A DNA stretch of 64,000 nucleotides. Source: Gracilinanus agilis. Its lineage: Eukaryota. The DNA is taken from assembly GCF_016433145.1 (NCBI RefSeq), contig NC_058135.1, positions 277,155,697 to 277,219,696 of the forward strand. Reading direction: 5' to 3'. Made by a program: the position numbers and the translations under genes. The notes beneath the pieces are model-generated. The model searched no databases. It saw nothing but the letters and a program-made list of their open reading frames with translations, and was not told the DNA's origin. The number at the start of each line of letters is the position of its first letter. Position 1 is the stretch's first letter. This document shows positions 1 to 64,000 of the stretch, one piece after another.

Positions 1-703
1 GGAGTTGTATCCAGATTCCCTGGGATCCTGGAGAGTGGTGAAGGCTTACAGCAGAGGACATTAGACCTGCAGAACAGCACCGAGTAGGGAGTGGTTTTTG
101 ATCTGGTGGACAGCATTGCAAACTTTCTCTCCCTACCTGGATACCTTGGATCATCTGTTCTGGTGGAGTTGACTCCTGGCATCCTGAAACCATCCCTGGA
201 GTAGCCATGAGATCACAAGTAAAGCCATCCTCAGGTCCTTAGCTAAGCTGACCAAACCTGGCTGGAACCAGGTTGGGAGGAACTTTCCCCTTGTGACTCC
301 AGTACTGCTTTCTTTGGGCCCTGTCTTACTTAGATCTTAGAAGAGTGTAGTTAATTTCCTTTCCCTTGATCTTGTGGTTTGCCTGTAGTCTTTTAGTGTA
401 GGAAAACCCTATTCCCATCCTTTACCTTAGTTTGTCCCTGATTAAAATGTGTTGTTAAACTCTTGCCTTTACTTATCAGCTTCCATAGGCTCTGTCTTGT
501 TGATGCTGGGTGGCAGGTGGAGGCCAACAGCCATTTCTGTTACAGACATTGAAACAGCCTTTATAACCCAGACTCCCTACTTGTTGGGCCCCTTTCTGTC
601 ATTCCTGTCTCCCACACACCCACCTGACCCACATTTACTGTTTAAGGCACTTTCCCTGGTTTCTACCTTAAAAGAACCAAGTTAAAATATTGACCCCAAT
701 ACA
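1..703 (+). mobile_element. LTR (ERV-type), 5' part outside window
   Basis: Ends in ...ccccaatACA (703), has ATTAAA near 441, and shares motifs with the LTRs at 13723 and 42734. Family not determined. Confidence 0.5.
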
Positions 704-724
704 GAAATTACGTGATTGGAAAAA

Positions 725-900
725 TAAGGAGATGGGGTGGAGTCAAAATGGCAGTTTAGAAGCAGTGAAAACTGAAACCACATTGAAGATCCTATGAAAC
801 CAATCTTTTAAAAGTGCATCAAAATATCAGGAGTCAACAATTAACACCAAGACAGAGTGAGGGAATTCTCCCACTGAATACAACTTGAAAAGTAAACAGA
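725..900 (+). mobile_element. L1 5' region, host of the GSKIP retrocopy; continues at about 3290-3540
   Basis: Resembles the L1 5' start at 36950. The sequence reads continuously across the retrocopy once one TSD copy is removed. Confidence 0.45.
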
Positions 901-3289
901 GTGAGAACTCGGAGGAGGGAGGGAGTGGAGGTCCCATGCTCTGAAGGGCAGAATGGAAAGAGATTATAGTCACATGGAGTTTAGCAATAACACAGAAATT
1001 GGAGATTCTGAATTTCAAGATTTTGAAAGAACAGATGTAAAAGACATGAGATTAGAAGCTGAAGCTGTTGTGAATGATGTTCTTTTTGCTGTTAGCAACA
1101 TGTTTGTCTCCAAAAGCCTGCCTTGTTCAGATGATGTTGCGTATATCAATGTGGAAACAAGAGAAAGGAACAGATACTGCCTGGAACTCTCAGAAGCAGG
1201 GCTTACGGTAACTGGACATAATTTTTTTTTAAGATTCATTACTATTTTCACAAAATCTTTGGATAAATATAGGGAAATTGAAAACTTTGAAGGAACTTTT
1301 GGTTTAGGTTTGCTGTCAATGCCTATCATTTTTTTCAAATCCCATTTTCACACACAGTTAGATGGCCAGCAAGACTGCATTAATAATCCTGCTTGTTAGA
1401 TAAATTATTTTCTCATTGGGAATAAATGCCTGTGACACCTTGTACACTTGAATTCAAACCCTAATTTCAATTAAATCATAAGGGAGAGTCAAGTCTCTAA
1501 ATTTCTAAGAGGCCTCCTATTGATCTAGACCAACCCTCTTTGTCTTAGGAGATCTTAGCAAGAGGAGATACTACTACAGACTAAATGAGTGAGAAGAATA
1601 TGAAAGGTGGTGGATTATGCTTTTTACCATGTGAATGATAACATACAAACTCCCTACCATGAAATAGTATACTCTTTGTTGGATACCCTTAGTCCAGCAT
1701 ACTGAGAAGCATTTGGAAACACACTCCTAAGAAGACTGGAAGCTTTGAAACAAGATGGACAGTCATAATTTACTCAACATTATAAACTTATCTGTTAGGC
1801 TTGCTGCTGGAAACTTAAAATTTAAAACCTAGATTCTTGCTAATGAATATAATATAGAGTCATTTTTCTTTTGTTTTTCAGCATTACTGCTTGCTTCAGA
1901 TATAAACTTCTCAAGCACTATTAATAATAAACTATTCTTGTTACTTCGCTTCCACCTAGGGAATTTGGCAGCCCTTAATTTGTGATATAGATCATGAATA
2001 TGTTTAAATTTCTTTTGAATACTACTGCATTTTGAAAGCAAAACAGTATTTTACTATGAAAATGCAGGGTTTAATGCATCTAGTACTACATATGGAATTC
2101 TAGACTTGATTAATAAAATTGGCATTCTAATTAATTCTCTACAATTTTAATCCAGCTTACTAAATCAGGGGTTCAATATTAGCTTGGACTGAATTTGTAG
2201 TGATTATTTTGCTACTGGCCTTACAGGGAACAAATTATCAACTAGTTTCCCCTGCACAAACTTTAAAATTGCTTAAACTATCTATACTAGTTTGAAATGA
2301 TAAAATTAATTAATTGTATATAACTTATCTAGTATTATTGTGCTAATTGACACGGGGATTAGTATAATTATATGTATCCTACTTGCAACAGTCAGCCAGC
2401 TAAATAAAGTTTAAGCCTTTAGCCTATGAATGTAAAAATTACTATCTAATCTCCAAGATACCTAAGCACAGAATATGAAAATAGGCTCCATCTTTTTTTC
2501 TTAATAAAGGACACCATAAAATTGCATTGTTAAAAAGATATCTGTTTTCCTAGGAAACAATATTTTGACCCATGTCGATTCTTATTTTTCTGGATATTTG
2601 TTTACATACTGTACAGTGTTTATATATTCAAAAGTATTTTTGCTTCAATGTTTACTTTCTAAAATGTAGTACTTTGGTATCCTGTAATGCTTCCCTTTTT
2701 CCCTTCAAATGTACAGTGTTTTGTCTCAATGCTAAATCTACAATTTAATAATGCATTGTATGGGTTTGAAACCAAAGGACATATGAAGCATTCAAAGACT
2801 AATATTTGAAAAAGGGATACTCTGTATTTTGTATTTTATTTCAAGTACTAATATTTGTAAGTTTATTTAACTGAATCATGCTGCTATGTGTTTTCAGGTA
2901 TATGTTGGATAAGGGAAATCGGGATTGGTTTTTAAATAGTCAGCTAACACCACAGTAGAAGTAAAACTCAATGCCTGGATATGCTTCTTAAGTCTACTGA
3001 AATTACAGATGTTACTCTTTGTTTAGTAATAAAAGATATCATTTTTGTTCTGACTAAGTATTAATTTGTATAGGCCAGAGGAAACTAAAAATTAATTTGG
3101 ATGACTTCTATAGTCATACCTTATTAGGATGTTTTCATTAAATTTCAGAAGACACATTTTTAGCTTTGTTTTCAATGCTTAGCAGTAAAAAAATCTACAT
3201 TTGAGTTAGAATTACTCATTCTTAGGCTAAATGTAATAAATCTGAATAAATTTTTCCTCATTTTTAGCTAAGCACAAGGAAAAAAAAAA
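901..3289 (+). pseudogene. GSKIP: GSKIP (GSK3B-interacting protein) retrocopy, semi-processed
   Basis: 953-1207 encodes GSKIP residues ~1-86 ([36 protein letters not shown]). 1607-1768 encodes [52 protein letters not shown], with a premature TGA at 1703-1705. AATAAA at 3235 and 3245, A10 tail at 3280-3289, 13-bp TSD AAAAGTAAACAGA at 888-900 and 3286-3298. Confidence 0.93.
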
Positions 3290-3544
3290 GTAAACAGACT
3301 CAATTTTCATAGGTTAAAGGGGAACCAGAAGCAAAACTGTACACAGAGGAGTTTTAGCCAACCACTCTTCTTCCATCTACTGCAGCAGGTTCTGAACCTG
3401 GGCATAGGTGCATCTTGGGACAGCAGAACACCCCACAAACCAGACCCATCCCTTCAAGTCCCAGGTCCTGGCACCAGTCTGAAGTGAAGCCTAGAAGTCC
3501 ATATTTGTTGGTTCATTCAAGCCTGCAGTGCTTGAAGGAATTAT

Positions 3545-5250
3545 TTGTACAAAAATAGTTAAAGCTACTCTGTTTGTGGTGGCAAAGAATTAGAAACTAA
3601 ATGGCTGTGCCTTAATTGGGGAATGGCTGAACAAATTGTACTATATGATGGTGATGGAATACTATTGTATCTTAAGGAATGATAAACAGAATGAATTCAG
3701 AAAGAGCTAGAAAGACTTTCATGAATGGATACAGAGTGAAATAAGCAGAACTAGGAGAACATTATACATAGTAATTGAACTATTTTGGAAATCTCAACAG
3801 TGATCAACTTTGCTATTAACAGCAATAAAATGATCCAGGAGAATTCTGAGGGACTTATGAAAAAGAATGCTATCTACTTTAAGAAAAAGAACTTTTATAG
3901 TAGAAATGTGGATGGAAACATATAATGTATTATATTTGTTGTTCATTTGGTTATATGTTTGGGGTTTTGGTTTTATAAAATTATTCAGTTATAAACATGA
4001 ATAATATAGAAATATTTTTATGTGATAATATATGTATAACCCTGATTGAATTGTTTGTCACCTCGAGGAGTGGGGAATGAAGAAGGGAAGGAGACAATAT
4101 AGATCATATAACTTTGAAAAACTTATTTGGAAATTTTTTATTAAAATAAAAAAAAACTAGAAGAAAAACAAAGCTGAATGGAAAAAAATATATCAAGAAT
4201 CTCTGGTAAAACTCTAATTTTCAAATATATAGAGAACTAAGCCAAATTTGTTTTATAAATATAAGTCATTCTTGAATTGATGAATTATCAAATGATATCA
4301 ACAGTTTTCAGATGAAGAAATCAAAGCCATCCATAGTCATATAAAGTGCTTTAGAATCACTCTTGATTGGAGAAATGCAAAGTAAGACAATTATGAGGTA
4401 CTATCTCACACCTATCAGAATGGCTAATATGACAGAAAAGGACAAAAGTTAAATATTGGATGTAATGCATGAAAACTGGAATACTAAAACACTGTTGATG
4501 ATATTGTAAGTTCATCCAACCATTCTGGAAAACAGTTTGGAACAATTTAGTCTCAAAGGACTCTAAAACTATCCATAGCCTTTGATTCATAAATACTATT
4601 ACTAGTTCTATATAACAAAGACATCAAAAAGGAGAAAGGCACCATTTGCACAAAAAATATTCATTACAGTTCTTTTTGTGGGGGTAAAAAATTAGAAATT
4701 GGGGAGTTGTTTATAAATTGGGGAATGATTTAACCAATTGTGGTATATGATTATGATGGAATACTATTGTGCCATAAAAATGGACAAACAACGATTTCAG
4801 AAAAAATTGAAAAAGCAAGATATGAATTGATGCAAAGTGAAGTTAGGAGAATCTGAAGAACATTGTACAAAATAATAGCATTATTTTTTTGAGGAACAAT
4901 TGTGAATGACCTAATTATTCTGATTAATAGAGTGAACCAAAATATTCCCAGAGAGTCATGATGTAAGATGCCATCTGCCTTCTGAGAAAGAATTGATGGA
5001 GTCTGACTGCAGACTAAAACATTATATATTACACTTTTTTTTCCTTTTCATTTCAGATCTCTAACAAAAAATGACTAATATATAAAAATGTTTTACATGA
5101 TTGCACATGCAAAGTATCTAATAGCTTGCTTATCATTTTGAGGGCAGGGCAGAAGTGGGAGAGAGGGTCAGAAATATAACATAATGAATATGTGAAATGT
5201 TTTACATCTGAATGGGAAAAATAAATAAATAAAATTGTAGCCATTAAAAA
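3545..5250 (+). mobile_element. Old L1 3' fragments (ORF2 C-terminus and 3' UTR, at least two copies)
   Basis: L1 3' motifs (gaatggctgaacaaattgt, ggaatactattg, tatctcacacctatcagaatggcta); A-rich tails near 4145-4170 and 5220. Confidence 0.8.
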
Positions 5251-5999
5251 TAACTCATCTTTCTAATATAAAGATAATGGAGTCAAATTTATAAAAATCA
5301 ATACTATTCACATGCTTATAAATAGCCAAAGGATATAAATAGTTTTTAGAAAAAATAATCAGTTATCTATAGGCACAAGATAAGTGGTCTAAATCACTAC
5401 AAATTAGAGAAATGCAAAGTGAAGCAGCTCTTAGTTATTAAATTTTAGCTATCAGAGTAGCTAATATTATAGAAAAGGGAAATTATCAATGCTATAGATG
5501 ATATGGAAAAATTTGAATACTAAATCACCGTTGGTTGAATTGTGAAATTGTCTAAATATTCTGGAGAACAATTTGGAATGATACCCAAAGGGCTATCAAA
5601 TTGTAAATTCCCTTTCACCCAACAATACTAGGGCTAGGTCTCTATCTCAAAGTCATCAAACTAAAGGAAAAAGGAAGTGAAAAGAATCTGCAAACCATTG
5701 TCAACTTTACTGTACAATACTGTGCATACTTTCTTATTAACTTTACCTTTCATTTCATAAGCCTATTTACCTTGGTATAATATTTAATGTTTCCATTTTA
5801 GTAAGTTTTGAAAATTGCATCAAGTTATAATTTTTATATGACTTTGTTATACATTAAGTGAAGTGGGTATAGAGGGGCACACTTTTGTTATATAAAAATT
5901 GCTTTACATGAGATTTGTTAAATGATCAACTCAAGTAATGTCAGAATTGTCTATGTAAAGACATTTTTTTGCTTATATAAATGTAGACACATAAAAAAA

Positions 6000-6260
6000 G
6001 AGGCAGCTTTTGGCATGTTAGAGTCAAGAAGGTCTGGAGTCAAGAAGGGCTAAGTTCAAATTTGGCCTCAGAAACTTATTAACTATGTGACCTGGGGACC
6101 AATAACTTAACTTCTGTTTCCTTCAGTTTTCTCAACTATAAAGTGAGCATTAAAATAGCATCTTACTTGTAAGGTTGTTGTGAGGAACAAATGAGATAAT
6201 ATTTCCAAATCCTTTGCCCTAGTTCCAGATATATATTAAGTACTTAATGTTTGTTCCCTT
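6000..6260 (+). mobile_element. MIR/CORE-SINE
   Basis: CORE motif gttcaaatttggcctcagaaacttattaactatgtgacc...cagttttctcaactataaa; paralogous copy near 22620-22850. Confidence 0.7.
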
Positions 6261-6916
6261 CCTTTCCTATATCTGGTGCTTGATACTTTTTCCCCAAAAT
6301 TCTTTCCTGTCCTTTATCTGTCTACACTGGAAGCTCTGAGATCCATCAGGGAAGCCCAAATTATATGAAAAAATGTCTTCTTTGACGATGTATACTATTC
6401 ACTAATCTGAAAAGGGAGTCATAAGGAAGGAGAGTTCTTCCAGATCACTTGATCAAAGATCACATAAATTGGACAATTTAGAGAGAGGAATCAAAGACAA
6501 AACTAAGTTTTAAACCTGAATAAATGTGTTTTTCAAAATGGAGGATCCTTAGGAGATTCACAAATAGAAAAAAAAGTTATCATGTAGTTGTGGTTTTCTA
6601 TTCTCCAGTGTCCAATGGCAAAGCAAATGTTATTCATCACATTAATATCATTTGCAATCCTGGGCCTGCCCTATTATAAGCTTCTGATTTTTAGCCATTG
6701 ACAATACAAGGATTTTGATGACAAGGATATTATTTTCTGGTTCTTTAGTAGTTATAACTAAAATGACTGCAAATGTAAAAGTCTGTCTACATGATCGGTA
6801 CTAGGTCCTGAACTGTCATCAAGATCCTGATGGAGGTGGTAGTGGAAGTGATGTTGATGGCCACCTGATACAAAATGCTTCCTGTCTCCCCCAGTGTTCC
6901 TAACTACTGTATAACT

Positions 6917-6926
6917 TCCCAAGGGA
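6917..6926. promoter_or_regulatory. Candidate O/E (EBF) binding site
   Basis: TCCCAAGGGA matches TCCCNNGGGA, 7.9 kb upstream of the OR at 14794. It is degraded in copy 2 (ttcctaaggaaa near 24168). Motif match only. Confidence 0.2.
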
Positions 6927-7135
6927 GAATTTCAGTACTAGTCATAGTGATCTCAAGTGTCCTACTATATCCACTCTTCCACCAACTGGCATTAAAATAT
7001 CTAACAATTACAAACTGTCACTCTTGATTCTTGAAACTTTTCCCTTTAATGTACTGGGTACTTCAACCAAATTGATGTTCTTGCTGTTCTTCTTTTAAAA
7101 AAATCATTTTTTTCTCTACATTCCATTATTTAGGG

Positions 7136-7378
7136 CAGCATTGGTGAACATTTTCAACTTTGCATACCCAAACTACAACTTCAAGCTGCCTGTGGGCCCC
7201 CTGCATTACCCCAGAGAGAGGAGGAGGGAGGAAAAGCTCACTTTGGGCTGCTGGATGGAGGAAAGGCAGAGAATGCAAAAATAATGTCCTCAGGCACAAT
7301 GAAGAGGGTGAAGGGAGCATCTCCCCCAGTGCTGGCTCCCCATACATGCAAATGCTTTGCTGGTATAGGGTGTACCAT
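7136..7378 (+). mobile_element. hAT MITE, OposCharlie1/OC1-like
   Basis: Starts cagcattggtgaac (compare the OC1 TIR CAGTGATGGCGAAC as I recall it) with a GC-rich body. Right TIR degraded. Absent at the paralogous position in copy 2. Confidence 0.6.
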
Positions 7379-8362
7379 ATTTTCTTGTGTAATGAATGCA
7401 ATTCTCTGAAGGTTTAATTTTTAGTTTAAAAATATCAATGTATTAATCTGCTGCAAAAGAAAAATCTAACTAGCCAACATAATCCTTCACAGTGCAAATA
7501 TATGCCACAGAACTTGAGTCATGTAGCCAAAATGGACCAGAGAGAACAAGAAAGCTATGGCCCAAGCATGAGTAAAATCAACACCTAGAGGGGAGATCAG
7601 GACCAGAAGCTTAAGTGTAAGCAAAATCATAGTCTAGTCTGAGCTAGGGGAGCTGGGCAGGTTAAAAACAAAAAAGCAAAAAAAAATGTCCTATCTTACA
7701 ATCCAATATATATATGTATATCCCTTCTGATGTCATTGCTCTGTCCCTAGATAGGATATTTTGATTAGAGAGTAGTCATTAAGGGAATTACCTCAGAGAC
7801 TTCAACTCCTCCCTTACCACTTCATTACAAAAAGAGGCAGGTCTCAGTAGGACACCAAGAAACTCTCTTCCTCCATTTCAGTTGATAGAAACCTTCCCAA
7901 CAGAGCAGCTGCCTAGCTGATTTTGTTACCCAATAAAGTCCTGATTTACAGATACACAGGGAATAAGAATAAGCCTCTGTTCTTCCAGTTTTTACAACTT
8001 CACAGAAGGGAGGACCCAATCCAGTTTCATAGACATGGGAGTGATGGTTTTATACTTTTAAAAAGTCAAACTATTCTGGGTTGCCAAAAGAAGCACCATT
8101 TATCAAACAAAAAATCTTAATTCAATATTAATCTACCTCATATACCCCACTCACTCTTCATCTAGAATTCAAAGATTAAATTAAGTAGATTTTCACATGA
8201 CACTTCTCTTAATCTCTCCTGCCACCATCATAAATGTTGCAAAGACAATAGGACTTCCCTATAAATTACCTTGTAATGACTTTGTGTATATATGGTTTAC
8301 CAGTTTCCCCTATAGAATTTAAGTTCTTGGAGGGAAAACTTTTGTATTCTAGGGTTGGTGCT

Positions 8363-8858
8363 GTGTGAAGTATATTATTTAGGGGACATTGGTCTTGAGT
8401 ATGGAATCTAGCTCTGGCATCAGCATCAGGGTCACTGTGAGCACTAACGTGAACATCAACACGCAATATCACCAGAGAGGGAGGAGCCAGAGTGTTTTTA
8501 AAGGCAAACCCAGGGAAGGAGAGGGTCATTTTAACTTCTGCTCTTGAACAGATTGACTTCCTGGGCTGGCACTTGGCAAGCAACAGCACAGTCTGGAGGT
8601 GACCAAGTTGGACTGAAATCTGGGACCCTATCTTCCCTTAAATTAGTNNNNNNNNNNNNNNNNNNNNNNNNNNNNNNNNNNNNNNNNNNNNNNNNNNNNN
8701 NNNNNNNNNNNNNNNNNNNNNNNNNNNNNNNNNNNNNNNNNNNNNNNNNNNNNNNNNNNNNNNNNNNNNNNNNNNNNNNNNNNNNNNNNNNNNNNNNNNN
8801 NNNNNNNNNNNNNTATAAATCTGATGCTGAGATGCCAGATAACTTTTTATTTGTTTCA
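8363..8858 (+). mobile_element. Probable solo LTR, spans a gap
   Basis: TG...CA ends and LTR-like composition (tttttaaagg, gacttcctgg). Not seen in copy 2. Confidence 0.4.
8648..8813. other. Assembly gap
   Basis: Run of N. Confidence 1.
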
Positions 8859-9078
8859 GTGCCATGTGAGTAGAGCATGCATAAAGCCTTAACATGAGAT
8901 TGGTAACTAATCAATTACTCTAATTCACTAATAAAACACAAGTAAATCAGTTAATGACAAATATATTAATTATTTCAATTTTGTTAGTGATCTCAATTAA
9001 TGCTCAAAATGATCTTGTGAGATAAACTTTCCCCAAAATGGAAGTCTACCTAAATTCATGCATATGATTAAAGGCAGA

Positions 9079-9300
9079 TGTGTGAGATATATAAGAATGA
9101 ACAGAGCCAACTAACCAATGTTATGATAGAAGGGAGAGCAAGAGAGTCTATGAGCAGAGACTCTCTTCTAGCTCTCCCCTCCCACTGAATATACTCAAAT
9201 GCATAGGGGTCCTTTGAGAAACTTAGGCAAGGGGAAGAACACCCAAGCCTATTCGTAGTAAGGCTCTTAGAGGCAGGAGAAACCTTCCCCCATCCTTACA
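9079..9300. mobile_element. Short LTR-like insertion (TG...CA)
   Basis: About 220 bp absent from copy 2, where the flanks join near 26370. Confidence 0.4.
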
Positions 9301-12231
9301 GGTACAACCAAGGCCTCTTGCCTTCTCTCTAATATTTTTTCCATAACACAACATCCCAAACTGACTAATTAAGGTCAAATGGAATTAGGTCCCACAATGC
9401 ATGGATTGGAGGCCTCCATTCCTTAATGATTTTAAAGCTTGTAAATACAATTAATGAAGATGTGTTATTCCCTTGAGAATTGTGACTTTTTTTTAAATCC
9501 ACATAGGGTTTCCTGCTTGGGTCCAAAGGGAAAGAAGAAAAAATAAATCCCTCAGTTTTCAGAATAATTTTGTGCAGAGGCAGAACAATTTTATTTCTAA
9601 CAACAATGATAGGTGGACTGGGTGAATCTAGTCTCTTTATTTCTCTTCTAGATTGTTCTGCTTCTCCTTGGGCAAAGTGTGAGTAGAGTGAATATTTACA
9701 ATGGAGAATCTGAAATAACATATACTATAGCAAAATTTAAAAAAAATTAATTGGATGTGTTCTTCAGGGTATCTGAATAAGAATGCCCTGAGAAAAGAGC
9801 AGCAATCAGTCATGGAATCCTAGAACTTGAGGGGGAAAAAGGATATTGACCAGTAGTGTGGATGAGTGGAAGGAGCACTAAACTTGAATTCGGAAGACCA
9901 GGATTTGACTTCTGACTCTGAGGCTTAACTGTGTTGCCTTGTCCAAGTTATGTCAGTTTTTTCAGCCTTATTTCAAGTATCCCATACAGATAACAATGCC
10001 TATAGGACATTCCTTCCAGGTTTGTAAAGAGGGGACAGAGGGCATAAATATTTACAAAGTACCTACTTGAAATGTACTGTTTGTGTGTGTAAGTGTTTTT
10101 ACACATATTATTTTATTTGATCTCATTAATAGAAGGGAAGTTCTCTGGAAAGTATAAAACACTGTAGAAATGTGTAGTTAATATTACCTACTCCATCTCT
10201 CCTAAAACCATTTCTTTTCTTTTTCTTTTTTCTGCTTCCCACGGATTATTGTAACATTATTTTTGATCGGCATCCTTTCTACCAACTATTTTCTTCAAGA
10301 AATAATTCACCATTACGATAACCGGCAACTAAAATCATCACATATATCTCATCTACCTGTGAGTATGAAAATATATTCAGTAAGAAGATTTATTAAAGAC
10401 TTCAATGGATTTGTGATCTAAGTCACATGGGTATAATCTTGAGTGGTTCAGATAGCAAGTCACCCACATCTTATGTACCCAATCAAATTGTAAGTAATAT
10501 GATGACATGTGGTCTTTCTTATCCCCTCAACCTTGAGTTGATAAATATCTCAAATTTGACATGTTAAAAATGGAATTCATTTTTTAAACCACCAAACTCA
10601 TCCTTATACCAGGTGGTCTTCTTTCTACTGAGCAAACCACAATCTTTTCAGGCATCCATATTCACAATCAAAGAATCAATCATTCTTGAATCTCTGCTCT
10701 CTCTCACTCATCTCCCCTGTCACATTCAGTTAATTTGTTGCCTTGGCTTGTAAATTTTTTCTATATTTCATTTCACAATCATTTTCTTATCCTCTCACAA
10801 ATCTTCCTGTTCAAGAAGCCCCATGAGGATGCTAAAGGTCTGCCTTTAGATCTCTTGATATTATCTTAGTTACAGTGCAACATGCCAACTATCCATATGC
10901 TATCCCTCACTCCCAATATATAATTATTCTCTTTCCAAGTCATGCTTTTGGTAATATATTTATGACATTGTTGAATAATATTTCATTAGTAATAGGTGGC
11001 AACCTAATCCTATATGATAAAGCTCTGGATAAACTGAGTCATGAAATTCATCGCACATTCTGTGAGGTTTGGTGCTATGGAATCTCAGTATTCTTTGATA
11101 AGTAAATTCACAGAAAGTAAAACCTGCCAACTGGTTTGTAGGAATATGAAATTTGACATTTCCAGAATGAACCTCATAATACTACTTCCTAAATTTATCT
11201 CTCCCTAAGCTTGCTAAGAGAAAGGTCAGAGTAAAGAAGATAGATTAGAATGCAGGCCTAAATTAGGAAGAAGGCTATTGTAATAGTTCAGATGAACAGT
11301 AAGGGTGTGAATGTAGGTTGTGGTTGTGCCAGTAGAGAGAAGGGCACATATTCAAAAGATGTTTGGGGCAGAAAAAATGGCAAGATTTGGCATATTGTTG
11401 GATACATAAGATAAAAGACATTGAAGAGTCAAGTTTACTATTAAGATTGTGATCTTGGGTGGCTGAGAGTATGGTTCTTTCTCCCTGATGGGGATACTTG
11501 AAAAAGATATAATATTAGGAGGAAAGATATTGAAGGCTATCTTTCACATGAGTTTGAAATGATGCCATTAGGGCATTTAGTTTAAAATGTCCAATATATG
11601 ATTTGTGATATGAAACTAGAACTCGGGAGAACAATTAAGACACAATATATACATTTGGAAAGCAAGTCTTTATAAAACGTTAATTATGCCTTCTGAAATT
11701 TGATGGAATCACATTAAAAGGCATATCAAGAAAGAAATTTCATAAAAAAAACAGAGAGGAGATAGTATCCAGCATGAGAGGTTGTTCAATGATGATGGAA
11801 TAGATAATATTATCTCCACATTTCTATAATGGTCTAAATTTCCCAGAGAAGTATCTTCCTACAAATGAGATCAGATATGATAGAAAAGGAAAAGAAGAAT
11901 CTGAATTAATAAAAGGTTATTAGACTTCATAGTCCAGATAGCATTTGTAACCTACTCAGAGTTAATAAATATTATTTTACTTCATATAATCTGCGTTCTA
12001 GCCAAATTGGTCTATAGTCTATTCCCTGACATTGAAATTTCATTTCTTTTTTTTACCCAATTTGTGCCCTTGAAGAAACTGTCCAATATAACTGAAATGC
12101 AGTCCCTCTTCATTCTTTCCTATCTAAAGAATTAACTTCCTTAAAGTCTCATCTCAGATACTTCTTATTATGTATATGAATATATAGAATATATATTTAT
12201 TATCTATACTATTATATACATACTTGCCATC

Positions 12232-12232
12232 T

Positions 12233-12287
<55 letters not shown>

Positions 12288-12470
12288 TATTTTTTAAACC
12301 CTTAACTTCTGTGTATTGGCTCCTAAGTGGAAGAATGGTAAGGGTGGGCAATGGGGGTGAAGTGACTTGCCCAGGGTCACAGAGCTGGGAAGTGTCTGAG
12401 GCCGGATTTGAACCTAGGACCTCCCGTCTCTAGGCCTGACTCTCAATACACTGAGCGACCCACCTGCCCC
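12232..12470 (-). mobile_element. SINE1_Mdo-like tRNA-derived SINE with (TAAA)n tail
   Basis: Reverse strand reads ggggcaggtgggtcgctcagtg...ggttcaaatcc; (ttta)n at 12232-12290. Confidence 0.9.
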
Positions 12471-13722
12471 TATACACATACTTGTATATAAGCTCATCTC
12501 TTATACTTATTAATATGTTGCTTAGATTATAGAATTTTGGTATACATTGCTGTTTTGACATTTAGAAATTAAAATAGTTATGTTGATTAATAGGTCAGAT
12601 ATTTGACTGGTTGTTATCCTTAATATTCAAAGAAGACTAAAATGATATCACTGCTGGTACGTTTTGGTTTTTCCATAAATTGGATTTATGTGAGATAAAG
12701 TCTCAAAAACTCATGATCTCTTCCAACATCATCAAAGTCCAGTGGGAATAGGAAAGTCAAAAAAATTGGTGATTGCTTTGGAAGCAGAAGATGGATGACC
12801 ATGGCTTCTTCCATGACTAACCAAGCCCTAAACACTCCACATAACCTGTGTTTTTTTATCATTGGGGCCATTAGAACAAATTGTTCCCATCTACTCCTTC
12901 CAGTAAGGAGGGAGGGTGTCTATCTCTGTCATTTGAGTAGAAAAAAACTGGAAAGGATTTTATGGAACTTTTACTACTAACTCCCTTATCTATTAATCCT
13001 ATATTTTTACCTGTGAAAAATGGGTGAAAAAGAAGTTAAGTGATTTACTGAAGGCTACAAGGCTTGGGGCAGGACCAAGATGAAATTATCATCATGCCCC
13101 TTCCACATGGACCTCCTCATCTCTAATTAGAATTTCAATATTCTTTGAAAACCTTAATTCCATTGCCAGTTCTTAAAGGAGACTTTCCCTGATTATCGCA
13201 TCATCTAGTCTCCTGAAATTTTCTTGTTTGTTTTGTATTTTGCATTTACTTATATGTATTCATGCTGAATTTTCATGAGGGAATCTAAGTTTCTTGACCT
13301 AATAGACAATTTTATATTTTTCAATGTATCTTCAACACTTAACAGAGTTGTTTAAATATAAAAGGCTCTAAATGCTTGGGTTTTTTTAATAGATTGATTT
13401 TTAATAATTATGTAACCCTCCTGAGAGGCAGCTAGGCAGCAGTTGATTGAGCACTGGATCTGAAGCCAGTGAGACCTGAGTTAAAATCAAGCCGCAGGCA
13501 CTTATCTGCCATTTAACCCAGGACAAGTTACTTAAACTCTTTCTGCCACAGGTTTGGGATAATATGGGGTGGGGGGAATAACAGTATCCATTTCATAGAT
13601 TTGTTCTGAGTATTAAATGAGATATATAAAGTACTTAAGGCACAGTGCCTGGCATATAGTAGGTGCTTACTATATACCTAGCTTTTCCAGTCCCTCCACT
13701 TCAAGTTATTATAGGTAATAGG

Positions 13723-14469
13723 TATAGGCTTTAAAAGTAGGAAAGCAGACTTAGCAGACAGACTAAGGGGGGAAAAAGCCTTGGCTGTCAGCCAGGGACA
13801 TTCAGAATAGAATGAATGGAAAAAACTGTTTGCCCTTGAGGACTCTGGTCAAGCTGGAAAAGTGAGAGGGTGTGGATGCCTTTACCTGCCAAGTGAGGAG
13901 CCCAAGGAGAGTGGAGTTACCACTGTGAAGGAAAACCTGCCAGGGAAGATCAAGTGAGCAAGAAGATCTAGCTGGGGTGGTGGACATCCCAGTCTGAGAC
14001 AAGCTCCTTGATTAGCATTTCCTGGATTTACCTTTCTGTGGATCCATTTCCTGTGCCATCAAGAGGAGCTGAAGAAGACATGATTTTGTGAGAGACCCAT
14101 TTTCCCTTCTAGTCTGTAATAGTCTGATAGTGCACTATAGGCTTTAACCCATTCTCCCAGCCCCTATGTGGTCCCTAGTGTTTAGATTCAGTGTGACCTT
14201 TCCCCATAAACCATCACCCTCAGTTATTATTAAAACCTTGTGTTTATAATTCTTTTGTCCTTGTATTATCCAGTTACTTGCTGGTTTCACAGACTCCCTG
14301 GCTAGGTGGAGCAGTGTGACAGTCAAACCCCAACAGTCACTCCTGTCAACTGCCATTTCCCAAACTGTCAAACCCAATTTCCCCAACGTATGTCCCAACT
14401 ATTGTTCATTCCTGTCTCCTACTCACCCTTAAGAACCCAAATAAAATATAAGTTAAGCCCAGTTTTTAC
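13723..14469 (+). mobile_element. Solo LTR upstream of OR copy 1
   Basis: About 750 bp absent from copy 2 (flanks join near 32790-32810). ATTAAA at about 14229; related to the LTRs at 1-703 and 42734. Ends approximate. Confidence 0.6.
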
Positions 14470-14756
14470 CTTAAGAGCACTCAGCAACAATATGATTATG
14501 AATTGGTCTTTTAACCCTTTAGGCTTTGTGAAGTGCTTTAAATGTTTCATTTACTCAAGCAGAGGTCTAACTCTCTCTGTTTCCAATATGTTCACTCCAG
14601 TTGTAAGTAAAGAATGGATGACCTTAATGTTTAAATGACTGAAGAAAGCAAAAATGAAAGCAAAAACCCCCTAATATAATATGCATTAAATATGAAATGG
14701 CAATGGAAGAGTATTTATGCATCTGCAAAAGTCCCCCATCATTGATATGACATTTC

Positions 14757-14793
14757 CATTCTTCTTTCCCCACAGATTACCCCCATGGAATAA
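14757..14793 (+). promoter_or_regulatory. 3' splice acceptor plus minimal uORF (ATG GAA TAA)
   Basis: cattcttctttccccacAG at 14774-14775, 18 nt before the main ATG; uORF at 14785-14793. Confidence 0.7.
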
Positions 14794-15753
14794 ATGGCAA
14801 AATTTAACTTCACACAAGTGACTGAATTTATTCTCAAAGGGATTACAGACCGTCCTGAGCTCCAGGCCCCACTCTTTCTGGTTTTCTCTGCCATTTACAT
14901 GGTTACAGTGGTAGGGAACATTGGATTAATTATGTTAATCAGGATAGACTCTCGACTTCATACCCCTATGTACTTCTTCCTTAGTCATTTAGCTTTTGTT
15001 GACTTCTGCTACTCCTCAGCAATCACACCCAAGATGCTAGTACATTTTGTAGTGGAGAAAAATATCATTTCATTCAATGCATGTGCCGTTCAAGTAGGAT
15101 GTTTTGTAACATTTGTAATAACAGAGTGTTATATTTTAGCTTCCATGGCCTATGATCGTTATGTAGCTATTTGTCATCCACTGCTTTACTCAGTCATTAT
15201 GTCTCACAAACTCTGTATTCTCTTAGTTGCTATCGCTTATATATACAGTTTTTTGGTTTCACTGTCTAATACTATTGTCACATTCCGTTTATCTTACTGT
15301 GGCAACAATGTCATCAATCATTTTTATTGCGATGATGTTGCCCTCTTGCCTCTGTCATGTTCAAAAACTCACACAAAACAGATGCTTATTTTTGCTTTTG
15401 CTGGGCTTAACACTATTTGTTCTTCATTGATTATCTTTATCTCCTATATTTTTATCATTGCTGCCATCTTAAGGATTCATTCTGCAGAGGGCAGGTTCAA
15501 AGCTTTCTCTACCTGTGGTTCCCATATGATGACTATCACCATTTTATATGGTACTTTGATCTTTATGTACCTGCAACCAAAATCAAAAGACTCCCTGGAC
15601 ACAGACAAAATAGCAGCTGTCTTTTACACAGTGGTGATTCCCATGTTGAATCCCATAATTTATAGTTTAAGGAACAAAGATGTGAAAGAGGCCCTAAAAA
15701 AGGTTCTAGTTAAAGGATGCAAAACATTCAAAATGCTTCAGTCTAGAATGTGA
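14794..15753 (+). CDS. Olfactory receptor, class II, OR8U3 (formerly OR5R1)-like, copy 1, 319 aa
   Basis: All OR motifs intact: [50 protein letters not shown]. The N-terminus [15 protein letters not shown] and [10 protein letters not shown] resemble human OR5R1/OR8U3 as I recall it. Confidence 0.95.
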
Positions 15754-16763
15754 AAGTATTTAAAAAGCACTTGAGAGAAAGATACATTTTCCTTTTATTT
15801 CAGTTGCCTTTACTAAGTTGACTTCTGTGTCTCATTCATTCATTCATTCATTCATTAAGTTGCTGTCATCTCAATCCTTTGTCTTCACAGGGATTAATAC
15901 TGTACTCTGCAGGAGGTTGTGATAGTTCAGAGGTGCCAGCCAGATGTGTAGTTAGAATGTTCTACTCAAATACTATATACCCCAGAATTCCTTCATTTCC
16001 CAGTATCCCTTTCCCTTTGTCCAAGCTGCATTGTTTGTATACAGTTGTGTGTAACCATGCCCACTCTCTCTCTTTTCCCATGTGTGTGGCTGGGTGAACT
16101 CTCTAGTTTTTTTGTTTTTTTTTAAATTTTCCTTTGCTTCAACTTAGTATTAATAAACTTTATAAACAAAATACTTGGAGATATTGTATATTAGTTTTGA
16201 AGCTTACAGAGGCCACTCTTGACTTTATTATCAGCCAATTCAATGCTATAAGGAGCCACAATATTGCGGTGAACATTCCACCCTTTATAACTTAACAGAG
16301 CTATTGGAGATGTTATGGCTAAAGGAAAGTCTATAAGCCACTTGGTGGTACAATCAAAAGAACAGACTCTAGAATCAAATGATCAAGCTGCACGCCCACC
16401 TCTTATGGTTTTTTGGTTTGCCTGACCTGGAGAAGTCCCTGGAGCTTGCTGTACCTTTGCATCCTGGTTTGTAAAATGAGGAGGTAAAATATCTAGCACT
16501 GGAAAATGAGTCAAAGCTTACCCTCTACTAGCACACCTTTAAAGATGTGAACACTTTTATCATGAGATAAAATTTCTCTGACCTTTTTGTTGGTTCTTCT
16601 GAGATAAACTTTCACTTATAAAATGTGCACATATTAGTAAATGTAGATAAAAAGATAGAGATCAATCATTACATATGTTTATAGATATCCATTTAGCTAG
16701 TAGGATTGAATGCATTTCTATGCATGTTTCTGCATCTGTGGTTTCAGATGCCATAGTTTAAGA

Positions 16764-16962
16764 CAATGATGGGCAAACTATGGCTGCAGGCTAGATGCTG
16801 CCCCCTGAAATGTTCCATCTGGCCTGAGAGACATTATTCCTAATCTGATGAATACAATGATTAGGATACAATACAATAAAACTTTAAAAGAATAGCATTA
16901 GAAACAGATTGAGAGATGAGAATTTCCTTTCCTTTCCTCTTTAAAAAATTTGCCTATCACTG
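16764..16962 (+). mobile_element. hAT MITE (OposCharlie2-like), 199 bp
   Basis: TIRs caatgatgggcaaa / tttgcctatcactg; perfect 8-bp TSD GTTTAAGA at 16756-16763 and 16963-16970. Confidence 0.9.
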
Positions 16963-16974
16963 GTTTAAGATAAT

Positions 16975-17720
16975 CTCTAAGCTATAGAGCATTCAGAAAA
17001 GTATTACCAGTTAAACTACTTATATTGCTATATGGAAAGATAGTATTTATAACTCCCAAGAATTTTGTCATTATTAGGACAGTTAGACTGAATATATACA
17101 GAAAGAGGACATGGGGGTGAGCATGGGTAAGACCGTGATGGGATGATCTCAAAAAATTAACATATGAGAAAAAGAGATGCACTGGTAGAAAGGGGAAAGG
17201 AAAAGAAGAATATGAGAAATTATTTCAATTAAAATTACTGTGTAAAAAGAACATTTTTCAATAGACAGGAAAATGGAAGAAGGTGGTAGATAGCACCTGA
17301 AATTCATTATTGCAATTGTTTCAATGACTTAATAATATAGACATGGGGGCAGCTAGGTAGCTCAGTGGATTGAGAGGCAGGCCTAGAGATGGGAGGTCCT
17401 AAGTTCAAATCTCACCTCAGACACTTCCCAGCTGTTTGACCCTGGGCAAATCACTTGACTCCCATTGCCTACCATTACCACTCTTCTGCCTTGGAGCCAA
17501 TAAACAGTATTGACTCCAAGATGGAAGGTAAGGGTTTTATGTTAAAAAAATAATAATATAGACACAACTTAATAAAGAATCCAGTTTACCCATCAGAGAA
17601 GCAGAAAGGGAAGGGGATAAGAGAATGGAAGGAGGTGATAGAAGATAATGAAAATTAAGAGAAGTAGTGGTCAGAAGTAAAATTGACTTTTGAGGAGGGA
17701 TAGAGTAAAAAGAGAAAGAG
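16975..17720 (+). mobile_element. L1 inter-ORF spacer fragment, interrupted by a SINE
   Basis: Homologous to the purine-rich spacer at 37200-37700. Confidence 0.6.
17344..17550 (+). mobile_element. SINE1_Mdo-like SINE
   Basis: ggggcagctaggtagctcagtgg head; 14-bp TSD TAATAATATAGACA at 17330-17343 and 17551-17564. Confidence 0.92.
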
Positions 17721-17724
17721 AGAA

Positions 17725-17905
17725 GGTAGTTGACTCATTGAATAGAAAGTCAGTCCTGGAGATAATAAATCTGGGGATCAAATCTGACCTCAGGCACTTC
17801 TTAGCTATGTGATTTGGGACAAGTCATTTTACTCCAATTGCCTAGCCCTTACATCACTTCTGCCTTGGAACTGTTATTTAGTATTAGTTCTAAGATGAGG
17901 TAAGT
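17725..17905 (+). mobile_element. Older diverged SINE1-type copy
   Basis: Degenerate match to the same SINE (caaatctgacctcaggcacttc...cttctgccttggaac). Confidence 0.75.
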
Positions 17906-18223
17906 TTGTTTTCCCCCCTAGATCACATCATCACAATTTTAATATATATTCACTTTCTGACATTTTGTCATCTATTCTTTCTCTTTTCTTTCCATCCCTC
18001 ACCTCTCCTCAAGAAGGTAGGCAATATATATATATATCACATTACATCTTTCCATGTTGTGAAAGGAGACACACATTGTCTACACAAGAAACAAGTCCAT
18101 GGAGGAAATAAAGTAAAGAATAGTATGTTTCAATTTGCACTTAGATTGTTCCTTTTATAGCAATGGACATACTTTTTCTGTCATGAATCTCTTGGAATTG
18201 TCCTATATCTTTCTTTTATTGAA

Positions 18224-18775
18224 AACAGGAATGGCTGAACAAATTGTTGTATCTGTTGGCCATGGAATACTACTGTTTTGAAAGGAATAATGAACTGGAT
18301 GAATTCCATGTGAACTGGAATGACCTCTAGGAATTGATGTAGAGCAAAAGGAGCAGAAACAGGAGAACCTTGTTTCACAGAAACTGATCCACTGTGACAC
18401 AATAGAACATAATGAAATTCTCTACTAGCAGCAATATAATGATATGGGACAATTCTGAGGGACTTGTGAGAAAGAACTTTATCCACATCCAGAGAAAGAA
18501 ATGTGGGAGTAGAAACACAGAGGAAAATCATATGATTCATCACATGGCTTGGTGGGGATATGATTGGTGATGTTGACTTTGAATAATCACTGTATTGCAA
18601 ATAGTAATAATATGAAATAAGTTTCGAACAATGATACATGTAAAATCCAGTGGATTGCTCATTGGCTCCAGGAGGTGGGGAGAGAGGAGGGGTGGGAAAG
18701 AAGATGAATTATAAAAAAAATCTTCTAAATAAATCAATTAATCAATTTATTAATTAATTAGATTTAAAAAATCTC
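18224..18775 (+). mobile_element. 5'-truncated younger L1 3' end
   Basis: caggaatggctgaacaaattg...ggaatactactg...aattctgagggacttgtg; AT-rich tail at 18715-18775. Confidence 0.85.
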
Positions 18776-19021
18776 TTTGGGGTACAACCTTTGTAATGAT
18801 ATTACTGGGTTAAATGGTTTGCACAGTGTGATTGTCCTTCAGGTATGGTTAAATTGCTCTTCAGAATACTTGGAGCAGTTCACAGTTCCAACTATACTAT
18901 ATTAGTATCTTGATTTTTCACATCCCATCCAACATTGATCATTTTCTTTATTGTCTTATTAGCTACTTTCATGGGTATGAGGTGGTATCTCAGAATAATT
19001 TTAATTTTGTTTTCTCTAATC

Positions 19022-19214
19022 TAGTTGTTCCCAAACTTTTTTGGCCTATCGCCCCCTTTCCAGAAAAAAATATTACTTAGCCTCCTGGAAATTAATTTTT
19101 TTTAAATTTTAATAGCAATTAATAGGAAAGATAAATGCACCTGTGGCCATCAACACTCCCCTGGATTGCTGCAGCACCCACCAGGGGCAGTGGCACCCAC
19201 TTTGGGAATCACTG
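19022..19214 (-). mobile_element. hAT MITE (OposCharlie3-like)
   Basis: TIRs tagttgttcccaaa / tttgggaatcactg; TSD degenerate. Confidence 0.75.
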
Positions 19215-19424
19215 CCTAATTAGTAATGATTTTAAGCATTTTTATATGACTAAAGATTAACTTCACCTGAAAATTGCCTCTTCATATCTTTTAGTCATTT
19301 CTCAATTGGGAAATGTGTATTCTTACAGATTTGACTCAGTTATGTATCTAGTAAACAAATGAAGGGTCTGTCAGAAAATTGCTATAAAGATTCTTTCCCC
19401 AGTTTGTTTTAAGATAGATTTCTA

Positions 19425-19620
19425 GGAGACAGCTAGGTGGATCAGTGGATTGAGAGTCAAGCTAAGAGATGGGAGATCCTGGGTTCAAATTTGGCCTCAG
19501 ACACTTCCCAGCTATGTGACCCTAGGCAAATCACAACCCCCATTGCCTAGCCCTTACCACTCTTCTGCCTTGGAACCAATACACAGTATTGATTCTAAGA
19601 TGGAAGGTAAGTGTTTAAAA
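19425..19620 (+). mobile_element. SINE1_Mdo-like SINE
   Basis: Full-length match; approximate TSD aa(g/a)atagattt. Confidence 0.9.
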
Positions 19621-19889
19621 AAATAGATTTATATACCTGAGTCTGCATGTTATTTCCACTTAGTGCTAGTTCCAATGATTGTTTGATTTAAACATTCCCT
19701 GTTGCCCCTCCCCCAATCATTTTCCCTTACATTGTATTGATTCTTGTTTTTCACCTCAAGTGAGATAATTAATCCTCAATATTTGTTCATTTTCTCTTTT
19801 CCCAGTTCATTCCTTTTGCTTATCTCTTGATTTTTTGAAACATCATTCCATTATATTCAGCTTATTCTTAGCTATGTTTATATATATAA

Positions 19890-19922
<33 letters not shown>

Positions 19923-22900
19923 TTTGCCCAATCATTGCTCTAATAGTGATGAATTTCTTAAGTATCTTTTGTACCTTAAGTATCCCAAGTCCTTTAGGTA
20001 TATGAGGTACTTCAAGTATAATAGATTTTTTGAGCATATTGGTTACCACTTTCTATTAATGCAATCAGTTTAACTCCATTGTTTCTCTTAATTATCTTAA
20101 AGTATCTTAACTATCTCTTGTAATAAATACTTTACATATTATAGTTATTACTTTCTCAAGCAATGAATGTAATAAGTTTAATAGCATTTTTCCTGCTTGA
20201 TTACTTTCAGTCTGTTAAATACTTTAGGTATTTAATTCTATAGAAATCTTAATTATCACAGATAATACTTTCCCATAGAGGGATGTGATGTTTAATTCCA
20301 TTGATTCCCTTCAATTTTTTTTTACCTTTTTATGCTTATTTTGAATATCAACATTTATTATTGAACTTTCTTTTTGGCTCGGGTCATTTCTTCAGGAATG
20401 CCTGTAAATCATTTTATTTCTTTAAATATCCACTTCTTCCCCTGAATTATTATGCTTAGTGGTACTGAATAGTTGATTTTGGGTTATAGGTATAGATCTT
20501 TTGTGTCATAGAACATCATATTCCATGCCTTCTGATTCTGCAGTTTAGAAGCTGTAAAGTCATATGAAATTCTAATTATGGTTCAACAATATTTGAATTT
20601 TTTTCTGGTCTGCTTCTTTTTTTCCGACTGCTTGGAGTATTTTGTCTTCGTTTGGGAATACTGGAATTTGGCTTGAATAATCCTTTTTTTTTTCATTTAG
20701 GATCTCTTTTTTGGAGGTAATTGGTAGATTCTTTAAATTTTCATTTTTCCCTCTTGTTCAAGAACATCAAGGGAGTGTTCCCTGATAATTCATTCAATAT
20801 GGTGTCCATTTTATTTTTGCTTTGATCATGGCTTTTAGGCAATACAATTATTCTTAGTTTATCTCTCCTAAATATATTTTCTAGGTCAGTTGTTTTTCCA
20901 GTGAGAAATTTCAACTTGTCTTCTACTTTTCCATTCTTTTCCATTTATTTCACTGTTTCCTACTGTCTCTTAAAGTTGTTAAATTTCATTTGTCCAATTG
21001 TAAATTTTAGGGAGTCATTACCTTCTTTGATGTCTTTTACTTCCTTGCTTAGGAAGTTATTTTTGAGGTTAAGGTATCATATTTCCTTTTTTGGGGAGAT
21101 CAGTTTTCATTGGTAAATTTTTCTTTAAAGCTATTGTTTTTTTCTATTATTTTCTCCAAATTGTTTTCTAAGTTATTTTATTTCTATCCTTTTTTGGAGG
21201 TCTTTCAGAGATTAATTTTGGATTTGATATTCCTTCATATTTTCTATTGAGCTTTCACATGCTTGCATTCTTGAATATCTTTCCTCTTCTGAACTTGTAT
21301 TTTGGTCATCTCTCTTGAGATATTTTTTCTAGGTTCAGGCCTTTTCTCTGTCTTTTGCTCATTTTGACGCTATTTTTTTCCCTTTGAGTTTGTCTGTATA
21401 CTAAAGTTGAATGCCATTCCTGTGATGGAAAGAGTACAACCCCATACTTTTAATGTGCCTGGGTTCATCTCAGCTGTCTCAGTTCCAGATTGAGCACTCT
21501 GTAGAGGTGGCCAGTTTGGCCTGCTATGTAGAGGTTTACAGTTTTCTGGTACAGCTAGTCAAAGTTGGGTTCTGACTACACCTACCAAAATGGAGGATGT
21601 CTGAATGCATCTTGATGCAATCTGTATTTCACTTTCTACTTTTTTTATTAGAGATCTTTGCCACAAAATGACTATTATAGAAAAAAGTTATACATGATTA
21701 CATATACAAAAACAATATTAGATAGCTTACCATCTTGGGGAGTGGTCAGAAGTGGGAGGGATAGAGAGAGAATGAGAAGAGAGGGGGAGCTTTAGAACTC
21801 AAAACTTAAAAATAACAAATATTTTAAATGCTTTTACATATAAATGGGGCAAAATAAAATATTATTAAAATAAAATTATAGCCCTTAAACAGAATGGATC
21901 TTCTCTATTTATAGATAAGAGCCAAATGTATAAAATTAAGAGTCATTTACCAGTTTATAAAAGGCCAAAGGATATGAATAGGCAGTTTTCAGAAGAAGAC
22001 ATTGAAGTTATTCATAGTCACAGGAAAAAAATGCTCTAAATCTCTACTAATTAGAGAAATGCATAGTTAGCTTTGAGTTACTACCTCATACTAATCAGAT
22101 TAGCTAACATTCATAGAAAAGAGAAGTAACTAATGCTGGAAAGAATGTGGAAAAATTTGGAAACTAAAGCACTGTTGTTGAGTTTTTAAATAGTCCAGAC
22201 ATCTTGAAGAACAATTTGGAATTGTTTCCAAAGAGTACTTTTTGACCCAGATATTTCAGTAGTAGGTATGTATCTCAAAGTGACCAAAAGAAAGGAAAAA
22301 GGATAAGAAAGAAATCCACACTCCTATGTACCATTACTACACAATACTGAGCGTACTATGTTTTTAACTTTATCTTTCATTTCATAAAGTTATTTATTTT
22401 GGTACAATATTTAGTAGGTATCCATTTTAGTACACTTTGTGACTTGCAAAAAAGTATTTTAATGCCTTTATTATGAAGGCTAAATGAAGTGGTTTAATGG
22501 CACAAATTCACATTATATAAAAGTTATTTTGTGTAGTGGTTTATGAAAAAGTCTACATAAAGAAATTGAGCATTACCTATATGAAGATCAGTTAATTACT
22601 GGTGCAATGGAAACAATAATTGGTCTGGAGTCAAGAAAAGCTAAGTTCAAATTTGGCTTCAGAAACAAATTAGCTGTGTGACCTGGTGTCTATTGCTTAA
22701 CCTGTTTCCTTCAGTTTCCTCAACTATAAAATGAGGGTTATAATAGTACCTAACTTGCATGATTGTTGTGAGAAGCAAATGAGATAATACTTGCAAAATC
22801 TCTTAGTCTAGGTGTGGACATATTTCAAGTACTTAATATTGCCTTCCTTTCCTTTCCTGTATAATAGTGCTTGACATTTTTTTCTAAAATTCTTTCTCAT

Positions 22901-23415
22901 TTGTTATCTTAGGGAATGTTCAAGATGGAAGTTTGGGGTCCACTAGTCAAGCACAAATTATATGAAGAATGTCTTCTATGACAGCATACATTATTCACTG
23001 TGTTTAAAGGCTCAATAGAGTGGAAAATAGGTTAATTCCTTATATAGTCACTCCTTTTTCTTTCTTATATCAGTAAGTATTTATTAAATTTCTATTATAT
23101 GTCAGTCAGTGTACTAAGGCATAGGAATGTTTTAAAAAGCAAAAAGAATGAAAGTAACTACTCTGAAAGAGTTTATATTCTTTGGGGGAAAGATGATACT
23201 TTAAAAATAAGCTGAAACAGAAAGTATCAGTTATTGTAGTATGGCACAGAGGGTAAAAATGAGGAGCAGAGTCATTAGAGGAATGAAGAAATAAGAATGG
23301 CTAGAAAAAGTGCTTCCTAAAAATAGGGAAAATCACTAATCTGAAAAGTGTGTCATAATTGTGATGGGATCTTCCAGGATGACATGACCAAAGATTTCAC
23401 ATGTTGGACAATTTA

Positions 23416-23544
23416 ATTTTTTTTAAGCCCTTACCTTCTGCCTTGGAGCCAACTGCTGGGAAGTGTCTGAGGTCAGATTTGAACTTAGGACCTCCCATTT
23501 CTAGACCTGACTCTCAATCCACTGAGCTACCCACCTGTCCCCCT
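23416..23544 (-). mobile_element. Internally deleted SINE1-like copy
   Basis: 14-bp TSD TGTTGGACAATTTA at 23402-23415 and 23545-23558. Confidence 0.88.
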
Positions 23545-23585
23545 TGTTGGACAATTTAAAGTGAGGAATCAAAATATCACTAAGT

Positions 23586-23769
23586 GGGGCAGCTGGGTAG
23601 CTCAGTGGAGTGAGAGTCAGGCCTTGAGACAGGAGGTCCTAGGTTCAAACCTGGCCTCAACCACTTCCCAGCTGCGTGACCCTGGGCAAGTCACTTGACT
23701 CCCATTGCCCACCCTTACCAATCTCCCACCTATGAGACAATACACCAAAGTACAAGGGTTTAAAAAATT
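23586..23769 (+). mobile_element. SINE1_Mdo-like SINE, young subfamily
   Basis: 12-bp TSD ATATCACTAAGT at 23574 and 23770; diagnostic tail cacctatgagacaatacaccaaagtacaaggg. Confidence 0.92.
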
Positions 23770-24382
23770 ATATCACTAAGTTTGTGAACCTGAATAACAG
23801 CATTTGCCCAAAATAGAGGATCCTTAGGAAATTCAAAAACAGAAAAAAAATCACTCAGTAGTTATGGTCCTATATTCAATGGCAAAGCAGATGATAATTC
23901 ATAATATTTAATACCATTTGCACTCATGTAATTATATCTCTTTCTGATTTTTAAACATTTGACAATACAAAGATTTTAGTGGGAGGGATTTTATTTTCTG
24001 GGACTTTAGTAGTTATAACTATAATGACTAGAAATATAGAAATCTGACTATATGATGGGTGCTGAGTGCTGGATGATCATTAAGCTCTCAATAGAGGTGG
24101 TAGTGGATGTAATGTTGATGGCTTCATCCACCTAGCTTCCTGTCTTTCCCAATGTTCCTTGTTTTCTTTCCTAAGGAAAAGTTTCAGTAATAGTCTTGGT
24201 GCTCTCAAGTGTCCTTCTCTATCCACTATCCAACCTAGTTGCATTAAAATATCCTAAGAACTACAGGGTCTCACTCCTGATTCTAGAAGCTTTTCCCTTT
24301 AATGTACTGTGCAGTCCAGTTAAATTGGCTTTCATGCTGTTCTTCTTAAAAAATATTTCTTCTCTTCTCTTGATGTCTTTTT

Positions 24383-24544
24383 TCTTTTTTTTCTTTTCTT
24401 TTTAACATTTATTAATATTTATCTTTTAGAAAAGTTAACATGGTTACATAATTCATGATCTTACTTTCCCCTTCACCTCCCGACTTCCCCCTCCCCCACC
24501 ATGGCTGAAGTGTATTTCTACTGGTTTTAACATGTGCCATTGAT
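24383..24544 (-). mobile_element. Severely 5'-truncated L1 (about 160 bp of 3' end)
   Basis: Matches the L1 3' end at 41050-41190; 14-bp TSD CTTGATGTCTTTTT at 24369 and 24545. Confidence 0.88.
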
Positions 24545-24674
24545 CTTGATGTCTTTTTATAAGATCTTCCTTCTTTCCTTTTTCAATGAATGAAAATCTA
24601 TGGAGGACGTATTTTTAGTTTTAAGATATGAATTTATTAATCTGCTGCTCAAGAAAATCTAAGCAGCCAATTGT

Positions 24675-25466
24675 NNNNNNNNNNNNNNNNNNNNNNNNNN
24701 NNNNNNNNNNNNNNNNNNNNNNNNNNNNNNNNNNNNNNNNNNNNNNNNNNNNNNNNNNNNNNNNNNNNNNNNNNNNNNNNNNNNNNNNNNNNNNNNNNNN
24801 NNNNNNNNNNNNNNNNNNNNNNAGGGAAAGGGAAAGGAAGAGAGAGAGAGGTCCCAAACATGAACAGAATCAGCATCTAGGCAGATGAACTGGATCAGAA
24901 TTTTAAGATTAAGGAAAATCAGTGGCTAATCTTAGCTAAGAGAGCTGGGCAGGATAGAGAAAGAGAGAAAAAAAGGAAGGAAGAAAGAAAGAAAGGAAGA
25001 ANNNNNNNNNNNNNNNNNNNNNNNNNNNNNNNNNNNNNNNNNNNNNNNNNNNNNNNNNNNNNNNNNNNNNNNNNNNNNNNNNNNNNNNNNNNNNNNNNNN
25101 NNNNNNNNNNNNNNNNNNNNNNNNNNNNNNNNNNNNNNNNNNNNNNNNNNNNNNNNNNNNNNNNNNNNNNNNNNNNNNNNNNNNNNNNNNNNNNNNNNNN
25201 NNNNNNNNNNNNNNNNNNNNNNNNNNNNNNNNNNNNNNNNNNNNNNNNNNNNNNNNNNNNNNNNNNNNNNNNNNNNNNNNNNNNNNNNNNNNNNNNNNNN
25301 NNNNNNNNNNNNNNNNNNNNNNNNNNNNNNNNNNNNNNNNNNNNNNNNNNNNNNNNNNNNNNNNNNNNNNNNNNNNNNNNNNNNNNNNNNNNNNNNNNNN
25401 NNNNNNNNNNNNNNNNNNNNNNNNNNNNNNNNNNNNNNNNNNNNNNNNNNNNNNNNNNNNNNNNNN
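24675..25466. other. Two assembly gaps (24675-24822 and 25002-25466) flanked by purine-rich simple repeats
   Basis: Runs of N; (ggaaa), (ga) and (gaaa) repeats at the edges. Confidence 1.
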
Positions 25467-28400
25467 CTTTCTCACAAGTCAATTTATATCCCTTCAGATG
25501 TCATTACTATTGCTCTCCCCTGGATATCTCTGTTTGGAGAGCAGTTATGTAAGGAATGATTTGGGGGACCTCAACTACTCCCAAACTACTTGTTTACAGG
25601 AAGATGAAGGCCTCAATAAAATGTCAAGAGGCCCTTTTCCTCCTTTTCATGTGATGGCATGCTTCCCTACATGGTGACAACATAGTTTACAAATGGATAA
25701 GGAACCATTTTTTGATCCTGCCAGTTTTTACAACTATGCAAAAAAAGGAAGGACTCAACCAAATTTCATAGCCTGGAGAGGAGATTGTTTTGTGGATTTT
25801 AAAAAATTGAAATGTTCTTTGGGGCCAAAAGGTAAATGATTTCTCAAAATTATCCCAAATACATATTAATTTTCCACAGTTTCACCATATTCTCTCTTTA
25901 GTTGGAAGCCAAAGCTTAATTTAAATATAAACTTTCATATGACATTTCTCTTAATCTTCCCTGTTACCATCACCCTTGATGGAAGATAAAGTGTCTTCCC
26001 CATTAATTGCCTTGTAATAATTTTGTGGATATTTTGGTTATCAGTTTCCACTATAGATTTTAAGATCCGGAAAGGAAAACCTTTTGTAAATTTTATTTTG
26101 TATTCCATGGTTTTAGCCAAGTGACTGTAGCATAAATTAATGCTTACTCTGAGAATGGGGAACTAACCAATTACTCTAATTCACTAATAAAAACACAAGT
26201 ATGTTAGAGTCAATGATAGACATATTAATCATTACATTTTCTGTAGTGATCCCATTGAATCCTCCAAATGTTCATGTGAAATAAACAAGCAGGAATAGTT
26301 ATCAACTTTTGACAGATGAAGTCAAAAGAAATGGAAGATTGCCTGAAATCATGCATCTTATTAAAGTCAGAAAGAATACAATCAAAGCCTCTTAGCTTAT
26401 AGCCCAGTACTCTTTTTACAACATCACAATTATGACTGATTAATTTGAGGACAAATGCAATTAGTTTCCTGAGAGCATGGGTTGAAAACTTCCTTTCCTT
26501 AGTGATTTTAAAGTATGTAAATACAATTAAAGAAGATATGTTCATTAATCCCAGGAGGTCTGTGATTTTTTTTAAACCACATGTGGTTCATGTTTGGCTC
26601 CAAAGAGATGAGAAACAATAAATCATTCCGTTTTCAGAATTATTTTGTGCAGAGTCAGAACAGTATACTTTTTAACAGGTAAGTCAGGTCAACTGGGTGA
26701 AACTAACCTCTGTATTCTCTCTTCTAGATTGTTCTCCTAGTCCACTTGAGCAAGGTATGAGTACAGTATATATATATATTTGGGGTAAGATGAAATAAGC
26801 AATATTCTAGGAAAAAATTTAAAATATAAAATAAGTTCTTCAGGGTATCTAAATAAGGATGTTTTGAGAAAATTTCAGTGGTTAGTCATAGAATCTTGAG
26901 CTTAAGGCATAAAAAGGATATTGAGCAGTGGCATGATTGAGTAAAAGGAGCTCTAAACTTGAGTCCAAAGAACAGGATTTGATTTCTGGCTCTGAGACTT
27001 GTTGACTCCGTTTTCCTGCCCAGGTAATGTTACCTTTAACAGCCTTAACTTCAGCTGTCAAATGCAGATAATAATGATTTCAGGTTTGGAAAGGAGGTGG
27101 GAGGATAAGCATTTACAGATTACCTACTTATAATGAACTGTGTATTATTTTTTTTTTATAATTATTATCTCATTTGGTCTCATTAGTAGTAAAGAAGTGC
27201 CCTGCAAAGTACAAAACACCATAGAAATGTGTAGTTGACATTATCTACTCCATCTCTTCTAAAATCACCTATTTTCTTTATCATTTTATTGGTTCCCCTC
27301 AATTTTTGTAACATTATTTCTTAATTGGCATTCTTTCTTCTACTCTTTCTTTCAAGAAATAATTTATAATTATGATTCATCAAAGCCCAAATAAAAGGTA
27401 TCTTAACTACACATAACTCATGGACCTGTGCTTGTGAAGAAATTCTATAAGAAAAGACTTTATCAAAGACTTCAATGGACCTGTGATCTAAGTACTGTGG
27501 GTGTTGTCTCTAGTGGTTCAGATAGTAACTCACCAATATTTTATTTCTCCTGTTAAATTCTAAGTAAATGTAATGGTGTGTGATCACCTCTTCTTAACCA
27601 TGAGTTTGTAACTATCTCAACTATAGCATGTTCAAAATGTAATTCATTTTCTTATCCACCAAACTTCTCCCTGCACCAGATAACCTTCTTTCTCTTGAAC
27701 AGACAATAATCCTTTCAGTCACTCACATCAACAAATAAAGAATTATTGTTGACACTCCCCTGTCCCTTACACATCTCCCCTGCCATATTCAGTTAATTAG
27801 CTGCCCTGGTTTGTAATATTTTTTCCCTACATTTCATTGCACAATCATTTTTCTGTCCTCTCACAAATTTCTCTATCAAAGAAATCACATACAGATGCTC
27901 TGAGTCAGATTCTAAAATTCTTTATTATTATTTTTTAAAATTATAATAAATTTCCACATAAGTTTTCCAAAGTTATATGATCCATATTATCTCCTTCTCT
28001 TCTTTCTCCCTCCCTCCAGGAACTGACAAGTAATTCAATCTGGGTTATACTGGATATTATCATACAAAACATATTTACATATTGCTCATTTTTGTAAGCA
28101 AATTATCTTATAAAATCCAAACTGTGATACCTATGCCCAAATAAACAAATGATAAATCATGTTTTTCATCTGCATTTCTACTCCAACAGTTCTTTCTCTG
28201 GTGGCAGATAGCATTATTTTTCATAAGTTCTCAGAACTGTCCTGGTGCCTCTAGAACACTTGATACTATCTTAGTTACAACACATTATGCCAGCTGTCCA
28301 TATGCCATCTCTCTCTCCCAATAAATAATTATTCTCTTCCTGATTCATACATTTGGTAATATATTTATGACATTTATTGTATAGCATTTTACTAATAATA

Positions 28401-29036
28401 CCTGGTAATATAATCATGAAACTGATCACATGTACATGTTTCTCTTTGAGATTTTGGGCTAAGGAAATCTATTTTATGAATAAATTCACAGAAAGTTTGC
28501 CACCAAATTTGTAGGCATATGAAATTTGACATGTCCAAAATGAAGCTCATTATACTCCCTAAAAGTTTCTCTTTCTATGCTTGATAAAAGAAAACTCAGT
28601 ACACTAGATATATAGAAAATGGATTAGATAAAGGAGAGAAAGAAGGCAGGTATTTCAATTGGAAGGCTATTGTAATAGGTCAGATGATTGGTGATAAAGA
28701 AGTTAGTGAAAGTGGTAGCTGTGTCACATATCTAAGAAATTTTGAGGAGAGAAAGAAATAACAAGATTTGACAATTTATTGGATATATGTGGTAAATAAG
28801 ATTGAAGAGTCAAGAATTATAAAATATGATTTTGACTGACTGGGAATATGATTCTTTTCCCATGAGTTTGAAATGATGTCTATAAGACATTTAGTTTGAA
28901 ATGTCCAATATGTGGTTTGTGATATGAGACTAGAACTCAATACAACAATTAAAATTCAAAATATACATCTGAGAGGTAAATCTTCATAGAGATGTTAATT
29001 ACACCTTCTGTTATTTGATGGGGCCACTCTAATGAG

Positions 29037-30040
29037 TGTGTAGAGAAAAAAAACAATATAAAAAGACCCTGGATAGAAACATGTGGTGCAGTGTAATGAC
29101 ATTTTGCAAAGCAATATGGAAAGCAAGATGATGGACAGTTAGCTGTTTAGAACATGGAATGAACCAAGCCTGGTAGGAGCTGGCAGGTACCAACTCAGTT
29201 GATGCTGCAGTATTTAAGGAAGAATTTGAACTGGGACAGGGTCTCAATCTGAGATTTTTGGGGGAGGGGGAGATTGTGTGGTGGTGAAGGTAGGCCATAG
29301 GTCAACTTGAGTTACCAGCAACCTGCACTGACCAATTTCACAGTCCCAGATCTTGTGATACCTTATACTGAATAACTTGTTCCTGATTCATTCACCAAGA
29401 AGAAACAACAACTAGCACCAAAATAACCTGATTTACATAGAACCAGTTTGGTTCTGTCAGACTGGCAACTGGCAATTAACATTTGACAAGTGACAAGTCT
29501 GATTACCTGCAATTTCAAGTACCATCTTTGTCATCATTAGCTTAGATTAAGAATCTCTTGTTTCCCTCTTTCCCAGTTGTTGCCCTTCTTCCTTCCTAAA
29601 CGTGATAACATTAAATCTTTAAACTTACCTAGATTTGATGTCAACTCCATCTTAAAGGTTTAGTGATTATATCCTTGAGACATTTGAGGGAAAGGAGAAT
29701 AATATCAGTCATAGCAAGACATGATCCCCAGCCAGTTTTAGCATTATCCTTTCTAGCCAGAATAGTCAGAAGTAGCTGTGTAATTCCAGTCATAGATTCT
29801 TCATTTGGCTGTACATTCTGGGACACAGTTATTCTGAAGCTGAGTTTAGCAGATTCACTACAACTACTTCTGTGGGGTCCTTTGTGTTTCACTATCACAA
29901 CTTAAGTGTTAAACTTAGGTATCACCCATACGCATTCAGCTTCAGCTCCTCATAACACCAGGATACTTATAACAATAGCCATGGTTAATTTTTGGCTTGA
30001 TGTAAATACAATATCAAAAAAAAGTTTCTTTAATCTTTTA
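29037..30040. mobile_element. Copy-2-specific ~1 kb insertion: LTR-like 29037-29682 plus an unclassified 360 bp
   Basis: Absent from copy 1, where the flanks join near 11710-11720. The first part is bounded by TG...CA. Confidence 0.4.
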
Positions 30041-31943
30041 GTCAGAAGGTCAAAAGGAAAACCAATAGATAAATTTCTTGAAAAATCAGAGGGGTGAGAG
30101 TATCCAAGATAAGAAGGTGATCAATATTGATGGGGTGGGTAATATGAAATACACATTTCTACAATGTTCTATAATTTCCATAAATCATTCTCATTACAAG
30201 TGAGATTAGATATGATAGAAAGAAAAAGAATGAAAAGAATGAAGATTAAGAAAAGGTGATCATACCTTACAGTTCAGATATCACTTGTAACCAGAGTTAA
30301 TTTATAATATTTTATTTCATATACTCTATTTTCTAGCCAAATTGGCCTGCAATCTATTCCATGACACTGAAATTTTACCTCTTCTTTATACAATATGTGA
30401 CTATTTAGAAACTGTCATATATGGGAGTAGAAACACAGAAGCAAAACATATGTTGGATCCCATGGTTTGAAGAGGATATGATTAAGGTTTTGGCTTTAAA
30501 AGATCACTCTATTGCAAATACTAGTACTATTGGAAAAGTTTTGAGCAATGATATATGTATAACCCAGTGAAATTGCTTGTCATCTCCAGAAGGGGAGATG
30601 GAAGAGGAGTGGGAATGATCATGCATCATGTAACCATGGAAAAATATTCTTAATTAATTCATTAAATTTAAAAATAGAAACTGTTACATATGACTTAATG
30701 AAGTCTCTCTTCACCCTTTCCTACTTAAAGTCTTAGTTTCCTTATAGTCCCATTTCAGATGCTTCTTCATATGTGAATTCCTCCCATCCCTCCAGTTGTT
30801 ATTATACTTTCTTCTTCAAATTGCATTGATATATAAGTAAGATATACCTAAAACTACATACAAACAGACACATATATCTTATGCATATTAGTACGCTGCT
30901 TTGAAATTAGTATTTTTGTACAAATTGGTATTAGCAATTACACTTAGAAAAATTAAGTTGTTGGCAGGTTGGTTGGTGGTGGCCCTTTATACTCTTGGGA
31001 AAAAATGTAATCATTGTTGATATCCTCTGACTTCCCCATGAATTGGATTTAAGTGAGACAGAATTGCACTAAATCATAGAACTTTCTATCTCTTCCAAAG
31101 CCATCAAAGTCCACTTGTAAGACAAAAGTCGAGACAATTGGTGATTCTTTAGTAAACAATGGATGGATAACCTTGACTTCTTTAATGTGCAACCATGTCT
31201 AAGCACTCAATAAAACCTGCTTCCACTGCCTTTGTGGCCATTAAAACAAATTGTTCTCAACCACCTCTTCCAGTGAGGGACATCTTCATATTGGGTGTGA
31301 GAGGTTGGCTATTCCAGGCATGTGTGTAGAAAAAGGTAGAAAGTAGTCAAAGGAACTCTTATTACTAATTCTCCCATCTGGTAACCCCCTATTTTTAACT
31401 ATGGAACATGGGCAACAAAAGTTAAGTAATTTACCCAAGGATTCAAGGCTATAAGAAGAGGCAGAATCAAATTCTCCTTATGCCCAGTCCCATGGATCTC
31501 CCCACCTGCACTTCTGAGAATTCCCATATTCTTTTATAACCTAATACATTACCACTCCTAAAAGGAGATTTTCCTGATTTTCTCATCAGCTAGTTTCCTG
31601 AAATTACTTTGCTTGCTTGCCTTGTATTTTGCTTTTTCATGATGATTTTTCTTGAGAGAATATAAACAGTTTAAGGTAAGGGGCAATTTTGTATTTTTCA
31701 ATGAAATTCCAACACTTAACGGTGTTGTTTAAATACAGTAGGAATTAAATATGTTTATTGTTTTACCAATTGATTTTTTAAATCATGTATCCCTCCTGAG
31801 AGGCAGCTATGTGATCCAGTGGTTAGAACAATGAACCTAAAGGCAGTAAAACCCAAATTAAAATCTAGTCTCAGACATATACCAGACATTTAATTTAGGA
31901 AATATTACTTAACCCCTGTCTGCTACAGTTTGGGGATGATATG

Positions 31944-32654
31944 TGTGATAATTAGATTAAATCTACTCTGTCCATCTTTAGATTTAATCACCAATGGTGA
32001 ACACATTTCCATTTTTGGATGGACTGTAACCCACATGTGCTAGAGTAACAAAATCAGAAATTATTGACTGCCTCCTGAGCAGTCCTTAGAAAAGCGTCCG
32101 TTGTGATTGGACACATAAACTAAGAGGAAGGCACAGGAAGTGACACAAAAGAGGCTCCTTTAAAAAGAGAGAGTTGAATGAGTAAGGAGTTCTTCCAGTT
32201 AGTGGAGGAGTGCTGGCTGGGACCCTGAGACCTTGGTGAGACTGTTCTTAAATCTTCCTTTGGAATTCCACATGGTGAGTATAAAGACTGAATCTTCCTG
32301 AACTTCTTTTAAGGAACTTCCCTTTTAATAGAGGCTTTGTGACTGAAGCTTTTGCTTCATTCGCCTCTGAGGCCCTCTGGCCCTCTGAGTCTCCTACTTT
32401 GGGAATCAAGGCCAGATTTTCCTTGGCTGAGGGTTAATTAGATCTACCTGGATTAACTAGGGATGGGAGCAAATTACCTACTGTGTTAGATTCTTATTTC
32501 CTTATTTCTTCTTCCTCTTCTCAGTTGTAAATAAACTTCCATAAAAGTCATTTTAACTTGAGGTTACTCTTTATTTGGAGATTGATAATTAATAAATCCC
32601 CTGGTGACCTAACCTTTTAATATATTTACCCCCAAACCCCTTTTCCTCATTACA
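31944..32654 (+). mobile_element. Solo LTR (ERV1-like, 4-bp TSD) upstream of OR copy 2
   Basis: TGTGATA...CATTACA ends; TSD TATG at 31940-31943 and 32655-32658; TATA-like tttaaaaag at about 32159; AATAAA at about 32530 and 32590. Confidence 0.85.
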
Positions 32655-33062
32655 TATGGGGAAAATAATAGTATCTATTTCATAAATTTGTTGTAAGGTT
32701 TGAGATTTGTAAAATTTTCAATGCAGGTGTTAGCATAGAGTAGGGGCTTAATAAATGCCTATCCAATAATTCCACTCACTCTATTATAATAAATAGGTTT
32801 TCTGGAATAATGATGATGAAGAAGAATTATTTTTGTAGACCTTCATTGTTTTTAAAGTGGTTTATATATCTCATTTTCTCAGTCATTCAACTCTTTTTGT
32901 TTTCAACATGTTCAGTCCAGTTTTAAGCACACAATGGGTGACCTTAATGCTTAAATGACTGAAAAAGGGGGAGGGACTAATTTCATATCTAGTAAATCTG
33001 GAATTCAGGGAACTCTACTTTTCCATAGGTATATATTCTTCCCAAGATTTATGTGGCATTTC

Positions 33063-33099
33063 CATTCCTCTTTCCCCACAGATCATACCCATGGAATAG
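33063..33099 (+). promoter_or_regulatory. 3' splice acceptor plus minimal uORF (ATG GAA TAG)
   Basis: cattcctctttccccacAG at 33080-33081, 18 nt before the main ATG; uORF at 33091-33099. Confidence 0.7.
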
Positions 33100-34059
33100 A
33101 TGGCAAAATTCAACTTCACCCAAGTGACTGAATTTATTCTCAAAGGAATTACAGATCGTCCTGAGCTCCAGGCACCACTCTTTCTAATTTTCTTAGCCAT
33201 CTACACAGTCACAGTGGTAGGAAACCTTGGACTAATTACATTAATCAGGATGGACTCTCGACTTCACACACCTATGTACTTTTTTCTTTGTCATTTAGCT
33301 TTTGTTGACTTCTCCTATTCCTCAACTGTCACACCCAAGATGCTAGTACATTTTGTAGTGGAGAAAAATACCATTTCATTCAATGCATGTGCAGCCCAAG
33401 TAGGATGTTTTGTTACATTTGTAATAGCAGAGTGCTTTATTTTAGCTTCCATGGCCTATGATCGTTATGTAGCCATTTGTAATCCATTGCTTTACTTAGT
33501 TGTTATGTCTCAGAAAATCTGTATTCAGATAGTTGCTGTTGCTTATACATATAGTTTTGTGGGTGCCTTGACCAATACTATTGTCACATTCCGCCTATCG
33601 TACTGTGGTTCCAATGTCATCAATAATTTTTATTGTGATGATGTTGCCCTCTTACCTCTGTCCTGCTCAAACACATACACAAAACAGATGATGATATTTG
33701 TCTTTGCTGGGTTTAACATAATTTCTTCTTCATTGATTATCATAATCTCCTACATTTTCATCATTGGTTCTATCTTGCGTATCCGTTCTGCGGAGGGCAG
33801 GCTCAAAGCTTTCTCTACCTGTGGTTCCCACATGGTGGCTGTCACCATTTTCTATGGTACATTGATTTTTATGTACCTGCTACCAAAGTCAAAAGATTCC
33901 CTGGACACTGATAAAATAACATCTGTGTTTTACACAATGGTTATTCCCATGCTGAATCCTTTAATTTACAGTTTAAGGAACAAAGATGTGAAAGAGGCCT
34001 TAAGGAAAGCTGGAGGGAAAGGATTTGAAAAACTAAAAAAGATTCAGTCCAGAAAGTGA
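33100..34059 (+). CDS. Olfactory receptor, class II, OR8U3 (OR5R1)-like, copy 2, 319 aa
   Basis: Intact OR motifs; about 81% amino-acid identity to copy 1 (about 61 differences by hand count). Confidence 0.95.
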
Positions 34060-35739
34060 AGGTATTTCAAAAGCATTTGGGAGAAGGATGAATTTTCCTT
34101 TATTTTTTTCAGTTGCTTTTAGTAATTTGACTTCTATGTCTCATTCATTCATTTTCTGTATTATCTTAAGACTTTGTCTTCTTCACAAGGGGCAATCCTG
34201 TACTGTACTGGAGATTGTGTGATATCAGAGCTTTCTGTCAGGATTCTCTAGTCTCATTAACTGCCATTTTAATCCTACAAGAAGCCAAGATGTTTTGGTG
34301 AATATCCCAAACTTTATAACATAATAGAGCTACTAGCTTGAAGCTGTTATGGCTAAAGGAACCTCTCAGTAAGCCACCTAGTGGTATAGTCAAAAGAGCA
34401 GACTCTAGAATCAGAAGACAGATCTGCAGTCCTACCTCTAATGGATTTTTATTTGCCTGACTCAGACAAAATCTCCCAAGTGTGGTGGACCTTTGCTTCC
34501 TCATTTGTAAAATAAGGAGATTAAGACAACTGACCTCTAGAGACTCCTATGGCTTTGTGAGTTTGATGGTAATTAGATTGATTTGCAGATTTTAAAATAT
34601 GGTGCCAAATATAGTAATGCAACTCATTTTTTGAGGTAATTCTAGCATTGGAAGACTCTTCTAAGCATTCCTAATTCTAATAATAAAATAATCCTAATAT
34701 CCTCTCCTGTCACACCTTTTAAGAACTCAGGTAGCTTCTATGCCCTGGAAAGGCAGCCTTGGAAGAATGCCAGATCCTTCTTAGAGTTCCTCCTTCAAAG
34801 AATGTTTCCTTTTCACTGGTAGTCTACTATGAATATGCTGATATTCTTGGCCATTGTTAGTTCATACTGTATCAAAAAAAGTAACTCAGCTCTCTGTGAA
34901 TAGCTGAGAACAAAGATGATCTACCATCTCTTATGCAGCCCTACCAACAAAATAAGATTTATTTTTTGAGGGAAAAATGAGACAATGAATGTGAAAGTGG
35001 TTCTGAATTATGTCACACCCTACATATAAAAATAAAACTATTATTCATTCCATGCAACAGTCAAGATATCACATATTACATGAATATTTATTTTTTCCTT
35101 GAAAGGATTATAAAATGCTAAGTTCCCTATAAGACATTTACATGAAATATGTTATCCCATAATAATATATTTAGTCACCGGATGAGGGGTTTTCCAGAAA
35201 AAGTTGGGCACCTAAAGATCATCAATAATGCATATGCTCTGTGGTTTCTTTTAAAGCTTTATTATTTTTTAAATTGGTTTGAGGGTTTAATTCAACCAGT
35301 CATAAAATTTTTCAACCTAGATTATGTCCAGAGAATAATTTTGTTTTTCCCCCTTTCTCCAAGATAGCCAGGGAAAGTAGAATTTGAATATTTTTATCTT
35401 GAGACAAAATTTCTCTCATCCTATTGTTGGTTCTCCCGAGATAAACTCTCATTTATAAAATGAACATATAAATACACATATCCACACATAAATAAATTTA
35501 ACGATAAATAAACAGTTCAATCAATAGATGGAAATAGATATAGATATAGATATATAGGTATAGATATCTATCTAGCAGGTACATTTGTGTGTCTGCATGT
35601 GTTTCTGTGTGTGTGTATAGGGTCTGGGTTCAGTTGCCTTACATTACAATTATCAACAACATAAAGAACATTTAGAAAAGGCTTAACAGTATTTTTCAAA
35701 AGTGAAAGACCTTCAGTCCATATCATTTCAGGAGCAATT

Positions 35740-35945
35740 AAAGGAATTAGAATGCTTAGAAGAGAAAACTCAGGAAGAAACAGGAATGATAGGTTGAATT
35801 TATAAGGATTCAAATTTAGACTTGATATCGGGGTATATAATAAAAATAATTTTAATGATTTCCTAGCAGTTACAGATGATCAAAATAATAATAGGATCCT
35901 TCAGTAAGGAATGAGTTTCCCTGCATTAGAGGTTTTCAAGACTGG
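35740..35945 (+). mobile_element. CR1/L3 3' fragment
   Basis: ggattcaaatttagacttgat...gagtttccctgcattagaggttttcaag resembles the CR1/L3 3' end. Confidence 0.5.
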
Positions 35946-36949
35946 TAAAATATACCAAAATATGAAATATATTACAAATATGCCTTAATGGCATTTCTAA
36001 TCTTCCAGAAGCCTTCCTTGTAGCCTTAAAATTGATCTTAAGATAGTATTAAGGCTTTTGAAACACTTCAAATACTGAATAAGAAAATAAGCAAAATACA
36101 TTTTTAAATTCACTTATAGGTAATATATGACATATTTTTAATTGAACTTTTTAAATATTCTGGATTATTTCTGGGGTTGTTTGGCTTTATTTCCTTTTCT
36201 CTTTTCCAACTCCAGATTTTGTGATTCTGTGACTAAGAATTGGGATACATTGTAATGCTTAAATGAGAAAATGGATTTAAAGCCCATTGTAAACCTTAAA
36301 GTGCTATATAAATGCCAATATTTTTATTAATAGCATATAGTTCCCAGGCCTCTTGTTTAGCAATGACTTCATTCCATGAATTTTCTACTACACTTCAAGA
36401 AACCTTGAACAACCTTGGTAGAACAATAAAGGGCTATGCTATAGTAAATATTTAATAACTGGGTCCTCCTGGAAAAAGTACATATTCAAATTTTTAAGTT
36501 TTATCTAAATTATTAACATTTCTTAAATCTAAGCAATCAGCAAGACAATAAATCAAGCTTGTCAATTTCTGAGGAATAAATTTTCATTTGAAAAATTTAA
36601 TAATCACTTCTTACAAAAGGTTATACCAGAATCCAGCACACTCTAACAAAGGAGATATATTAACCCTTGGATACCACTTTATATATTATCTTAAAGTTTC
36701 TAGAATCATAAAATTTTAGGTAGAAGGAACAAAAATATAGTGGACCTAGTTCCAACCTGCTCCCTAGAGCTTATTATTAAATTTTCAAAATGAGCATTTA
36801 TATCTGGGATCTGGAAACTCAAGTAATGAGGGTATGCTTTGTCACTTTGTTGCTTATCTAAACTTTAAAAAGTGATAAAGAAAATATTAACAATAGAGAT
36901 TAATCATAAAATCATAATCATAAAATCAAAAAAATAATCAAATCAGGAG

Positions 36950-37830
36950 AAGATGCTGGAGTAAAATCAGCAACTCAGATGGACATTGACAACATTCACT
37001 TCCAGAAAACTTTAAAATTATTTTTCAAATTGTATTTCAGGATGTCAGAGCCAAAAAAAATCAGTGTGAGATATTTTCTAGTCCAAAACAGCTCAGCAGG
37101 TCAGCAGGAGAGGAAAACTAAATGTTTTCAAACCAGAGCTGAAAAGAAAATTAGTCATTCAAACACAAGACTGAAGAGAAGCATAAAAATATATACACAA
37201 AGAAGAAATCTTAAGGGACTCATTAAAGTTAAGCTCTTGATCTTGCCATATGGAAATATGGCATTTATCATGCCTAAGGATTTGATCATTCTTAGAGCAA
37301 TTAGAATTAATATGAAATGCATGGACATGAGTTGACTGTGAAGGGATATTCTCAAAAACTTAAGATATGAGAATGAAAGATGCCTTGGGAGAAGGGGGAA
37401 AGGGGAAGAAAATGTGAAAAATTATGTCAATTAAAATTAGTGCACAAAGAATAACTTTTTAATAGAGGGGAAAATGGCAGGGAATGGCAGGTAACATATT
37501 CTTATTGGAATTGTTTCAAAGAGGGAATAGCATACACCTAGTCGAATAGAGAAATCTAATTTAGTCATCAGGGAAATAGGAGGGAAAAGGGGCAAAAGAA
37601 TGGAGGGAGATGGTAGAGGGTAAGAAAGATTAAGGGAAGAAGTAGACAGAAACAAAACTGACTTTTGATGAGAGATAGAGTAAAAAGAGAAAAAGAGAAG
37701 GACAATCAAAGAAAAAATGAAATGGAAGAAAATAAAGAGTTTGTAAACATACCTGTGGATGTGAATGGGATGTACTCATCTATAAAGTTAAAATGGTGAG
37801 GGATATTTTAAAAAAAAACTGTTACAAAGG
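36950..37830 (+). mobile_element. Old L1 fragment (5' start and inter-ORF spacer)
   Basis: ggagaagatgctggag start, purine-rich spacer, then an ORF2-start-like gtgaatgggatgtactc. Confidence 0.55.
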
Positions 37831-40249
37831 CAACTGAAGCAGATCTCTGAGTAATGATCAATTTATTAAAAATGATATGTGGTTCCTAATGAATTCATCT
37901 AAAACATTCTTTTTTGTCAAAGACCCCTCTCCTTATACTCTGCAGGATTTTATTAAGCTTCTAAGATCACTAATGGGAATTACAAGTTCATTATTGATCA
38001 ATTCCAAATTTAGGGATATCTTATGAATCGCTAAAGGAGAAATTCATCATCATCAATGTTTAGTTGACGTAGGATTGCAAAGAATTATAGTTTTAAAATG
38101 TATTTTAAAAATCAGGTACCCCTTAAAAATCTATCCTATGAACCTCATATTAAGAATCTCTGGATTCTATGATCTCTAAGGTCTTGTTTGATTCTCGTGG
38201 TCTATGTTTTAATGTTCAATATAGTTCCAAATGCTCTGCTTCTAAGTGCCTGATCTATTTCCTATTATTTTGGGGCCCTTGATCTGGTCACTGAAACTTT
38301 AGAACTTCCATCTTCTCTAAAACAGGGCCACTATTCCTCCCCGTGTTGTTGTGAAGAAAAAAATGATTTTGTTCATTGTGAAGTGCTCTAGGAATATTTC
38401 TTTTTTCTGGTTTTAATATCTAGATTTGTTTTATTCTATAATTAAAAACTGGGCTTGTTGTGAAGATCAAATGAGATAATGAAATTAAAGCACTTTGTAA
38501 ATGTTAAAGGGCTATGTAAAATATCATTTAGCTTCTAGTTTCCAGACCTCCAGAGTAGTGATGACTTCATTCCCTGGTGACTTCATTCTCTGATCCATCT
38601 AGTACATTGCTAATAAGATTAGACAATATCATTAGGACAACATAAGAGTGAGTTTAATAACTAATTCTGAAAAAAAGGATATGCACAAACTTTTATATTT
38701 AATCTGCTTAATTGATGCTTGCTTAAATCTGAACAATAAATCAAGCTTACCGGCATCTGACAAGCACATGCTCACAATGAATATTTAGTTATAAGGAGTT
38801 ATATAGAGTTTGCTCCAGCAATCTCTTGCAAAGTAGACACATTGGACACCACTTTACATACTAGTGTATAGTTCAGAAATTCGTAGAATAACAGAACCAA
38901 GAGTCTGATGAAGAGATAGTTATTTGTCATTTACTAACACATGGCTTACTCAGAAAGCATCTGGTTCAACTCCTTCCTAAACAGTAATCATTTTTCAAAA
39001 TCCTTGACAAGAAGTTATCAAGCTTTTTTTTTTTTAACACTTCCACCGAAAGGAATCCATTTCTTCCTAAGGTAGCCCATTCATGTATGTGTTTTATTTA
39101 TACCTTATAAAAACTTAACTCTTTTTCCCATGAACCAATTTTATTCCTACTTCAGTCTTTTGGAACATAGGAGAATAATTTTTATCCCTTTTCCACTACG
39201 TAATTCTTCAGTGTCTTAAATAAAACTCTCATATTGCTCTCATGTTTTCCTTCTTTAAGGTAAATATCCTCATATTCTTCAACTGACCTTCGTATGGTAT
39301 GGTCTTGATGTTTCATTCCCTTCTACTGCTTATGAATGTAATTCTTACAAGGCAGTTCTCAGAAATGAATATGATATTCTCAAGGTATTTGAGAGAAATT
39401 GAATGGAGTGGTAGTGTCACCTCACTAGTCCTTGATGCCATGCTTTTCTTAATGGAAATTGTCCACCTATTTTGTTTTATATTCACAAAGCAACTGAGTC
39501 TTTCAGATAAATGATTCTCTAAACACCTCCCTTTCATCTTGTAAATAATAACATTAGTAGTAGTAGTGATAGCAACAGCAATCTGTAGTATATTTTGCTA
39601 TTTTAAAATTTATAAAATATTTTTAAAATGATACCTCTTTTTAATTATCACAACAAACATGAGAGATAGGTGTTTTTGCTATATTAATTTTATAGAAGAA
39701 AGAAATGAGAATCACCCAGCTGGTAAATACTTGACTTGGATTTGAAATACAATTTCAGTGATTCCAGGTATGCCATCTAGCAACCTCTAGTACTTAAGAG
39801 TATGACTTTTTTAAGAGTAAGATTTTGCATACATCTCTGTTAAATTTCATCAAGACAAATGTGACATAGTAGATTAAGAAATGAACTTGAAGTCACAATG
39901 ACCTTTTTTCAAGTTTTGCTCCTGATCTACTCTTGCTGGGGAAACATAGGTGAATAATTGAAAACTCTTAGTGGTTCAGAAAACTTTGTATGCCTGCAAA
40001 CTATAGTGGAGGATATATTCATAATCAGAATTAATCATGCCAACAAAATCAGGTCCGTCTCCTTCCCTTCCCTTCCCACGTATACAAAAGAAATTATATC
40101 AGATTTTCTCCATTTTTCTAGCCTGTAGTGATTTTTCTTTTTTTGGGGGGGACTCTATCTCAAACATCTTCTATCCTTCATAGTGTGACATTTTGCTCAT
40201 ATATGAATATTGGTTTTGTGTAGGTGTTTCTATCCTGTCTTATTTTCAT

Positions 40250-40468
40250 TGACTTCCCATTAGAGATTTTCTTGGCAAAGATACTGGAGAGGTTCGTGAT
40301 TTCCTTCTCCAGTTAATTTTACAAATGAAGAAACTGAGGCAAACAAGGTTAAACAACTTTCCCAGGAGCACACATCTAGTAAATGACTGAGACAATATTT
40401 GGACTCATGAAGAAGAATCTTTCTGACTCTAGGCCTGGCACTCTATCTACTGTACCACCTACTTGCCC
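40250..40468 (-). mobile_element. Mar1-like CORE-SINE (RTE-type tail)
   Basis: gattttcttggcaaagatactggag...tttccttctccag tail plus CORE gaaactgaggc. Confidence 0.75.
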
Positions 40469-40796
40469 TTGGTAGGGATACCATTTATGCACGATAGAAT
40501 CACAGATTAAGAGCTGAGACTCAGGGGATATATTCCCTAATGTCTTCAATTTACAAATAAGGAAACATGCTCATCCAAATTAAGTGACTTCCTCTATAAC
40601 AGAACACTCATAAATATCAGAGGTAATGTTGAAATCCAGGTGCTCCTAATTGGACATCCATATTTTCTGTCCATGATGTCATGGTGCTTCTCATTATTTT
40701 CCAAGATGATAAAAATATTAATTAAGAACAAATTTCCTAGGGCATTTCATTAGATGATTCCATCCATGTTTAAATAAAACTATAAAAAAATCTTCT

Positions 40797-40992
40797 GGGA
40801 GCAGCTGGATAGCTCAGTAGATTGAGAACCAGGCCTAGAGACACGAGGTCCTAGGTTCAAGTCTGACTTCAGACACTTCCCAGCTGTGTGACCCTTGGAA
40901 ATTCACTTGACCCCCATTGCCTACTCTTATCACTCTTCTGCCTTGGAGCCAATACACAGTATTGACACCAAGACGGAAGGTAAGGGTTGAAA
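40797..40992 (+). mobile_element. SINE1_Mdo-like SINE
   Basis: Full-length match; short TSD aaatcttc. Confidence 0.9.
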
Positions 40993-42363
40993 AATAAATC
41001 TTCCCAACTCATAAACTCTGTAACTATTACAAAGGACGATTTAAATTTTTTTTAAATAATTTTTATTTTTTAGAAAAGTTATCATGGTTACATGATTCAT
41101 GTTCTTACTTCCCCCTTCATGCCCCAACCTCCTCCCCACCCCACATATCTAACTAACATTTCCACTAGTTTTAACGTGTGTCATCCATCAAGACTTATTT
41201 CCAAATTGTTGATAGTTACATTGGTGTGGTAGTTTCGAGTCTACATCCCCAATCATGTCCACCTCAACTGTGTTCAATCAGTTGCTTTTCTTCTGTGTTT
41301 CCTCTCCTGTAGTTCTTTCTCTGAATGTGGGTAGTGTTCTTTTCCATAAGTCCCTCAGAATTGTTATGGATCATTGCATTGCTGCTAGTACAGAAGTCCA
41401 TTACATTCTATTTTACCACAGTGTATTGGTCTCTGTGTACAATGTTCTTTTGGCTCTGCTCCTTTCACTCTGCATCAATTCCTGGAGGTCTTCCCAGTTC
41501 ACATGGAATTCCTCCTGTTTATTATTCCTTTGAGCACAATAGTATTCCATCACCAGCATATACCACAATTTGTTTAGCCATTCCACACTAGAAGGGCATA
41601 CCCTCGTTTTCCAGTTTTTTGCCACCACAAAAAGCATGGCTATAAATATTTTCGTACAAGTCTGTTTATCTATGATCTTTTTGGGGTATAAACCCAATAA
41701 TGGTATGGCTGGATCAAAAGGCAGGCAATCTTTTATAGCCCTTTGAGCATAGTTCCAAATTGCCAGCCAAAATGGTTGTATCAGTTCACAACTCCACCAG
41801 CAATGCATTAATGTCCCAATTTTGCCACATCCCCTCCAACATTCATTACTCTACCCTTCTTTCATTTTAGCCAATCTGTTTGGTGTGAGGTGATACCTCA
41901 GCTTTGTTTTGATTTGGATTTCTCTGATTATTAGAGATTTAGAACACTTTATCATGTGCTTATTAATAGTTTTGATTTTTTTATCCGAAAATTGCCTATT
42001 CATGTCCCTTGTCCATTTATCAATTGGGGAATGGCTTGATTTTTTATACAATTGATTTAACTCCTTGTACATTTGGGTAATTAGACCCCTGTCAGAGTTT
42101 TTTGTTATAAAGATTTTTTTCCCAGCTTGCTTTTTCCCTTCTGATTTTCTTGCATTGTTTTTGTTTGTACAAAAGCTTTTTAATTTAGTATAATCGAAAT
42201 CATTTATTTTACATTTTGGAATTTTCTCTAACTCTATCTTGGTTTTAAAATCTTTCCTTTCCCAGAGATCTGACAAGTATACTATTCTGTGTTCACTAAG
42301 TTTATTTATAGTTTCCCTCTTTATATTCAGGTCAGTCACCCATTCTGAATTTACCTTGGTGTA

Positions 42364-42559
42364 GGCACGCTATCTACTGTACCACCTAGTTGCCCTTGGT
42401 AGGGATACCATTTATGCATGATAGAATCACAGATTAAGAGCTGAGACTCAGGGGATATATTCCCTAATGTCTTCCTTTTACAAATAAGGCAACATGCTCA
42501 TCCAAATTAAGTGACTTCCTCAATAACAGAACAGTCATAAATGTCAGAGGTAACGTTGA
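42364..42559 (+). repeat. 196-bp direct copy of 40437-40632 inserted in L1 ORF2
   Basis: 10 mismatches and no indels in 196 bp. The L1 reads continuously across it (...ttggtgtagg | tgtgagatgttgg...). Confidence 0.95.
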
Positions 42560-42733
42560 TGTGAGATGTTGGTCTAAACCTAATCTCTCCCATATTGTTT
42601 CCCAATTTTCCCAGCAGTTTTTGTCAAATACTGGATTTTTGTCCCAAAAGTTGGGCTTTTGGGGTTCATCATACACTGTCTTACTGATGTCACTTACCCC
42701 AAGTCTATTCCACTGATCCTCCCTTCTGTCTGT

Positions 42734-43541
42734 TGTGAGGAAGATTAGGTATTTATTGATTAAGAATTAAGGTTGACCTGGCAGGAAGGAGCTGGAGCTG
42801 GGAATTCCAAGATGGAATGAAGGAGCAGGAAGAAGTGCCTTGTGCCCTGAGAGAGGACTCCATTAGTGGTGGGCAAAAACTGTTGCCAGCCTGGAAGAAC
42901 TCAGAGTAAAAGGACTTCCTTCATCCTTATTTTCCCTGGGATTCTGTGTAGTGGTAGCATCTAGCAAAGAGTCGAGATCTTCAATGCTGTACCAAGGGAA
43001 GAGGAGAAGTTTGATATCTGGTGGACAGTGTCTTAAGCACACCCTCCCTACTTGGTACCTGAGACCACCTTTGCTCTTGGCATCCAGAGATCATCGGTGG
43101 ATTGCAGTGTAAACCCCACAGCCCTTAGCTGTGCTCAAACCTGGCAGGTCCAGGTCTGACGCAGTCACCCAGAGACTCCATTACAGCTCCTTGGGCCCTG
43201 TCTGTTTAGGTCACTAAGTTAATGTAGAAACAAGTCCTCCCCTTTCCCTGTGGGTTTTCTCCTTAAGTTTTAAGGTTTTAGAATAGACATCCCTTTCCCA
43301 CCTTTAGTTGTTCATAATTAAAACCAGTTATAACCTGTTACCTTGCCTGTTGGATTCAAAGCCTCTGGCCCAGGGTGACAGTTGATCAACTGTCCCTTTG
43401 TCAGTTAGGAGAAGCTTGGCTGTTCTGGTCTCCATGTCCAGGTCTAGTCTCTCATAAACCCCAGTGTGTGTAACCACAAATCACTTATTTTTATTATAAT
43501 ATCCCTGGTGTATCCATCACCTTTACTTATCATTTTTTACA
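42734..43541 (+). mobile_element. Solo LTR inserted in L1
   Basis: TGTGAGG...TTTTTACA; L1 sequence resumes on both sides; no clear TSD. Confidence 0.75.
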
Positions 43542-43560
43542 GCCAGTACCATATTGTTTT

Positions 43561-43742
43561 TTTTTTAAACCCTTGTACTTTGGTGTATTGTCTCATAGGT
43601 GGAAGATTGGTAAGGGTGGGCAATGGGGGTCAAGTGACTTGCCCAGGGTCACACAGCTGGGAAGTGGCTGAGGCCGGGTTTGAACCTAGGACCTCCCGTC
43701 TCTAGGCCTGGCTCTCACTCCACTGAGCTACCCAGCTGCCCC
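43561..43742 (-). mobile_element. SINE1_Mdo-like SINE, young subfamily, inside L1
   Basis: 16-bp TSD AGTACCATATTGTTTT at 43545-43560 and 43743-43758. Confidence 0.95.
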
Positions 43743-46418
43743 AGTACCATATTGTTTTGATGACTGCTGCTTTATAGTATAATTTAATATCTGATACTGC
43801 TAGGTCACCTTCCATCACATTTTTTTCATTATTTCCCTTGATATTCTTGATCTTTTGTTCTTCCAGTTGAACTTTGTTATATTTTTTTCTAATTCAGTAA
43901 AGAAGTTTTTTGGTAGTTTGATAGGTATGGCACTAAATAAAGAAATTAATTTGGGTAGAATGGTCATTTTTATTATGTTAGCTCATCCTAAACCATGAGC
44001 AATCAATGTTTTCCCATTGTTTAGATCTAGTTTTAATTGTTTGGAAAGTGTTTTGTAGTTGTGTTCATATAATTCCTCTGTTTGTTTTGATAGATAGATT
44101 CCTAAGTATTTTATATTGACTAGGGTGATTTTAAATGGTGTTTCTCTTTCTGACTCTTGCTGCTGTGATGTGTTGGAGATATATAGAAATGCTGATGATT
44201 TATGTGCATTTATTTTTAATCCTGCAACTTTGCTAAAGTTGTTAATTATTTCTACTAGCTTTTTAGTTAATTCTCTGGGATGTTTTAAGTAGACCATCAT
44301 ATTATCTGCAAAGAGTAATAGCTTAGTCTCCTCATTGCCTATTTTAATACCTTCAATTTCTTTTTCTTCTCTAATTGCTAATGCTAGTGTTCCTAGTACA
44401 ATATTAAATAATAGAGGTGATAATGGGCATCCTTGTTTCACTCCTGAACTTATTGGGAAGGCTGCTAACTTATCCCCATTGCAGATGATGCTTGTTGATG
44501 GTTTTAGATATAAACTGTTTATTATTTTTCGGAAAGGCCCTTCTATTCCTATACTTTCTAGTGTTTTCAATAGGAATGGGTGTTGTATTTTGTCAAAGGC
44601 TTTTTAAGCATCTATTGAAATAATCATGTGATTTTTGTTTGTTAGCTTGTTGATATGGTCAATTATGTGGATGATGTTCTTCATGTTGAACCATCCTTGC
44701 ATGCATGGTATAAATCCCACCTGATCATTGTGAATAATCCTCTTGATCACTTCCTGGAGTCTTTTTGCTAGTATTCTATTTAACATTTTTGCATCTATGT
44801 TCATTAGGGAGATTGGTCTGTAGTTTTCTTTCTCTGTTTTTGATCTACCTGGCTTTGGAATCAGTACCCTATTTGTGTCATAAAAGGAATTTGGTAGGAC
44901 TCTTTCTTTGCTGATTATATCAAATAATTTGTATAGTATTGGGATTAGTTGTTCTTTGAATGTTTGATAGAATTCACTTGTGAATCCATCTGGCCCTTGT
45001 GATTTTTCTTAGGGAGTTCTTTGATGGATTGTTCAATTTCTTTTTATGATATGGGATTGTTTAGGTATTCTATTTCTTCTGCTGTTAATCTAGGCAATTT
45101 ATATTTTTGTAAATATTAATCCACATCACCTAGATATCCATATTTATTGCCATAGTCCCAAATTCGAGGGACTTATGGAAAAGAACCATTTGAGAAGCTC
45201 AAGTTGAAAAAAAATTCTGTCTCCATTTTTCAGAATTGATCCCTAAGGATGGCAAGAAGGATCAATAGGTAAGAGATAAGTACAATCAACAGAAAAAGAA
45301 GTGTGTTGACACAGCAAAGAGACCTATTGATAGTTTTTGAATGTGTCAGAATAGGCCAAAGCAACCAGAGCAACATCATCACAGTAGAAATCATCAATTA
45401 CATTAGAGGCACAAAAGGGCACATGGAAAGCAACAATGGTCTATAGGATGCCAAGAAACAAGCGATAAGTATAACTGCTTACAGCTATTCCTTTGGAATA
45501 GAAGCTTGTTAAGACATAACAAATGTATAGGGGAGGGGATTGCAGATGGCCATATAGTGGTCATAAGCCATGGCTTAGAAGAGGAAGACCCCACAAAATA
45601 CACATGTAATGAAGTGGCATATCTGAATGGCTCATGCAATGAAGCATATCCTTTTAACATCTTGCATGAAGTTCAGGAGAATGTTTGAGCAATGGAGGAC
45701 ATATAGCAGGAGTCAATAGAAGTCATATTACTAAGAAAAAAGTACATAATGTATAATAAATATGAAAGTTTTAAAGTAATATTGTGGTTGCTGGTTTAAA
45801 AAAATTAACTCTTAAGTCATGAGTCAGTTAGCTGCTCTTAACAATTTAGTTTAATAGAGATATAATAAAAAAGAGAAATGTAAGAATGAAATAGAAAGTA
45901 TTGCCTAGCTAGATACCCTATAATTTCTGTCCAGCTCACCAAGGGCTCTCAAGTCCCAATCTCCATTGGAGTCATGGTAGTCTCTTAAGCCAGGAGTCTT
46001 AGTAGTGTCTTCAGCAAGGGTTCCACCAATACAGCCTCCTCCAGGAAAGGAAGGTCTCTCTGGAACCAATTTTTCCAGAAGCCAGGAAAGGAAGGCCAGT
46101 TACTCACTCAGCAAGCCAATACAGGATCCATGGAAAGAGTCTCCTCCTTCAGTCCAGCTCATGAAAGCAGAGTGTCCAAAGACAAACTCCGAAGGAGTTC
46201 TTCTCTGTTCTGCTAATTTAAGCAGAAGGATTTAATGAGCTTTGATGAAAGGTATTTCTCCAGGTGGCAATGGAGGTTTATAGTTACATTACCTGCAGTC
46301 TATGAGGGATGGGTATTGGAGTATCCCTGCCCTCTAAAGACTTCTTGCCTGTCCAATTGATTGGATTAAGCATGGACTGGATTAGTCTTTATTGCTTAAT
46401 GTGCCATGAGGCTAAAAT

Positions 46419-46422
<4 letters not shown>

Positions 46423-46477
<55 letters not shown>
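46423..46477. repeat. (AG)n microsatellite within LTR
   Basis: About 27 perfect AG units. Confidence 0.98.
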
Positions 46478-46481
<4 letters not shown>

Positions 46482-46489
46482 TGTGGTGG

Positions 46490-47052
46490 GGAACAAAATG
46501 ATGTGTTTTCGTGAGCTGTCTAGCAGTAGGGTCCCCTGCTCTGTCCTGCTTTTAGACCTGTTTTTTTTTCCTCTTGAAGTGTTCTGTTCTCTATCTCAGT
46601 GTGGTAAAGTATGTAAGTCTGAAGTTTTACTCCATATAAGCCTTCATCTTCCAAGCATTTTTGCTGTGTTTCTCTGGCTTTCTCCTCTAGCCACCTCCCC
46701 GGTGCCTATGTTCAACTTCCTGATTCTGGAGCCAGCAAGGTCCTCTCTCTGGGCTGGTGTGCCCACCCACCCAGAGATTTCAGGGGCTGCTGGAGACTCT
46801 GCATAGCCCATGGGAGAGGGGTCCTTGGATTCCCCTTCTATACCCTAAGACCCAATAGTTCAAGAATTCAAACCTTTTTCTTGGTATACCTCTTGAGCTG
46901 TCCAACAATAGGATACCCCTGCTCTGTCCTGTTGTTAGATTTGTAGATTTGGTCCTCTTTCTTCTTAAAGTGCTTTGTTTTCTATCTTGGTGTGGAAAGG
47001 GTGAGGAGGTGTTAAGATTTGCTCTATCCAAGCCACCATCTTCCCAGAATTC
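46490..47052 (-). mobile_element. L1 5' UTR fragment with two ~380-bp related units
   Basis: The reverse strand starts gaattctgggaagatggtggc (L1 start-like). gagctgtc...cccctgctctgtcctg...tctatct..gtgtgg occurs at about 46513 and 46895. Confidence 0.55.
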
Positions 47053-47976
47053 TTGGAGAAGTTCAAAAGAGAAGTCAGAAGGAGAAGTACCTTGGACAGG
47101 AAGTTCAGGACTTTTTATAGTCCTTTTTCAACATCACTTCCTGTCCTTTCCCCACTTTACAAGAACAATTACATGGGGGAGTCTTTCAATTTGCTTAGCA
47201 CTGCCCAAGGGGAGTGGCAATAGCTTTTGGAAGTGTGAGCTTACTCTAGTAAGTGACTGATGAATTATCTCACTTAGTGTTAAATAGAGGTGCTTTGAGT
47301 TTTTTATTTGTTTAACTAAAAATAGGCAAGGGGAGAGTTAATCCTATCTTTACAATAGGGGTATTAAGTTGAAGACAGATCAGGATTAAAACAATAAAGT
47401 CAAGGTTTTCTACAGCACTAAACACATAAATCATTAGAAAGACCCCTAAAGAAAAAGCTGGAGTTCTACTGGGTCTGTGAGCTGTAAGAATTAACAAAAT
47501 TTGTGGGCAAAAATTCTGAGATGAAAACTGACTTTACTCATGGGTAAACAGTCTGTGACTTCACCACCTGAGTCTGTAACAACAAATATTTTGTGGATGT
47601 TCACAGTTGTTTTCATAGGCATTTGGCAGTTACTACAATTTACCCATAAAACACAAGTTTCTAATGAGAAGTGATTAAAAACCAGAATCCAACCCAATGT
47701 TTTTACAGGATACACAATTGAAACAGAGACATAGAAAGCCAAAATAAGGGGTGGGAATGGAATCTATTATGTTTCAGCTATAGTAAATGAAGTAGAGCTA
47801 GCAGTCATGATTTCAAAGAAAAATTAAAAAATAGACCAAATCAAATATAATACCACCTAAATTCTCTTGGAAATCTTCAATGAATTATAGAAGTAATTAT
47901 GCAATAAAATTATACTGGTCACATGTCAACATCCCCACTCACAACAAGATAAATCTTATAAATAAGAAAAGTTAAA

Positions 47977-48150
47977 GGGGCAGTTGGGTAGCTCAGTGGA
48001 TTGAGAGCCAGGCCTAGAAACTGGAGGTCCTAGGTTCAAATCTGACCTCAGACACTTCCTAGCTGTGTGACTTGACGCCCATTGCCTACCCTTACCACTC
48101 TTCTGCCTTGGAGCCATTGGCTCCAAGACAGAAGGTGAGCATTTTAAAAA
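47977..48150 (+). mobile_element. SINE1_Mdo-like SINE within an L1 ORF2-start fragment (about 47730-48195)
   Basis: 16-bp TSD AAATAAGAAAAGTTAA at 47960 and 48151. Confidence 0.92.
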
Positions 48151-48687
48151 AAATAAGAAAAGTTAAGGAGATGAATAGAATCTTAGCAAAACTGGAAAGC
48201 ATTTTGTTCATTGTAAAGTTTTCTAGGAATATTTCTTTTTTATTTTAATCTCCAGATTTCCTTTGTTCTGTGACTAAGAATCCTTTAGGGAAGGATCCTA
48301 TGTCTATTAAGGATATCATTGAGTCAATTTATGCAATTTAATAACTTTGAGGTTCTAGTTACAAATTATTTTTCCAGAATATCTGTATCAATTCACAATT
48401 CCAATAATAGCACATTATAATATTTTTAACAAAGCTTTTCCAATATTTTTTATTTCCTAACTCCTATTATACTAGTTAACATATTTAAATGTCAGAGAAG
48501 TAATATAATCACTCCTATGTTCCAAGTAATTCCCTTCTTTTTGGATTTAGTGAGTTTATATTAGAAAAAATGTTATGTTCAGGCACAATTACTCTGAGTC
48601 CTCAGTTATGAAATTTTCTAGCATTTAGGCAGAGTTTGAGCTCTCTGTTTAGTTTTCAATTATATAGGCATATAATTTACGCTATTA

Positions 48688-48880
48688 GTACAGTGGATAA
48701 AGTGTCAAGCCTGGAATCAGGAAGCTTCATCTTTGTGAATTCAAATCTGACCTCAGACACTTATAGCTTTTTGACCCTGGTAAGTCACTTAACATTGTTT
48801 TCCTTAGTTCTCTCATTTATAAAATGAATTGCGGAAGGAAACATCATGAAATGTTGGACATGACTTAAATGACTAAATAA
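48688..48880 (+). mobile_element. Mar1-like CORE-SINE
   Basis: gtacagtggataaag...ttcaaatctgacctcagacact CORE; tail ggacatgacttaaatgactaaataacaa. Confidence 0.7.
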
Positions 48881-50349
48881 CAATTACAACTTAATCCTTG
48901 ACTTCTTTAGGGCTGAAGAAAAATTAGTTTACTATAAAAGTGTGGGTAATAGGGCCAATTAAATTATGATGTTTTGGGAATAGAAAAAATATTAGGAGAG
49001 AAAGGTCTGGGGGAAATCACCCTTTTTGCTGTGCTTAGCTCAATCTCAGTCTTTTATTCTAAGATGCTTATAAATCAGAGCCAGTGGGTCTGATCAGTAT
49101 TGCCTTTCTCTGCCACAGCTCAGTCCTAGGCTGTTACTCAGGAACAGGCAGGAATGCTACATTTGCTTTAATTCTCTCAAATGAATTTCTTCTTTACTTG
49201 ATTGATAATCTACTGATGACTCTTTGGGCATGGCTAAATCTCCTTAGCTTGAACTCAATTTTATGCATTTTTATTGGCTATTCTCCCTATGTAGAATTCT
49301 CTCTTTCCTTACCTCCATCTCTATGAATTCTTTCAAATCTCAACTAAGAACTGATCTTCTGCAAAAAGCTTAATATTAGCTCATTAATCTCTCTTGGTTA
49401 TCTCTAATTGATCCTGCATATATCTTTTTTCATATTGTTCTCATATTATCACCTCTATTAGATTTGAGCTTCTTGAGGGCAGGGATAGTTGTTTTATTTG
49501 TTGCTTCTTTGTATCCCCAAAACTTGGAATGGTTATCAGGATATAATCTTTGTATAAGAAGGAACTTGGGCTCACTAGAAGCATTCATTGATCTCTCTGT
49601 AATACCATACCTCTATGAGTCAAGGAATAGTCTCTGAAAAAAAGGTTGTGGGTTACCCAGAAGAGGGCAGATTCATAGTGGCTGTAAGCATATTATCTGT
49701 CTAGAATTGCTTGGAATAAGTCTAATGGACAGCATCATATATAATATATGACAGGGAGATGAGGTAAGTCTTCAAGTTAGCTAGAGTAAGGGATAAAGTA
49801 GTCTGTCTTCTTCCCTTCCTCTCTCTCTCCTTTTCTCTATATATTTCTCCCCCTTTTCTCACTCCCTTCTCTCTCTATAAATGTTTGTATTGTAACTCAT
49901 TTTATACACTCACAAATTAATATACGTAAATATTATATATGTAATACATGGGTATTAATACATGCATTGTTACTTTATAAGGATTTAATGTATGTATTTA
50001 TATTTTCTTTTATATATAACACATTAGAATGGAAACTCACTACGAATGAAGGTTGTTTCATTCTTTGTTCTTGTATTCCAGTACCTAGTCCAGAGCCTGC
50101 TATGTAGTAGACATTTACAATAGAGTTGCTGTTTTTTCACATTGATTCACATGTCCAACATGGTACTCATTCAATGATTGAAATAGATAAAGAAAGGTCC
50201 TACTTTTGATGATTTCAAAGAACACATAGACAAGAATGAAAAAGGATATGAAGATAGTGATATGTTGTACTCATAATAGGGACATGCAGATCTAATGAAC
50301 ATGAGAATAAGGTACAATGGCTTCTTTTTACTTCCACAGCTTGTCATTT

Positions 50350-50891
50350 GTTAGGGTAATTCATACCAATGCAGTATTGATGAGACAGGATTCTGTCCAT
50401 GAGTCTCTCACTGGGGTAAAGGGTATGGCCCTAGGTTTACAGGAGGGCCAATCCCATCCAAGGACCATGCAGACCAGTCTCTTAGTGCAGGGACAAAATT
50501 TAATAGATTGGGGTCTACAATTTATAGGGTAGATGAAGTAAGTAAAGAGATTAGGTAAGCTTCATACAGAAACAATAAGTAATTATTTATGAGATAAGGA
50601 TAGTGGAAGTGAACTACTTCAGTGATTCTTGACAGGAGTTTCTATAGGTAATAGATCAATATGTCAATGGGTGACTCCCTAGTTAAGTTTCTCATGGAGT
50701 TCTTGCACCAATGATTCCTGGCAGGATATTTGGTAACTTGGAGAGGAGAATAGATTGGGTTCATGCTAAATGGAAAGGGTGTCTAGCTCTTTCTAAGTTA
50801 AAGGCCACCCTGAGGTCTTGCATTCTGGGGTGCACTCTCACTACTGGGGGAAACAAGTATAAAATTCCTCTTTAGGTAAGCAGTTGGTCTT
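50350..50891. mobile_element. Probable LTR
   Basis: TGTTAGG...CTTCA bounds and LTR-like composition only. Confidence 0.35.
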
Positions 50892-52859
50892 CATGAGTGT
50901 GTATATATCTATATATCTATATATACACACATAATTCTGTTTTATTACATAATATAGTATATATAATTAAGTTTTATCATATATTATGTAATATATGTAT
51001 ATTACTTCAATCAATTGAGTGAATATTTCTAAGGTTGTTCTCATGAAACAAATACAATCTCTCATGTTCTCTGAGCTTGAAGTTTTTCCAACTTGGTACA
51101 AACTGCTAGATGTAATGAGCTATTATAGTCTTTGGAAATCCACAGTCACTGTCATGCCTCAGGGAGTCACCAGAGTGTGATTTTTCTGATCAAGAGAAGC
51201 TAATGAAAACCACTGGGGCTATAAGATACAATGAAATCTCTTGGCAGGGATGGGATTGGGTGGAGTATTTATCACACTGGATTTTATATTGAGTTTTTCA
51301 GCCCATTCAGTAAAAATAACTGTTCTGGAAACTACTAAAAAAATCTCTGTCCATTTTATCACTTTTCCTAATGTTTTTGGGGGCTGGAAAATTACTGAGA
51401 AGGGAACATCAGATTATGATATAATAATCTTGGACAACATGGATGGTTATGTATCCATACTTCTTTTTTGGTGATTATTTTCCATGGCCTCCTGTAAATC
51501 CTCCAGAGGGAATTTACTCAATGTATTGGAGGCTGGTTTCTAGGTCTTTTCCCTTACTGAGAATATCAGTAAAGAACATAGGCTGTTAATCTTTTATCAT
51601 TATCTCCTGAAAAACATCTGGACCAATTCCTTTCTCCATTGAATATTTCCAGGGAAATGCTTTATTATCCTCTTTTTGAGTGAATTAGTGATAGGGATAT
51701 TCCACAATTCAATTATACCTAATGCATCCATTGTCCTGGTCATCCCCAATTTTAATATCCTGGAGTTTGGGTGTTAAAATATTTTCTTATAAAATTATTT
51801 GTACTTTTAGTTTGTTTTTGGCAGGCATGTAGAGTGTTTGTGTGTGTCTGCGTGTGCACATGAATATGTGTGTATGTGTATGTGCATTTCTTAAATGTGA
51901 TATCTAAATTGAAAACAGTCCAATAACACATCCCCAAACCATCCAGGTTCCCTTTCTTTTCTTGGTATTTTGTACTTCACAGTAACTGGGGGAAAAGGAT
52001 TGTAAGATCTTTTGTTTGTCTCTCATTTTTCTGAGATGAACTGGGAAAAAATGGACAAAGGAGAAAATTAATCTAAGCTTACAATAAATTGACCATAATG
52101 ATTTATTTAAATTTTCTATACTTTAGTGTGGGAAATCTAAGAGAATGGATTATAAGAGACTCTCTCATCTTGGATATATTTAAGTTTGAAAGATTTGAGA
52201 AGCCTAAGCCAAAAGCCAAGAAATATTTGCATGTTTGTTTTCCTTTTTTTTTTTTTTCATTGCCTGGTAAGACATTTTTCTAAGTAAATTTGATTCAATC
52301 TGCTAGATTCCCCTTCATGACTGCCATGAATTTTAGTAGCATGATAGTTATTTGAAAAAGCACATTATAAACTTTAGTCATTTAGCCATCAAAATTTAGC
52401 ACTGAATACCTTTTCTATCACTCATTGCCCTGAAGATTAGTAAAAAAAATTGCCCAATATTTCAATAAGGTCATATATACATGAGCACAGATACATGATG
52501 AGTTTTAACCATTAATTGATTGTATGCCACGATGTTGTGTTATATTATGCTTTCTTTTTTGTTCCAATTTACAGTCTTCATTGCTGAAATTAACCTGATA
52601 ATAAATATGCAACACAAATATTAAAATATTCACAAAACAAGAGAATGATGGAAAGGTACTTGCTACTCTGATAAAGGAAATGCAATTCAGAATACATTAA
52701 TGAGAAGTTTCCTGGATATAGTGAGTTCCTGCAGTTTCTTTAGTTTGTGGGTGACACTAGGTAGGTTGCATCACATCCCAGAAATGTACATGAACTCCTG
52801 AAAGATATCTAAGAATCAGGTCTAACTACTCATGCAGAAAAGTCCAACTCAATTGAGAC

Positions 52860-53165
52860 AAACTTTTGCCCAAATTATGGCATCAAATTAAATGGACAAT
52901 GTATAGTGTTCATACATTGGAATGCATATCCAAGACAGACAGTGCAGATAAACAAAGAATCAGGCCAAAAGTTGAAAAAAGAATAGAATGGGTTGCTTTT
53001 AGTAAATTGCAAACTTTCTTCAGTGTCATCAAACTTCACCCATACACTCCCTAAAGACATATATTTTCAGTATCAGCATTCTATTGGTATTACTGTATGG
53101 CCTTGAGACATGGGACACAACTACCTCCAATGGACTCTGAAAATGATTATCACACAGAAACCATA
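52860..53165 (+). mobile_element. RTE-clade LINE fragment (post-RT region)
   Basis: Degenerate translation resembling RTE motifs (QTVQINKE...KRIE...AFSKL...LLYGLETW). Confidence 0.55.
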
Positions 53166-53444
53166 CTGTGAGCTTCACAGTATATGTAAAGAACTCCAAA
53201 GAACAACAAGGAGCTTAGACAGCAATTAGTTTATTTTTCCCATATCAATTTATCTCAACAATCTAAGTTTATGTCATGATATTCTGAAATAAATACATCT
53301 TTGTATCCATAATACCTAGCACAATAATCTTCATGTGAAAGAAGTTAATTTTTCATTGAATGCATGTATGCTTTACTAAATGGAGCTATTGTTATTTTGT
53401 GATAAGCTTATTTAGTGATGGTTGAATAACAACACATTTATATA

Positions 53445-54290
53445 GGCAGTCTTTCAATAAGCATTTGTTAAGCACCTGATGTATGCTAGTCATTGTGCTA
53501 AGTGCCAGAGATACAAAGAAATGCAAAATAAATAAATAAATAAAGCTCAGTCCTTGTGCTTGAGGAGCTCTCAATTTAATGGGAGAGATAAGCAGTCTAA
53601 TATAAATATAGGCAAGTTATATTCAGGAAAGTTGGGTATAATCAAAAGAAGGAAGGAAGTAGAATTAAAAGAGATTGGGAAAGGCTTGCTTTCCATAGAT
53701 CAAATAAATTCACCTAATACTTAAAGGAAATCAGGGAAACCAGGAGGTGAAGTTGAAGAAGGAGGACATTATAGGCATGGGACATAGCTACAGAAAATGC
53801 ATAGACACTAAATATTGACTATTTTATTCACAGGACAAGAAGGAGGCCACTATTGTGTATTGAAGAACTGTTAGGGAAGATGTAACCTGTAAGAAAACAG
53901 GAAATGTATTGGGGGAGAGGTTACATTATGAATGGTTTTTAACACCAAAGAAAGGATTTTATATTAGATATTAGAAATGATGTGGAACAACTGGAATTTA
54001 TTGGGTGGAAAAGAGTATTGTGATTAGACTTACATGGTAGGAAAATCCCTTTAGTGCCTGAATGGAAAACAGATTGGAGAAAGGTGAGATGAGACATTTG
54101 GACCTACAAGCAGAATATTGCAATTGTCCAAGTTTGAGGTGATGAGGTCCTGATCCAGGACGGTGTCAGTACTAGAGGAGACAAGGGGCCATATTGAAAA
54201 GATGTTGTAAAGGCAAAATCAACAGACCTTGGCAGCAAATGGGATATGGAATGTGGCAGTCAGATGTTGAGGATGATACCATTGTTATAA
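53445..54290 (-). mobile_element. L2 3' fragment
   Basis: caataagcatttgttaagcacctgatgtatgc...gaggagctc is the reversed L2 3' end. Confidence 0.75.
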
Positions 54291-54468
54291 GCTTAGAGAC
54301 TTTCCTTACAACAACCCTGGGAATACGCTGCAATTATTAATACCTCCAACTCACAGATGAAGACAATGTGGTGCTATAAGTTTAAAATGGTTTGCCTAAA
54401 AATCACATAGATACTAAATGTCCAAAGCAAGAATTGAATACTGATTTCATGACTAAAAGTCCATATTT

Positions 54469-55419
54469 CTATGAACTATGTGATGTTGAAGTACTCACTT
54501 TCCTTATAACTTTCTGCAAGGCACTTTTTACCTCCTTGTTCCTCAGGCTGTAGATGAGGGGGTTCAGCATGGGTATGACCACTGTGTAGAATACAGAAGC
54601 TATTTTATCAGTGTCCAAGGAATGGCTTGATTTGGGTTGAAGGTACATGAAGATGATTGTACCATAAAATATGGTAATGGACATCAAGTGGGAACTACAG
54701 GTAGAAAAGGCTTTCTGTCTCCCTGTAGCAGAATTGATCCTCAGGATAGAAATGAGGATAAACATATAGGAGATGAGGACAATGAGAAGGGAGAGAAGAG
54801 TGTTGAAACCAGCAATGACAAAAAGCATCATTTCTTTGACATGAGTGTCAGAACAGGCCAAGGCTACCAAAGGTACATCATCGCAGTAAAAGTGATTAAT
54901 TACATTAGAGGAACAGAAGGACAAATGGAACGTAACAGTGGTCTGTAGGATTCCAATAAATAAGCCATAAGCATATGTACTGGCAACCATTGGGATACAG
55001 GCTTTTTGAGACATAACAACTGTGTAGAGTAAAGGGTTACAGATGGCCACATACCGATCATAGGCCATGACTGAGAGAAGAAACATTTCACAAACTACAA
55101 AAGTGATAAAACATGCCACTTGGGTAGCACAGGCAAAGAAGGTTATCCTTTTAACCTCCTGCATAAAATTCACCAGCATATTTGGAGTGATGGAGGAAGT
55201 ATAACAGAAGTCAACAAAAGCCAGGTGACTGAGGAAAAAATACATGGGGGTATGAAGCTGAGGACTGATCTGTATTAAGACAATCAAACCAAGGTTTCCC
55301 ACAACACTGATCATATAGATGACTAGAAAAACCACTAAGAAGATAGCTTGAAGGTCTTTCCTGTCTGTGAGTCCCAGGAGAATGAACTCAGTCAGCACTG
55401 AATTATTGCTTGTGGCCAT
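54469..55419 (-). CDS. Olfactory receptor, class II, OR5AL1-like, 316 aa
   Basis: Intact OR motifs. [45 protein letters not shown] and QPKSSHSL match human OR5AL1 as I recall it. Confidence 0.95.
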
Positions 55420-56197
55420 AGAATGTGTGTTGAAGAGTGGCTTCCAAAACTCACCAGAACAAGATCCACCAAGTCATCTTGACTTTGGTTGTGAATAAAA
55501 AGATACTGGAAAGTGACTCCTGGCCCCAGTGATACTTCCTAAAGTCTAACAGTTACACTTGGAACTGTCTTCTTCTTTTGGCACACAAGGAAATGATGTC
55601 AGATGGAATTCTGAAAAAAAAAGGACACATACTCAGACCTCCTATTGAGGAAGAAATTAATTTGGTTCCTTTAAATGCATATTTATGTTTTCAGTCTAAT
55701 ATCCAGTCATTTAGTCAATTTAAAACTGCTCATAACATTGAAGGGAAGGAAGAAGTCGTACAAATTAGAGCTAGAAAGGGTTCAATAAATCATTTAATTC
55801 AAAGTTTTCATTTCTCAGGTGAGGAAACTGAGATTCATGGAGTAGATGTGCCCAAGATTATATAGGAGTAAGTGGCATATCCTACATTCAAAACCAAGTC
55901 TTCAGATTCCAAATCTAGTGACTATCATGTCACATAGTAGTCTAGGTTAAAAAAATAAGATTTTGATTTAAAAATATTCCTCAATTTGTAGAAAACAAAT
56001 AAATAGCAAAATATTAAGAAAAAGTATAATGCCCTAGTGTTAACAGTTAAAAAGTGATATTGTGGATCTCCGGAGCTGGAGTCAAAAAATCTAGTTCCAG
56101 TATTCCCTTTGCCATTTACTATTTTGGGGACACATAACAAACAGGCCACTTAACTTCGCTAAAACTCATTTTTCTTTTCTATAAAACAGAGGTTTAA

Positions 56198-56380
56198 GGG
56201 GGCAGCTGGGTAGCTCAGTGGATTGAGAGTCAGGCCTAGAGACGGGAGGTCCTAGGTTCAAATCTTGCCTCAGACACTTCCCAGTTGTGTGACCCTGGGC
56301 AGGTCACTTGACCCCCATTTCCCCCCTTACCACTCTTCTGCCTTGGAGCCAATACACAGAAGTTAAGGGTTTAAAAAAAA
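56198..56380 (+). mobile_element. SINE1_Mdo-like SINE
   Basis: Full head and A tail; approximate TSD aaaacaga..tttaa. Confidence 0.92.
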
Positions 56381-56887
56381 CAGATTTAATATTACCTGTT
56401 ACTACCCTCACAGGGTTTTCATAAAGATCAAATGATATCCTGGATGGAAAAGTGTTTTGCAAACTGTAAAATATTTGGCAAATGCAATATTTTTAAAAAT
56501 TCATATACATTCGTTCTCACAATATAGTAGTTTCCCCCATGACAAGGGATTGGGGCAGGTCTCAGGGAAGAAGGGGATCATAGGGTTAGCTCAATATAGC
56601 AATTATTAGTCTCTCTGCCTCTATGCAGAACCTTCAGAATTTGCTATCTAAGGTACTAAGCAGTAATATTAGAAAAGAAAAAAAAAGCAGGAAGATGATG
56701 GATAACTCCAAAACTACAAAAAAAATTCTGAGAAAACTAAAATATTTTCATTTGAATCCTTCATCTTTATAGAATAGTGTATCAATGATAAATTAATTAT
56801 TGTCATGATTTTTAATGTTAAATAATACTTTCCACTCAGCTGAGTCTTCCTTCTGCCCATTTTCTTTAAACACATTAAAGAAATGAT

Positions 56888-57138
56888 TCATTATGTCTAT
56901 CTCGAACAAAACCTCACAGAGTTGAACATACCTGAGGGGTCTGAGCCACTGTGAAATATCAATGGTTGCATTTGTGGGGAACCTGGTTGAATTTGAGTAC
57001 AATGTTGTGACTCCCTTGGGATCTTATGCCTGTGTTACATCATTTAAAAATGATTTCTCTGAAGAGACAATTATAACGATTTACCCAGAGGCAACAGAAA
57101 GAGATTTTTTAAAGTGATCCCTTTCTGAGATTTAATGA
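56888..57138 (-). promoter_or_regulatory. Candidate OR promoter: O/E site flanked by homeodomain sites
   Basis: TCCCTTGGGA at 57012-57021; TAATGA at 56888-56893 (-) and 57133-57138 (+); 1.5-1.7 kb upstream of the OR5AL1-like ATG. Motif match only. Confidence 0.35.
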
Positions 57139-58219
57139 GTAGGGAGTGTGGTGTGGCAGAAAGATTACTGATGTTGGAGTGAGATGACTTGGGCTCAAGT
57201 TCTGTCTCCAATAAATTCTAGTAAAACTAAGTAAGCTATCCACTAAGAGTCTTAATTTTTTTAATCTGTATAAAAGGACAACATTTGTGACATCTATCAC
57301 TCAAAATTGCTTCTGTTTATCTTATCATCCAAATAGACAGGATTTATGGTCATATAATTGGGAAACTGCAACCTATTTTATGAGGATCAAAAAGGTAATT
57401 CTCAGATTGACAGTATTGAGGACATTGTGAGTGGATCAATGGGACTTCATAGTACAGCATTTGGTGACATGAGGACATTTGTGTAGTCTGGAGAAAACAT
57501 CGATTTTTCCTTTTTTTTTAAATGACATTAAGGCAATAACAAAACAGACAGAGCTGTAAGAGTTTTCAGAACATATGCAGGCCAATAGCCTGGTTTTATA
57601 GATTAAGAAACTGAGGCCCGAGAGTAATTGTCAGAGGTGACAGTTAAACACAGGGCATGTGATCCCAGAGACAATATTCTTAATATCACGTTACAAATCC
57701 TAAAGCAACAAACAGGTTGCTGTTTTCATGGATAGTTTTGCAATCCCTTCTTATATTGTGTTTTTATAAACACTGGATTCAATAGGTCTGAAAATTTTTG
57801 AAGAAAGGTAAATATATATATATTGTGTGTGTGTGTGTGTAAAATGTATGTGATTATGACTTAGTCCTGGAAATCTTTTAGATCTCTTGAATTTAGCCTT
57901 TTTAATTGCAGAGAGCAATGGAGGTGAACAAATACCAAAAATATTCTGGACATTGAATTAAATTTTGGCGACCCGGTATTTTTTGGAGGCTTCTCCTGAA
58001 AATAACATAAGGTACTAATAATGTGTTCTTACCAAGAAACATTTTGCCTTGAGTTGAACTGAGCTTTATATCATTGAAGAGATTTAAGCAACGACCTTTT
58101 GGTATAGTGGTGGGGAGAGATGAGATGTCTAGCTGATTATTGCTGCTTGTTCTTGGGAGAATCAAAATTTCCCTCAGATTCCATTTCTCCTCTTCAAAAT
58201 GAGTAGGTGGATTAGAAGA

Positions 58220-58447
58220 GGAGTTCTTAACCATTTTGTTTCACAGACCCCTTTGGCCATCTGGTAAAACTTATAGACCCAAATTCAGAATAATATATAA
58301 CCAAAATGACATAGCATTACACAGAAAACTGATTGTGTTGAAATATAGCATTATATTATATGTAACATATTTAAACATATTTAACAAGTAAATATAAATA
58401 TTAAGGATCCTTTGAAAAATGTATCAATGGATTTTCGATCCCAGGTT
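58220..58447 (+). mobile_element. Ancient hAT-type non-autonomous DNA transposon fragment
   Basis: gaggagttcttaacc...gacccctttggc..tctggt start and gatcccaggtt end resemble CAGGGGTTCTTAACC-type TIRs. Confidence 0.55.
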
Positions 58448-59102
58448 TGTATTACCTGAATTAGATTATCTCTAAGGTTCTGTTCAATGTTCTCATTTTA
58501 TATTTTAAATTTTACAATTCCTCCAAATGTTCAGTATCTAAGTCCCATCACTCTACTTGTTTATAGTTGTGAAGCATTTGACTGGCTATTAAACCTTTAG
58601 AATTTCCCTCATGTATACCCTGAATTACCATGAAAGAAGTATTTTGTAAATTATGCAGAGCTCTAAGAATGTTAGCTCTTATTGTTTAAAAGTGACTGTC
58701 ACAATTAGAACAAAATTTGTAGCAATGCAAAAAAATATATAAAATTTTGATAATCTTAATTCCATTTAAAAGTAGTCTTTTTATATTAACATAAAAATTC
58801 CTTTGAAACCTTGGGATTTGGGGAAAGGAATACATCAAGACATTCTATAAGTACTTCAGAGATAATTGAAAGGACCATGTGCTACAATAGACATTTAGGT
58901 GCCATTTCACAAACCTCTTCTTCTGTTTGCCCATACTTCCTTCCACTGTAGATCCACTATTTCTTGAGAGAGTCTGGACTCCAGTAAAATAAATGATTAA
59001 ATAATGAGCCATCAGGATAGTTCTCTTTACAAAGTCCTGTCTTGGAGAAAGTTTTTTCAGCAGGAATGATGCTGTCATACAATGCCAAAATTTTAACTGT
59101 CT

Positions 59103-59251
59103 NNNNNNNNNNNNNNNNNNNNNNNNNNNNNNNNNNNNNNNNNNNNNNNNNNNNNNNNNNNNNNNNNNNNNNNNNNNNNNNNNNNNNNNNNNNNNNNNNN
59201 NNNNNNNNNNNNNNNNNNNNNNNNNNNNNNNNNNNNNNNNNNNNNNNNNNN
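59103..59251. other. Assembly gap
   Basis: Run of N. Confidence 1.
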
Positions 59252-59399
59252 TAATGAAGCTGTGCCATTCCCAAGTCCCTGGGTTCAGGAAAATTCTAGA
59301 ACCAGTACTTGATTATCTCTCTCCTAGCACCTGCAAGTCCTATGGAGACTATTGTAACAAAATGTAAAATCACAAGCTATTTTTTTTAGTTTCACTCAT

Positions 59400-60620
59400 T
59401 TCTTATAATTTTTTTCTTTTTTCTTTCTTTTAATCTTAGTAACATTTATTTTATTTTTAGAAAAAAAAATAAATTTTATGTAGTCAAAATTGTCTTCTTT
59501 ACACTTCACAATGCTCTCTATCTCTAGTTGACTCATAAATTCTTCTCCTATCCAAAAATCTGATTGGTAATATTTACCCTGTTCTTCTAATTTACTTATA
59601 TCTCTTTTTTATGTCTAGATCATATATCCATTTTGGTCTTATATTGGTAAGTGGTGTAAGATATTGGTCTCTACCTCGTTTCTGCCAAACTATTTTTTAG
59701 TTTGCCAACAATTTTTATCAAATAGTGATTTCTTATCCCCCAAACCTGGATCTATACTTTTGTCGAATAGAAGGTTACTACAATTTTTTACAACTATGTT
59801 ATGTTGGACCCTTTCCATTGATCTAACTGTCTATTTCTTACTGATAGTTTCATTAATTACCACTTTATAATAAAATTCAAAATCTGGTGCTACTAGACCT
59901 CCTTCCTTTATACTTTTCATTAATTTTCTTGCTATGCTTAATCTTTTGTTCTTCCAAATAATTTTATAATTTTTCTAAATCAAAAAATATATTTTTGTAA
60001 TTTTTGCAAGGGCATTGAAAAAGGAGATTAGTTTAGGTAAGATTGTCATTTTGATCATATTGGCACTACCTATACTTTTGCTGTGTAAAAAATTTTATCT
60101 AATTATGTTTGTGTAATTCCTGAATTTATTTTGGTTGATCAATTCCTAGGTGTTTTGTTCTATCTGTGGTTATTTTAAATGGAGTATTTCTTTGTGTCTC
60201 TTTTTGCAAAACTTTGTCAGTGATATATAAAAATGCTAATGCTATATATGGGTTTATTTTATATCTTGTTGTTTTGCTAAAACTATTCATAGTTTAATCA
60301 ACTCTTCAGTTGAATCTCTATGTCATCATGTCATCCACAAACGGAGAGGATTTTATTATCTCTTTGCTCATATTGATTCCTTCCACTTCTCTTATTGCCA
60401 TTATAAGCATTTCTAATACCATGTTAAAAAATAGTGGTGAAAATGGACATTGTTGTTTCACTCCTAATCTTATTGGGAAGGTTTCTAGCTTTTCTCCAGG
60501 ATAACATGTTTTTACAAAGCATAGATAATCAATCCAATTTAAACAAAGATCCCAGAAGACTTTAAGATTTTGTTCATCCATCAGCTCCATTATACTTCTT
60601 TTGAGACATTTTGTCAAGAA
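59400..60620 (-). mobile_element. Old L1 ORF2 fragment
   Basis: ORF 60318-60677 (-) gives ETFPIRLGVKQQCPFSPLFFNMVL...FVDDMM (RT motifs); T-rich left end. Confidence 0.8.
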
Positions 60621-61104
60621 CAAGAGCATGTCTGCACCATTCCCATCCCCTAAATCTGAGGTTGAGCATGAGGTCAAAATTACTTTAATGAAGACAAATT
60701 TAAGTCAATAGTCAGGTAAGGAAAGGGAGATTTGTATACATCTTCACCCTTTTATTTCCCCAGAATAAGCTCATAAATATTTCCAGGGCACCTAACTCCA
60801 TCCAGTACCTCAGTAGAGGGATGTGTCTATCCTTTCTTACTAATACTTTTATTTGTCAGTATTTTCCTTGATAAAGATGTTTTATTTTTCTACTTGTTGT
60901 GAACTCCCTGCTTCCTTTGTTGGGCTTTTGGCTTTCTGAATTGTCCTGAGTGGTTATCAAGACATGTGATAGGGGAGAGATTTTGGGCTAAATGATTTCC
61001 AAAATCCATTCTACGATTGTCTAATTTCTTTTCATTATATTGCATGAATCAATGTTCAAGATAAGAAGAAAAGAAGAAAACAGGAAAAATAACAGTTTCC
61101 TAAG

Positions 61105-62073
61105 TCAGTTTGTTAATTTTATCATAATAAGAACATGATTGCTATTGCTTAAGGCCCTCTTCAAAGCATCCTTCACCTCTTTGTTTCTCAAACTATAGAT
61201 CAAAGGATTTAACATGGGAATGATCACTGTATAGAAGACTGAAGCCATCTTATCCGTATCAAGAGAATGGTTTGAGCTAGGCTGTAAGTACATAAATATC
61301 AGGGTTCCATAGAAAATAGTAACAGCCACCATATGTGAGCCACAGGTAGAGAAGGCTTTACGCCTACCATCAGCTGATTGCATCTTTAGAATTGCAGAAA
61401 TAATATACATGTAGGAGACAAAGACAATCATAAGGGAAGAGATAAACATGATACCTGCACATGCAAAAATCCATATTTGTTTGGAGTGGGTGTCAGAGCA
61501 GGACAGCCTTAAGAGAGGCATGTCATCGCAGTAGAAATGGTTGATAATATTAGAACCACAGTAGGACAGGCGGAATGTAAGGATAACATGGAACAATGCA
61601 ACCAGAAAGCTGTAGCTATAAGGTACAGCTACAAGTTGAATGCAGATTTTAGGAGACATCAAAACCATATAAAGCAAAGGGTTGCAAATAGCCACATAGC
61701 GATCATAGGCCATAGAAGCTAGCAACAAGCATTCTGCTGTCATGAAGGCAAGAAAGCAACCCAGTTGGGCAGCACATGCATTGAAAGAAATAGTATTTTT
61801 CTCATACAAGAAATTGCCTAACATCTTGGGAGTAATAGAGGAAGAATAACAGAAATCAACAAAAGCAAGATGACTGAGGAAAAAATACATTGGAGTTTTT
61901 AGTCGCGAATCCATTCTGATGACAATGATGAGACCCAGATTGCCCACCACTGTGAACATATAGATGGACAAGAACACCACAAAGAGGGGCATCTTCAGCT
62001 CCAGCTTGTCAGTGATGCCCAAGAGAATGAATTCAGTCACCTGAGTAAAATTAATCTCAGCCATTTTTTCCAT
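61105..62073 (-). CDS. Olfactory receptor, class II, OR8U1/OR8U8/OR8U9-like, 322 aa (319 aa from the second ATG at 62064)
   Basis: Intact OR motifs. [35 protein letters not shown] and [17 protein letters not shown] match human OR8U1 as I recall it. Splice acceptor ccttcttccAG at 62082-62083 on -. Confidence 0.95.
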
Positions 62074-62699
62074 ATAGGAGCCTGGAAGAAGGAATGGATA
62101 AAATAACTTGAATTCTGGGTTTCCTCTTATCTAAATGCCATTCTTAATTATCCCCACCATCATCTTAGATAATAATTGTTCATAGTACAAAATCATTTTT
62201 TAAATTTAAAATGTTATCATTTTTTTGCCTTGGCAGAATACTAATATTATTATATCCAATTTACAATTAAGCAATGAGGTTTATGGATTTTGTGACTTTT
62301 CCAAGATTGTACACCTAACAAATGTCAACATAAATAGCTGAGAGTCTTGACCATGACCAGATTTACAGTTCTTTGATATGTAATGTTGTTACTCTCTGTG
62401 TATAAGGAATTGCTTTTGTTAATAGTTACTTTGTATAATTACTATTTTTGCCACTTATTTTCAAAGTCTCTCTCTCTGTCTCTCTCTGTCCCTCTCCATT
62501 TCTTTCTCTGTCTTACTCATTCTCTGACTCCCCTCTTTGTTTCTATAAATTATTTTAAGATCACTATTAAAAAGAGCTAAAATGAATTTTAGTAACCCCA
62601 ATAATATAAAAAAAGATTTAAAAGGACATTTAGAAATGGAGCTAAAGTGATAATGTTGATCTTTCTCATTAGGTTGCTTATCAGTCATTTCTTTTCCTC

Positions 62700-63430
62700 T
62701 TATGGTCCATTACCTATCAACTTTTGTCCCATGGATTCTATCTAAACTCTGTCTCTCACATTTTTTCGTTTTTCTTAATTGATGTGATTATCACTCTGAT
62801 TCATTTGCTTATCAATTTTTCCCTGAACTGTTACAATAGCCTTATAATTGGAATTACTTCTGCTAATGTCTTCACTCTCTTATCCCTCCTTTGCACAGCT
62901 TCCCAAATGATATTAGTAAAATATGGATCAGAATATGTCACTTTCCAAATGGAATATCATCAATGACTCCTCATTGTTTCCATGCTGAAATATAAAATCT
63001 TCACCATGGCATTTAAAGCCTTTACAATCAGGACCTTATCTCCATTCCCAATATAAGTTAATATTACTCCCCATCACGTATTTTTTCTATTGAGCAAACC
63101 TATTTGCTATTGCTATTAAACAGGATATATCTCCTTCCATTATGCTTACTTTTTTCTCACACCTTTACCTCTTGGAATACTTACCTTCAATCAAAATTGA
63201 AGTGCCAGTTCCTAAAAAAGACTTTTCTTTAATGTCTTCAGATTTTAAGCTCTTTTTTTATCTCCCAAATAGCATTGTATTTTCTTTCCGGGCATAAGAA
63301 TGTATTACTTGCCTACTCTTCTTCAGGTGTAGTATTAAGTACTTAGAATTAAAGACAAAGATGAGATACTCCTGCCATCAATAAGCTTATAATGTAGCTG
63401 GGGAAAGATATTGTATATAATAGCATATAT
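62700..63430 (+). mobile_element. L2 fragments
   Basis: caatgactcctcattg...ataaaatcttcaccatggcatttaaagcctt is an L2 3' motif. Confidence 0.55.
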
Positions 63431-63529
63431 AAAATATATAATGTAATTTTGATATTTGAGGGAAGCTCTAGCAGTAGGGAGAATTATAGGTTGTAGGAAC
63501 TGAGTATTTTTGAAACCCTTATATTCCAC

Positions 63530-63700
63530 CCAAGAATTAATACTGTGTATTGGTTCCAAGGCAGAAAAGAAGTAAGGGCTAAGCGGGTCTAATTGACATG
63601 CCCAGGTCACATAGCTAGAAAGTGTCTGAGATCAGATTTGAATCCAAGACCTCCTATCTCTAGGCCTGGATTTCAATCCACTGAGCCACCCAACTGCTCT
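63530..63700 (-). mobile_element. Older SINE1-like copy
   Basis: ggttccaaggcagaa...tgcccaggtcacatagctagaaagtgtctgag...ccactgagccacccaactgc. Confidence 0.85.
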
Positions 63701-63715
63701 CAGAAACTGAGTTTT

Positions 63716-63896
63716 TTTTTTAACCCTTGTACTTTGGTGTATTGTCTCATAGGTGGAAGATTGGTAAGGGTGGGCAATGGGGGTCAAGTGACTTGCCCAG
63801 GGTCACACAGCTGGGAAGTGGCTGAGGTCGGGTTTGAACCTAGGACCTCCTGTCTCTAGGCCTGACTCTCACTCCACTGAGCTACCCAGCTGCCCC
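63716..63896 (-). mobile_element. SINE1_Mdo-like SINE, young subfamily
   Basis: 15-bp TSD CAGAAACTGAGTTTT at 63701 and 63897; about 98% identical to 43561-43742. Confidence 0.95.
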
Positions 63897-64000
63897 CAGA
63901 AACTGAGTTTTGATGGAAATTAAGGATTCTAAGAGACAGAGATGGAGAGGGAATAAATTTCAGAGATGAGGGATAACCATGCTGATAAGAGATGAAATAT

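What the first reader, a model, noticed from the sequence alone, without database searches (positions are those of the whole stretch)
901..3298. GSKIP retrocopy that kept 399 nt of intron: a fossil of a partly spliced transcript
Seen: the TSD, AATAAA and poly(A) show L1-mediated retroposition. Yet the two coding exons are separated by 399 nt (1208-1606) starting with a donor-like ACG|GTAACT at the codon boundary where I recall GSKIP being spliced (GLK|VVG). The junction into the last exon (gagaagaatatgaAAG|GTG) has no polypyrimidine tract, but AAG fits the exonic side of a donor. An internal acceptor-like ccctctttgtcttAG lies at 1547-1548. Inference: the source RNA retained the proximal intron (1208-1548) and included a 58-nt frameshifting cassette (1549-1606), or used a donor 399 nt downstream, and was spliced to the last exon. 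Either form has a premature stop (1397-1399) about 200 nt before the last junction, which would make it an NMD-type isoform. The copy may therefore record an unannotated poison-splicing event in marsupial GSKIP.
Basis: partly seen in the sequence, partly recalled or inferred. Interest (0 to 1): 0.72.

Follow-up and report, generated by a model that had tools for sequence, protein, structure and literature searches.

The report
Half-spliced GSKIP retrocopy in opossum
This is a dead, mRNA-derived copy of the gene GSKIP in a small opossum, made from a transcript that still held a short intron and a rare extra exon; it is an ordinary kind of genomic fossil, but it shows that this extra exon is shared across distant marsupials.

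Summary
Window 901-3288 is an L1-type GSKIP retrocopy in Gracilinanus agilis. It has a perfect 13-nt target-site duplication, two AATAAA signals and a short A-tail. Its two coding blocks are split by 399 nt (1208-1606) at the conserved phase-0 intron position.

The 399 nt are parental gene material, not a later insertion. The last 58 nt translate to EILARGDTTTD-stop. This matches 10 of 11 residues, and the stop, of the unique C-terminus of the RefSeq model GSKIP isoform X3 of Dromiciops gliroides. The first codons resemble an intron read-through isoform of Sarcophilus.

AG 1547-1548 has a branch-point-like motif and a pyrimidine tract. AG 1605-1606 has neither. So the best reading is a retained 341-nt intron, then a 58-nt alternative exon, spliced to the last exon.

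Simple retention of a 399-nt intron therefore stays open (about 0.15).

The copy is a pseudogene, with a nonsense codon and 8 unique missense changes, although RefSeq models it as a 117-aa coding gene. The exon is already annotated in one marsupial. In the exon-only isoform its stop lies 22 nt before the junction, so NMD is doubtful for that isoform.

The parts
888..900 (+). 5' copy of the target-site duplication (AAAAGTAAACAGA)
   Evidence: Perfect 13-nt direct repeat with 3286-3298, spacing 2398 nt.
901..952 (+). 5' UTR of the retrocopied GSKIP mRNA
   Evidence: The in-frame translation just upstream of the ATG (ALKGRM) aligns with AGKRRM in the 5'-extended Sarcophilus isoform P0134.
953..1207 (+). 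First coding block (85 aa, start codon to the conserved exon end)
   Evidence: Pfam GSKIP_dom E 3e-15. 92% identical to koala GSKIP. F10 is shared only with Monodelphis, which points to a didelphid source.
1208..1548 (+). Retained parental intron (341 nt, GT...TAG)
   Evidence: Starts GTAACT at the conserved phase-0 intron site. The first codons read VTGHNF, against VTHSSF-stop in the Sarcophilus intron read-through isoform. A branch-point-like TTGAT lies 25 nt before the AG, and the tract upstream is 0.70 pyrimidine. No copies elsewhere in the window.
1549..1606 (+). 58-nt alternative (frameshifting, stop-carrying) GSKIP exon
   Evidence: Reads EILARGDTTTD then TAA (1582-1584). This is 10/11 identical to the tail of Dromiciops isoform X3 with the stop at the same place; the maximum in 5000 shuffles was 6/11. 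The segment is 71% purine with GAR-type motifs and ends AAG, which fits the exon side of a donor.
1607..1768 (+). Last-exon coding part, disabled by an in-frame TGA at 1703-1705; natural stop at 1766-1768
   Evidence: Translation. The marsupial proteins have R at the TGA position. Five of the eight unique missense changes lie here.
1769..3278 (+). 3' UTR of the retrocopied mRNA, with AATAAA at 3235-3240 and 3245-3250
   Evidence: Continuous with the coding part and ends at the A-run.
3279..3288 (+). Short poly(A) tail (its last A's overlap the duplication)
3286..3298 (+). 3' copy of the target-site duplication

Best explanation
Window 901-3288 is a semi-processed GSKIP retropseudogene in Gracilinanus agilis. 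A polyadenylated GSKIP transcript of a didelphid ancestor was copied into an olfactory-receptor gene cluster by L1-type target-primed reverse transcription. In that transcript the intron between the two coding exons was only half dealt with. The first 341 nt (1208-1548), a complete GT...AG unit, were retained. A 58-nt alternative exon (1549-1606) was included. The rest of the intron was spliced out, joining that exon to the last exon at 1606|1607. The same RNA can also be described as use of a donor 399 nt downstream of the normal one. The copy has no function and has decayed. Shown: the retroposition hallmarks, the conserved intron position, the homology of the 58 nt to an annotated marsupial alternative exon, and the disabling changes. 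Inferred: that 1606|1607 is an exon-exon junction, and that the parental intron continues beyond the 58-nt exon.
For: Retroposition: 13-nt perfect target-site duplication, two AATAAA, an A-tail, and a 5' UTR colinear with a Sarcophilus transcript. Species and source: the RefSeq protein XP_044538038.1 of G. agilis is 100% identical to 953-1207 plus 1607-1702. States shared only with Monodelphis indicate a didelphid parent. Insert is parental material: the 58-nt tail matches Dromiciops isoform X3 at 10/11 residues plus the stop, in the frame set by joining it to the upstream exon. The insert start resembles the Sarcophilus intron read-through tail. Intron position: AGG|GTAA in loci L001 and L002. 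Junction logic: AG 1547-1548 has a yTnAy motif 25 nt upstream and a 0.70 pyrimidine tract. AG 1605-1606 has no such motif, 0.20 pyrimidine, an AAG triplet, and 9 other AG dinucleotides in the 58 nt before it. The real acceptors of L001 and L002 are CAG with 0.50-0.60 pyrimidine. Pseudogene: TGA at 1703 where the marsupial proteins have R, and 8 missense changes at sites where none of 11 marsupials or echidna has the copy's residue.
Against: The parental G. agilis or Monodelphis intron was never seen, so colinearity and the GT after the 1606 equivalent are untested. The intron is short in the two non-mammalian loci (610 and 95 nt), so a 399-nt marsupial intron is not implausible on its face. 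The isoform X3 protein would look the same if it came from an alternative acceptor 58 nt upstream of the normal one. A search for intron read-through ORFs with the insert's translation found nothing; that blank carries little weight, because no marsupial ORF from run assemblies appears in that collection at all.
Confidence: 0.75

Rival explanations
1. Simple intron retention. The marsupial GSKIP intron is only about 399 nt long, the whole of it was retained in the source RNA, and Dromiciops isoform X3 arises from an alternative acceptor 58 nt upstream of the normal one.
For: 1208-1606 begins GT and ends AG, and RefSeq models it as an intron. The same intron is 610 nt and 95 nt in two other vertebrate loci. 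Short introns with weak sites are the ones most often retained (general knowledge).
Against: The supposed constitutive acceptor at 1606 has 0.20 pyrimidine, an AAG triplet and no branch-point-like motif. It also lies behind a much stronger acceptor and 9 intervening AGs. With that layout the frameshifted product should dominate, which does not fit a protein conserved in all marsupials. The few percent of divergence suggested by the word shares cannot have erased a pyrimidine tract.
Confidence: 0.15
2. A working two-exon GSKIP-like gene, as in the RefSeq model XP_044538038.1 (117 aa). The copy is transcribed, 1208-1606 is spliced out, and a shortened protein is made.
For: An automatic gene model exists with exactly this structure. 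The GT...AG borders are intact.
Against: The reading frame ends at a TGA where all marsupial proteins have R. This removes the last 20 residues, including the equivalent of L130, which is needed for GSK3beta binding (PMC6832502 abstract). There are 8 missense changes at sites where no relative has the copy's residue. The acceptor is weak. No expression data could be obtained.
Confidence: 0.05
3. The 399 nt are an unrelated element that inserted into a fully processed retrocopy after retroposition.
For: None beyond the a priori possibility.
Against: No flanking duplication of its own, and no copies elsewhere in the 64-kb window. It sits exactly at the conserved intron site. Its 3' end encodes the tail of isoform X3, and its 5' end resembles the Sarcophilus intron read-through.
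Confidence: 0.01

Closest known systems
Partially processed (semi-processed) retrocopies, e.g. rodent preproinsulin I (Soares et al. 1985; class named in the review PMC5470649)
   Same: An L1-type copy of a transcript that still carried one parental intron while other splicing was done; flanked by a duplication and an A-tail.
   Different: Preproinsulin I is a working gene whose retained intron is spliced. This copy is disabled, and the retained piece is an intron fragment plus an alternative exon.
Processed pseudogenes as records of splice variants (Shemesh et al. [quoted passage not shown] Also Zfa, a retroposon from an alternative Zfx transcript (same reference list).
   Same: The retrocopy preserves an alternative isoform of its parent.
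   Different: A single marsupial case. The content of the 2006 paper is recalled from memory and was not read here.
GSKIP isoform X3 of Dromiciops gliroides (RefSeq model, P0003)
   Same: Uses the homologous alternative exon after the same upstream exon, with tail ETLARGDTTTD and the stop at the same codon.
   Different: It belongs to the parental gene of another marsupial order, and its upstream intron is removed. Its downstream structure is not visible from the protein.
Sarcophilus harrisii GSKIP isoform A0A7N4V1D3 (P0134)
   Same: Reads from the same exon end into the intron (VTHSSF-stop), as this copy does (VTGHNF...).
   Different: It is a transcript model of the parental gene, and only six intron codons can be compared.

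Membership tests
L1-mediated processed retrocopy | Target-site duplication flanking the copy | tested here: met
   13-nt perfect repeat at 888-900 and 3286-3298.
L1-mediated processed retrocopy | Poly(A) tail after a polyadenylation signal at the 3' end | tested here: met
   AATAAA at 3235 and 3245; A-run at 3279-3288.
L1-mediated processed retrocopy | Parental introns absent | tested here: inconclusive
   399 nt occupy the one conserved coding-region intron site. The junction 1606|1607 looks spliced (no acceptor signals), but the parental gene was not available.
L1-mediated processed retrocopy | Lies away from the parental locus | tested here: inconclusive
   The window holds four olfactory-receptor ORFs and no other GSKIP-related sequence. 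The position of the parental gene in this genome is unknown.
Semi-processed retrocopy | Retained sequence is colinear with a parental intron at the parental intron position | tested here: inconclusive
   The position is met. Both ends match marsupial isoform tails. The nucleotide alignment to the parental intron could not be run.
Poison (NMD-triggering) cassette exon | Alternative exon that brings in a premature stop | tested here: met
   58 nt (3n+1) with an in-frame TAA at 1582-1584. The homologous exon ends the Dromiciops X3 protein.
Poison (NMD-triggering) cassette exon | Stop more than 50-55 nt upstream of the last exon-exon junction | tested here: not met
   The TAA is 22 nt before 1606 in the exon-only isoform. 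Only the intron-retaining form has a stop 207 nt upstream, TAG at 1397.
Poison (NMD-triggering) cassette exon | Isoform rises when NMD is blocked | not testable with these tools
   No read data could be laid.
Functional retrogene | Intact reading frame under purifying selection | tested here: not met
   TGA at 1703 and 8 unique missense changes at sites where no relative has the copy's residue. dN/dS was not computable without parental DNA.

The most novel reading that the evidence does not exclude
The 58-nt exon is an old, marsupial-wide alternative exon, present in both Didelphimorphia and Microbiotheria. It would not be a true NMD switch. It would make a stable truncated GSKIP of 85 + 11 residues. 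That protein keeps the PKA-anchoring residues (V41/L45) but lacks the GSK3beta-binding C-terminus (L130), because its stop lies only 22 nt before the last junction. This would be a regulated way to uncouple the two kinase contacts.
Probability: 0.2. Interest if true: 0.5.

Novelty: new member of a known kind. Interest (0 to 1): 0.3.

Why it matters
The value is modest. The copy adds one clear marsupial case to the known class of partially processed retrocopies. It gives independent, DNA-level evidence that an alternative GSKIP exon, so far seen only in an automatic Dromiciops model, also existed in the opossum lineage and was spliced to the last exon. It also flags a RefSeq 'GSKIP-like' coding model (XP_044538038.1) as a likely pseudogene whose modelled 'intron' is inherited parental intron sequence.

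Tried and rejected
No read, junction or empty-site evidence exists. I sent those places to no database search afterwards. One local repeat scan by reference spanned them.
- Intron read-through ORF search (953-1396, residues 80-148): no candidates. The blank is uninformative, because no marsupial ORFs from run assemblies appear in that collection.
- Metagenome scan with the first coding block: only a non-mammalian tetrapod-like locus (L001) and a fish-like locus (L002). Neither was taken for human. Their introns show no similarity to the insert.
- Exact scan of bacterial and archaeal genome contigs for a 24-nt core of the 58-nt exon: nothing, as expected.
- Earlier scan notes: none on GSKIP or near this place.
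- Eutherian alternative isoforms (Fukomys, Meriones, Suricata, Ochotona): their tails are unrelated to the marsupial exon.
- Shemesh et al. 2006 is not held in the library.

Full report
**What is there.** A perfect 13-nt direct repeat, AAAAGTAAACAGA, lies at 888-900 and 3286-3298. Between the two copies lies an mRNA-like unit:
- 52 nt of leader.
- An ATG at 953 opening an 85-codon block to 1207.
- 399 nt of non-coding sequence (1208-1606).
- A second coding block from 1607 to the natural stop at 1766-1768, interrupted by a TGA at 1703.
- About 1.5 kb of 3' UTR with AATAAA at 3235 and 3245.
- An A-run at 3279-3288.

The first block matches the Pfam GSKIP domain (E 3e-15). The second gives a sub-threshold match to the same domain (E 0.008, 16.7 bits against a cut-off of 20.9).

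**Organism and annotation.** A word-based protein search with the first block returned a 100% match to XP_044538038.1, 'GSK3-beta interaction protein-like' of Gracilinanus agilis. Its 117 residues are exactly 953-1207 plus 1607-1702. RefSeq therefore models 1208-1606 as an intron and stops at the TGA. The next hits are marsupial GSKIP proteins at 89-92% identity. Two residue states are shared only with Monodelphis, which fits a didelphid parental gene.

**The break is at the real intron position.** No marsupial genomic GSKIP could be fetched. A metagenome scan gave two non-human genomic GSKIP loci: L001 (non-mammalian tetrapod-like) and L002 (fish-like). Both have an intron in phase 0 right after the R codon (AGG|GTAA...). 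The introns are 610 and 95 nt long, with CAG acceptors preceded by 0.60 and 0.50 pyrimidine. Many database proteins are read-throughs from this exon end into the intron, such as the mouse tail VTHFYF and others.

**The 399 nt are parental gene material.**
- Dromiciops gliroides GSKIP isoform X3 (P0003) ends ...EAGLR|ETLARGDTTTD. Window 1549-1584, read in the frame obtained by joining 1549 to the upstream exon, gives EILARGDTTTD followed by TAA.
- That is 10/11 identities with the stop at the same codon. In 5000 shuffles of the insert the best match in any frame was 6/11.
- At the other end, the Sarcophilus isoform A0A7N4V1D3 (P0134) reads ...EAGLR|VTHSSF-stop, where the window reads ...EAGLT|VTGHNF.
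- The leader of the copy is colinear with the same Sarcophilus transcript (ALKGRM against AGKRRM).
- The insert has no copies elsewhere in the window and no duplication of its own.

A later insertion of an unrelated element is therefore excluded.

**Which RNA was copied.** Two readings remain.
- (a) The parental intron is longer. The source RNA kept its first 341 nt, included the 58-nt exon and was spliced from 1606 to the last exon.
- (b) The parental intron is just 399 nt and was retained whole, and isoform X3 uses an alternative acceptor.

The signals favour (a). AG 1547-1548 has a yTnAy motif (TTGAT) 25 nt upstream and 0.70 pyrimidine over -23..-4. AG 1605-1606 has no such motif within 8-50 nt, 0.20 pyrimidine and an AAG triplet. 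It also follows 9 other AG dinucleotides within the 58 nt. The 58 nt are 71% purine with GAAGAA/GAGGAG-type motifs typical of exonic enhancers, and they end AAG, the usual exon side of a donor (motif meaning from general knowledge).

Under (b) the strong upstream acceptor should win, making the frameshifted product the main one. That does not fit a protein conserved in every marsupial. The short introns in L001 and L002 keep (b) alive. I put (a) at 0.75 and (b) at 0.15.

**State of the copy.** Compared piece by piece with 11 marsupial GSKIP proteins and echidna, the copy has 8 missense changes to residues that none of them has. Most of these sites are otherwise invariant. It also has a TGA where all marsupial proteins have R. 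The stop removes the last 20 residues, which include the equivalent of L130. L130 is needed for GSK3beta binding, and V41/L45 are needed for PKA binding (PMC6832502 abstract). The copy is a pseudogene, and the RefSeq coding model is probably an artefact of protein-guided prediction.

**Rough age (weak inference).** Runs from three other organisms each hold 0.23-0.24 of the sampled 31-mers of 901-3298, and one DNA-like run holds 0.27. These may be parental-type mRNAs. If so, the tool's own calibration (5% change leaves about a fifth of the words) suggests roughly 4-5% divergence.

**NMD.** In the copied RNA the frame runs into the retained intron and stops at 1397-1399, 207 nt before 1606. In the exon-only isoform (Dromiciops X3 type) the TAA lies only 22 nt before the junction. 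'Poison exon' is therefore not established. A stable truncated protein of 85 + 11 residues is an open alternative.

**Comparison with known things.** Partially processed retrocopies are a recognised class (Soares 1985; Baertsch 2008; Zhang 2014, as cited in PMC5470649). Using processed pseudogenes as records of splice variants goes back at least to Shemesh et al. 2006, which is listed there but not held. Eutherian GSKIP models also carry lineage-specific extra exons in this intron, unrelated in sequence to the marsupial one. This is a new member of a known kind.

**Limits and rules followed.**
I sent those places to no database search afterwards. A local repeat scan by reference did span them.
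- The searches were blank and carry little weight.

**Surroundings.** The copy lies in an olfactory-receptor cluster with four intact receptor ORFs, an L1-type reverse-transcriptase fragment, and four N runs.

Noticed in passing
window 14794-15753 (+), 33100-34059 (+), 54469-55419 (-), 61105-62073 (-): Four intact ORFs of 316-322 aa match the Pfam olfactory-receptor family 7tm_4 (E 1e-49 to 1e-58). Pairwise identity is 60-81%, so the retrocopy sits in an olfactory-receptor gene cluster.
   Followed up: partly
window 43983-44570 (-): A 195-aa ORF matches reverse transcriptase RVT_1 (E 2e-19). It is probably a fragment of an L1-type element, the kind of machinery that made the retrocopy.
   Followed up: no
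window 953-1702: RefSeq models this locus as a protein-coding gene (XP_044538038.1, 117 aa) by splicing out 1208-1606 and stopping at the TGA at 1703. No canonical G. agilis GSKIP protein appeared in either protein search, so the parental gene may be unannotated or carry a different model in that annotation.
   Followed up: partly
one search run list (window 901-3298): Fourteen small runs from three other coded organisms all hold nearly the same share (0.23-0.24) of the stretch's sampled words, one of them a run of only 2 million letters.
   Followed up: no
window 8648-8813, 24675-24822, 25002-25466, 59103-59251: Four runs of N (148-465 nt).
   Followed up: no
proteins P0030, P0035, P0056, P0074: RefSeq models of several eutherians (Fukomys, Meriones, Ochotona, Suricata) also insert unrelated lineage-specific sequence after the same GSKIP exon end. 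The Meriones model runs on into the last exon in a shifted frame (GGGLCF). This intron seems prone to alternative exons.
   Followed up: no
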